From assembly GCA_951406725.2 (NCBI GenBank), contig OX597831.1, positions 28,396,001-28,460,000 on the forward strand: DNA of 64,000 nucleotides, written 5' to 3'. The DNA comes from Octopus vulgaris. Taxonomy: Eukaryota. Below, in pieces: positions 1-64,000 of the stretch; position 1 is the stretch's first letter, and each line of letters begins with the position of its first letter. The notes beneath the pieces were generated by a model. That model searched no databases, had not been told where the DNA came from, and worked only from the letters and a program-made list of their open reading frames with translations. The position numbers and the translations under genes were made by a program.

Positions 1-11
1 TATATATATAA

Positions 12-42
<31 letters not shown>

Positions 43-160
43 CATACATACATACATACATACATACATACATACATACATACATACATACATACATACA
101 TACATACATACATACATACAGACATACATATATTCATACACACATATACACACACACATA
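1..160. repeat. (TACA)n tetranucleotide microsatellite
   Basis: Near-perfect TACA array visible directly. Confidence 0.95.
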
Positions 161-493
161 TCAATTTGCCACCATGTATATAACATCAGGAAATATGGCA
201 TGCATACAATAATTTTAATTTAAATTTCATCAAATTTCTTGCTGCTTATACAAAAACGGTGACATGAAAACTAATTTTTAAAACGAAAAAATATTCATAA
301 CCTTAAAATAAAATTAAATGAAGCAAATTTCTAATTCGTGTATATGCCATAAATATGTCATAATTTCTCATAGTCGCAACATACTCCGTTGGAAAGCTAT
401 ATATTAAAAGTTTCATTAAAATATGTATAATTTCCACAAAGTTGTCATTGCCTACCGCTAAGGATGTATGAGTACACAGCCTATTCTGGTTAT

Positions 494-897
494 TACTCTT
501 TTACTCTTTTACTTGTTTCAGTCATTTGACTGCGGCCATGCTGGAGCACCGCCTTTAGTCGGGACTTATTCTTGTAAGCCCAGTACTTATTCTATCGGTC
601 TCTTTTGCCGAACCGCTAAGTGACGGGGACGTAAACACACCAGCATCGGTTGTCAAGCAATGCTAGGGGGACAAACACAGACACACAAACACATACACAC
701 ACACACATATATATACATATATACGACAGGCTTCTTTCAGTTTCCGTCTACCAAATCCACTCACAAGGCATTGGTCGGCCCGGCATTGGTCGGCTATAGC
801 AGAAGACACTTGCCCAAGATGCCACGCAGTGGGACTGAACCCGGAACCATGTGGTTGGTTAGCAAGCTACTTACCACACAGCCACTCCTGCGCCTAT
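494..897 (-). mobile_element. tRNA-derived SINE, family A (full length, internal CA/TA microsatellite, (AGAGTAAA)n tail)
   Basis: Minus strand starts ATAGGCGCAGGAGTGGCTGTGTGG (A box) ... GGTTCAGTCCC (B box); more than 10 similar copies in the window. Confidence 0.88.
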
Positions 898-1121
898 GTT
901 AACTTTCTCTGTATCTCTCTTTTGTCCTGTCTCTCATTCTCTCTACGATATCAAGCGTAGCTGGAGAAACCAACCAATCAACCAATCAACCAACCGAACA
1001 GCATTTATATCGGCTATTTGATCTTCAGAAACGGAGAGGTTAGTAAAAACGAAAACAAAAAAAAAAAGAAGAAAAAATCTAACACGTTATCTTTAATCCA
1101 GTATTCGTGCCTATCTAATTA

Positions 1122-1554
1122 TACTCTTTACTCTTTTACTCTTTTACTTGTTTCAGTCATTTGACTGTGGCCATGCTGGAGCACCGCATTTAGTCGAGCG
1201 AATCGACCCCAAGACTTATTCTTTGTAAGCCTAGCACTTATTTTATCAGTCTCTTTTGCCGAACCGCTAAGTTACGGGGACGTAACCACACCAGCATCGG
1301 TTGTAAAGCGATGTTGGGGGGACAAACACAGATACACAAACACACACACATATATATATGCATACATACATACATACATAGATATATACGACGGGCTTTT
1401 TTCAGTTTCCGTCTACCAAATCCACCCACAAGGCTTTGGTCGGCCCGAGGTTATAGTAGAAGACACTTGCCCAAGGTGCCACGCAGTGGGACTGAACCCG
1501 GAACCATGTGGTTGGTAAGCAAGCTACTTACCACACAGCCACTCCTACGCCTAT
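1122..1554 (-). mobile_element. SINE family A copy
   Basis: Same head, body and tail as 494-897. Confidence 0.88.
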
Positions 1555-2129
1555 GATCATGACTGTTAAGCAATGGCCGAAAGAATACGATCGCGAATGT
1601 AAGCGGTAGAAACAGAATATACAGATGTATTGTATAACGCTATTCATAAAATATATCCTATTATTATTATATAATGTTATACATAAGATATAGTATATGC
1701 TTAATGCTATAGAAATCGTTGGTAAGAGAGGAGTAAAGCGCAGAGACAAGCTGTGACATGAATAGTGAACTACAGCCAGTCTTTAACTGCTATCAGCTTT
1801 TGTCTGGGAAATGTTTTCTTTAGGAAATAAAACACAGCGGTTTTTATGCAATAATTGCATTTGATGGAAATGTACTTGATCACTGGTATCATCCTCAATG
1901 TCTTAGGCACCTGTGGACAGGAAAAAAACATCATCATCTTCATCATCATCCTCATCATCATCATCATCGTTGTTGTCGTCATCTTCGTCGTTGTCGTCGT
2001 CGTCGTCGTTGTCATCAACGCCGTCCTTGTCGTCACCACCACCACCACCACCATCACCACCACCACCACCACCACCACCACTACCACCAACCAACATCCT
2101 CCTCCTCTTCTTCTTCTTGTTTCCTTCTT

Positions 2130-2702
2130 CTATTATTATTATTATTATTATTGTTGTTGTTATTGAGTGAGAGAGCCGGGCATGCCATCAAAATGACACT
2201 GGGGTAAAACATACGAAGCCCAGTACACCCATCATGACTACCCGTCTAATAAAGGCGCACCAGGCACATGAGTCACGGCCATATGTGCGCGACATGGTGA
2301 CCTTGTATCAAGATAAGCAGCAATGACCTTGCAGGTGGGGCCCAGTTAGAATTTCCTTCAGGTCAAGTAGCCCATCCCGCTTAAAAAGTCCCTGAATAAG
2401 AGTTGTTTAAGAATGTTGAGCGAAACACCAATGTTTCCAGAGGTGAATTATCCAAACCCCAAAGCATTCCTCTCAACCGATGGCTACGATGCTCCCCCAC
2501 TACTTCTGCTCGTGGTCAGAGATGCACATATCGTCAGCCACTAAGGGACATGCTCAACTGGTTAAGGTCAAACAACTGACAAGCAAATATGTGGTATTAA
2601 GCAAAATATTTGCTGTAGACCATCTTTTATACCAAGACAAAACAATGATACCACTTTCAATCAGTCAAGATGAGAAGTCATGATAGCCACGGCCTAGTAC
2701 CT
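2130..2702 (-). mobile_element. Non-coding retroposon segment embedded in (AAT)n/(AAC)n repeats, possibly the 3' part of an R4/Dong-like LINE or a derivative
   Basis: Its 2580-2700 part recurs at 23690-23816 and both copies are flanked by ATT/GTT triplet arrays. No ORF. Clade assignment is inference. Confidence 0.5.
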
Positions 2703-2721
2703 GATCAGGGCATTTATTATT

Positions 2722-2843
<122 letters not shown>

Positions 2844-2847
2844 TATC

Positions 2848-2996
2848 AAAGCAGCGAGTTGGTAGAATCGTTAGCCTGCCGGGCAAAATGTATAGCAGCA
2901 TTTCTCCCGTCCTTACGTTCTGAGTTCAAATTCGGCTGAGGTCGACTTTGCCTTTCATCCTTTCGGGGTCGATGAAATAAGTACCAGTTGAGCACT
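2848..2996 (+). mobile_element. SINE family B (tRNA-like head, GCCTTTCATCCTTTCGGGGTCGATAAA core)
   Basis: GAGTTCAAATTC B-box-like motif followed by a conserved core resembling the Meta-domain-type SINE core; many copies in the window. Confidence 0.75.
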
Positions 2997-3067
2997 AGGT
3001 TCAATATCTCTACTTTACTAATTTATCATGTTTTCATAAACATACTGAAGTATATTCAAATTACTTA

Positions 3068-3123
<56 letters not shown>

Positions 3124-3163
3124 TGTATATATATATGTATACATACATGTATATATATATACT

Positions 3164-3548
3164 ATGTTACTCTGTTACTTGTTTCAGTCATTTGACTGCG
3201 GCCATGCTGGACCACCGCCTTTAATCGAGCAACTCGACCCCGGGACTTATTCTTTTGTAAGCCCAGTACTTATTCTATCGGTTTATTTTGCCGAACCGCT
3301 AAGTAACGGGGACATAAACACACCAGCATTGGTTGTCAAACAATGCTAGGGGGACAAACACAGACACACAAACACACACATATATACGACGGGCTTCTTT
3401 TCAGTTTCCGTCTACAAAATCTACTCACAAGTCTTTGGTCGGCCCGAGGCTATAGTAGAAGACACTTGCTCAAGGTGCCACGCAGTGGGATTGAACCCGG
3501 AACCATGTGGTTGGTAAACAAGCTACTTACCACACAGCCACTCCTGCG

Positions 3549-3553
<5 letters not shown>
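3164..3553 (-). mobile_element. SINE family A copy
   Basis: Similar to 494-897 over its full length. Confidence 0.88.
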
Positions 3554-3602
<49 letters not shown>

Positions 3603-3603
3603 G

Positions 3604-3653
<50 letters not shown>

Positions 3654-4692
3654 TATATGTATGTATGTATGTATGTGTGTATGTGTGTGTGTGATTGTGT
3701 GTGAGTATGCACGAATGTGGTTCGAATGTACGTATGGACATATACACGGACACACACGTATACATATATTATTTCTTAGCTATAATCAATGCCATGTCCC
3801 AAAGCGTTGACGTCAACAATAATTGATAAAGTTGACACAAATCAGAATAGACGCGTGATTCGAAATTGAATTTACACCAATATAATCACCATCTTTTCTT
3901 TGACCACTTCTTCAATTTTCTCAGCATTTTTCTGATTCCATGACATACCATTTTCTACGAAAAGTTAATAATTTCTTTCAATCTTAACTGTTCTTCGACA
4001 CGTTCTCAACAATATTGATTTTCTCGGAACAGTAACGCAGACGTCAATACGTGTTATGTAAGTTGTTCCACAGTATCCTGGCGTGACTCAGTAGAGTATA
4101 TACAGAATATGAGTTCATTTATAGTATTAGGGTTGTGAGTGTGTAATATACGTGTAGAACATATGTTGTCTGGATTGACTTGCGGATAAAAAGCAAACGG
4201 GACGGACGACAACAAAGTATTTCAACGTATTTCATCATTGTCACATATCAGGACAGTGTTCATGGAATTTGGACGAGAGAGATAAGGGGTTAAAACACAT
4301 AAACATTATCTTGCTATTAATGTTAGAATAATTGTCTACATGAACTTCTACCTGTACTAATTATGAAGAATAAAACGAAGGAAAAAAAACAGAAAATAAA
4401 AAAAACAAACCGTGTTTACTTCAGCTTGTCGTCACTTGCAGAAATCCTTTGCCAGTATCTTAAAGGGAGACACTCATTGATTAATGGGTACAGTGAGGGT
4501 GATTTGAACTCATGGACAATATGACCAGCTTATGATCCCATGAACCGCTCAAAATATTGCCCAGAATTATTTCCATCCCATTGATGGGTACGGACTGCGA
4601 AACAAAAACGTTCACGTAAACTTGCTACTCTATATGATGGTAGAAGTACAACACACACATATTACATTCTTCATTAGAACGTATACAAACAT

Positions 4693-4751
<59 letters not shown>

Positions 4752-4899
4752 TACATATGTTGGAAATCGGCTTCCTCCTCAGTGGAAGATTTATAATAAT
4801 TAAAAATAGAAGCGACATGCATACATACATACAAAACACATATTTATACACACAGACACTCTTATAAATATATGTGTGTGGAGGGGGTACATATACATA

Positions 4900-5765
4900 T
4901 ACGTGGTCTGACTAATACATATTCGGACTCTTGCCATAGTAACGAAGCTAAAGCACGCAGAGTAAAGCCGCTTAGCACGAATTGCCCTTAAACTCTACTG
5001 TGCATGTATACTAAGTTTTAACGTCCTAGCTCACTTCTACTGTTTACAGCAGTGCTTGGAATGAACGTGTGTAGCATGTGATCGCCGCATTGAACATGAC
5101 AGAGGAGCTTTAGCAGAGAATCGGCATTAAATTTTGCCAAAAGCTTGGCGATACCTGCTCAGAGGCTCAGAGTCCTACGCAAAATTGTCAAAAACTTTTC
5201 ATCATCCTTGACACAATCAAGGAGATCTTGTGCAACTGAAACCCGAGTGTCTTTTTGGTCAGCTGAAAGCAGTTTTGGCACAAACTTGGCAGACAGGCTT
5301 CTCATACCAAAATCTTCAGTGATAATGGACTGAACTGAACCGTAACTAATCTGTACATCCTCTGATAACTCACGGATGCAATGTTTTTCACAGTTCTGCT
5401 GGTTGCGGGTCTCACAGAACGTTCATCAATATCGACATTTTTCGGCCATCTTGGAAACGTCTGAACCACTCGTAAACTTGTGCGCGGCTCATTCACTCCT
5501 CTCCATACTGTTTCTGCAACATTGCGTAGGCTTCTGAATAGTTGTCACCATGTCAACTTTCTCTGTCATGGTCAATGCGACGGTCTCACGCTACACACGT
5601 TTCTTCCAAGCACTGCTGGAAACAGCAGAAGTGAACTAAAACGTTAAAACTTAGTGTGCATGCACAGAAGAGTTCAAGGTCAATTTATGTCCAGCTGCTT
5701 TACTCTGCGTGCTTTAGCTTCGTTACTATGGCAATAGTCCAGATACTTATTCATCAGACCTAGTA
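4900..5765. mobile_element. Non-autonomous mariner-type element with ~205-bp inverted ends and decayed transposase N-terminus
   Basis: Inverted arms 4900-5104 and 5561-5765 with TA at both termini. Minus strand reads MSRAQVYEWFRRFQDG (mariner HTH) and SAKFVPKLLSADQK (WVPHEL-motif equivalent); plus strand reads MTEEL*QRIGIKFCQKLG. Confidence 0.85.
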
Positions 5766-5835
5766 TATAAACATGCATACACACACACGCGCGAGCACAT
5801 GCACACACAAACATATTCACACGCACACACAAGAT

Positions 5836-5944
5836 ATGTGTGTATGTATGTATGTATGTATGTATGTATGTATGTATGTGTGTATGTATGTATGTATGTG
5901 TGTGTGTATGTATGTATGTATGTATGTATGTATGTATGTATGTA

Positions 5945-5977
<33 letters not shown>

Positions 5978-6327
5978 ATTATGTATGTATGTATGTATGC
6001 ATGTATGTATGTATGTATGTGTGTGTGTATGTATGTATGTATGTATGTACGTATGTATGTATGTATGTATGTATGTATGTGTGTATGTATGTATGTATGT
6101 ATGTATGTATGTATGTATGTATGTATGTGTGTATGTATGTATGTATGTATGTATGTATGTATGTATGTATGTATGTATGTATGTATGTGAGACAGTGGAA
6201 AAAAATATGAAAATGATTGAAAAATAGTTTCTGTAATTAAATTACTCGAAAGTTCAAACGTAAAAACATTTTATTAGCGTCAAATATTCATGGATATCAC
6301 TCATATCACAGACCACACACACACGCG

Positions 6328-6381
<54 letters not shown>

Positions 6382-6458
6382 CATATATATTCATATATAT
6401 ATACATACATATATATACATATATATATACATACATATATATTCATATATATATATAC

Positions 6459-6539
<81 letters not shown>

Positions 6540-6648
6540 CATACAAACATGTATATATATATATATATACATACATACAAACATGTATATATAAGATGTG
6601 CATAAGTGCTTGCGTATGTAGATGTGTGTGTACGCATGTATGTATGTA

Positions 6649-6718
<70 letters not shown>

Positions 6719-6721
6719 TAT

Positions 6722-6754
<33 letters not shown>

Positions 6755-6800
6755 CACATATACATGCATATATATGCACACACATATACGTACGAAAGAC
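5836..6800. repeat. (TATG)n and (TA)n microsatellite blocks
   Basis: Directly visible; source of the MYVC/YIYI ORFs. Confidence 0.95.
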
Positions 6801-7247
6801 ACATATAATAACGGATCTCATGATATATATATGGATAATAAGCTGATACTATAATTCGTTTAGTAACCAATCAAAAAATTGTTTTTTTCGTGAAACCAAT
6901 TTTGATGTCTGTGTTGTTGTTATTGTTGTTGTTGTCAATGTTGTTGATGAGGACAATAATGATGGTGATGATGATGACGACATCGACGACGATGATGGTA
7001 ATGATGACTGATGATGATGATGATGATGTTTGCGATGGTGATGTTCTTGTCTGTATTTTCCATTAATATTTTAAATCAAATATATTTCCTGATTTTGTTG
7101 TCATTGCTGATGTTGCTGTTGCTGACGCTGTAGTAATTTTTGCTGTTGTTGTTGTTGTTGTTGTTGTTGGAGTTGTAAGCTATTTTATGCCATAAACGTC
7201 GATGTATTATCTGCCTTCCCCGTTAGTTGTAAAGCCAGAGTTGATTG

Positions 7248-7284
<37 letters not shown>

Positions 7285-7789
7285 AGGGAGAGTCCCTCTG
7301 TATATTACTGGTATTTAGCTTATCAAATCCGGAGGAAGGAAACAAAAAGACGTCGATTGTATCGCAGTACGATCTGAAGATGAAACTTTGGTGCTTGAGA
7401 CTGAATACACTAACCGAGGTAGTTCGGTGCTTTGCTGTCTCTTCCCTCCCTCTCTCACAGTCCCATACCTCTTCCTTTCCCTTCTCTCTTCACTCTCTCT
7501 TCCATCTCTTTCTTTTCTCTCCCCCCTCTCTCTTGTCTCATACTCTCCTCTTTCGTCTTATGTCCCCCCTCTCTCTCCGTTTCTATTTCTGTGTCTACAC
7601 CGTCGCCCGCGACTTGTATATATAACCGCAGAAATAGTTTTGTTGGTCGTGATGTGGAGTTGCTTTTGTTCTGCGTTCGAATTCAGGCTGGGGTTGGCCT
7701 GACTCCTCGTATCTTGTGAAATCAGGAAAAAAAAAGAAAAAAAGAAAACAAATATCAGTATCACCATTATCGTCGCCAACACAACCACC

Positions 7790-8003
7790 ACAGTCAGCAT
7801 CATCATCCTCATCATCGTTGTCGCCGTCATCGTCGTCATAGTCATCATCACGACAACGACGACCATCATCATCATCATCACTGTTGTCGCAGTCATCGTC
7901 ATAGTCGTCGTGATCATCGTCGTGGCGACGACGACCACAATCACCACCATCACCAGTATCATCATCATCATCATCATCATCATCATCGTCATCATCATCG
8001 TCG

Positions 8004-8063
<60 letters not shown>

Positions 8064-8095
8064 CGAGCACTCCCATCAATATCGTCATCACAGAG
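7790..8095. repeat. (CAT)n/(CGT)n triplet array
   Basis: Directly visible. Confidence 0.9.
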
Positions 8096-8510
8096 TCATT
8101 CGACCGACTGAAAATAGTAAGTCAGGTCTTTCTCAAACTACATCCGATCGTCTCAAAATGAAAGTTACATTAGATGATGTAGTGCTAAGAAGCAACTACA
8201 TTATCCAAACCACACATAATATTTGGTCAGTCACTCCAGCCATTGCAGCACTCTACTGCTCTCTCAACTGATAATTGGAAATGTCGAGATAATGCTTTTC
8301 CGAAAAGAAAACAAAAATCCCAAGAAACCTAACAAAAAATCCCAACAAGAATAAAAATAAAATCAATATAGACGCTTTAACATTCGCAACAACAGCAACA
8401 ACAACAAAAGCAACGATAACTAATATAACAAAATCGGTAATAGAAGCATCAAACATAGCAACAACAACAGTGACAATTGCAACAACAACTATGAACTCAG
8501 GTTCCCCCTC

Positions 8511-8561
<51 letters not shown>

Positions 8562-8839
8562 ACACACACACACTTACACACTTACACACAGAGTCGCACA
8601 CAGATACGTACAGACAGAGAGTCCCCTCCCCTATCATTCTAAAGCCAATTAAATTTGGAGTAGAATGGAAAAAAAAAAGCTGAATATAATTATTCATCAA
8701 AGAACATGTTGGACATTTTTCAGCTGTGAAATCTGACCATTTTCTAAAGAGACAATTTCTTCAGCTTCTGAAGAAAACAAACCACAAGACATCGCCGCCT
8801 TAATAATCAATATTGACAGATAACAGGACATTTTTGTTG

Positions 8840-9498
8840 GAGGTGATGGTGGTGGGGTGGGGGTGGGGGGTGGAGGTGTTGATATTGATGATTGCGATCG
8901 GGGTGGTGGTGTTGATGGTGGTAATGACTGTGGCGGTGGTAGTATAGGTGATGTGGTGTTAGTGTTAATAGTGGTGGTGGGAATGGTGGTGGTTGTAGTG
9001 ATGGTCGGGGTGGTGGTGTTGATGGTGGTAATGACTATGGAGGTGGTAGTAATAGTGGTGGTTGAGGTAGTGGTTATAGTGGTGGTGGTGAAGGTGGTGT
9101 TGGGGGTAGTGGAGATGGTGAAGGTTGTGGTGGTGGTGGTGGTTGTAGTGATGGTGGTGGTTGTGGTGATGGTGGTGGTTGTAGTGATGGCGGTGGTTGT
9201 GATGGTGGTGGTGGTTGTGGAGATGGTGGTGGTTGTAGTGATGGCGGTGGTTGTGTTGATGGTAGTGTTTGTGGAGATGGTGGTGGTTGTGAGAGTGGTG
9301 ATGGTGGTGGTAACAGTAGAGGTGATGATAGAGGGAGTGATTTTTTTGGGGGGGTGGGGTACGGCAGTGGTATTTGTGTTGTTGTTGTTGTTGTTAGTGG
9401 TGGTGACGGTACCGAACAGTATTATTATTATTGCTGTTGCTGTTGTTGTCGTCATCATCATCATCATCATCATCATTATTATTATTATTATTATTATT

Positions 9499-9593
<95 letters not shown>

Positions 9594-9595
9594 TT
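8840..9595. repeat. Compound degenerate (GGT)n/(GTT)n/(ATT)n triplet array
   Basis: Directly visible; explains the 302-aa and 266-aa low-complexity ORFs. Confidence 0.9.
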
Positions 9596-10089
9596 TATCG
9601 ATCACAGATCAATGGATGAAAGGAAGAACAGCCGATCTCAGCAAGATTCGAAATTAGATTTTAAAGAGACTTGAACATCAGTTATCATCAGAAGCAAAAG
9701 GTCACAATCTCTGGGGCTGGGGGGAGTGGTTAAAGTTAATTAATTTGACCCTCAGTACATCACTGGTACTTTATCGGCACTAGAAGAACGAATGGAAAAA
9801 TTGCCCTTACGAGAGTTTAAAATCAGACTGTAAAGGGAGGTAACAAAATATGAATACTCATTTCGTCCGGAATTTCACCGAATGGATCATATGGTCAGTG
9901 AATGGGACACAATGACGCCCGATCATATGGGAGATGTTACGTCAAAGAGGTTAGCGTCCTATCCAGGAAGACTTCTTCATTCTCTCTCTCTGTTTCTCTC
10001 AGTCTTTTTTCAATCTTTCTCTACTCCTATGTGGTCCACCCAGGCAGATTGGGTTCGATTCCCGGCATGGAAATGTAAGTTACTTTTTT

Positions 10090-10255
10090 ATAGGCGCAAA
10101 CGTGGCTGTGGGGTAAGAAGCTTGCTTTCCAACCACATAGTTCCGGGTTCAGTTCCACTGCGTGGCATCTTAGGAAAGTATTTTCTATTGTAGCCTCGGG
10201 CCGACCAAAGCCTTGTGAGTAGATTTGGTAGACGGAAACTGAAAGAAGCCCGTCG

Positions 10256-10300
<45 letters not shown>

Positions 10301-10435
10301 GTGTGTGCGTGTGTGTATATATTTGTGTGTGTGTGTTTGTGCTTGTGCCATTACCATCGCTTGACAACCGGTGTTGGTCTATTTACGTCCCCGTAAATTA
10401 GCGGTTTGGCAAAACAGAACCGATAGAATAAGTAC
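10090..10435 (+). mobile_element. SINE family A copy (plus strand), followed by a family B fragment (10440-10575)
   Basis: ATAGGCGCAAACGTGGCTGTGG ... GGTTCAGTTCC head with internal (TA)n. Confidence 0.82.
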
Positions 10436-10619
10436 ATTTCGTTCGTCTTGATGTTTTAAGTTCAAATTCCGCCGATGTCAACTTTGCCTTTCATCCTTTT
10501 TTTTTTCGGGGTCGATAAAATAGGTACTAGTTGAGTGCTGGCGTCGATGTAATTGATTTAGCCTCTCCCTAAACTTGCAGGTCATGGTGATAGCAGTGGG
10601 CAATAACATTTTGATCATT

Positions 10620-10833
10620 GGGCAAGACCGTACACACACACACACACACACAAACACACATATATATGATGAGTTTCTTTCAAATTCTTTCTACCAGATT
10701 CAATCACAAGGCTTCGGTCAGCCTGAGGCTGTACTAGAAGACGACACTTGCTCAAGGTGCCACGCAGTGGAGCTGAACCTGAAACCATGTGGTTGGGAAG
10801 CAAACTTCTTACCACACAGCCACGCCTGCGCCT
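10620..10833 (-). mobile_element. SINE family A, 5' half, diverged
   Basis: Matches the family A head. Confidence 0.75.
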
Positions 10834-11749
10834 GTACAGGAATTTATTTTCTATTTCATTTAGTGATCAAGGATTAAAAAAAAAAAATTTCTCTGTCTTG
10901 GTGAACTTACCAAGATACGAGAACCGCGGAAGCAACCAGGCAAACAGATTGGACAAAATCAGATTTTCACATAATTTTATGTACATCTGACCAGACAAAC
11001 TAGTTTAATGGTGATGGTGGCGGGTGGAATAACCATGGTAGGATTGGTGGCAGCTGTGTACAAAATATTACCAGACACCATAATATATCTCCATGAAAAG
11101 TATTCATAATCGCAGACAAATAATATTTTCGTTTCGATTCTATTCAAAACTACCGTTATCTTTCCTTTCCATTCATCTCCAATATCAATATTACGATTGT
11201 CTATAGAAACGGCAAGTTCAATTATTTTTCAAGAGGAATGAATTTCGGACTCACAGTCATACAGTTCTCTTTCTTAGATCTTTGACTTAATATGGAACCA
11301 GCAGACCAATTTTGTTGCCTTTCTAATGTCAATGATATTATTGGGAAGAATTTTCGTTTTGTAAACGGAATATTTTAGATGTCTCGTTGCCTCTGTGTGT
11401 ATATATGTGCGTTAGCATGTGCGTGTGTGTGTGTGTGTGTATGTTTGTGTATGGTTGTATATGTGTGTGCGTCTGCCTTTTGTGTGTCTAACTGTCTACT
11501 ATGTGTATCTCAATCTGTGTGTCTATATTTTTCACTGTATGTGTATGCGTGTGTCCATATGTATGTAATCTGTGTATCGTGATGTGTGCCTCATTGTTTT
11601 TCTTATAGTGTGTGTGTGTATGTGTGTGAATGCGTATGCGTGTGCGCGTCTATGTGTGTATGAGTTTATGTGTGTGTGTGTGTGTGTGTGTGTATGTTCT
11701 GTTTCTCACTGCGTATGTTTTTATCTGTGTATCACGATGTATGGTCTTA

Positions 11750-12140
11750 TTATTCTCTCTCTGTCCCACCTTTCTCTCTCTGTCCCTCTGTCCCCCTCTC
11801 TCTGTCCCACTCTCTCTCTCTCTGTCCCCTCTCTCTCTCTGTCCCCTCTTTCTCTCTCTGTCCGTCTCTCCCTCTCTGTCCCTTCCCTCTCTGTCCCACT
11901 CTCTCCCTGTCCCCCTCTCTCTGTCGGTCACCCCTCTCTCTCTGTACTCCCTCTCTCTCTGTCCTTTCTCTCTCTGTTCCCCTCTCTCTCTGTACCCCCA
12001 CTCTCTCTGTCCCCTTCTCTCTCTCTGTACTCCTTCTCTCTCTGTCCTTTCTCTCTCTGCCTCCTCTCTCTCTGTCCCCCTCTCACGGTCCCACTCTCTC
12101 TCTCAGTCTCCCTCTCCTTCTCTCTCCCTCTCTCTGTACC
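11750..12140. repeat. Polypyrimidine (CTCTCTGTCC)-like degenerate repeat
   Basis: CT-rich units visible directly. Confidence 0.85.
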
Positions 12141-12550
12141 CGCGTGCACACGTATATCTGCATACACATGCATCTCAATGCATGTGTATGCGTCTCGATG
12201 CATGTTAGGGTGTGGATGTTTCGATTTATATATGTGACCCCCTCTCTCTCTCCCCCTCTCCCCTTCTTCCCTTTCCCCTCTCCCCCCCCTCACCTAATGT
12301 ATCAGCGTATCTGTGCGTGTTTCCATTTGCTTATATATTCCAGTGTGTGCGTGTGTAAGAAAATGTCTTATGTTCGCCTGTTTGCCAGTCTGTCTGCCTG
12401 TCTGCCTGCCTGCCTGTCAGCCTGTTTGTCTGTCTGTCTGTCTGTCTATCTGTCTGTCAGCACGTGAAGGAGGTATTATTAGGCTTCTTGTACAGATCTG
12501 AGATAAAATGAGATTATCCTAATTGAAGCTCTACGAGCGTGTGTGAGTGT

Positions 12551-12595
<45 letters not shown>

Positions 12596-12699
12596 TTAGC
12601 GTGAGTATGTATTCGTGTGTGCATGTGTGTGTATGCTGCGTGTGTGCATATTTGTGAGTATGTGTGTGTATGAATGCATGTTCACATACATACATATAC

Positions 12700-12747
<48 letters not shown>

Positions 12748-13079
12748 ATTTATATATGTATGTACCTATATATGTGTGTATATATATATGTGTGAATATG
12801 TGCATGCATGTGTGTAAACATATGATTTGTATAGTTGTATTTTCATGTATGTGTGTGTGTGTGTGTGTGCGTGTATATGCCTGAGCATATGTATATACGT
12901 TTGTATGTGTGCGTAGTTGTGTGTTCATATATGTATATATGTGTGTATGCATGAATATATCATGCATCTGCGCATGTGCATGCATTGTGCTCATGCGTGT
13001 CCGTGTGTGTTTGTACGTGTGGGGAATATGTCGTAATGCTGGCAATTGAACCAGCACCAATAAAGCATCACCACTATCA

Positions 13080-13740
13080 TCACGCCGCCGCCACCACCAC
13101 CACCACCACCACCACCACCACCACCACCACCACCACCGCCGCCGCCACCGCCGCCGGCATCGTCACCGCCGCCGGCATCGTCACCGCCGCCGGCATCGTC
13201 ACCGCCGCCGGCATCGTCACCGCCGCCGGCATCGTCACCGCCGCCGGCATCGTCACCGCTACCGCTACCGCCGCCGCTACCACCACCACCACCACCACCA
13301 CCACCACCACCACCACCACCACCACTACCGCTACCGCCGCCGCCACCTCCACCACCACCACCACCACCTCCATCACCACCATAAATATCTCAACCGCAAC
13401 AACAACCACCATCACCACCACCACCAAAACCACCACCACCACCACCACTACCACCACCACCACCGCCACCACGACAACCACCACCACCACCACCACCACC
13501 ACCACCACCACCGCTTCCACCTCTACCGCCACCACTACTACCACAGTCACAACTATCACAACCACCATAACCAACATAACCACTAACACCACCACCGCCA
13601 CCGCCACCATCACCATGAATATCTCAATCGCAACCACCACCACCATCCACGATCACCACCACCATAACTACCAACACCACCACCGCCACCACCACCACCA
13701 CCACCACCAACCACCACCACCACCACCACCACCACTACCA
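13080..13740. repeat. (ACC)n array containing six 18-bp GCCGCCGGCATCGTCACC units (~13150-13257)
   Basis: Directly visible. Confidence 0.9.
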
Positions 13741-14144
13741 CTAGTATCACAGATGCTTCCACCACTTTCTTAACTAACTCATCAACAACCTCTCACTATC
13801 ACCCTCGTACTAACAATACCTCACTCTCACCCACCCCTTATACCCCTTATCTCTCTAATATACCCCGCCCAACGCCCCACGCCTCTGTACCCCACAATTA
13901 AACAATGCACTTTATAACATCATCAAATATTAAATTTTGACAATGTGTGTGTGTGTGTGTGTGTGTCTGTGTAAGTGTGTGTGCGCGTCGGAGTAAGAAT
14001 CTGGGAATGTGTGTGTATGTGCATGTGTGTTTGTACGTGTGTAAGAATATGTACTCTTGTTTGTGTGAATACATGTGAATGTGTGTGTTTATGTATACGT
14101 GTGTCAGTGACTGTTTAAGAATGTGCGAAAGAGTTTGTTTGTGT

Positions 14145-14596
14145 GTGTGTGTGTGTATTTATGTATGTGTGCAAGTGGTGTGTCTGTGTAAGATCGTGTG
14201 GATGTGTGTGTGTGTGTGTGTATTTATGTATGTGTGCAAGTGGTGTGTCTGTGTAAGATCGTGTGGATGTGTGTGTGTGTGTGTATTTATGTATGTGTGC
14301 AAGTGGTGTGTCTGTGTAAGATCGTGTGGATGTGTGTGTGTGTGTGTATTTATGTATGTGTGCAAGTGGTGTGTCTGTGTAAGATCGTGTGGATGTGTGT
14401 GTGTGTATGTGCATTTATGTATGTGTGCAAGTGGTGTGTCTGTGTAAGATCGTGTGGATGTGTGTGTGTGTTTGTGTGTGTATTTATGTATGTGTGCAAG
14501 TGGTGTGTCTGTGTAAGATCGTGTGGATGTGTGTGTGTGTGTGTGTGTGTATTTATGTATGTGTGCAAGTGGTGTGTCTGTGTAAGATAGTGTGGA

Positions 14597-14615
<19 letters not shown>
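14145..14615. repeat. Minisatellite, 7 units of ~63-69 bp (TATTTATGTATGTGTGCAAGTGGTGTGTCTGTGTAAGATCGTGTGGA + variable (TG)n)
   Basis: Units begin near 14157, 14221, 14284, 14347, 14412, 14481 and 14550. Confidence 0.92.
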
Positions 14616-14633
<18 letters not shown>

Positions 14634-15327
14634 GGAGATCTTTTGTGTGTGTATACGGCTGTTATATGTGAATGCATGGGGTATGTATATGTGTACGTGT
14701 AATATGCCTATATGTATGTATGCGTATGCGAGCGTGCTTGTATATATGAATATATATGTGTGCCTGTATCTCTGTGTGTGTGCAGTATCAGTATGTTTGC
14801 GTGCTTGTGTGTGTGTCTGTGTGTCCGCGTGTGCGTGTGTGCGTGAGTCGATAATTCATTTTCAACTTAATTCAATAATAAATTATTTGATAATAAAATT
14901 TATAACCAGGTGGAAAGTGATAATACGTGATAAATAGCGACACAATAAACTCCATAATGTGTGTAACCATAGAGACGGAAAGGGAGATAACCCACATATA
15001 ACTCGTGTCACACCTGCCGCAGGGGAAAATGAACTAAAACAACTCATTTCTCTCCTCATCTTGGTTTTTCTAACCGCGTTATTATTGTTGTTGTTATTGC
15101 TGTTAATATTGTTATTGTTAATATTATTGCTGTCATTGTCGTTGTTGAGGTTTATGTTGTTCGTTACTGTTTTTGTTGTTATTGTTGTTGTTGTTGATGT
15201 TAATGTTCCTATCGTGGTTGCTACGGCTGTTGTTTTCGTTGTTGTTATTGATACTTTGTTGATATTGTTTTGCTGTTGCTGTTTTAGTTGGGTTGTCGTT
15301 GTTGTTATCGTTGTTGTTATCGTTATC

Positions 15328-15545
15328 AGCAGCGTACTGGCAAAATCGTTACAACGCCAGAGAAAATGCTTTGTGGTATTTTGTCCGTCTTTACATACTG
15401 AGTTCAAATTCCACCGAAGCCGACTCTGCATTTCATCCTTTTAGAATCGAAAAAAAAACAAGTACCAGTTAAACACTGGGGTCGATGTAATCGACTTACT
15501 CCTTCCCTCAACATTTCAAGTCTTCTGCCTATAGTAGAAACGATT
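15328..15545 (+). mobile_element. SINE family B copy
   Basis: Diverged head plus CATCCTTT core and GGGGTCGATGTAATCGAC tail region. Confidence 0.7.
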
Positions 15546-15592
15546 GGTTAGTTGGTGGTTAATGCGTGTTGGTACTATATTAGTTAGTCGAT

Positions 15593-15628
<36 letters not shown>

Positions 15629-15638
15629 GTACTCATAT

Positions 15639-16113
15639 AAACTACATCATCAGCAAATTAGATAGCCATATACAAGAAATACCCCCTTAAATTAGGCGCA
15701 TGGCTCAGTGGTTAGGGCGTAGAGCTTATGATCGTGAGGTTGTGAGTTCGATTCCCGAACCGGGCTATGTGTTGTGTTCTTGAGCAAGACACTTTATTTC
15801 ACGCCTGGTTCGGGAATCGAACTCACAACCTCACGATCGTAAGCTCGACGCCCTAACCACTGAGCCATGCGCCTTCACACACACACACACACACATACTC
15901 AAACACACACACACACACACACACATATACATATATGTGAAATAAAGGCGTGAAATAAAGTGTCTTGCTCAAGAACACAACACATAGCCCGGTTCGGGAA
16001 TCGAACTCACAACCTCACGATCATAAGCTCTACGCCCTAACCACTGAGCCATGCGCCTAATTTAAGGGGGTATTTCTTGTATATGGCTATCTAATTTGCT
16101 GATGATGTAGTTT
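15639..16113. repeat. Long inverted repeat (arms 15639-15805 and 15946-16113) containing a tRNA-derived SINE head (family D)
   Basis: Arms are reverse complements. The head GGCGCATGGCTCAGTGGTTAGGGCG...GAGTTCGATTCCCG has A and B boxes; a third partial head lies at 15807-15873. Confidence 0.9.
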
Positions 16114-17740
16114 CACTCTTTTACAGAGTGTCAGGCCATTTTGAGCATTATAATATTTGTAATAAATTCTCGAAAGAGTACAAAAATGTATTTTTAATTT
16201 TGAAAATATGTCCTTCTTTGAAATGAAACTCCATACCTTCTAATAAATAATTGCACATTTTTACTGTTCGGTTGGTTACATATTCCGAGATTTAGTTCCG
16301 AATGTAGTTTGCTACTATCATTAAAAAATGTGTTTTTCACTTTTATAGAGCGAAGCGTTTTTTCCATAACCTTTTTCATTTTTTGATCATGAAGTAATAT
16401 AGACAGATTTTGAAAAGTGTTTCCCAGAACTTTCATATTTTGGGGCTTAAGAGTTACTATAGACGTTTTAAAATCACCGATTTTGCTTTTCGAAATACCT
16501 GAATATCGATTTATTTTACTCCTAAATTGCCAGATTAATTTAATTCAAAGAGCATTTTCTATTCTTTTACTCTTTTACTTGTTTCAGTCATTTGACTGCG
16601 GTCATGCTGGAGCACCGGCTTTAGTCAAGCAAATCGACCCCAGGACTTATTCTTTGTAAGCCTAGTACTTATTCTATCGGTTCTCTTTTGCTGAACAGCT
16701 AAGTTACGGGGACATAAACACACCAGCATTGGTTGTCAAGCGGTGTTGGGGGGACAAACACAGACACACACACACACACACACACATATTTATATATATA
16801 TATATACATATACATATACGACGGGCTTCTTTCAGTTTCCGTCTACCAAATCCACTCACAAGGCTTTGGTCGACCCGAGGCTATAGTAGAAGACACTTGC
16901 CCAAAGTGCCACACAGTGGGACTGAACCCGGAACCATGTGTTTCGTAAGCAAGCTACTTACCACACAACCACTCCTGTGCCTATTGATAAGTATTTTCTT
17001 AATTTCTACTACATTATTATCTTTGAGAAAATTCGTTTCGCTAAATTATATGGAATGTTATCTAGAATAAAATTCGGTTGGCATAATGTAAATAGATGTC
17101 ATGGTTCTGTAGATCTCTAATCTTGGTTTCTTTTATCACCTGTATGTCCGAGAAAAAGAAGTTGTTGCTGTACCCTACAATAAAGTGGTTGTGAAGGGTT
17201 ATTCTGCTTATGAGATTTTTAGCAAATTTGATCCACTGATCAAGATTTTCCTTTCTCAATCAATCACTCAGGAATCTTTTCTAATTTTCTTCCAAATAAT
17301 CACTTCAAATATTTCCAAATACATGAGACGATTGTTCACAGAATTCATGGTATCCTTAAAGTTACGCCGGCTTACGCAAACCATTGCAGTACCTAATTTT
17401 TATCAAACCTTATATAAAGTAATCACTTTCTAAAATAAATTGAAGCCCATCTGCACTAATTAACATCAATATAGTCTGGTAATTCATAAGTAAATAAATC
17501 ATGCCGATATTTGATATCTTTGATTTACGAGGAAATTCTACTTGAATTGCATCACGTTTAATATAAATATTTTCCTTTACCTTATTTGGCAGATGGTGGA
17601 GAATATTAAGATCATCTGTTATGAAGCTCATTATATGTGACGTAATATGTCTAGAAAATTACTTATGTAATATGTCTTCCATAAGTGGCTTGCACTAATG
17701 AATTTCAATTTTAAATCTTTCGGGAAATAGAAATAGTTTT
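16060..17740 (-). pseudogene. Heavily decayed Penelope-like RT/GIY-YIG element, interrupted by a SINE
   Basis: Minus-strand fragments YSNNFFFSDIQVIKETKI (cf. LPFLDILIKK), CQPNFILDNIPYNLAKRI (cf. CHPRHTRMNVPFCLARRI), MKKVMEKTLRSIK, ICNQPNSKN and RVKLHHQQIR*PYTRNTPL (cf. RMAVHKSQIRNPDYRKIPV) are colinear with the ORF at 27.7 kb; many stops and frameshifts. Confidence 0.7.
16562..16984 (-). mobile_element. SINE family A copy nested in the decayed PLE
   Basis: Full-length family A match. Confidence 0.88.
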
Positions 17741-17964
17741 CGCCCTGTTGCAGGATTCGAATATCAATTTGCTTTTGTGTATTATTTGTTAATCCACAGA
17801 ATACTCTCATTTATATTTAATATTCGTAAGGTAATTCAGGTTTTGTACCTTTCAAAGTTTTTTTTTATATATATAAATGTGGTAAACCTACTCACTGCCT
17901 TATCAATCTTCTGGTTGCAGTTAATGTCAGAGTTGTTGTTATTTTTATTAAGCTATTGCATACT

Positions 17965-18312
<348 letters not shown>

Positions 18313-19151
18313 TCGGTCGAGATCAATTTGACTTCAATCCTTTCGAGGTCAATAAAGTCCCAGTCAATTACTTGAGTCACTGATACCGACTAATATCCTC
18401 TCTTCAAAACTGTTGGCTTTGTGTCCATTGAAGAAAGTATCATTATTGTTATAGCAATATTAATAATAATAATAATAACAACAACAACAATAATAATAAT
18501 AATAATAATGATTGTTGTTGTTGTTCTTTTGTTATTTTGCCTCCATTATCACGTGATCTGCATTGTTAGTCGACTTAAACCGACAGCGAAGGTACATCTC
18601 CAGTAAACAAAACTGTAGTCCCGTGGGAGGTATCTACTCCCACTTCACCCCACATCGTACCACCCATCCCTTCCATCTGTACATCACGGGACTTGAGCCC
18701 CCACTTCTCCTCACCCTCATCTTTTCTGGCATCAGTACAGCATCATTTTTACAATCAAAGATGGAGTTGGCATAAACAATTATAATGTGATTAGTATGGA
18801 GTAGGTGAGTGGCATGAAGGTGGAGGGTGGGGCTGGGAGGGAGTTGTGTTTGTGTATAAAAGTTGCTGTGTGTATGTTAATGTGTATGTGTGTGAGTTAG
18901 TGAGTACCTGGAAATTTGGCACCAGTTCTATAACGTGGGAGGCGGTAAAAGAGGGGAAGTGATAGGTATGGTAGGTTTCATATGGTGGTGATGGTGTCGG
19001 TGGTGGTGATGGTGACGGTGGTTGTGGCGCTGATGTTTTCTAGTAAAATAGGGAGATATTTTATTTATACAAGCTTCTGTGTATTAAATACACACACACA
19101 CATATGTAGGTATGTATCTATGTATCTATCGATAAATGTTTATGCATGTAT

Positions 19152-19200
<49 letters not shown>

Positions 19201-20254
19201 TACACACACACACATATATATATATACACACACACACATATACACATATATATATGTAGCATATATACATACATGCATGCATATTTATATACATATATTT
19301 ATATTGGTAAACATGCATATATATACATGTATATACATGTATACCACTATATATATATATAGGGAGAGAAAGAAAGAGAGAGAGAGTTATTAGCGAAGAA
19401 TAATCAATCCGGGGAAAATGCTTTACAAGCTCCCTGTAAATACAACAGGCAAACAATATTTTTTAGATTAGTCAAAAGCTCCATGTTGTCTTGTGGCATG
19501 GTCAGAGGTTAGAGTTTATCACCATTCTATATTGTAAATCCGTGGTTGCATTCCCAGTTCAACAGGTCTTTTACAAAGAGTTATATGCAAGACAAGGAAT
19601 ACATAATGGTCATTATTGCGATAAATTTGACTTACAGCTGTTTCTGGTAGTCATTATAGGTTCATTATTCACTGGTTTACTCAGTCGGCTCATTGATTGG
19701 GGGGAAAAAATTGAACGACCAAGAGAATTAGTCCATTCTACTCTAGGAACAAGGGATCTTTTCCTTTTGAACGGCACAAGTCAACACAATTTCTAGTTAA
19801 CTAAACACTTTTAAACTTCGTATACTGGTAGAATGTGTTTATAAAACATCATTTTTTCTTGGCTTTATTGAGAAAATTCTATATGTTGTAACATATTTCG
19901 TCTTTAATTTCGAGCATTTCGGCAATTTTAACCAATCGCTGACCTCCATTTAGGTAAACAACATTCCATGCTGTATGAATATGTCGCTCGTTTAAGAAAC
20001 ACATTGGGTTTATTTACATTTGTGAAGAAAAAAGATACTCCCCCCCTAACCCTAACCAAACGTTTTGTTGAACCTTGGATAATTTTTCTGTTGGAATTGT
20101 TGAGTGTTTATTGTTGAACATTTTCGATCTGTTGAACTTTGTTGAACTTAGAAACTTTGAAAATTTTTGTGCTTTTTTCTCGGTGACAGGAGAAAGTAAT
20201 TGTTTGTGTAAAGCCATTTTTGCAGTTGTGAATTGTTGAAATATTGAACTTGTT

Positions 20255-20690
20255 AAAGACGTTGTAAGCTTTATTGTCGTGCCCCACCCTCAGCGGGGGT
20301 GGGATTTGAACTCATTAAGAGGGAAAAAATATTATAGGTTTCCCGCGTTTAGGGATAATCAATTTATTATTATGTGAAAAATTTAATTTTAGTCGTTGTA
20401 GGCTTTATTGCGGCACCCCGCTCCCAGCGGGTGTGAGATTTGAACTGTTGTCCTCGTTGTGAGGAAAAGGAAAAAAAAAAACACATTATAGGTTTCTCGT
20501 TTTTTGGGGATACTGTATTTTTATTATTGTGTGAAAAATTTAATTTCGAACGTTGTAGGTTTTGTTGTTACGTCTCGCGCCCCAGCGGGGGTGGGATTTG
20601 AACTGTCGTCCTCGTTGAGAGGAAAAAAAAATTAAAAAATTATAGGTTTCCTGTTTTCTGGGATTAAATTGTATATAAATTTATTTCGAA
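20255..20690 (+). repeat. Three ~125-160-bp tandem units in the putative 5' UTR of a Tx1-like LINE
   Basis: GTTGTA(A/G)G(C/T)TTT...CAGCGGG..GGATTTGAACT...GAAAAAA..ATTATAGGTTTC recurs at ~20260, ~20395 and ~20552, immediately before ORF1. Confidence 0.75.
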
Positions 20691-20695
20691 CAAAT

Positions 20696-21480
20696 ATGTC
20701 GGTCGAAATAATTTCAGAGAAAAATTCACTGGAAGAGCCAGTTAAGAAATTTTCAGCAGTTACCGCAGTGGCTACTGAAAACGTCGAACTACAAAAGAAA
20801 AAGCTCTCTGAGCTTTTTGAAAAAAATGAAAGAAGAGGTGGGTGATATAAAAATATCACCCTCACCCAGTGTTGAAAAATTGATAAGAGGGACAGTTGTT
20901 TTCAAAACATACTGTCCTTCAACAAAGAAATTTAAGCACTTTGAGCAGTGCAAAATTGAAAAATGCCTGGCTCCCATATGGGAAGACAAAGTATATAGCG
21001 AGGGGCTGTACTTATGGCACAGTAGAGGCCAGGTTTGATACAGAAGTAAAAGCCAATATCACTCAGTGAGTCCCCTGTAAACGAAGGAGTTGGTACTTCT
21101 GCCAACCTACATGGGGAGACGAACTGCTCGAGTAAAAGTGACAGAAGTGCCACATGAAGTTGATGTAAGGGAGACGAAGGCCGCCTTGTTGTATAACAGG
21201 ACGGACAAAATCGCCTTCCTTCAGATCACAAGCCCTGCCCCACAAAACTGTCTCGGGCAGAGCATTTTTCCCATTATTCAGGGAACTCAGGAAGATATCG
21301 AAATACTTCCAGAGAGGGTGCTCTTGGGTGAGGATATCGCCCTCAGAATACAAGTAGAGGGCAAAAAGCCAACGTGTTACGAATGTGGCAAAAAAGGCCA
21401 CATCCGTATAGACTGTGAACAATAGAAAGGAAAAGGGGCGCAGGCCCCTCAGTTGCAAAAAAAGACACCAAATCCGCACA
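20696..21480 (+). pseudogene. Frameshifted Tx1/L1-clade non-LTR retrotransposon ORF1 (gag-like, CCHC zinc knuckle)
   Basis: ATG at 20696; segments MSVEIISEK..., IRGTVVFKTY..., LLPTYMGRRTARVKV..., IQVEGKKPTCYECGKKGHIRIDC (Cx2Cx4Hx4C) in different frames. Confidence 0.78.
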
Positions 21481-21491
21481 CGCATTCAAAA

Positions 21492-21572
21492 TAACTACAC
21501 ATCAGTGACTGAATTCTATTTCATTACTGTTTCACCTGATTTTGGTTCGAGCTCATATATATATATATATAT

Positions 21573-21634
<62 letters not shown>

Positions 21635-21743
21635 GCACATATATATATGTATATATATATGCATATATATAGATATGCACATATATATATGTATATATAT
21701 ATGCGTATATACATACATGCATATATATATATATATGTATATC

Positions 21744-21783
<40 letters not shown>

Positions 21784-21843
21784 CTCGAACCAAAATCAGA
21801 TGAAACAGTAATGAAATAGAATTCAGTCACTGATGTGTAGTTA
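21492..21843. repeat. 62-bp inverted repeat pair (21492-21553 and 21782-21843) enclosing a CA/TA microsatellite
   Basis: Reverse-complement arms with one visible mismatch. Confidence 0.9.
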
Positions 21844-22297
21844 CGTGGAATCTCTAAACGATACAAACCGCGCACTTTTGACCGTACGTTTTCTTCTCTT
21901 TCAACTATCTATAACAACCACATTACATTTATCTTATATTGTGTATATATATATATACCTAATTTCCTTTCAATCACGAGACGCAATGAAGAAGTAAAAC
22001 GTCTTGTGATCACTCATACCAAAAGAGCATATACAAGGAAGAGCAAAATTACAGTAAGACCAGTATTGATTTTTCAAATTTATTTTCGCCTCTTTGGCAG
22101 ATTTCCATATATTTATGATGGATATTGTGTAGTTAATATGGCGGGCTTCACTTTTGTAGAATCTCACGAAATATCTTTGTAGTATTCATTTACGAATCTT
22201 AAAATTTGTCTTCATTTTCTGCCGATGCTTGATATTGTTTTTCTTTTATGATACTTATTTCTTATTGCTATTATTTTTACAATAATTGTTGTTATTG

Positions 22298-22476
22298 TTA
22301 CTCTTTTACTAGTTTTAGTCATTTGACTGTGGTCATGCTGGAGCACCGTCTTTTAGTCGAGCAAATCGACCCCAGGACTTATTCTTTGTAAGCCTAGTAC
22401 TTTATTCTGTCTGCCTCTTTTGCCGAACTGGGGACGTAAACACACCAGCATCGGTTATCAAGCGATGTTGTGGGGA

Positions 22477-22534
<58 letters not shown>

Positions 22535-22798
22535 CATATATACGACGGGCTTCTTTCAGTTTCCGTCTACTAAATCCACTCACAAGGCTTCGGTTGGCCC
22601 GAGGCTATAGTAGAAGACATTTGTCCAAGGTGCCACGCAATGGGACTGAACCCGGAACCATGTGGTTCGTAAGCAAGCTACTTACCACACAGCATCCAAA
22701 CACTTTGCTCGTGGTCTACCCCAAGGTACCCTGCCAGTTCCTTCAGCTTATTACACCTGTGGTTCATAAGCAAGCTACTTACCACACAGCCACTCCTG
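22298..22798 (-). mobile_element. SINE family A copy with internal insertion and 33-bp duplication
   Basis: Family A match; TGTGGTTC(G/A)TAAGCAAGCTACTTACCACACAGC occurs at 22661 and 22758. Confidence 0.85.
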
Positions 22799-22799
22799 T

Positions 22800-23397
22800 T
22801 GTTTCCATTGTTCTTCGACGAACTGTTGTTGTCGCATGTAAGAGAAACCCAACTATCAAACGAGTCCGTCATGGGGATCAGCCCACCACCCACTATCAAC
22901 AAATCAGGGCAGGCGGTATTCCTCTGTCCTGTGGCTATGGTAAAAAAAAAAGGGCTTAGTAGAAGACGAGGCTGAAAGGACTGAGGAAAAACAAATTTCT
23001 GTTTCGGAAACGCCCTCATCCAATTTTTTAATGTTCCACTTGGAAAAGAAAATATGAGCGGAGAAGGAATTGCTCTCTTCCAGTAAACTTGTGAATAAGT
23101 GACTGTGACAAAAAGGGTTAGGGTAAATATCCCTACTCTAAGTATGCACCTGTAGATTGGACGAGAGCTCGTACCTTTGGTTGTCAGGGTAATCCTGGAT
23201 CTGTGGGTCCCTTGAATGACCCTATATGGAGGTTCTTCTGTATCAGGAGGACAACATCTTATGTGTTCACATACCTTGCATATTTTTACCTCTTTTCATC
23301 GTCTTTTCCCCACCACATTTTATGTAAGTCTTCACACAAATTGTAGATTCTTCTTGTATTGTCCCTCTCGTCTATGCCCACGTGGCAAATAAAGAAA
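22800..23397 (+). mobile_element. Decayed 3' end of a Tx1/L1-like LINE (ORF2 C-terminus, 3' UTR, AATAAA, (ATC)n tail)
   Basis: Fragments LLSHVRETQLSNESVMGISPPP..GQAVFLCPVAMVK and FHLEKKI*AEKELLSSS are homologous to 61630-61860; ends GGCAAATAAAGAAATCATCATC. Confidence 0.65.
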
Positions 23398-23561
23398 TCA
23401 TCATCGTCATCATCATCATCATCATCATCATCATATCCCCATTTTTCTACTACGACTACTTTCGATAGTCAATCGATTAAGTACCAGTTAAGCACTGGTG
23501 TCGATGTAATCGACTGGTCCCTTCCCCCAAAATTTCAGGCCTTGTGCCTTTAGTAGAAAGG

Positions 23562-23630
<69 letters not shown>

Positions 23631-23689
23631 GTTGTTGCTGTTACTGTTGTTGTTGTTATTGTTATTGTTGTTGCTGTTGTTATTGTTGT

Positions 23690-23816
23690 TGCAAATGTGT
23701 GGTATTGAGCAGAATATTTGCTGTAGCCCATCTTTTATACCAAGACAAAACAATGTACATGATAAGACTTCCAATCAGTTAAGATCAGAAGCCATGAGAG
23801 CCACTGCCTGGTACTG
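23690..23816 (-). mobile_element. Second fragment of the (AAT)n-embedded retroposon seen at 2130-2702
   Basis: Matches 2580-2700; flanked by triplet arrays. Confidence 0.65.
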
Positions 23817-23904
<88 letters not shown>

Positions 23905-24538
23905 TTTGAGTTAATAAAAATACAGTATCAGTCAAGTATTGGGGCCAATGTAATCGACTAATATCCCTCCTTATAATTGCAGGGTTTGTATCTAACCTAG
24001 AAACAATTTTCCTCTTTCCCGTTCTCCCCCACTTTCTCTTCCTCTCCTTCTTCATCATCATCGTTATTTATACGCTTTACCACGACATGACATTTTACTG
24101 CGTTAGATTTTGGACGATTATGTTGCAACATCGAATTCCTATTTGTTGTCAAAGAAAGGTGAGTAGTTTCTTTTTATTTTTATTCGTAGAAATTGGAGAG
24201 AAGAATAAAAAAACAAAATCAAATCAAAAATAATAATAATAAAAAAGAAACAACGGGCATTTTAAAAATACTTTATTTTTATGTTAGCTGATATTCAACA
24301 TTGTTTGTTGGCAAGAAACGTCTCTGGAAAATAAAAAAAAGAAAAGAAGGACTTGACAGCAAGCATAGATAACATACAATTACGAAAAACAAAAAAAGAA
24401 GAAAATGGACGAAAATATCACAAAAGAAAGAAAATGGAGATTTCGAAAAGAAAACAAACAAGGATTTTGGGATTTTAAATACGAACGAGACCGATTTTGT
24501 TGCTTCGCTTAACAGCAGCAGCAAGTAGAAGAAGAAGA

Positions 24539-24578
<40 letters not shown>

Positions 24579-24721
24579 CTACTAAAACAACAACAACAAC
24601 AACAACAGCAACAGTGACAACGACAACAACAAAACACCAACAACAAAACACCAACAACAGCAAATACAACAACAACCACGGCGAAGACGACAGCACCAAG
24701 AGTAGCATGTATCTTTATTAT

Positions 24722-25093
24722 CTTTCACTTGTTTCAGCCACATTGACTGTGGCCATGCTGGGGCACTGCCTTGAAAGATTTAGTCGAAGAAATCGACTCC
24801 AGGACTTATTTTATTTTTTAAAACCTAGTTCTTGTTCTATCAGTGCCTTTTAACGAACCGCTACGTTACGGGGACGTAGATGCACCAACACCGGTTGTCA
24901 AGCAGTGGTGTGGGACAAGCACACACACACATACACACGCACACGAGGAGCTTCTTTCTGTTTCCATCTACTTCTATTATAGTCCGAGATTATAATAGAA
25001 GACACTTGCCCAAGGTGAGACGCAGTGGGACTGAACCCGGAACCGCGTGGTTAGGAAGCAAGCTTCTTACCACACAGCCCCGCCTACGCCTAT
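24722..25093 (-). mobile_element. SINE family A copy (diverged)
   Basis: Family A head and tail. Confidence 0.8.
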
Positions 25094-25128
25094 AACTTTG
25101 TCAATGTTACATTCTTTGAAGAAATTGC

Positions 25129-25163
<35 letters not shown>

Positions 25164-25466
25164 CAAGGAAAAATTATAAAAAGGCAGAATGCTAAATTGA
25201 AGGTAAATTTTAATGAAAATGGGTGTATGGAAAATTTTGAAAAATTAACAATATATATATATATACACACATACACAATCTACTCGTAAACTAACAAGAG
25301 ATCGCACTGCAAAAGCAACTCAGGCGTCCAACATTTTCCTAAAGAAGGCTGTATTATTAAAGGGCAGTTCTATAATTCATTATTAAAGCATTTACATTGC
25401 CTTGTTTGTTCTTTATATTTAGTCTATAGCAGCAAACTCAGGATATTAAATATGAGATATACACGT

Positions 25467-25786
25467 GCAGGCGTAGCTGTGTGGTAAGAAGTTTGCTTAC
25501 CAAACACATGGTTTTGGGTTCATTTCCACTGCGTGTCACATTGGGACATTGGGCGAGTGTCTCCAATTCGCCTCAGGTTGACCAAAGCATTGTGAGTGGA
25601 TTTGGTAGACGGAAAATGAAAGAAACCCATCTTGTATATATATATATATATATTAAATATTTTATTTTATAGAAGGAGCTTCTACAGGACTAAATTACTT
25701 TACTCTGCTATGTATTGAGTACCTTATTTACTGTGGTTAACCCCGACTCAACCAGGGACCTACATATATATTAAATATATATATAC

Positions 25787-25852
<66 letters not shown>

Positions 25853-25975
25853 AATACATATATACATATACAAATACATACATATATACGTGTGAGTGTT
25901 ATACATATATATATATATATACATACTTTTATATATATATATAAGTATATATGTGTGTTATACATACATGAACAC

Positions 25976-26022
<47 letters not shown>

Positions 26023-26240
26023 CACACACACCTCTGTGTGTTCGTGTGTATGTATATAACGATGTGTATTTTTGTATTCGTTTATGTCATCGTAACTTAG
26101 CGGTTCAGCCAAAGGACCCGATGGAATAAGAATGAGACGTAGAAATTTGTTCAGGGGTTGATTTGTTCAAGCAAATTGTTCAAGGCGGTACTCCAGTAAG
26201 GCCGCAGTCGAATGACTGAAACAAGTTTATGAAAGATACG
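25467..26240 (+). mobile_element. Diverged SINE family A, split by an expanded microsatellite and an insert
   Basis: Head at 25467-25635, tail at ~26040-26240. Confidence 0.65.
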
Positions 26241-26871
26241 TGCATTGTGTCGGACTTTCTTTAAAAACAAAGCCCATGAAGGATCCTATTTCTCGCGAGT
26301 GACATCATAATCGCGTGAGCAGATATACCACCAAATCAATAAAAGTCTATAAATGCATGAAGATAGAGTTTCCGCTAGATATAAAAGATCTATCGTGGAT
26401 GAATAGCGCTCAGATTCTACACCATTAAAAATACTCTGCATAAAGGAATTAACAGAAAGGATATAACAATCTCTGCACAATAAATGATACAGAAATAATT
26501 TAGTGGACCAAACTATAGAACAATTGTGAAACATATTGAATAGACACGCCAACAGATACGACAGCTTGTTAAAACAACAAACTGCATATAAAATGTATAC
26601 GACATGAACTAAGACGTACTTTGCCTATAGAACAAGTGAATACGGTAGGAAAAAAACGTAAGACAAAAACAAACTCTTCAAACAGAATAGCCACAAGCTT
26701 TACATTCAATTATAAACAAGGTTTAATAATTTATTACAAAAATGCAGCTAGGCATATTCATACGTACATGAATATATATGTGCGTATCTACTCGTAAACA
26801 TATACAGTCACACATACACACACATATAAGCATGTACATAGAGTTAAAATAAAAATAAAATATATGTGTAT

Positions 26872-26960
<89 letters not shown>

Positions 26961-27004
26961 TCACACACAGAAGGTGTTTTTTGCAGTGAATTTTTTTCAT
27001 CCTG

Positions 27005-27140
27005 CACATCACCATGGCGCTACTTCCAGTGAACGGATTATTTCGAAGGGACTTTGGCCACCAAGACCACCTGATTTAACACTGCCAGATTTTTTTCTGG
27101 GGAAGCAAGTAAAGGATCAGTGTACAAGAATCGCCCGAAA
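27005..27140 (+). pseudogene. Tc1/mariner-superfamily transposase C-terminal fragment
   Basis: RIISKGLWPPRPPDLTLPDFFLG matches the WPPRSPDLTPLDFFLWG motif. Confidence 0.72.
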
Positions 27141-27142
27141 AC

Positions 27143-27629
27143 CCTATATATATAAAACTCAACTTGTGTGTCTGTGTGTTTAACTTCCTGGCACATCTCA
27201 TCCTAGCCAACAAAACGTAGAACCACCAAAAATGGGTCACTTAAAGTTTAGGCGAATGAAAATTGAACTGCGCTATTTCTGTTCCGAAATTCATCTCGCA
27301 AGTGCAAAAATCGATAATGTGTTTGTTTAGGCCTTATCCCATGCATTGAATAGTGAACTTTACTCAGTCAGCTGTTTGACGTGAACTGTGTTCACCACGC
27401 GTGCAAACATGCGTAAATTGCATGAAAAATAAAAAAATCAAGATATAAAAACGAATCGCCTTAAACATTGTAGAAATTTGGCAGAGAAATGAATTTTCGG
27501 GATATAGCCTGGAGGGTTTTTTCGTATTAATCGTTTGGACTTTGTGAACACATACCAATTGTTTTCATAACATTTTTAACGCTTTGAATTAAATGTAACC
27601 ATTTTGTAAAGCCGGGCAATACTGCTCGT
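27143..27629 (+). mobile_element. Non-autonomous Helitron-like element
   Basis: Begins CCTATATATATAAAACTC (cf. TCTATATATATAAAA 5' ends) and ends GCCGGGCAATACTGCTCGT (cf. GCCGGG..CTAGT 3' end); no TIRs seen. Confidence 0.55.
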
Positions 27630-27637
27630 ATATATAT

Positions 27638-28910
27638 AGATTCATTTTAGAGAACAATTATTTTATTTTTGACAATGATTTCTACAGGCAAAGATCGGGA
27701 ACAGCGATGGGCACGCGTACTGCACCATCTTTTGCCAACCTAGTGATGGGATACCTCGAGAAAATACTATACCGGATGACACTCGAGAATTATGGAAACA
27801 CCTTCGCCACCTATATCCATAACAACTGGAAAAGATACCTCGATGACTGTTTCATCATCTGGGACAAAGGCATAGAGAAACTTGAGGAATTTAAAATTCT
27901 ATTAAATGGAATAAATGACAATATACAATTCACGATGGACCACAACGAAAAAGAATTACCATTTTTAGACATCCTCATTAAGAAAACCGGCAACAAAATA
28001 GAGATAGATATCTACTATAAACCGACAGACTCTAAACAGTACCTACCCTTTGATTCATGCCACCCACGACACACTAGAATGAATGTCCCTTTTTGTTTAG
28101 CTAGAAGGATTTGCACCATAATATCAGACACAAACACCCGACACACACGTCTCCAGGAACTTAGAACCACACTCACAAATAGAAACTATCCACAGCCCCT
28201 AATAGACAGTGCAATCCAACGGGTACTTAAATTAAGTATAGAAGACCTGAGACAAACAAAACCAAAAAAGAAAGAACAATTAAAAACCCTTCCCTACATC
28301 TCTACACACAACCCACTCAACAATGAGGCCTTCAACCCCATACTACAAAGCACAGCCCTACTAAAGGGAGACCCAAAGATGAACCGGATCCTCGAAACAC
28401 ACACCATCATTAAAAGTAAACGGCAACCAAAATCCTTGAAAAGGATTTTAACCCAAGCTACACTGCACTCAACATCAACCACAAAACCAGCAGTTAGAAA
28501 ATGTGGAAGGCCCAACTGCGGAATCTGTGTCATCTTGAAAGAAGGATCAGAATTTATACTGGAACAAGGCCACCAGTTCACCATTAGAACAAACTTCACC
28601 TGCGCATCAGAAAACTTAATTTACGTCATAACATGCGCAGGCTGCAATAGGCAGTATATAGGACATACAAAAAATAGCTTACGTAACAGGATGGCGGTGC
28701 ATAAATCACAAATTAGAAACCCTGATTACCGCAAAATACCGGTCAGCGGACACATAGATAGATGTGCTGGAAATGTAAATCCGAAATTTACAACTAACCC
28801 GCTCTATAAATTCAGTGACAACGCCAACCTTCACACAACGCCAAAATAAAGAACTATATTTCATAAAAAAATTTAGACCAAGTTTAAACACCCTGGGCCA
28901 GGAATACTAA
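27638..28910 (+). CDS. Penelope-like element reverse transcriptase + GIY-YIG endonuclease, 5'-truncated, one frameshift near 28830
   Basis: Open frame FILENNYFIF..GTAMGTRTAPSFANL..RYLDDCF..LPFLD..YYKPTD..SCHP; Cys motif KCGRPNCGIC; LIYVITCAGCNRQYIG. The C-terminus KELYFIKKFRPSLN continues in a shifted frame to TAA at 28908-28910. Confidence 0.93.
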
Positions 28911-29069
28911 AACAAAAGATAAGTCCTCCGAAAAGGAGAACCAAATTTCACCACGGCCGCTACTTCAAACAGACACTCACTCTGACGGAAATATGCCTTA
29001 GTAAAAAAGGAAAAAATTCTTTCGTGCAAATCTGACCCTGATACATACGATACAGCTAAGGGTCAGACC

Positions 29070-29480
29070 CGATTCTGATTGGTCAACAAGTTGATGACGT
29101 CTAGCTCTGCTAGAATGGACAGGATACAAACAGGGGACAGTCATTAGTCAGAATATTGATGACGTCCTTTTCTGCTTGAATAGTCACCTAACAAGTACAG
29201 ACAGGGGGCAGATCTAATGTAGCTATAAGTCGTGATTGGGCAGAATCTGGATGACGTCCCGCTATGCTTGACTAACGAAGCGACTGGTCAAGACAGGAAA
29301 CAAACAAGAGGGAGTTATAATGCAGCGATTGGTCAAAATAATAATGATGACGTCCAGTTCCACTTGATTAAAGCCACCTAACGAAACGATTGGTCAAAAC
29401 ATTGATGACGTCACGCTACGCTAGATTGACCACCTAACAGGCATTATAAAACTGAGCACTTCACAAAAACTCACTAGAAC
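29070..29480 (+). promoter_or_regulatory. Five tandem ATTGG (CCAAT)-GATGACGTC (CRE/ATF) modules followed by TATAAAA (29445) and an Inr-like TCACT (29471)
   Basis: GATGACGTC at ~29093, 29158, 29250, 29346 and 29404, each preceded by ATT(G/A)G at similar spacing. Confidence 0.62.
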
Positions 29481-29789
29481 CACCCAGCGAACTTCCACCA
29501 TGGGTCATCACAATTGCTTAAGGTAAAAATGAATTCCTCGCTCTTTCGGAAACATCAATCTTCTGTATTGACCGCTTTCCACCACTTTGATCTGTTTTTT
29601 GTATTGAATACGTATCGCCACCGTGGGCCACTGCATCGAACACTTTGAACATATACTTCAAACTATATATCAACTATACATGAACTATATATCAACTATA
29701 CATGAACTCTAAGATGTCTGACTCCGTTGTGTATTATAAATGAATTTCTTGTGTTTGACGGCATGAGCTGTCTCTTTTTATATATAACT

Positions 29790-29832
29790 TTTTTTGATAA
29801 GGTTCATTTCAGGAACTGAAACATGTTATAAT
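29790..29832 (+). ncRNA. Decayed minimal hammerhead ribozyme in the PLE pseudo-LTR
   Basis: TTGATAA (cf. CUGAUGA, two changes)-GGTTC atttcag GAACT-GAAA-CATGT: stem II plus the palindromic ACATGT stem III. Confidence 0.45.
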
Positions 29833-29889
29833 GTATATATAAAAATTAAAAATTGTATAATACAGCAGCATTTTCGAACTTCACTTTTT

Positions 29890-30010
<121 letters not shown>

Positions 30011-30190
30011 CACACACACATATATATATATATATGTAGAGAGTTTTTGAAGTGATGTACAAATATTGTATATTGAGAATAATAGGACAGTCAGAGTTTG
30101 GATCATTATATATATATTAAGAAAGTGCTAAAAATGTAGATAAAAAAATATATATAATCATACAACATTCTGGCTATCTTGTTATTCTCA

Positions 30191-30237
<47 letters not shown>

Positions 30238-30424
30238 TATAACTATGTTTGTATCTCTGTGTCTATTTTTGTCCCCTTAACTTAGCGGTTCGGAAAAGGG
30301 ACCGACTGAATAGGTACTGGGCTTAGCAAGTAAGTCCAGGGATCGATTTCTTCGGCTAAAACCCTTCAATGCGGTGCCCCATCATGGCCGCAGTGAAATG
30401 ACTGAAACACGTAAAAGATAAAAG

Positions 30425-30492
<68 letters not shown>

Positions 30493-30589
30493 ATGTATAT
30501 ATATATATGTATATATATATATATGTATATATATATGTATATATATATATATGTGTATATATATATATGTATATATATATATATGTATT

Positions 30590-30638
<49 letters not shown>

Positions 30639-30769
30639 GTATGTATATATGTATATATATATGTATACATATATGTATATATATATGTATACATATATGT
30701 ATATATATATGTATATATATATATGTATATATATATATGTATATATATATATATGTATATATATATATG

Positions 30770-30800
<31 letters not shown>

Positions 30801-30945
30801 GTGTATATATATATGTATATATATATGTGTGTATATATATATATATATGTGTATATATATATGTATATATATATATATATGTATGTATATATATATATAT
30901 GTGTGTGTATATATATATGTATATATATATATATGCATATATAAT
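30425..30945. repeat. (TA)n/(TATATG)n microsatellite
   Basis: Directly visible. Confidence 0.95.
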
Positions 30946-31027
30946 ATAAAATTAATTAAGGGTAGAAATTGATATTAGTCAATTAAAACCAGTGGTCTAG
31001 CATATTAAAAAGAATCCGAAGATTAAA

Positions 31028-31256
31028 ATATTTTTACATACAAATTAAGGACTGAACACGAAAAGTGGACAGTCAACATGCTAGATATAGATATATAATT
31101 ATTTTATTTCGTATATTTTCATTTGTCTTGTTTAATGCTTTGGTTTTGTGCTGAGTTTTATTTGAGAACATACTCTTTGTGGAGAATGGCGATTTGACGT
31201 CTATATCTAGCATATTGACTGTCCACTTTTCGTGTTCAGTCCTTAATTTGTATGTA

Positions 31257-31263
<7 letters not shown>
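31028..31263. repeat. 64-bp inverted repeat pair (31028-31091 and 31200-31263)
   Basis: Reverse-complement arms with one mismatch; right arm abuts (TA)n. Confidence 0.9.
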
Positions 31264-31315
<52 letters not shown>

Positions 31316-31986
31316 TTAAACACATTTAAAGAGGGTAATGCTTGTGTATGTAATGTGTTAAACTTTTCTTGGTTTTAGTAATTTATCTGCGCTCATACTA
31401 CGGCATCATCGTCAAGAGTTTAATCGATTATACCTCTACCCGTTACTAATCTTAATTATGTTAGTTTGCTACTTACTTTTATCGAGCCCAGTTTGTCGAA
31501 TCGCTAAGTTACGAGATATAATGAGAAATCATATACAGCAGCACTGGTTAATACCAATTGTAGCTGTTTAACGTCATCCTTCCAACATACTAGTCGCCAC
31601 TGACTCTATTACCAATCGCTATTTTTGTCTGTACTCTAAACCCCATAAAATATTCTGAATGCTTGTATCAGAATACTTGGTGAACTAACAAAATGGCGTC
31701 CTTGCTGATGAACAAAGACAGCTTGGATACTAAAATTTAACAAAATTGCTCTAATATTTCATTGGTCAATTTTTATGGAGAAGATAGCGTTACATGATAA
31801 ATTTCGGTGAAGATGATGTAAAACACAGAGGCGCATACACACCACACACACACACACATACACCGCACACACCCATATACACATACAGACACACATACAC
31901 ACGCGCACACTCATGCACACATGCATGTATATACACACTCACGTATTTATATACATATACATAAAAGCACGCACGCACACACAAAC

Positions 31987-32209
31987 ACGATGGGGTGATA
32001 AAAAGTTTCTGGTTTTGGGTAAAAGAAAATACAGGAGGATCAGTTAATATTATTTTATCCAGCATTTTTTCCCTCTCAAATACACACAGTAATTACAGCG
32101 GTCCTTCGGTTTTTCTAAGCTTTGTAAAAGAAATCGGAAGGTTGGGTCTCCAACCAGGCCTTTCACGATATCCTTAAAGCCAAGAACTATTCAGCGCCCC
32201 CCTCGTATA
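31987..32209. mobile_element. Mariner-type MITE (~220 bp)
   Basis: Ends resemble TACGAGGGGG(C/T)G.TGAA.AGTT.(C/T)TGG as inverted termini; second copy at 47670-47900 and a partial one at 47445-47540. Confidence 0.7.
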
Positions 32210-32544
32210 GATATACATAGATGCGCACGCATATGATGCTACAATTAAATTTCGTGCAATGCTATCGATTCATTCTTCTCTGAATGTATTACAAATATGG
32301 CTTCTCAGCCTTGCTAGGAAGCTACACTCTCTTTCACATCTGTGGCAGCGAGAATCTGTGGCAGTAGAATCTCGTAACTTAGCGATTCGACAAACTGGGT
32401 TCGATAAAAGTAAGTAGAAAACTGACGTAATTAAAATTAGTAACGGGCAGAGGTATAATCGATTAAACTCTTGAAGATAATGGTTGTTCAGGTGTTCAGA
32501 GAGTTTACCACCCATACTGGTGTATAATTTCATACTGGTTTCAA

Positions 32545-32743
32545 ATTTTGGCACGAGGCCAGGAATTTAGCGGAATAGCGTAAGTCGATTATATCGATCC
32601 CCAGTGTTCAACCGGTACTTATGCTATCGATTACGAAAGAATGAAAAGCAAAGTTGACCTTGGTGGAATTTGAACAGGAAGACGGACGAAATGCCGCTAA
32701 GCATATTGCCCGGTATGCAAACGATTCTGCCTGCTCACCGCCT
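32545..32743 (-). mobile_element. SINE family B copy
   Basis: Reverse complement of the family B head and core. Confidence 0.7.
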
Positions 32744-32752
32744 GATACATAC

Positions 32753-33136
32753 TTTCATATTCCCATTGAACTTTTCATCTAGCGACTCGGCTTTTTCGGC
32801 GACAGCCAGCCATAGCATACAACACATGATACATATGTCAAAAATCAAGCGGTGCCTGCGTTTGAGGTTTTTTTCAAATTGAGGAACGACATTGCTCAAG
32901 ACCACATCTATTCTCAAAACAATATTTACATTTGCCGAAGACGAACCAATCTGCGTTGTTGGACGCAAACGAAGTCACAAGTCGTACATCAGAATTTTCT
33001 CTGTCCTAAAAAGTTCAGGAATCTCTCACTCCCAGCTGTTGACTCTATTGATAGGTCTTGCTTTTCATCCTAAAGGGTGTCCAACAAAAATCACCCTTAT
33101 TACCAAGCAGACTTGGTAATGTGGCCAGTTTAGCTG
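32753..33136 (-). other. Candidate host-gene exon encoding a signal-peptide-like N-terminus
   Basis: Unique sequence between a pyrimidine-rich ..TTCCTCGCCGTCAG acceptor and an AAA|GTATGT donor; one frame reads KRRHRLIFDICIMCCMLWLAVAEKAESLDEKFNGNMK. Confidence 0.3.
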
Positions 33137-33313
33137 CTGACGGCGAGGAAATTATGAAGATGTATGTACAGTTCTGTTGTGAATTCATGTGCAGTGCAAA
33201 ATGGGGTGGGAAGATTATATATATTATAGATAAGGTGCATTGGAATTTAGAAGTGGGGGGAATCATCTGAGATATTTTTCTCTCAACCATATTCTTTAAA
33301 TTTTATTCTATTC

Positions 33314-33371
<58 letters not shown>

Positions 33372-33375
<4 letters not shown>

Positions 33376-33795
33376 GAAATGAAGAAAATGCTGACAAAAT
33401 AATTTAAGTAATTTAAGTAATTTAATTAGGTGAAAGTTCTTTTAGTACAGCAGGGATCACCACCCCCTACCGGAGCCTCGTGGAGCTTTTAGGTGTTTTC
33501 GCTCAATAAACACACACAACGCCCGGTCTGGGAATCGAAACTGCGATCCTATGACCGCGAGTTCGCTGCCCTAACCACTAGGCCATTGCGCCTCCACGCA
33601 GCGAACTCGCGGTCATAGGATCGCCGTTTCGATTCCCAGACCGGGCGTTGTGTGTGTTTATTGAGCGAAAACACCTAAAAGCTCCACGAGGCTCCGGCAG
33701 GGGGTGGTGATCCCTGCTGTACTAAAAGAACTTCACCTAATTAAATTATTTAAATTACTTAAATTATTTTGTCAGCATTTTCTTCATTTCCTTTT
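33372..33795. repeat. ~200-bp-arm hairpin (33372-33569 and 33598-33795) containing a SINE family C head, flanked by (TA)n
   Basis: Arms are reverse complements with a few mismatches and a 28-nt loop. Confidence 0.92.
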
Positions 33796-33831
33796 TTATA
33801 TATCACAACTCGTGTTCCACATCTCCTTTTT

Positions 33832-33895
<64 letters not shown>

Positions 33896-34701
33896 TATAT
33901 ATATACATACTCACAAATACGTATATATGCATGTATGTATATATGTATGTACGTATGCATGTGTACGCATGTGTATATATATATATATAAATGGACTAAT
34001 AAGGGCGAAATATGGCTGCTGATTTCACCACATGATTTTAATGACCAGAGCTAAATTGTCAAAATGTTTCAGGGACCATCTCCCATGCTGCTTGTTATGC
34101 GTGGTGGGAAGTGTTTCTGTCAATTACATAAATAATGCAAAATAATCCAAAATGTTGCAGTTCCTTATGCAGACATCCTGGCACAGGAAAATAACAACGG
34201 AACGAATGGAAAACAGGAAGGGAACAAAATGCCGCATAATGCATTGACACGCTAAAACCCTCATCAGTTATCGACCAAAAACCATCACAATTTCGACGTC
34301 TTATCAATATTCAGTTTGGTGACGTCAGAAGCAAAAGCTCCTGGGAATATAAATGAGTGGACATTGAAAGACGAACGCAAACAGGAAAAAAATAAGACAA
34401 GAACAGGAAAATGGTCAGGTCTCTTGATCGAACGATAAGAAGGACAATTTGTGAGGCGAAAGGCAATTCACAGACGCGAAAGGAGGAGAATAATAACTGT
34501 TAAACGTGTAGGAAAATAACAATTTTTATAGAACCTAACTATTCATTCAATGGACTCTAAGCTAAACATTCTTCGACTCATGTCGCGTCATCTTGGCTGG
34601 AACTATTTTCATATCTGTATGATGATAGCGCTAAGAACTTGTTGCAACTACCAAACGTGACAGGAATTTACAGTCATTAAAACTTACACACACACACACA
34701 C

Positions 34702-34719
<18 letters not shown>

Positions 34720-34733
<14 letters not shown>

Positions 34734-34794
34734 GCCATATATAATATAATGATTAATGATAATGATAATAATAAATAACGTGATATATATATAT

Positions 34795-34825
<31 letters not shown>

Positions 34826-34870
34826 CGCCATATATAATATAATGATTAATGATAATGATAATAATAAATA

Positions 34871-34895
<25 letters not shown>
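34720..34895. repeat. Tandem duplication of ~95 bp (TACGCCATATATAATATAATGATTAATGAT...AACGTGAT) within (TA)n
   Basis: Two identical non-repeat cores. Confidence 0.85.
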
Positions 34896-34959
<64 letters not shown>

Positions 34960-35659
34960 GTGGATAGATATAGACATATGCATGTATGTTCGGATATAAG
35001 AAAAACAAATATTCACTTGCCAGTTTGGAAAAACATTTACAGAAAAATAATTACTTTCGAGAAAGCAGAAAGCGAACCCACCCAGGCACCAAAATAATAT
35101 ACAAGCTAAAAGAAAAAATGAAAAAGAATGTAAGAAAGAAAGATGGAAAGTAGAACAACATTTAGAATTAGTTGTCGGTTAGCAAACAGATGTTGTATGC
35201 AGGGCTAGCGTGCGAGAGTTAATTAAAGAAAATAATATAATGGAAATCGTCTCGAGGAATAAAGTTTGGAGGAAGATATATTGTGTATCAGTATAAATGG
35301 ACACTATAACAATAAAATGCTTCAATTTCGTTTCGTCTTAAAGAGACGACATCATTAAATTATGGAAGCCTAAAGAAAGTATGGAAGACTATAAAACGTA
35401 GTACTTTCTAGCTACTGGTGCTGTTGGAGTCGATCTTGCTTTTGTTGCTGATGATGTGGATGAAGGTGCTGATGGTGGTGGTGGGGGTGGGGGTGGCGAT
35501 GGTGGTGGTGGTGGTGGTGTTGCTGGTGGCAGTGGTAGTATGCAATGAAATTCAGTCAGAGCCCAACCTCCACTCTATAAAAAATGTCATTTCGAAATGT
35601 CGGTTATATTTTGTAGAGCGTACATACATACATAGGTAAGTACGTACGTACGTACATAC

Positions 35660-35720
<61 letters not shown>

Positions 35721-35854
35721 TCTACAGATACATGCATCTACATATACAATATATACATTTATGTAACTATTCACAAGCACATACATGTATATATATATAT
35801 ACATACATGCATATATGAAGACAGATTTATTCAAAAACGCATGCATACATATAC

Positions 35855-35918
<64 letters not shown>

Positions 35919-35947
35919 GCATATATTTTTTTTTTTTTTTTTTTTTT

Positions 35948-36165
35948 TGTACTTGTTTCAGTCATTTGACTGTGGCCATGCTGGAGCACCGCCTTTAGAG
36001 TGGTGAAAGAGTACAGCAGGGATCACCACCTCCTGCCGGAGCCTCGTGGAGCTTTTAGGTGTTTTTTTTCGCTCAATAAACACACACAACGCCCGGTCTG
36101 GGAATCGAAACCGCGATCCTCCGACCGCAAGTCCGCTGCCCTAACCACTAGGCCATTGCGCCTCC

Positions 36166-36167
<2 letters not shown>
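35948..36167 (-). mobile_element. SINE family C head joined to a SINE family A tail
   Basis: 36000-36167 matches 51412-51578; 35948-35997 matches the family A tail. Confidence 0.75.
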
Positions 36168-36220
<53 letters not shown>

Positions 36221-36273
36221 CATATATATATATATGCATATATATATAATACATACATGCATCCATACGTACG

Positions 36274-36356
<83 letters not shown>

Positions 36357-37089
36357 TTACTCATATATTTACATTTATAAAAACAGTGTCACTAACCTCA
36401 TGCAACTGGATATGACGCTCAACCGAGCCAGCAGCAGACATTACACACACACATGCACACACATGCACACACACACACACACACGCGCGCGCGCACACAC
36501 ACACACAAAATAAATAAACAGTTCTTTGAAGAAGACCTACATCGACTTATTTATATAGCTACTCAAAAGACACGGTATCTCGAAGACATTGCAGAGTTAA
36601 CAATACCTGTAGAGACCTTAAACGGTTCGCCATTTTGTGACAAAGCGTTACACTCAATAAACAACGAACGACAACAACAGCAACTGCAACAGCAACAACA
36701 ATCCCACCAGGAGTAGCAACACTACCAATAGCAATAACATCATCCAAAACTAACAAACAAATATGGCTTCTGTTCAACACTCGTATGTAATTATTCCTTA
36801 ATTCTTAAGTTTCATTATTCAGTGTCATATTTCCTGCTGGAAACGGACTAAAATGACGCTAATTGGATCGATAAGCAAACACCAGCAAGATTCATCCTTT
36901 TTTTTTTACTTCCTTTTCCGACGTCCGTTTGTTTTATTTGTTTCTTTTTATATTTTTCGTACTTGCTTAGCCTTTCATTGGGATTCCATTTCTTGATCTC
37001 CGTTTTTTGTTTGTTGTCCTTCTTTTTGTTAATGATTTTGTTTCTGTTGTTGTTGTCGTTATTATCGTTTTTGTTGTTGCTGTTGTTGT

Positions 37090-37570
<481 letters not shown>

Positions 37571-38094
37571 ACCACCTCCAGCACAAGCTAGAGTCAGTCC
37601 AGTCCAGTTCTATTAGCTGTACAATGAAGCGGTCACAGTCTGGTTGTTTTGTAAATTCATATATTTATATTTTATAACACAATTCATAAATAACAATAGA
37701 GTCATTGGTTCCAGAAAGTGCAGCAGGCCAATCACGGTTTCACTGATAGTGATGGCGAGGGACAAGGGAGTGTCGGTGTCTCGATGCAGAATATATATAT
37801 GAAGGAACGTGATTGGTATTGTACCGTTTTTTTTTTGTTGTATTGCCAATTTATAGCCAACGTAGATACGGACCAGTGAAAGACACACACGCATGCACGC
37901 ACGTACACACACACACAAACACAAATACACACACGTACGCAGACACACACATGCTCATATACATGCACGCACAAACAGACACAGACAGACACAATGACAC
38001 GTACTGAGGTGTTACGAACCTAGGAACTGTGGTACCTAGTATTCTTTCAAATGTCATCTTCTGAAGACGATATGACGTGTGTATATATAAGTGT

Positions 38095-38940
38095 CCACCC
38101 CCACCCACGCTTACACACACACACGCACACATACACACACACGCACACATACACACACACATATCAAACCAGGAAAATTACAAGTAGCAAACCAATATAA
38201 AATGTAATTAAGGCGGCGAGCTGGCAAAATTGTTAGCACGCCGGGCGAAATGCTTAGCGATATTTCGTCTGTCTTTACGTTTTGAGTTCAAATTCCGTCG
38301 AGGTCGACTTTGCCTTTCATTCTTTCGGGGTCGATAAATTAAGTGCCAGTTGCATACTGGAGTCGATCTAATCGATTGGTACTCTCCCCCAAAATTTCGC
38401 GCCTTATGCCTACAGTAGAATATAAAATGCAATAAATAATTTTGCTTTTCTCGCTGAGGGAGTTAGAATCAGGCGTATCTTCACGTTTCGGACGCGTGTC
38501 TTTCATCAGTAAAAAAAAAGAAATAACGAGTAGAGAAGAGAGCAAATGACGCACACACACACGTCCCCCCACGCGCGCGCGCACACACATATATCATGTC
38601 ATGAAAATTATAACTAGCAAAGCATTATAAAGCGCAATAAATATTTTTGCTATTAATTTCACGCTGAGGGAAATAGAAATAGGCGTGTCTTCACGTTTCG
38701 GATACATGTCTTTCATCAGAGAAAAAAAGAAATAAAGAGTAGAGAGAAGAGAGGAAAGGACACATGTATTTATATCAATTCATAAATATTACAACTCGCA
38801 AAGCTATATAAAAAAAGCAATAGATATTTTTGCTATCAATTTTACGCTTAGGGAAATAGAAATAGGCCTGTCTATACGTTTCGGATGCGTCTCTTTCATC
38901 AGAAAAAAAGAAGCAATAAAGTGTAGTGAAGAGAGGTGAA
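38095..38940 (-). repeat. Tandem array (~180-210-bp units, 3 full plus 1 partial), each full unit carrying a minimal hammerhead motif
   Basis: Minus strand CTGATGA-AAGA...TCC-GAAA-CGT at 38478-38513, 38688-38723 and 38871-38906 within repeating flanks. Confidence 0.72.
38208..38420 (+). mobile_element. SINE family B, full length, with probable target-site duplication
   Basis: AAGGCGGCGAGCTGGC head; AATATAAAATG(T/C)AAT on both sides. Confidence 0.85.
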
Positions 38941-39402
38941 AATAGAAAAAAGTATATTTAAAGAATAGAATTTGCATGGAAGACAAGAAATCCTCTTGTA
39001 ATCTTTAAATTAAGTTAGAAATGCCTGAATAAGAGAAGACAAAAACAAAGGATTTCGAACACTGGTGAGTAAGGGAGCGTGTTTATGCATGTATGAATGT
39101 ATGTATATACGTGTGTGTATGTAGTTATTTTAGAAATGGCTGTTTGTGATTGGGAATATTAATGTATGTAGGCATGCATGTGCTGTTATGTAGCATTGTA
39201 TTCATATATGGATATATTGTCTGAATGTCTGTCTGTTCGTGTTTGAGTAGTTGGTGGTTTATTCTCAGTTTTGGAGAAGCTGCGAGCGAGTTAGTGTGTG
39301 CAACCTTAATTGACAGTGTTAGCTTGTGTATGAGGCAGTGAGCGTGTTTGTGTGAGTGAGTGTATGTATGCGCGATTCTATTTCAACGGAAGAGTTTTTT
39401 TC

Positions 39403-39439
<37 letters not shown>

Positions 39440-39515
39440 AGCAGCGTTGTAGCAGGCAGAAAAATCAAACGAAAGAAGCAGGTGGTTTTAAAAGCAACTA
39501 TATATATATATACAC

Positions 39516-39549
<34 letters not shown>

Positions 39550-39747
39550 ATATGTGTATATATGTATGTATATATGTATATATATATGTGTATATATGTA
39601 TGTATGCATATATATATATGTCTATATATATATTAACATATATATGTATATATATATATAAAACGTAAATATATATGTATATATATATATAAACATTTAT
39701 ATATGTATATACATATTATATACACACATATATATATATGTACATAC

Positions 39748-39799
<52 letters not shown>

Positions 39800-39867
39800 C
39801 AATACTTAATATAGTTAAAACATGAAAGCGCACACACATATATACACACATATATATATACATACAC

Positions 39868-39902
<35 letters not shown>

Positions 39903-40355
39903 TAATATATATACACACATGTATACATATATGCACACATACATATGTGTATCTGTGTGTATATACACATAACGTATAGATGCATATAAATATACACATA
40001 CACATATACGTGTATACATGTTTATCATATTCACACATACACGTTTGCATATATGCTTTATATATGCATGTACGTTTGCATGTATGCATGTGCACGTGCT
40101 TGAACATCAGTTACGTTGAAGGCACGACTGCATTCAACTTTAATCTTTGTTATTAATCATTAATCATAGTGTCAATTTCTTTAAAAACGCATGGTCTAGA
40201 ATGAAACAACAGAACTGTGTCTCTATATCAGAAGCCAAACCACTCTTTACAGGAAGACTTGAAGGAATTCAAAATAAATAAAAAATATGAAACAATCACA
40301 CCCATTTATACTCACAGACAATGTAAAAACAACAGCACGCACGCACACACACACA

Positions 40356-40403
<48 letters not shown>

Positions 40404-40779
40404 TACACACACAGATTACACAAACATCGCACACGTATATGCACACACATACACACAGACAAATCAACACTCATAAACATCTGTTTTCCAAGAACCTTTA
40501 TCCGCTTTCTTCACACTTACACATCCATATTTTTATTCCTTATTTGTTATTTATTCTAAACCTCGTTTCAATTCCTTGATGGTGGCCATATTTAGGCACA
40601 GTCACATGCAGTGGTCATTTACATGAAACCCAATATATTCTGGTATCGATCTCCGAAAGATACAGGAACCAAATATGTTCCGAGTATGAAGATGTGTTAT
40701 TGTTATCTATTAATCAATTAATCTATCTATCTATCAATCTGTCTTTGCAAAAAAAAAAAAAGAATTTTAACATGTGACT

Positions 40780-41092
40780 TCATTGACCGAGGTTATCGTG
40801 GTCTTTTCCGTAGGCTTTTCTTTCCACGAGTAAACCTCACCTGTCCTCCCCTTTACACTTCCTATTGACATTTCTGTGATAACGATCCCTATTGATCCAA
40901 TTTTTTTCCGACCCCTCCCCTTTTTTTTCTTTTAAATTTTATTTTATTCCCCCCTTTTTTTGTCCTCTTTCTTTCCATTCACGTTCCCTTTTGATCGAAA
41001 ACCAAATACCCTTCTTTTATCCTCAAAAGAAAAGCTCTATCTTGTAATTTTGTCCTGTCTGTGTGCAGCCCTGTGTGGCTAATAAAGAAACA

Positions 41093-41093
<1 letters not shown>
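40780..41093 (+). mobile_element. 3' UTR fragment of a Tx1-like LINE ending AATAAAGAAACA-(TATC)n
   Basis: 3' end GTGGCTAATAAAGAAA resembles 23381-23397 GTGGCAAATAAAGAAA; TATC repeats lie on both sides. Confidence 0.5.
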
Positions 41094-41184
<91 letters not shown>

Positions 41185-41274
41185 ACTTATGTATTATTGC
41201 TTGCTTTTATATTAAGTATAAAAACGTTGCCATAGATGCCTAGATCAGAAAGGTTGTCAATTTTGCATACAAGC

Positions 41275-41488
41275 AAGGCGGCGAGCTAGCAGAAACGTTA
41301 GCACTCCGGGCGAAATGCTTAGCAGCATTTTGTCTGTCTTTACGTCCTGAGTTCAAATTCCGCCGAGGTCGACTTTGCCTTTCATCCTTTCGGATTCGAT
41401 AAATTAAGTACCAATTACGCCCTGGGGTCGATGTAATCGACTGGCCCCTTCCCCAAAATTTGGCCTTGTGCCTAGAGTAGAAAAGAAT
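41275..41488 (+). mobile_element. SINE family B, full length, with TSD AATTTTGCATACAAG
   Basis: The 15-mer occurs at 41259-41273 and 41487-41500. Confidence 0.88.
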
Positions 41489-41629
41489 TTTGCATACAAG
41501 AATTCATACACATTTTTATTGTCTGTAGATTCTTTTAAATTTTGAAAATGTAATGCATTTTACTACACTCAGACTGTATTCTCATTCATTGTGTGTATAA
41601 ATTCTTTGGGACACACATGGTATGTATGC

Positions 41630-41830
41630 GACCACGTGTGTACCGTTGGCGATATTTTTCCTCCGTCTTCCCTTCTTTGGATCTTTCCTTTTCTTATGTT
41701 TCTGACGAAGAGTTCCGCTCGAAACGTTAAACCCTCCTTCTTTCCTGAGCGTCCAATAATACTATACTTGTTCCACGTCCTCGCGTTGTTGTGTTTTCTC
41801 TTTGTGTTTCATGTTTGGATTAACTATGTA
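41630..41830 (+). mobile_element. ~200-bp hammerhead-containing dispersed repeat (retrozyme or PLE pseudo-LTR fragment)
   Basis: Closely similar copy at 52253-52450; both end in TA/TG microsatellite. Confidence 0.75.
41698..41732 (+). ncRNA. Minimal type I hammerhead ribozyme
   Basis: GTTT-CTGACGA-A-GAG ttccg CTC-GAAA-CGT-T-AAAC: stem I GTTT/AAAC, intact core, palindromic ACGT stem III. Confidence 0.72.
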
Positions 41831-41940
41831 TATATATATATATATATACCCAGTGTATCAAAATTATACAAAATACAGAGACAGGTGTGGGAACAAGAAA
41901 CGAAGTCTGTTACTTTGACGCTCAGAAAATTGGAAGAAAT

Positions 41941-41976
41941 CTTTGACATTTCGAGCTTACGCTCTTTGTCAGAAAG
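41941..41976 (-). ncRNA. Minimal hammerhead ribozyme with core substitutions
   Basis: CTTT-CTGACAA-A-GAGC gtaa GCTC-GAAA-TGT-C-AAAG: stem I CTTT/AAAG, GUC triplet. Confidence 0.6.
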
Positions 41977-42067
41977 GAATGAGGAGAGAAAATACCTAAA
42001 GAGAGGGAAAAATGAAGAGAAGAGAAACAAAAAGTTGTCTGGATTATACATATCCATGTATAATACA

Positions 42068-42260
42068 ATTCTTCTTCTTCTTCTTCTTCTTCTTCTTCTT
42101 CTTCTTCTTCTTCTTCTTCTTCTTCTTCTTCTTCTTCTTCTTCTTCTTCTTCTTCTTCTTCTTCTTCTTCTTCTTCTTCTTTCTTTCTTCTTCTTCTTCT
42201 TCTTCTTCTTCTTCTTCTTCTTCTTCTTCTTCTTCTTCTTCTTCTTCTTCTTCTTCTTTC
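42068..42260. repeat. (CTT)n microsatellite
   Basis: Directly visible. Confidence 0.95.
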
Positions 42261-42880
42261 ATTCCGTCCTTCCTTTTCTTGTCCCTTTCCTCCTCATCCT
42301 CAGTTTCCCTGTCCTTCTTATCACTATCCTATTTGCTGTCATTTGTGTTCCCAAACGCGTGGTATGAGTGACGTTAGTGGCGGTGGTGGCGGCAGCGATT
42401 ACGGCGATGGCAGTGGTGTTGACGGTGAATTTCCTGTTGGCAGCGGTTAACAGCGGCATTGGTGTCAATGCTAACGCTGTTCGCGTCGGTGGTAGAAGTA
42501 CTCGTTGTGTCGATAGTCTTTCTAGTTGTGATGATATTACAGTTCGATGTGGTGGGAAAATCATCACTGGAGACAGTGTTGTAGTACATGGTTGTAGTCA
42601 CTAATGAAATTTATTGCCTAAGATTTAAAGAGGATCATAATTATGATTCGTGGAATAAACAGAATACCTGAGATAATTTCCTCTGGAGGGGAATATAACA
42701 TAATAATACTTGCCACATTAATCCTACATTAATCATTGTCGCTCCCCCAACTCCATTTTTCACCATCGGGTTCTTCATTTTCATAATTTACTTATTGCTC
42801 AGCAATGAAATTAACACTCTTCAGGTGAGAGGTATTTATATATAGATGAGTTGCCATACATACATACATACATACATACA

Positions 42881-42914
<34 letters not shown>

Positions 42915-43025
42915 GCGCCTACTAGCATCGATATATATATACTTCCATACAACCATGTATGTACGTTCGTATGTACGCTACATACTCATATGTAAGTATG
43001 TACGTTCATACTTACCTACCAACAC

Positions 43026-43074
<49 letters not shown>

Positions 43075-43086
43075 CGTGTGTGTGTG

Positions 43087-43143
<57 letters not shown>

Positions 43144-43286
43144 ATACGCATATGTATATGTATGTAAACGTATTTATACACACTCTTAAATGTATGTACG
43201 TACGTATATTTGTGTATATATTTGGTGTATCCATATATATTCTTATAAAAACGTTTAAACTCATATGTATACATATATGTATACAT

Positions 43287-43341
<55 letters not shown>

Positions 43342-43965
43342 AATATAAAAGTATATATATTGTATGTTGTATAGTTACATGTAGCATATATATATATAAA
43401 TATACACATACACAAACGGACACAGACACACAGATACACATGCATTCATATGAACAGACGCCTATCAACTGCAGTAGCTACAATAATTCTTGTTTCATGG
43501 GAAATATGTTTTTCTTCGGTTTATTTTTGTAAGCTAGAATCTACAACATTAATTACATTCTTCGCTGTTTTCACCATTTAAAAAAAAATCCTCTGACAGC
43601 AACACCATAAGTAACAATGTACGTCACTTCTATTTCTTCAGTTACTTTGCCCCCACTACACTTGCAACAGTCATGATGTTGTCCCAGCGGATGGCAGAGT
43701 GGAAGTGATTAGTTTGTGCAAAAGTCAGGAGAGAGTGAGGAGAAGAAATAAAATAAAATAACTCGTGTAAAAATGAAAGTTAAATTAATAAATTGCAGGA
43801 GAAGGATACATGCATACTTATATGAGTACATACGTAAATACACGAATACAGGAATACATGTATGCATAAATCTATACATACACACTCATGCGCACTTGCA
43901 TACACACACACACATAGTACATACATATACATACATACATACATATACATGCATATACATACATA

Positions 43966-44012
<47 letters not shown>

Positions 44013-44345
44013 TTATATATACTCACACATATATATATATTATTTTATTCTTTTACTTGTATCTATCTTTTGACTTCGACCATGTATCAAGGGAGATAGG
44101 TAAAGAGAAAAAGAGAGGAAAATAGCAATAGAGAGGGAGCGAGAGAGAAGGAGGGGAAAGGAGAGAGAGAGAGAGAGGAGAATAGATAAACAGAAAGGTA
44201 TAGGGGGATAGTGAGAGACATAATTAGGAGAGGTAGAAAGTGGAGAAAGAGAGAGAGAATTGAAGATCTGGTATGTTGTTAAGTTAATCTCTCTGTGTCT
44301 CTTTCACACATATACACAGACGCAGAAAGAAAGAAACATTCCTCT

Positions 44346-44409
<64 letters not shown>

Positions 44410-44509
44410 CACACACATACATATATGAAATTTATAGAAAAACAAAAGGAGACAGGTGGATGAACAACAAGCAGGTGTATTAGTTTGAAGCTCGGGAAAG
44501 TGAGAAAGT

Positions 44510-44545
44510 CTTTTACGTTTCGGACTTACTCTCTTCAACAGAAAG
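44510..44545 (-). ncRNA. Decayed minimal hammerhead ribozyme
   Basis: CTTT-CTGTTGA-A-GAGAGTAAGTCC-GAAA-CGT-A-AAAG; flanks resemble 41900-42000. Confidence 0.5.
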
Positions 44546-44992
44546 GAATAAAAGAAAATAAGCAGCGAGAGAAAAATAATAAAATAAATTTAGTGATCAA
44601 ACATATATATATATATATATATATTTCCTATCTTGTCTGTAATGGATTTGTGATTATTCGGTGGTACAGAAGTGTTTTTCGACTTCTATCATTGGCGATA
44701 TAGGTACTCATGTAGTACCCTTATGTATATATGTACATATCTAATATTGTATGTATATATTTTATTAATTTGCCTGTACGGCTAGTAATTCGCTTACCAC
44801 TTGTGATGGTATTTCAATAATACCATCCCTATGTGTATATATATCACGTCACTTCACGTGACCAACCAAACCATCAGATGTTGCTACACTTCGCTGGTCA
44901 CAATGCGTTCGCATTGTTTTAGCCTTCGAATGACGCCACCCGGCTGGCTAAGCGAGCCGGCCAATGTATATATATATATATATATACACACA

Positions 44993-45298
44993 CAGTTACG
45001 ACGACGGAGGTTCCAGTTGATCTGATCAACGAAACAGCCTGCTCGTGAAATGAACATGTAAGTGGTTGAGCACTCCACAGACACGTGTACCCTTAATGTA
45101 GTTCTCAGAGAGATTCAGTGTGACACAAGATGTGAGAAGGTTGGCCATCTGAAATACATGTACTACTCATTTTTGCCGGCTGAGTGGACTGGTGCAACGT
45201 GAAATAAAGTGTCTTGCTGAAGGACACAACGCGTCGCCGGGAATTGAACTCAAGACTTTAAGATCGAATACCCCAAGCACTAAACCACGCTCCTTCAC
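44993..45298 (-). mobile_element. SINE family D (3' half shared with family C)
   Basis: tRNA-like head plus CAAGACACTTTATTTCACG core; 3' part matches 51205-51375. Confidence 0.72.
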
Positions 45299-46053
45299 CG
45301 CTCCCCCCATACATATACGATATATACGTATGTGTGTGCGTATATGTGTATGGCCATGTGTGTTTATGAGTGTGTGTGTGTGTATGTCTTAGTGTTTGTG
45401 TTATAGTTGTTCCCCACCATCGTCTGACAACCGATGTTGCTTTGATCATATCTCCGTAACTTCAGCGAAAAGATTCAGCGAAAAGAAACAACTAGAATAA
45501 ATATTAGGCTTTAAAAGAAAATAAGTGCTGCAGTCTGTTTGTTCGACGCAACATTTCAAGATGTTGCATGTCCGCAGTTCAATGACTGAAACAAGTAAAA
45601 GATGATAGATAAAAGAGAAAAGATAAAAAATGCGTGGGTAAGATGTGTACTTTGAAGTCCCGTTTATTTCAAACACGTTTAGTAATGGGACTAGATTAAC
45701 CCAATTTGATTAGTTAAGTAATAGGAACCTTGATGCAAACCTTAAGGGTATTGTAATGGTCGGTAAATGAATTCCCAACTGAATGCTGAATTTCTTTTCA
45801 TTTTCATCAGCAAATTTTGTTTCATATTTTTTTTTCTTTCTTTAAATAATAATTTTGTGTTTTGTTAGTAAAGTTACAGTGACCTCCCTTCACAAGCAAA
45901 TGTACTTGGCAACCGTGAGCTTTCAACCAGAGTAAACAGATAGGTAGATAGATTGACAGACAGACACATAGATAGACATATAGACAAATAGATAGATAAA
46001 TAGGCAGTTATTTAGTTAGATAGATAAATAGATAGATAGATAGACAGAGAGAC

Positions 46054-46104
<51 letters not shown>

Positions 46105-46132
46105 AATGGATAGATAGATAGACAGACAAAGA

Positions 46133-46185
<53 letters not shown>

Positions 46186-46397
46186 GATAGATAAATAGGC
46201 AGTTAGTTTGTTAGTTAGATAGATAGATAGAAATATAGATAGATAGATAGATAGATTGACAGGCAGACAGACAGATAGATATATAGATATATAGATAAAT
46301 AAATAGATAGGTAGAGACAGATATAAAAATAGATTGATAGATACGCTTATAGAAATTTAAATAAACACATTATGACACGTTGACATATGCACACAAA

Positions 46398-46436
<39 letters not shown>

Positions 46437-46718
46437 AGACATAAAAAAGGTATACGTACATAGTTTTAAGAAACACAAATACAATTGCATCTACAGATTG
46501 TCGTTTAAATGTATGCCTACATGCAAATACACAGACTTGGTAAAAATATGAACAAAATAAGCAATGGAACGGATTTTGTAGAATTAGAAAAACAGTGGAA
46601 AAGATTATTTTTTTATTTGTATTTAACAGAAGAAATATAAATAGATTATAAGGAATTACCTGAAAAAACAAATCACGGTGAAACTAACAGTAGTAATATA
46701 AGATTGGCCAACTAATAA

Positions 46719-46787
<69 letters not shown>

Positions 46788-46791
46788 CTTA

Positions 46792-47380
46792 ACAAATCAG
46801 ACGGGGGAAGATGGAACTCGTTAGCCCGGATGGGAGGAAGTACTCCATGTAGGGGAAGAAAAAATCCTGATTTCAAGCCTCCACTGCTTGCGGCCATATC
46901 CAGCCATAGTAAGGTTTCGGGAGTAAACTCTGAACAAAAAATTGGAGTCGGATCCTCATTAAGACAGTCAGATGCTGTTCCCTATCTCGTTCTAGCAACC
47001 GTTGCAACGACACTGGTGCCGAATTGTTACAGCGTGCTGTGCCTTTGGATCAATCAATGATGTGGAAAGTGGAGACGAGCTGCTTTAAACACTTAATTGT
47101 CTTCCATACCATACTGCACAGGCTTGGATCATACTGAACACCTTGTACGAGAGAGGTAGGAGCGGACAGCGCAATGGAGAGGACACTCCGGCCTCGCCAA
47201 CGGCATCGACGCAACACGGACAGCAACGGTTACTAGTTGCAACTCAAACAGAACTAGGACAGTCTCATGAGTGCGTCTTGCGAGACTGTCATTCCTGCAT
47301 CTGACTCTTCCACAATTGACAAGGCTGCTCCAGTAGCGCGGACAACTGGGACCTTCATCCATGGTCATTAATGACACACG
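46792..47380 (+). mobile_element. Possible RTE-clade LINE 5' region relic
   Basis: GC-richer island containing GGGGAAGAAAAAATCCTGATTTCAAGCCTCCACTGCTTGCGGC, which recalls RTE 5' UTRs; from memory only. Confidence 0.35.
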
Positions 47381-47669
47381 AAGGCCTCAATATTTCATTA
47401 ATCCTTTTAATTAATTTTCGTCCAAAATGTAAATAAAGATTCTATACGAGGACTGCTTAAAAGTTTCTGGATTTGGCTGAAAAAGATGCATATTTAACGT
47501 ATTCCTTTCTCAGATTCATATAATTATTGCAGGGGTCCTTCACATGACTCTGGGTTCAGTACCATTGCGCGGCACCTTGAGCGAGTGTCTTCTACTATAG
47601 CACCGCTTCGTCGAAAGCTGTGTGAGTGAATTTGCTAGACGGAAACTGTGGAAGGCTGTTAGGTATATA

Positions 47670-47900
47670 TATGAGGGTGGGGATGGGGGTCTGAAATGTT
47701 CTTGGTTTCAGGTGAAAGAAAATACAAGCGGATCAGTTAATCATGATTTTATTCAACATATTCCCCTCCCAGATTCCCACACTTATTGCAGTGGTCCTTC
47801 AGTTTTTCTGAGCCCAGTAAAAGAACTCGGAAAGTTGGGCCTCCAATTAGGCCTGTCGCGATACCCTTAAAGCCTGGAACTTTCCAGTACCCAATCGTAT
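47670..47900. mobile_element. Mariner-type MITE, second copy
   Basis: Colinear with 31987-32209. Confidence 0.68.
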
Positions 47901-47972
47901 CTACATTACTTAGCAGGTAATCTTATAGAGCAGGACAAAGCTACAAATCAAATTATATATGAATATATATAT

Positions 47973-48379
47973 ACTCTTTTACTCTTTTACTTGTTTCAGT
48001 CATTTGAATGCGGCCATGCTGGAACACCGCCTTTAGTCGAGCAAATCAACCCCGGGACTTATTCTTTGTAAGCCCAGTACTTATTCTATCGGTCTCTTTT
48101 TGCCGAACCGCTAAGTGACGGAGACGTAAACACACCAGCATCGGTTGTCAAGCAATGCTAGGGAGACAAACACAGACACACAAACATACATATATATATA
48201 TATATATATATAGATATATACGACAGGCTTCTTTCAGTTTCCGTCTACCAAATCCACTCACAAGGCATTGGTCGGCCCGGGGCTATAGCAGAAGACACTT
48301 GCCCAAGATGCCACGCAGTGGGACTGAACCCGGAACCATGTGGTTGGTTAGCAAGCTACTTACCACACAGCTACTCCTG
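47973..48379 (-). mobile_element. SINE family A copy
   Basis: Very similar to 494-897. Confidence 0.88.
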
Positions 48380-49032
48380 TGAATATATGAATATATGAAT
48401 ATATGAATATATGAAAGCCCATATTTAAATGATGATGATGATTAGGTATCAGTTTAGTTCTCTAACGTTTGTAGCCTTATTTGACAAAACTTCGAAATCC
48501 TAGTAATTAATTGTTTGTAAGAAACAAGAATAATTCACCACAGGAATTTGGTGTTAATTATTGTTTCATATACACTTCAATAAATACGTTAATAGCAATT
48601 GAATTGGTTATATTTTACACTTGAGTAAGTGACCATCTCTCCTTGGATTCAGATTACTAGAATTTAATTTATGATTATGATGCACCAATGCTCACCCATA
48701 TATTCAGGCATCCATATGCACACATATTCATGTACAGAAACGTCCGCACATCTGTACGCATACACACACACACACACACACACACACATATTCTCACACA
48801 CACACATATATATATATATACACACACACGTACTCACAAAACATCTATATGAACATACAAACATTCATATATACATACACATATAGCAACGACGAGTTCG
48901 CTTGATTAACGCCAACCGCACGAATAGGTTTGAGGTATTAAATTGCATTACCAACACACAGTTACATTGATTATATACATGCCTACCTGCATAATTATTC
49001 ATCAATCCGTCTATCTATACACACACCCATCA

Positions 49033-49119
<87 letters not shown>

Positions 49120-49162
49120 ATGTCTGTCCGTCTGTCTGTCTGTCTGTCTGTCTATCTGTCTG

Positions 49163-49243
<81 letters not shown>

Positions 49244-49361
49244 TAATCAGCCGAAATTGCGAGGATGATACTGTTCTTGACTGAGGATTGAGGGCTTCGA
49301 ATGTCCCGTCCGTGTTTTTTGTGTCGTCTTCTTAATGTTTAGCGTTCTTGTCCCAGTTTGT

Positions 49362-49394
<33 letters not shown>

Positions 49395-49396
<2 letters not shown>

Positions 49397-49895
49397 CGAG
49401 CAAAGTAGCTAACTCTAAGCGAGATATAAGTGTTGTAACAATACTAGACGGTAACATTTTTCTGCCACTATAACATGGCTATTCTATAAAGAACTATGTT
49501 ATTATAGTTTAACCCTAGGAAAACGTCTTTTCCAACTGGTCAATATAGTAACATAGTCCTTTATAGACCTGCCATGTTATAGTGGCAAAACGTTGGCGTC
49601 TAGCATTGTTACTACTACTAATATCCCATTTAGAGATTTTAGAATTAGCTATTTTGCTCGTTACAGGATCAACGGCTGTCTGCCGCTTCTCTGTTGATAT
49701 ATTGTGAGTAGGGACGATTGATTGCTCTCTCTAGCAGGTAAGTGTCCAGTTCCGGTGAGAGGTAAAGACCCAGAAACTATGATCTACTAGTCTTGCCACG
49801 CTGGAGAGGTGTAATTCGCTTCTTCACTCACAAGGTATCGGACACAGTTTGTGTGTCGTTGACCAGCTGGAAAAGACGTTTTCCTGGGGGTTATA
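49395..49895. repeat. Inverted and circularly permuted repeat pair between (TA)n tracts
   Basis: 49397-49505 is the reverse complement of ~49547-49660, and 49510-49543 is the reverse complement of ~49859-49893. Confidence 0.7.
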
Positions 49896-50114
49896 TATAT
49901 ATAATTAAGGGTTTAGCAAAAAGTTGCTTCACCACATACCGAAAATTTCGAAATAGCAGCCAAAAGACAGCTAATTCTTTTAAACTACAAATATGACTCC
50001 ACAGACAACAATTAAAAATTAATAAATTAATAATTCTTTACCCTATATCTGTAATGAGTATATATATATATATTCAACACATATAATCTATATATATATA
50101 TATATATATTCAAC

Positions 50115-50182
<68 letters not shown>

Positions 50183-50184
50183 CA

Positions 50185-50328
<144 letters not shown>

Positions 50329-51197
50329 CACATATAATATGTATACCCGACTGGAATTCCGTATAGATTCTATCTACCAAATTGTACTCACAAAGCATTA
50401 GTCAACCCAACATGTAGCCTATGATTCGTTTAGTAGGCTTGAACCACGAACCATATGGTTATGAAACAAAAGTCTTATCCACACAACATTACCTGCTCTC
50501 AGTAAAAATAGAGAATAAATAGACATAGTAAATAAATGAATAATCAACGAGAAAGAAATCCTAACGAATATAAAGCTACTATGAATAAATAATAGCGGTG
50601 AAAGCAACGAAACCAAGCTTTCGCGCCTGTTTGGCTTTCGACTGGCTGACTGTAAAGGTCAGGTAAAAGTCAAGAAGTTGTTCGCAATAATCGATAAACG
50701 TGTAGAAACGCCAACTGGTTTTGTTATTTTCTCTTTCTTCATTTCTCTATCTCTGTCGTATTTAGCCAGTCGGAAATTAAATTTAAATTTCAAAGATGTA
50801 CTTGTCTAGTAAGTGACTTAATATTAGACTGTGTTTTAAAACTGAAGCAATTACAGTATAGAAGAACCATTCTATCCATTTGTCATTCTGAAAGGCACCC
50901 TGTACAATTTAACTATGTAAAAATACTGAAGACTATTACAGGGTGATAAATGTACTTGTGTAGTAAGTGACGTGATATGAAACTGAGTTAAAACAAGTAA
51001 TTACATTGTATAAGAAACATTTTAGTTTTTAGTAACACATAATTATGTTTAATTCTCTTTATTTCTTGTGGTGTCAAAATTTTGGTGGCATTACTGCAGA
51101 TCTTGGTCACTAACAGATTTCGAGTGAGGAAGTCGGCGAAGGTGTGCGAAAAAAAATGCTGACTTCTCATGAAATAAATTTTAATTTTTCTTTTTCT

Positions 51198-51578
51198 TGC
51201 ACTCCGTCGGTCACGACGATGAGGGTTCCGGTTGATCCGAACAACGGAACAGTCTGCTCGTGAAATTAACGTGTAAGTGGCTGAGCACTCCACAGACACG
51301 CGTACCCTTAACGCAGTTCTCGGGGATATTCAGCGTGACACAGAGAGTGACAAGGCCGGCCATTTGAAATACGGGTACAACAGAAACAGGAAGTAAGAGT
51401 GAGAGAAAGTTGTGGTGAAAGAGTACAGCAGGGATCACCACCATCCCCTGCCGGAGCCTCGTGGAGCTTTAGGTGTTTCCGCTCAATAAACACTCATAAC
51501 GCCCAGTCTGGGAATCGAAACCGCGATCCTATGACCGCGAGTCCGCTGCCCTAACCACTGGGCCATTGCGCCTCCACA
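51198..51578 (-). mobile_element. SINE family C, full length (tRNA-derived head)
   Basis: GGAGGCGCAATGGCCCAGTGGTTAGGGCAGCGGACTCGCG...GGTTTCGATTCCCAG with A and B boxes; copies at 33.4 and 36.0 kb. Confidence 0.85.
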
Positions 51579-51793
51579 AATTTTCATTTAGAGTGAATGA
51601 TTCGACAGTTTTGTGTACTTTTAACACTTTTCTTGTTCTATGTATCGCATGTGACGCACGGGAAATATTTCCTTGGTGTCTATGCATTATGTATGAAACG
51701 CATTCCCAATATTTTCAACCATTTTTTTCAACCAATTTTTTCTCAGAATAACTGAGAATTTTATATTAATCAGAATGTCCGAAACAAAGGCTA

Positions 51794-51861
<68 letters not shown>

Positions 51862-52252
51862 ATTGAGCAGCTGTTTCACAAACTTTACTCTCTCCCTCGT
51901 TGAGGAGAGTAAAATCTAGCTAGATGGTAGCAGTTCTTAGATTACTTTGTTCTCTTAATTTTTTTCGTTTTTGTTAACATTTTGTTTTCTCGTTCCACAT
52001 TTTCTCACTCCACATTTTGCAGCCACCTTACACTCGTTTTTCTTTTATCGTGTTTTCTCATCGACTAGCGTTCTGTTTTCAAACAAAGCAAGCCATGTTA
52101 TTTGAGCCGGAAAGATTTCTTGGAGATACAAAGCTTGATATATAAATTATAGTGTTTCCATAGCATGAAACTATTCATAGCTAATTTAAATACTGTGTAA
52201 ATTAAATGATATATACATGCATACATACATGCATATATATATACAGACATAT

Positions 52253-52450
52253 CGCGTGTGTATCGTTGGCGATTTTCCTTCTCCGTCTTCCCTTCCTTGG
52301 ACCTTTCCTTTTTCTATGTTTCTGAGGAAGAGCTCCGCTCGAAACGTTAAATCCTCCTTCTTTCTTTCCTTTCGTGAGCGTCCAATAACATTATACCTGT
52401 TCAACGTCCTCGTGTTGTGTTTTCCCTTTGTTATGTTTGGATTAACTATG
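52253..52450 (+). mobile_element. Second copy of the hammerhead-containing ~200-bp repeat
   Basis: Colinear with 41630-41830. Confidence 0.75.
52318..52352 (+). ncRNA. Minimal type I hammerhead ribozyme
   Basis: GTTT-CTGAGGA-A-GAGC tcc GCTC-GAAA-CGT-T-AAAT: intact core and 4-bp stem II. Confidence 0.72.
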
Positions 52451-52474
52451 TATATGTGTGTGTGTGTGTATGTA

Positions 52475-52507
<33 letters not shown>

Positions 52508-52886
52508 TATTTTTAGGAACGGACGATCTTAGACTGGCGGATGAGGTTTGCAATCCACTATGTAAACGCAGTTACTTATAGATTATTTGCTTCGAGATTC
52601 ACTGTTCTTAAAAAGAACTATGTCACGTTATCAAAATTTCTAAGTTCCAGAGACATCAGCAACACACTCGCTAACAACGACTACACACATACACAGTAAC
52701 AAACATATAAACATATGCTGTAACAGACTATACACACGCATGCACATATATATACACTTTCCTTCTGGTTTAGAAGACTGATTGATTAGAAGTCTTTTAT
52801 AACAATGTTTAGGAGTGGGTGGTGGTGTGACGGGAAAGAAAGAGAGACGGTGAGAAATAGTGAAGAAAGACATATGAGAGTTAGAT

Positions 52887-52926
<40 letters not shown>

Positions 52927-53134
52927 ATAGAAAGACAGAGAGAGGGGGACATAGACCGAGATACAGTTAGAGTGAGAGTGAAGGAGTGCCGGAGATAGAA
53001 ATGTGTACAAGTTTTTGTTTTTTTTGCAAAAAGGGTAATCAAGACATCTGAAAGGAAATGGTGTCATTAAAGCAGCATTTTCTGATGACATCCATCAACA
53101 ATGATTTTCTTCTTCTTAATAGTCTGCATCGTAA

Positions 53135-53478
53135 TCGTCATCATCATCATCCTCATCATCCTCATCAGCTTCATCATCACCATCATCATCATCATTACCA
53201 CCACCATTATCATCATCATCATCATCGTCGTCGTCATCATCATCATCATCATCATCGTCATCATCATCATCGTCGCCATCATCATCATCATCGTCACCAT
53301 CATCATCATCATCATCATCATCACCCCATCAGCTTCATCATCATCGTCGTCATCATCATCATCATCATCACCATCATCATCACCACGACCACCACGACCA
53401 CCACCACCATCACGACCACGACGACGACGACCGCCGCCACCACGACGATGACCACCACCATCATCATCATCATCATCT
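53135..53478. repeat. (CAT)n/(CAC)n triplet array
   Basis: Directly visible. Confidence 0.95.
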
Positions 53479-53544
53479 CACAAACGTAGCTAATATATAA
53501 AATTAATTAAAATGCAAAATGGAAATCAAAACGAAACAAAAGCA

Positions 53545-53759
53545 CAGGTGTGGTTGTGTGGAAAGAAGTTTACTTCCCAATCACATGGTCCCGGGTTCAG
53601 TCCTGCTGTGTGGCACCTTGGGTCAAGTGTCTTCTACTATGGCCTGGGGCCGACCAAAGCTTTGGTAAACGGAAATTGCAAGAAGCTCGTAGTTTATATT
53701 GTGTGTATGTATGTATGTATGTATGTATGTATGTATGTATGTATGTATGTATGTATGTA

Positions 53760-53828
<69 letters not shown>

Positions 53829-54020
53829 CCCGCCATCTTTCATAGCCAGTGTTGATTTGTTTACGTTACTGTAACTTAGCGGTTCGACAAAAGACACCGA
53901 TGGAATAAGTACCAGGCTTAAAAAGAGAAGTTCTGGTGTCGATTCATTCGATTAAAAATTCTTGAAGGCGGTGTCCCAGCATGGCCGCGATATAATGACT
54001 GAAACAAGTAAAAGATTAAG
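53545..54020 (+). mobile_element. SINE family A (diverged) with expanded internal (TATG)n(TG)n
   Basis: Head at 53545-53695, tail at 53830-54020. Confidence 0.78.
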
Positions 54021-54554
54021 AATAACATATAAACGGAGAAAGAGACTGACAGACAGAGAGATGGACAGACAGGTAGGTAGATAGATGGGCAGCTATTAGA
54101 TTAATAAGAAAAATTAGACAGGTAATGAGAGATAGATTGATAGCTGTTTGACTAGCTTGCTAAATATATTGACGCATGCAAAAAGAAGGAAAGCAAAAAT
54201 GAAATAATTAGAAAAGAAATAAGAGAGAAGGGATAGATCAGGTTAGAAAGTAAGGAAGACAGGAAGGAAGAGTGGAGAAAGGAAGTAATCAGCGAGCGAA
54301 AAAAAGTATGGTGTCCGTTACATGAAGTAACGAAGTAATTACATCGTAGATTGAGCAGCAAGTATTTGTTATTCAGATCTAGTTTAACCAAATGTTCTCG
54401 TTATCACGGCATCGTAATAAACATCGAGGTAACTTCCATCAGCAGCCACACTGCGGTTCCAGTCAAACAACAACAGCCACAACGATGACAACGACGACAA
54501 CAGCAACAGCAGCAATAATAATAAAGATAATGGGTTCAAATTCTGGCAGTATTC

Positions 54555-55017
54555 AACTGATACTTATTTCATGGACCCCGAGAGGATGGAAAGAGAAAAT
54601 CAACCTCGGTGGAATTTGAACTCAGAACGTAGCGACGGGCAAAATACATCTAAGCTTTTCGTCTAGCGTGCTAACTATTCTGCCAGCTCTTGCCGCCTTC
54701 AATAATAATAATAATAATAATAAGAAGAAGAACAAGAACAACAACAACAAACACAACAACAACAACAACAACAACAATACTTTTTCTTCGCCCTTTTAAA
54801 ACCTAGCCAGGATCATGGGCCCGGTTTCCCAGTTTCAATGGCGTATGTGTTCCCTAGCTGGACGGGATGCCTCATTTTTGTCAGCTGAGTGGACTGGAGC
54901 AACGTGAAATGAAGTGTTTTGCTCAAGAACACAACACGTTGCCCGGTCCAGGAATCGAAACCACAATCTTACGATCATGATGCTGACACCCTAACCACTA
55001 AGCCGCGCGCCTCCACA
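54555..55017 (-). mobile_element. Adjacent SINE family B (54555-54700) and family D (54800-55017) copies
   Basis: Reverse-complement matches to both heads. Confidence 0.7.
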
Positions 55018-55053
55018 ATAATGATGATGATAATAATAATAACAATGATGATG

Positions 55054-55161
<108 letters not shown>

Positions 55162-55609
55162 GTTCTTTCTAGAAATGGTCAACTTCAAATGTTCCAAATA
55201 ATTTTCGAATATCCCGTAGGGTAATGAGGTAAATTGAGCAGTAAAAACAGGGTAATTAGACTTCTACCATTTGATTAGAGTAATTAATAGAGTAAACCGG
55301 AAGTAAAGAGCAAACGGCGGATTTCAATTAAAGAGCTTTGGGTTGTTGTAATTACTTGCACAAATCTGATATCATATTCGCGAGCTACATTCATATATCT
55401 ATTCTTAAACACCGATTTTATATTGTGTTACTTTGCATCTATGACATTATATTATTATATGACATTATGACTCTCTCACACTCTGAACTGTATTACATAT
55501 ATTATGAACTGCATTATATTACGTAAGTATAGGCAAAGACGCAGCAGTAGTTAGACACATATGATATGGAGAACTATATAAATAAAATAAAGTGTGTGCT
55601 GCTTACTAA

Positions 55610-56031
55610 TACTCTTTTACTCTTTTACTGGTTTCCGTCATTTGACTGCGGCCATGCTGGAGCACCGCCTTTAGTCGAGCAAATCGGTCCCAGGACTTAT
55701 TCTTTGTAAGCCCAGTACTTATTCTATCGGTCTCTTTTGCCGAACCGCTAAACTATGGGGACATAAACTCACCAGCATCGGTTATCAAGCGATGTTGGGG
55801 CGACAAACACAGTCACACAAACATATACACACACATGCTTATATATATATATATACACATATATACGACGGGCTTCTTTCAGTTTCTGTCTACCAAATCC
55901 ATTCACAAGGCTTTGGTCGGCCCGAGGCTATAGTAGAAGATACTTGCCCAAAGTGCCATGCAGTGGGACTGAACCCGGAACCCTGTGGTTGGTAAGCAGG
56001 CTACTTACCACACATCCACTCCTACACCTAT
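55610..56031 (-). mobile_element. SINE family A copy
   Basis: Full-length match. Confidence 0.88.
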
Positions 56032-56101
56032 ACTACTGTTATATAAAAAAAAAGATATGACCTACAACAATCTCTAAAGGAAGTAAGATGACTGCTTTAC
56101 A

Positions 56102-56150
<49 letters not shown>

Positions 56151-56166
56151 TGTGTGTGTGTGTGTG

Positions 56167-56330
56167 TTATCAACAGTTTATTCAGCTTACATGTGTTTCG
56201 AACAGTTCAGGTCTGTAGTTTCAACTTTTCGATCGAATTGAGAATCGAGAAATATGCAAGGCGCAATATACAACGGTTGTATGGAACTGAACTATTCGAA
56301 ACATGTGTAAGCTAAGTAAATCGTTGATAA
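56167..56330. repeat. MITE-like hairpin with ~50-bp imperfect inverted ends
   Basis: TTATCAACAGTTTATTCAGCTTACATGTGTTTCGAACAGTTCAG pairs with CTGAACTATTCGAAACATGTGTAAGCTAAGTAAATCGTTGATAA. Confidence 0.7.
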
Positions 56331-56436
56331 TGCATCTTCATACTTTATGATTTTTCATATATATGAGAATACATATATAAAATATAGAAATCTGCACATA
56401 TACATACATACATACATACATACATACATACATACA

Positions 56437-56467
<31 letters not shown>

Positions 56468-56650
56468 GTACATACATACATGCAAACAAAAATACTCTGT
56501 TGTTGATGTTGAAATTCCAATGAAGGTGCTTTGCATCTAGGTTAGAAACCGGCTCTTTGTTGTCAAGAAATCTTGAAATAAAACTGAGCATACATACAAA
56601 CATACAAACATACATACATGCATACATACATACATACATACATACATACA

Positions 56651-56682
<32 letters not shown>

Positions 56683-56946
56683 CACCCATACACACATATG
56701 TGCACATATATACATATAATGTTAATGAATAAATGTTATTTTCTACAAGCTACGTTTTTAGAATCAATTACAGCAATAGTAATTAATAAAATATTTTAAT
56801 CACAACGCTTTACTCCATTGGGTCTGATTTGTAAAACTCATATTTGGTCATTAAAATATACACACTAAAAATAGCAAAGAAAAAAACGACTTGAAAATAT
56901 CAAAGGAATAGATGATGCCTCCTCCATAAACACACATATATATATA

Positions 56947-57037
<91 letters not shown>

Positions 57038-57246
57038 TACACACACATACACAAACACACACATATATATAATGTGTTTGGGTATGTATAGGTATATGTA
57101 TATATTTATGTTTATGCAGCCTGGCTACGTAAATTCATTTGAATAAGTTTATCTCTCTTCGCTCAGCGAATCGTTTTCATCTCAAGAGATTCCGTCGTCT
57201 CGTGGGATAGAAACAATTCACTAAGCGAGGAGATAAACTCTATGAT

Positions 57247-57309
<63 letters not shown>

Positions 57310-57507
57310 CATGTATGTATGCTTGTATGTATATGCATATATCACCCACTAACACACATACAATTATACATACATACATGCATGCATAATATATAGATGC
57401 ATACATACATACAGCGATAATGAATAAATCAATAGATAGATAGATTTCATATGATATAAACGTAAATAGATAAATTATGGATATATATATATATGCATAC
57501 AACCAAA

Positions 57508-57900
57508 ATAATATTGGTCAAAAAGTCTGTTCGAACTTTTAAGCAAAAATAAAACCCAAGTTTTAAATGCAAAGCCATTTGTTCAATGAATGATATAATT
57601 ACCGTCTTGTTTCCAGTATTTTCCGCCATCTTGCGAGCAGATCCATCATTTCTTGCTCATAGAATTTCCTGTCTTTACTGGCGAAATTATCTCCCAGGTA
57701 AAGTTTTACATCCTCTTCAGTGATGAAGGTATGTCTGTCTATTTAATGAATTTCGAAGAAACCAAAGCAGGTGAAAATCTGAAAGCGCAAGGTCAGACAA
57801 ACATGGTGGATGTGGCAAAACTTCTCAGTCAAAACTCATTAATTTCTACCGCGTCTGCAAAGAAACGAAGAGTTTGGCATTGTTGTGATGAAAAAATGTA
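57508..57900 (-). pseudogene. Mariner (DD34D) transposase C-terminal relic
   Basis: HHNNAK..EVLPHPPCLSDLALSDFHLL (cf. HDNARPH..LPHPPYSPDLAPSDFHLF) and EEDVKLYL..FASKDRKFYE..LLARWRKILE. Confidence 0.8.
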
Positions 57901-58342
57901 CGATTAGCAATTATTGGAACATGATTATTTAATATTTGATATTTTTATAAGAAGTATAAAGCTTATATTATTAAATGACGTTTACTATAAGAAGCTTGAG
58001 AAGTTCAGTATATTTATCTATACAATGGACGAGAGATTTATATAAAATGGCTATTATACAGTTGGCATGGCAATATTATAATAGCTAGTCTTGTTCCAAA
58101 GTCTCGGTGACAATCTATGTTTTAGTATTTGTCTTCGATTTTAGTTGGGTATATTGTTTACTTTGTTATTTTGAAATATATTCATTTTTCTGAAGAAGCT
58201 CAAGCCGTAAAATGGTGCGCCATTGTCCACTGCTTTGAATTCTTTAACTGAATTGTGAAGTTACCAATCTTTACACGCATACACGCACACACGCAAGCGC
58301 AGAAAACTTTATATAACACTCACAAACACACATACACACATA

Positions 58343-58400
<58 letters not shown>

Positions 58401-58526
58401 ACTGTGTGTGTGTGTGTTTGCTTGTTGTGTGTGCCTGAGTACGCCATGTGCGTTTGCATATACGCATAAGCACCTGATCACGATTTGCAGTATTCATGCG
58501 CATGCGCATGTGAATGTGTATATGCG

Positions 58527-58584
<58 letters not shown>

Positions 58585-59099
58585 CATACAAACATACATA
58601 CATACATATGTACATACGTAATACATATACAAATATATGTATAAAGATATATACCCATATTAACATACACGTTTATATAGATGCATGTGAGCATACATAT
58701 GTCTCTCGCTCTGTGTTCAGATATGCGTATATATCCCTCAATTTATACATACACATCTACATGTATATATATGCATATAAATATATATACATGTTTATAC
58801 ACTCTTATATGTAAATATAAAGTGAATGAGAAGCAGAGGGAAGGACAGAGAGAGAGGAGAAGGAGACAGTGGGAGACTGTAAGTAGATATGCGTCAGATG
58901 AAGGCAATGCAGTTAACCGATGGAATGGAACGGCTCGGAATGGTAACATGGAGTATCAAAGGTGGAAATAACGTAGCATGGCCGACTACAAAGAGATATT
59001 GGCTCCGTTTTAGACAGAGGACATGACTGGCAGTGTTTAGAGTTTCTCAGAAAAGTATAAACTATTTATATGGGGCGTTTCAAATAAAATATCGCTAGC

Positions 59100-59191
59100 A
59101 TTAACATCATCGTTGCCCGTTGTCATCATCATCATCATCGTCGTCATCATCATCATCATCATCACCATCATCTTCATCATCATTATCATCG

Positions 59192-59267
<76 letters not shown>

Positions 59268-59864
59268 TGTCGTCGTCGTCGTTGTCATGATGGGGATCAT
59301 CATCATTACTATCTCCACCACCACTGACCTTCTAAAAAAATAGCAGCCAACTTTTCTCAATCTACATCCATCTATATTTAACTTCCACTATCGCCCGAAA
59401 ATCGGAATCGTGAAACTCAAAGGAACAGATACTTGAGTTTTTAGTTTTTGATATACATACACAGCCATATTTGCCAGGGCAACTTTAACCGCACACACAC
59501 ACAAATACACACACATGTGCGCACACACATACATATGCATGCATATATATATCAGTGTTATATAATTTCTAATACATAACATTAGTGTTAATATATTTTG
59601 TCTGCTGTTCCAGCTATTTAAAAATGTGTGTATATATGATGGCAATGATGATGATGATGATGATGCTGCTGCTGCTGATGATGATAATGATGATGATGAT
59701 GATGATGATGATGATAACAATGTTGATGATGATGATGATGACGATGATGATGATGATGGTGATGATGATGATGATAATGATAATGATGATGATAATGATG
59801 ATGATGATGATGATGATGATGATAACAATGTTGATGATAATGATGACGATGATGAGGATGATGT

Positions 59865-59923
<59 letters not shown>

Positions 59924-60115
59924 ACGACGACGACGACGTTCGTGTGTGTATATGTGCGTATATAAGTGTATATATGACGTGTGTACATGTGAGAATATAT
60001 GATGACCATGTTGATGATGATGATGTCGATGTTGATGACGACGACGACAACAACGATGATGATGATGATGATGATTGATGGTGATGATTAATGTCGATGA
60101 TGACGACAAAGGTGA
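59100..60115. repeat. (CAT)n and (GAT)n triplet arrays
   Basis: 59100-59310 (CAT)n and 59635-60115 (GAT)n. Confidence 0.93.
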
Positions 60116-60383
60116 ATGATGAAAATCAATATTGTGTGATCATCGATCCGAGTATAATCTCATTCTGGAAACTTGTGAGAATTCTTCACTTTTTGAAATG
60201 AAAAACAAAACAAAACAAAAGTAAAAAAAAAAACAAAGCTTCTGGACTTCCAACCCCATCTACCCTCCACTCCCTACTAAATTGAAACGAAGAAATCACG
60301 TCGATAATTCGAAATGAAACTTCGAAATATTCTGAGACTAAGAATACTAAAAGACATTGAGAATGGAAACAAAACAGAGCACC

Positions 60384-60414
<31 letters not shown>

Positions 60415-60789
60415 GCGCACACACACATACATACACACACACACATACTGGGGTAGTGAGCCTCCATCGGTTACGGTTGGTCATCCTCTGTAGGTGTATG
60501 TACAAGTCTGAGCAAGATTGTTTTGAGAAAGATTGCTAGTCATCCATGCATGTAGATTTCTTTTTGAAAGCCACTGATGTTTATCTAATGAAAGCGCCAT
60601 CGACCTGAGCCGATACACCTTGAAGTTAGTTACAGACGTTGCTGTCAGAATGTATAAAACCGGACCAGATATCACAAGACCAGTGGCTGTTTCAGGATTT
60701 AGACTTTCTCTGATAAACACCAGCTTTAAATCTCTGTTTGTCTGTCTCTCCGTCTTTCATCCTCTCTCTCTCACACACACACAATATAT

Positions 60790-61022
60790 ATATTTCTTTA
60801 TTGCCCACAAAGGGCTAAACATAGAGGGGACAAACAAGGACAGACAGAGGGATTAAGTCGATTACATCGACTCCAGTGCGTAACTGGTACTTTATTTATC
60901 GACCCCGAAAGGATGAAAGGCAAAGTCGACCTCGGCGGAATTTCAACTCAGAACGTAACGGCAGACGAAATACCGCTAAGCATTTCGCCCCGCGTGCTAA
61001 CGATTCTGCCAGCTCGTCGCCT
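60790..61022 (-). mobile_element. SINE family B copy
   Basis: Reverse complement of the family B head and core. Confidence 0.82.
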
Positions 61023-61164
61023 TTACACACACAATATATATAATTCACGAATACATAAATGCGCATGCGTCTATACATACACAAACATGACAGAAGTAGA
61101 CACCCTTATAATTGTTAAAGATTAAACCTGAAATTATACATTCAAATTAGTAACTATTTCAATG

Positions 61165-61505
61165 TAAATATCTAATATTTACTAGACATGCCCTTTGCAT
61201 TTTTTCAATGTAAGGACCCTATTAGGCATGCTACTGAACAGGTGACAAATATTCTCTTGAAGAATTTTTTGCCGAATTTCATGGTGTAATAATCTCAAAA
61301 GATCTGGCTTTGAGGTTGCTTTCTTTTTCTTTTTATGGAGTGTTTTGTCCATTATGCCCCAGGGGTGCTCAATAGAGTTCCTGTCTGGTGACTGGCTTGG
61401 CCATGGAAGCTTTTTAATGCCATTCTCTTCCAACCAATTTTGGGTCTTTTTATCCATGTGACAAGGAACCACATCTATAAATAAAAAGTCTTTAATCATT
61501 TCACC
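61165..61505 (-). pseudogene. Tc1-type (DD34E) transposase C-terminal relic
   Basis: DVVPCHMDKKTQNWLEENGIKKLPWPSQSPDRNSIEHPWG..SSMPNRVL..KCKG (cf. DNAPCH..WPSQSPDLNPIEHLW). Confidence 0.85.
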
Positions 61506-61509
61506 AGAA

Positions 61510-61862
61510 TGATAGGAATATGGCCCTCTTGATACAGGAAGCCCTCTAGGGATAATCCAGGAACCCCACTGTCTGAGATTTTCCTGAAACCCCAAGAGCA
61601 CGTGCCCCCTCCAGTTCCTTCTCTCCGACTCACAGGTCTACGCTTAGAGAGGTGCCATTCACTCTTGCCATTTTCGCAACTTTCCCCCACCTTTCACTAA
61701 ACTCACTCGAGGATAACACTTCCCTCTCCACTCTCAATTTCCTTTTGAAGTGAAACTTGAAGAAATCAATGAGAACTCTACCAAAGAGGGGTGTATCTGT
61801 CCTCATGCCTTGTCCACCAAACAACCCCTTTCGCACACCCACCAGGCAAAGGAAAAACTGCA
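61510..61862 (-). mobile_element. Tx1/L1-like LINE ORF2 C-terminus and start of 3' UTR
   Basis: FFKFHFKRKLRVEREVLSSSEFSERWGKVAKMA; homologous to 22900-23260. Confidence 0.62.
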
Positions 61863-61879
61863 ATAATAATAATGATATT

Positions 61880-62272
61880 GATTTCAAATTCTAACACAGA
61901 ACCTGCAATTACGGGGTGGGGGGTTCAACTGGTTCTTATTTTAACGACCCCGAAAGGATGAAAGAGAAAGTCGACCTCAGCGGAATTTGAACACAGAACG
62001 TAAACACGGACGAAGTAGCGTTAAGCCTTTTGTCCGGCGTGCTTAAGAATCTTTCAGGTGACAGCCGTTTTAAATAATTCTTTTTACTACAGACACAAAA
62101 CCTGAAATTTTGTAGAGAGAGGGCTAGTCGATTATATTGACCTCCCCACCATACTAAGCTGGTACTTATTTTATCGGAGAGCAAAGTCGACCTCGGCAAT
62201 ATTTGAACATAGAATGTAAATACAGACGATGTAACGCCATATATTTGGCTCGGCGAGCTAACAATTCCGCTG
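61880..62272 (-). mobile_element. Two tandem diverged SINE family B copies
   Basis: AAAGTCGACCTC.GC..ATTTGAAC occurs at ~61967 and ~62183. Confidence 0.68.
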
Positions 62273-62389
62273 AACGAAAACGTTAGCAACAGAATTTGTA
62301 GAATTTGGAATTATAAATCGATCGCTTTCCCTCTCGTTGCAGCCTTACTTAAGACACAATAAATGCATACACACATACATATATATTCT

Positions 62390-62594
62390 TATACTTATTT
62401 CAGTCATTTGACTGCGGCCATGCTGGAGCACATTCTTTATTCAAGCAAATCCAGCCCAGGACTTATTCTTTGTAAACCTAGTACTTATCCTATCGGTCTT
62501 TTTTGCCGAACCGCTCGGTTACGGGGATGTAAATACACCAGCATCGGTTATCAAGTGATGTTGGGGTGGGGTGGACAAACACACACACACATAA

Positions 62595-62639
<45 letters not shown>

Positions 62640-62779
62640 CGATAGACTTCATTCAGTTTCCGTCTACCAAATTCACTCACAAGGCTTTGGTTGGCTCGAG
62701 GCTATAGTACAAGACACTTGCTCAAGGTACCACGCAGTAGGACTGAACCTGGAACCATGCTACTTACCACACAGCCACT

Positions 62780-62783
<4 letters not shown>
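62390..62783 (-). mobile_element. SINE family A copy
   Basis: Family A match with a small head deletion. Confidence 0.82.
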
Positions 62784-62860
<77 letters not shown>

Positions 62861-63418
62861 TATATATATTATATATATACATATATTATATATGTGTGTG
62901 TTTGTGTTTGTGTGTAAGTATGTGAGTGTACGTGTGTGTATGTGCGTGTGTGTTTATATATATGTACACACACACACACACACACAGAAACATATATATG
63001 TTTATATACTCAGACATTTATATAGCATAAATAAGCATTAATACATGTGTGTGTGTGTGAGTGTCTATGTGTATATGTGCTTGTATTATTGTTGTATTTT
63101 ATATTTATGTCTTATTTAGGTATGCATATATGACGTAATACATTAAACAAACATGCATACGCTCACACACACACACACACTCACACATAAACACACACTG
63201 CACGCAAACAAGCACACACTCACACACGCTGAAATATCCAACAGATCGTGATACACAAAGTAGTAGATATTTATTAGCCGTCGCCGCGATGTGTAATGAA
63301 ATCCACTAAACAAAAGTAAACATCGGTCTTTACTTACGCACACCACCCCTCCACCAATCCATCAATCCATCCATCCATCCTTCCATCCATCCATCCATCC
63401 ATCCATCTATTCATACAT

Positions 63419-63505
<87 letters not shown>

Positions 63506-63705
63506 GGTGTGTATATGTTTATTTGTGTGTAAGCATATTAGATATGCAAATATGTGTATAAGCGTATGTCTGTGTGTCTTTCTGTATATGTGTGGGTATA
63601 TAAATAAAGTGTAGGTATGGAATGGATATACAGGTATATATACATATATGTATAAATAGATATACATATATGCATATGACTATTGCACAAACATACACAC
63701 ACATA

Positions 63706-63754
<49 letters not shown>

Positions 63755-64000
63755 CAGATACATACATATGCATGTGTATAAGTATGCAAAGTATGTATGT
63801 GCGTACGTACGTACGTATGTATGTATGTATGTATGTATGTACGTACGTACGTACGTACGTACGTACATATGTATGTAAATATATATTTTGGGGCTTATGT
63901 ATACATCGTGTCTGCTTGAGCACGGCATTCTCCCACCTCTCTTTTCCTTCTCCTTCTCCTTCTCCTCCTTAAGTGATTTGATGTTATATTGAAATAACAC

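Follow-up and report, generated by a model that had tools for sequence, protein, structure and literature searches.

A decayed tandem array with Penelope-type minimal hammerhead motifs in Octopus vulgaris and its mostly solo relatives

Hammerhead motifs in metazoan retroelements have been described in Penelope-like elements (PLEs) and in non-LTR retrozymes. The hammerheads of metazoan PLEs, as characterised in the sections of Cervera and de la Pena 2014 (PMC4209133) drawn on here, are minimal type I motifs with an additional nucleotide separating position 9 from 10.1, a palindromic 15.2-16.2, a short stem I and a highly conserved G10.1-C11.1 pair, and they occur mostly as dispersed single motifs with extreme sequence variability within a genome. 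Metazoan non-LTR retrozymes are non-coding, with a GC content of 30-40%, and consist of head-to-tail units in the 170-400-nt range with one type I hammerhead per unit. According to the part of Cervera and de la Pena 2020 (PMC7229834) consulted, the tested retrozymes carry canonical hammerheads, the minimal ones being assigned to PLEs, and retrozymes recur as arrays of one unit length, with highly self-paired circles. That the end of a PLE can be amplified locally through unequal crossover has been proposed by Li, Clavereau and Pollet 2026 (10.64898/2026.07.22.740005) for a system of short arrays and solo derivatives of a pLTR-like sequence, in which, by the portion of that report available, 8 of 9 tested dimers did not cleave. 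For octopus, Craig et al. 2021 (PMC8557442) list, in the part consulted, a PLE, Hydra-1_Obim, with a hammerhead near its 3' end and a preference for (TA)n, and an octopus PLE-type hammerhead is therefore already in print. A literature search returned no paper describing a cephalopod retrozyme, and only Craig et al. surfaced for both terms.

The window analysed here is a stretch of 64,000 nucleotides from O. vulgaris, and contains an array of short repeats with minimal hammerhead motifs, which a preliminary description had interpreted as a tandem satellite and as a candidate retrozyme family mobilised by PLEs. The array resembles the metazoan PLE hammerheads in its extra nucleotide 9/10.1, palindromic 15.2-16.2 and short stem I, and its relatives in being mostly dispersed single motifs of very variable sequence; unlike them, the array copies lack G10.1-C11.1, carry G17, have a stem II of 2-3 bp and adjoin no PLE ORF. 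With the retrozymes it shares the absence of coding sequence, the GC content, the head-to-tail arrangement in the stated size range and the single type I hammerhead per unit, but it has a minimal motif, stands alone as an array and folds no better than shuffled sequence. It does not recur at one unit length, does not carry complete ribozymes (by an approximated filter) and is not highly self-paired, and on these grounds falls outside the retrozymes. The short array and solo relatives are reminiscent of the system of Li et al., from which it differs in missing an approximation of their 'active' filter and in that no pLTR parent was found. Hydra-1_Obim is similar in the hammerhead near the 3' end and the (TA)n target, but its stem II is different and its stem III is a hairpin.

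Layout and state of the array

The general hammerhead pattern has six matches in the window against 0.05 expected, and three of the six are the minus-strand array cores, CUGAUGA-A-[stem II]-GAAACGU, at 38483-38509, 38693-38719 and 38876-38902. Their start-to-start periods of 210 and 183 bp, together with the alignments, bear out the three head-to-tail units of the preliminary description (Table 1). The units are 80-87% identical in pairwise comparison, with K = 0.15 (units 1 and 2), 0.23 (1 and 3) and 0.22 (2 and 3), and are joined by (TA/TG)n-type spacers of unequal lengths, the 210-bp period being due to the spacer between units 2 and 1. Unit 1 is split by a SINE-like repeat, with a depth in the millions and ten further matches in the window. 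Most of what had been read as a partial unit cut off by this SINE belongs to the 3' tail of unit 1, as seen from the 11-bp SINE duplication and from the match of this tail to the final part of unit 2. The possibility of a complete fourth unit was rejected. Past the tail of unit 1 there is only spacer-like microsatellite, together with about 14 nt in which another unit may begin. Next to the hairpin at the 3' end of the array (38040-38076), the plus-strand sequence is similar to what lies upstream of unit 3 and also to the 5' end of the sister family described below, and the hairpin may be an inverted element start or a product of chance. The array was rightly said to be without coding capacity, no Pfam family being found in the single array ORF examined (38342-38593). 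The term satellite, by contrast, was overstated: TRF gives 1.8 copies under mild settings and none with a period >50 under the settings of Li et al., and the locus is single-copy.

Table 1. Window coordinates of the array, its parts and two related copies
Feature	Position	Strand	Remarks
Unit 3, 183 bp, 5'-most in RNA sense	38765..38947	-	142/174 aligned columns identical to unit 2
Unit 3 minimal hammerhead core	38875..38902	-	A10.1.C11.1; U.U at first stem I pair; N17 is A in this window and G in two further runs
Unit 2	38590..38764	-	From sequence alignment
Unit 2 minimal hammerhead core	38692..38719	-	A10.1.C11.1; C.A at second stem I pair; N17=G
(TA/TG/CG)n-type microsatellite spacer, units 2/1	38555..38589	.	
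Unit 1, portion before SINE	38419..38554	-	115/133 identical to unit 2
Unit 1 minimal hammerhead core	38482..38509	-	A10.1.C11.1; 3-bp stem II; A.A at first stem I pair; N17=G
SINE-like repeat within unit 1, very high copy	38205..38418	+ (orientation inferred)	11-bp target duplication 38194-38204 / 38419-38429
Unit 1 3' tail past SINE	38163..38193	-	25/32 identical to unit 2 end (alignment 38163-38194)
Trailing (TG)n microsatellite and G-run, like unit 2/unit 1 spacer	38077..38162	.	Read from sequence, without statistics
Short hairpin, first arm like a unit start	38053..38076	.	Read from sequence
Two solo sister copies, ending at (TA)n	41625-41828, 52245-52448	+	4-bp stem I, G10.1-C11.1, GUU

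Positions in the cores follow the hammerhead numbering convention. The CUGANGA and GAAA boxes, in order and followed by U16.1, are present in all three units, as are the extra A between 9 and 10.1 and the palindromic ACGU stem III; the core formula first proposed, itself or in a variant, for each unit thus stands for the boxes and ACGU, but its full GAC/GUC stem II is found in unit 1 only. The G10.1-C11.1 pair is replaced by A.C throughout, stem II is three pairs long in unit 1 and two pairs long in the other units (MFE -1.5, 0 and 0 kcal/mol for units 1, 2 and 3), and the contiguous stem I pairs number 0, 1 and 0, against 4 in the young sister copies. In the predicted folds no pair of stem I or stem II exceeds a probability of 0.07, and for the inter-unit stem III the limit is 0.003. 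The units fold no better than shuffled sequences (z-score +0.4 to +0.8 per unit, 44-55% paired), and their divergence of 15-23% could have erased an earlier fold. Rfam scans, of the kind suggested earlier, detect no hammerhead here at E<=10; what they return is low-complexity microRNA noise. The array likewise does not pass our approximate version of the filter used by Li et al., which asks for two or more adjacent units with complete hammerheads (a TRF call and an MFE below -5), with no TRF call and hammerhead MFEs of -3.5 to -4.5 kcal/mol.

The cleavage site reads GUG in two units and GUA in unit 3, as originally noted, but GUA is probably derived and offers no rescue. Unit 3 has G at N17 in an organism C contig spanning units 2 and 3, and also in a single contig, with a depth of 5.4, from a further organism A run; in that contig C15.2 is changed and the ACGU palindrome broken. 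Because unit 3 reads GUG in these two other runs, G17 is by parsimony probably ancestral to all three units. According to the part of PMC3884650 consulted, G17 strongly impairs minimal hammerheads and is tolerated better in tertiary-stabilised ones. Given this effect, the A10.1.C11.1 mismatch and the broken stems, the array copies are predicted to be inactive in self-cleavage. The initial caveat that they may be dead is strengthened by a mismatch common to all units, a stem I lesion in each and a probably ancestral G17.

The array is single-copy, with a depth at flank level at 80% likeness except in the core and spacer. The best match elsewhere in the genome, from a DNA search in which two candidates were scored, is 77% over ~65 nt; nothing elsewhere matches the units beyond ~70 nt at 77-79%, and a unit-specific 21-mer, with one mismatch allowed, occurs at three other places, at none of which a tandem is reported. 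The array is also present in the run labelled as organism C, with 22 differences over ~475 bases, and organism B differs from it at 2 of 739. Because K between units is 0.15-0.23, set against these 22 differences, the age of the array is several times that of the split from organism C.

Relatives in the genome and the link to Penelope-like elements

Because the DNA search had scored only two candidates, the family was collected from the genome (2.8 Gb, 227 contigs) by core patterns. Two A10.1 patterns gave 29 and 44 matches and a G10.1 pattern 130, with none for the reversed controls. The loci examined comprised 29/29 and 30/44 of the A10.1-pattern matches, 30/130 of the G10.1-pattern matches and 20 more fetched by position. 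Once duplicates had been dropped, along with three loci that overlapped or nearly duplicated others and ten that belonged to a distinct subfamily, 82 were left. The 82 loci are heterogeneous, and 40 of them, termed core members, share a downstream tail. They do not form the tandem retrozyme family with a ~200-bp unit that had been envisaged: the relatives are mostly solo, no other copy of the unit at >=80% was found, and a same-strand neighbour at <600 nt is detected by profile in 5 of the 82 other loci, at unrelated offsets of 88, 105, 218, 285 and 452, a count inflated by a locus (L168) chosen for its close pair. At that locus the repeat is 105 bp with breakpoints internal to the element, while another (L107) is an exact 452-bp repeat, and both look like DNA-level duplications. 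Inverted neighbours within 1 kb occur at 6/82 loci, and among the 44 A10.1-pattern matches close clustering is seen only for the three in the window. A further locus (L106, G000:C16:6596000-6605500) has two identical hammerheads 1.3 kb apart, which lie in a 514-bp direct repeat with nested inverted repeats.

In 18/40 core members the start of a microsatellite falls at +110 to +155, compared with a background of 0.169 (p=3e-5), and in unit 2 it falls at +125, so that the family has a fixed 3' end. Of the 37 core loci with an upstream microsatellite, 28 have the nearest one somewhere between -16 and -266, and the window units begin at about -50 relative to the core. Five pairs of core loci align upstream, two of them to about -240, and a segment-wise upstream test is barely above background, which weakly suggests a 5' extension of the family beyond the unit start. 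Because the upstream limits spread and the alignment of some pairs reaches about -240, the natural unit length of the family is probably not 183 nt. In its fixed 3' end at a microsatellite, in the variable 5' truncation that the spread of upstream limits weakly suggests and in its occasional inverted neighbours, the family resembles the 3' end (pLTR) of an autonomous PLE. The pairable stem I and NUH triplet looked for in a consensus are present in the family majority, with U or C at N17 in 35/40 core members and G in 2, but are absent from the three array copies; the state of the majority argues for an ancestor that was a proper hammerhead.

The family majority keeps the G10.1-C11.1 pair and a stable stem II. 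A hand tally of 86 genome matches found all four tested G positions kept in 42, and A10.1 in 27/86 compared with 11/172 G-to-A changes at G5 and G8, an approximately fivefold excess (p=3e-7). A10.1 may on this count be inherited from source elements, as opposed to plain decay, and the pattern suggests either that stem II variants were spreading at a time when the core was under selection or that mutation was context-dependent. The G-to-A counts by position are 27 at 10.1, 14 at 10.2, 5 at G5 and 6 at G8. The A10.1-pattern matches are split 11:33 between forward and reverse strands and the G10.1-pattern matches 57:73. In a 16-row alignment examined for covariation, two rows of which (from the sister family) are out of register, 73% of cells are paired and no two-sided changes are seen.

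Several other occurrences were recorded. Within the window, a degenerate solo superfamily member lies at 44476-44554 (-; 19.6 bits), and a CUGAGGA...GAAACG match at 22981-23012 (+), with a longer spacer and without a family match, is possibly due to chance. Elsewhere, a 402-aa frame for a rhodopsin-type GPCR (L030:264-1469, -) has a same-strand family hammerhead ~60 nt upstream of it, and another family hammerhead is followed ~800 nt downstream by an SK channel frame (L021).

The sequences suggest that the superfamily consists of Penelope-type hammerhead elements that lack coding sequence and have their end at (TA/TG)n. The genome is rich in PLEs with RT and GIY-YIG domains, and in one subfamily, whose core is related, 3/10 loci have this core immediately 3' of a same-strand Penelope-type RT-endonuclease ORF. 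The Hydra-1_Obim motif has 24 exact genome matches, and coding sequence is kept upstream at 8/15 Hydra-motif loci, whereas a Hydra C-terminal probe (tblastx) gives at most one weak match, 1.2 kb away, among the 40 core loci of the array's family. Probes that we take to be of Poseidon type and Neptune type, from their motifs, reveal no RT or GIY-YIG remains upstream of any of the 40. Pfam searches of 54/292 ORFs around family loci yield one RT only, in a different core subfamily, and young Neptune-type PLEs show no hammerhead by regexes within 1.5 kb of GIY-YIG. The element is probably either non-coding and non-autonomous, or the heavily truncated end of another, unprobed PLE lineage; a long 3' UTR may also have kept coding sequence out of reach of the probes. 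No autonomous partner of the array's family was found, and PLEs are its presumed mobilisers. The idea of a PLE-mobilised retrozyme is retained as far as the PLE-type minimal type I hammerhead and the abundance of PLEs are concerned, but not as a tandem retrozyme family.

PLE remains are also found apart from these loci. The window contains a young 5'-truncated PLE with RT and GIY-YIG at 27599-28940 (+), 98.7% identical over 396 aa to another locus (L144) whose frame is listed as 781 aa; its relatives have no hammerhead in the 3' region by regex. Old PLE coding fragments lie at 16142-16258 and 17413-17637 (-), and at a locus of a different core subfamily (L040) Hydra-like coding remains occur at -1120 to -902 from the core (46% identity, E 7e-19). 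No host gene was identified in the window, 81/88 of its ORFs giving transposon domains only, a survey that short exons would escape.

A young sister family, visibly homologous to the array's family in core and tail, has 5,944 core matches genome-wide, and most of the 14 copies inspected have fixed element ends at a distance of ~205 bp. Both copies in the window have intact stems. Among the first 100 of the 5,944 matches, no sister core has a neighbour at ~200 bp, the closest pair being 1.1 kb apart.

Origin of the array

The single-locus array is best explained, with reasonable though far from full assurance, as the fossil of one Penelope-mobilised insertion that could already no longer cleave itself, and that was later triplicated at the DNA level. 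An old PLE-type hammerhead element would have been reverse-transcribed into a (TA/TG)n microsatellite, probably with 5' truncation ~50 nt upstream of the core. By parsimony, the inserted copy would already have carried A10.1.C11.1 and G17, with little or no self-cleavage. Unequal crossover or slippage between the flanking microsatellites would then have produced the three units. After the triplication the units diverged by 15-23%, each acquired a distinct stem I lesion, and unit 1 was split by the SINE. Triplication at the DNA level is favoured because the relatives are mostly solo, the tandem periods elsewhere are unrelated and the unit is single-copy. Several results speak against it. The differences private to the units, 13, 8 and 14 (p=0.41), are star-like and fit a single event as well as two, with no sign of two successive duplications, and the unit ends combine the family 3' end with a microsatellite, as a circle junction would. 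To these come the invariance of the core columns discussed below, the excess of A10.1 over plain decay, the weak showing of the family's 5' extension, the lack of an autonomous partner and the tolerance of G17 in tertiary-stabilised hammerheads.

Writing of the three units in one event is possible but clearly less probable. Here a PLE reverse transcriptase would have made more than one turn of a ~185-nt RNA circle, or copied a multimeric transcript, with (TA/TG)n as the junction, and the array would be a dead retrozyme multimer. The star-like divergence and the microsatellite unit borders fit this account, as do the trailing spacer and ~14 nt, which resemble terminal redundancy, the discrete ~205-bp form and fixed ends of the sister family, and the lack of RT or GIY-YIG remains upstream of the core loci with the Poseidon- and Neptune-type probes. 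However, the array period is found at no other locus, the unit has no close relative elsewhere, some relatives reach further upstream than the unit start, and the first 100 sister-family cores include none with a ~200-bp neighbour. Moreover, a G17 monomer would hardly self-excise, and the units are not highly self-paired. A wider version, in which the array is a rolling-circle multimer fossil of a SINE-sized (~200-370 nt), non-autonomous superfamily with a minimal hammerhead, with (TA/TG)n as both junction and target, a young branch of ~6,000 intact solo copies and A10.1.C11.1 propagated from source elements, is more doubtful still.

In contrast to decay after local triplication, transcription of the array, with weak dimer cleavage or another RNA-level role, would have kept the cores by selection, which we consider very improbable. 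The preliminary description had proposed a comparison of core and flank, and the core is indeed the more conserved: 14/14 core columns are invariant among the units compared with 81/120 flank columns (p=0.006), although the test is biased, the array having been chosen for its intact cores. This ascertainment accounts for much of the invariance, and invariant runs of 11 and 10 are expected somewhere by chance with p=0.11. Of 20 listed substitutions that separate units 2 and 3 from their organism C counterparts, none falls in the core, where about one is expected, a difference that is not significant. Against selection, every unit has a different lesion beside the cleavage site, unit 2 has an additional one at position 2.1 (38720) in organism C, one allele of unit 3 has a broken ACGU, and the SINE splits unit 1. 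The three contig runs presumed to be RNA have no piece over the units and are uninformative on expression. Equally improbable is the successive insertion of three family members into one microsatellite, for which the (TA/TG)n ends of the family and intact cores, explained by selection during the elements' active life, could be cited, but which is at odds with units 80-87% alike over their full length, where matches elsewhere extend over at most ~70 nt at 77-79%, and with the rare G17 common to the units.

The array and its young relatives as objects of study

The locus, a local and decayed array whose motif is of a known kind, matters little in itself and is a poor candidate for tests of cleavage or circular RNA. 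The young sister copies in the window (41625-41828 and 52245-52448) are the better test object, and could reveal whether solo minimal hammerheads cleave in trans or give circles. Cleavage of hammerhead dimers was reportedly studied by Lunse et al. in 2017. What the array illustrates is a PLE-type hammerhead end turning into a retrozyme-like short tandem.
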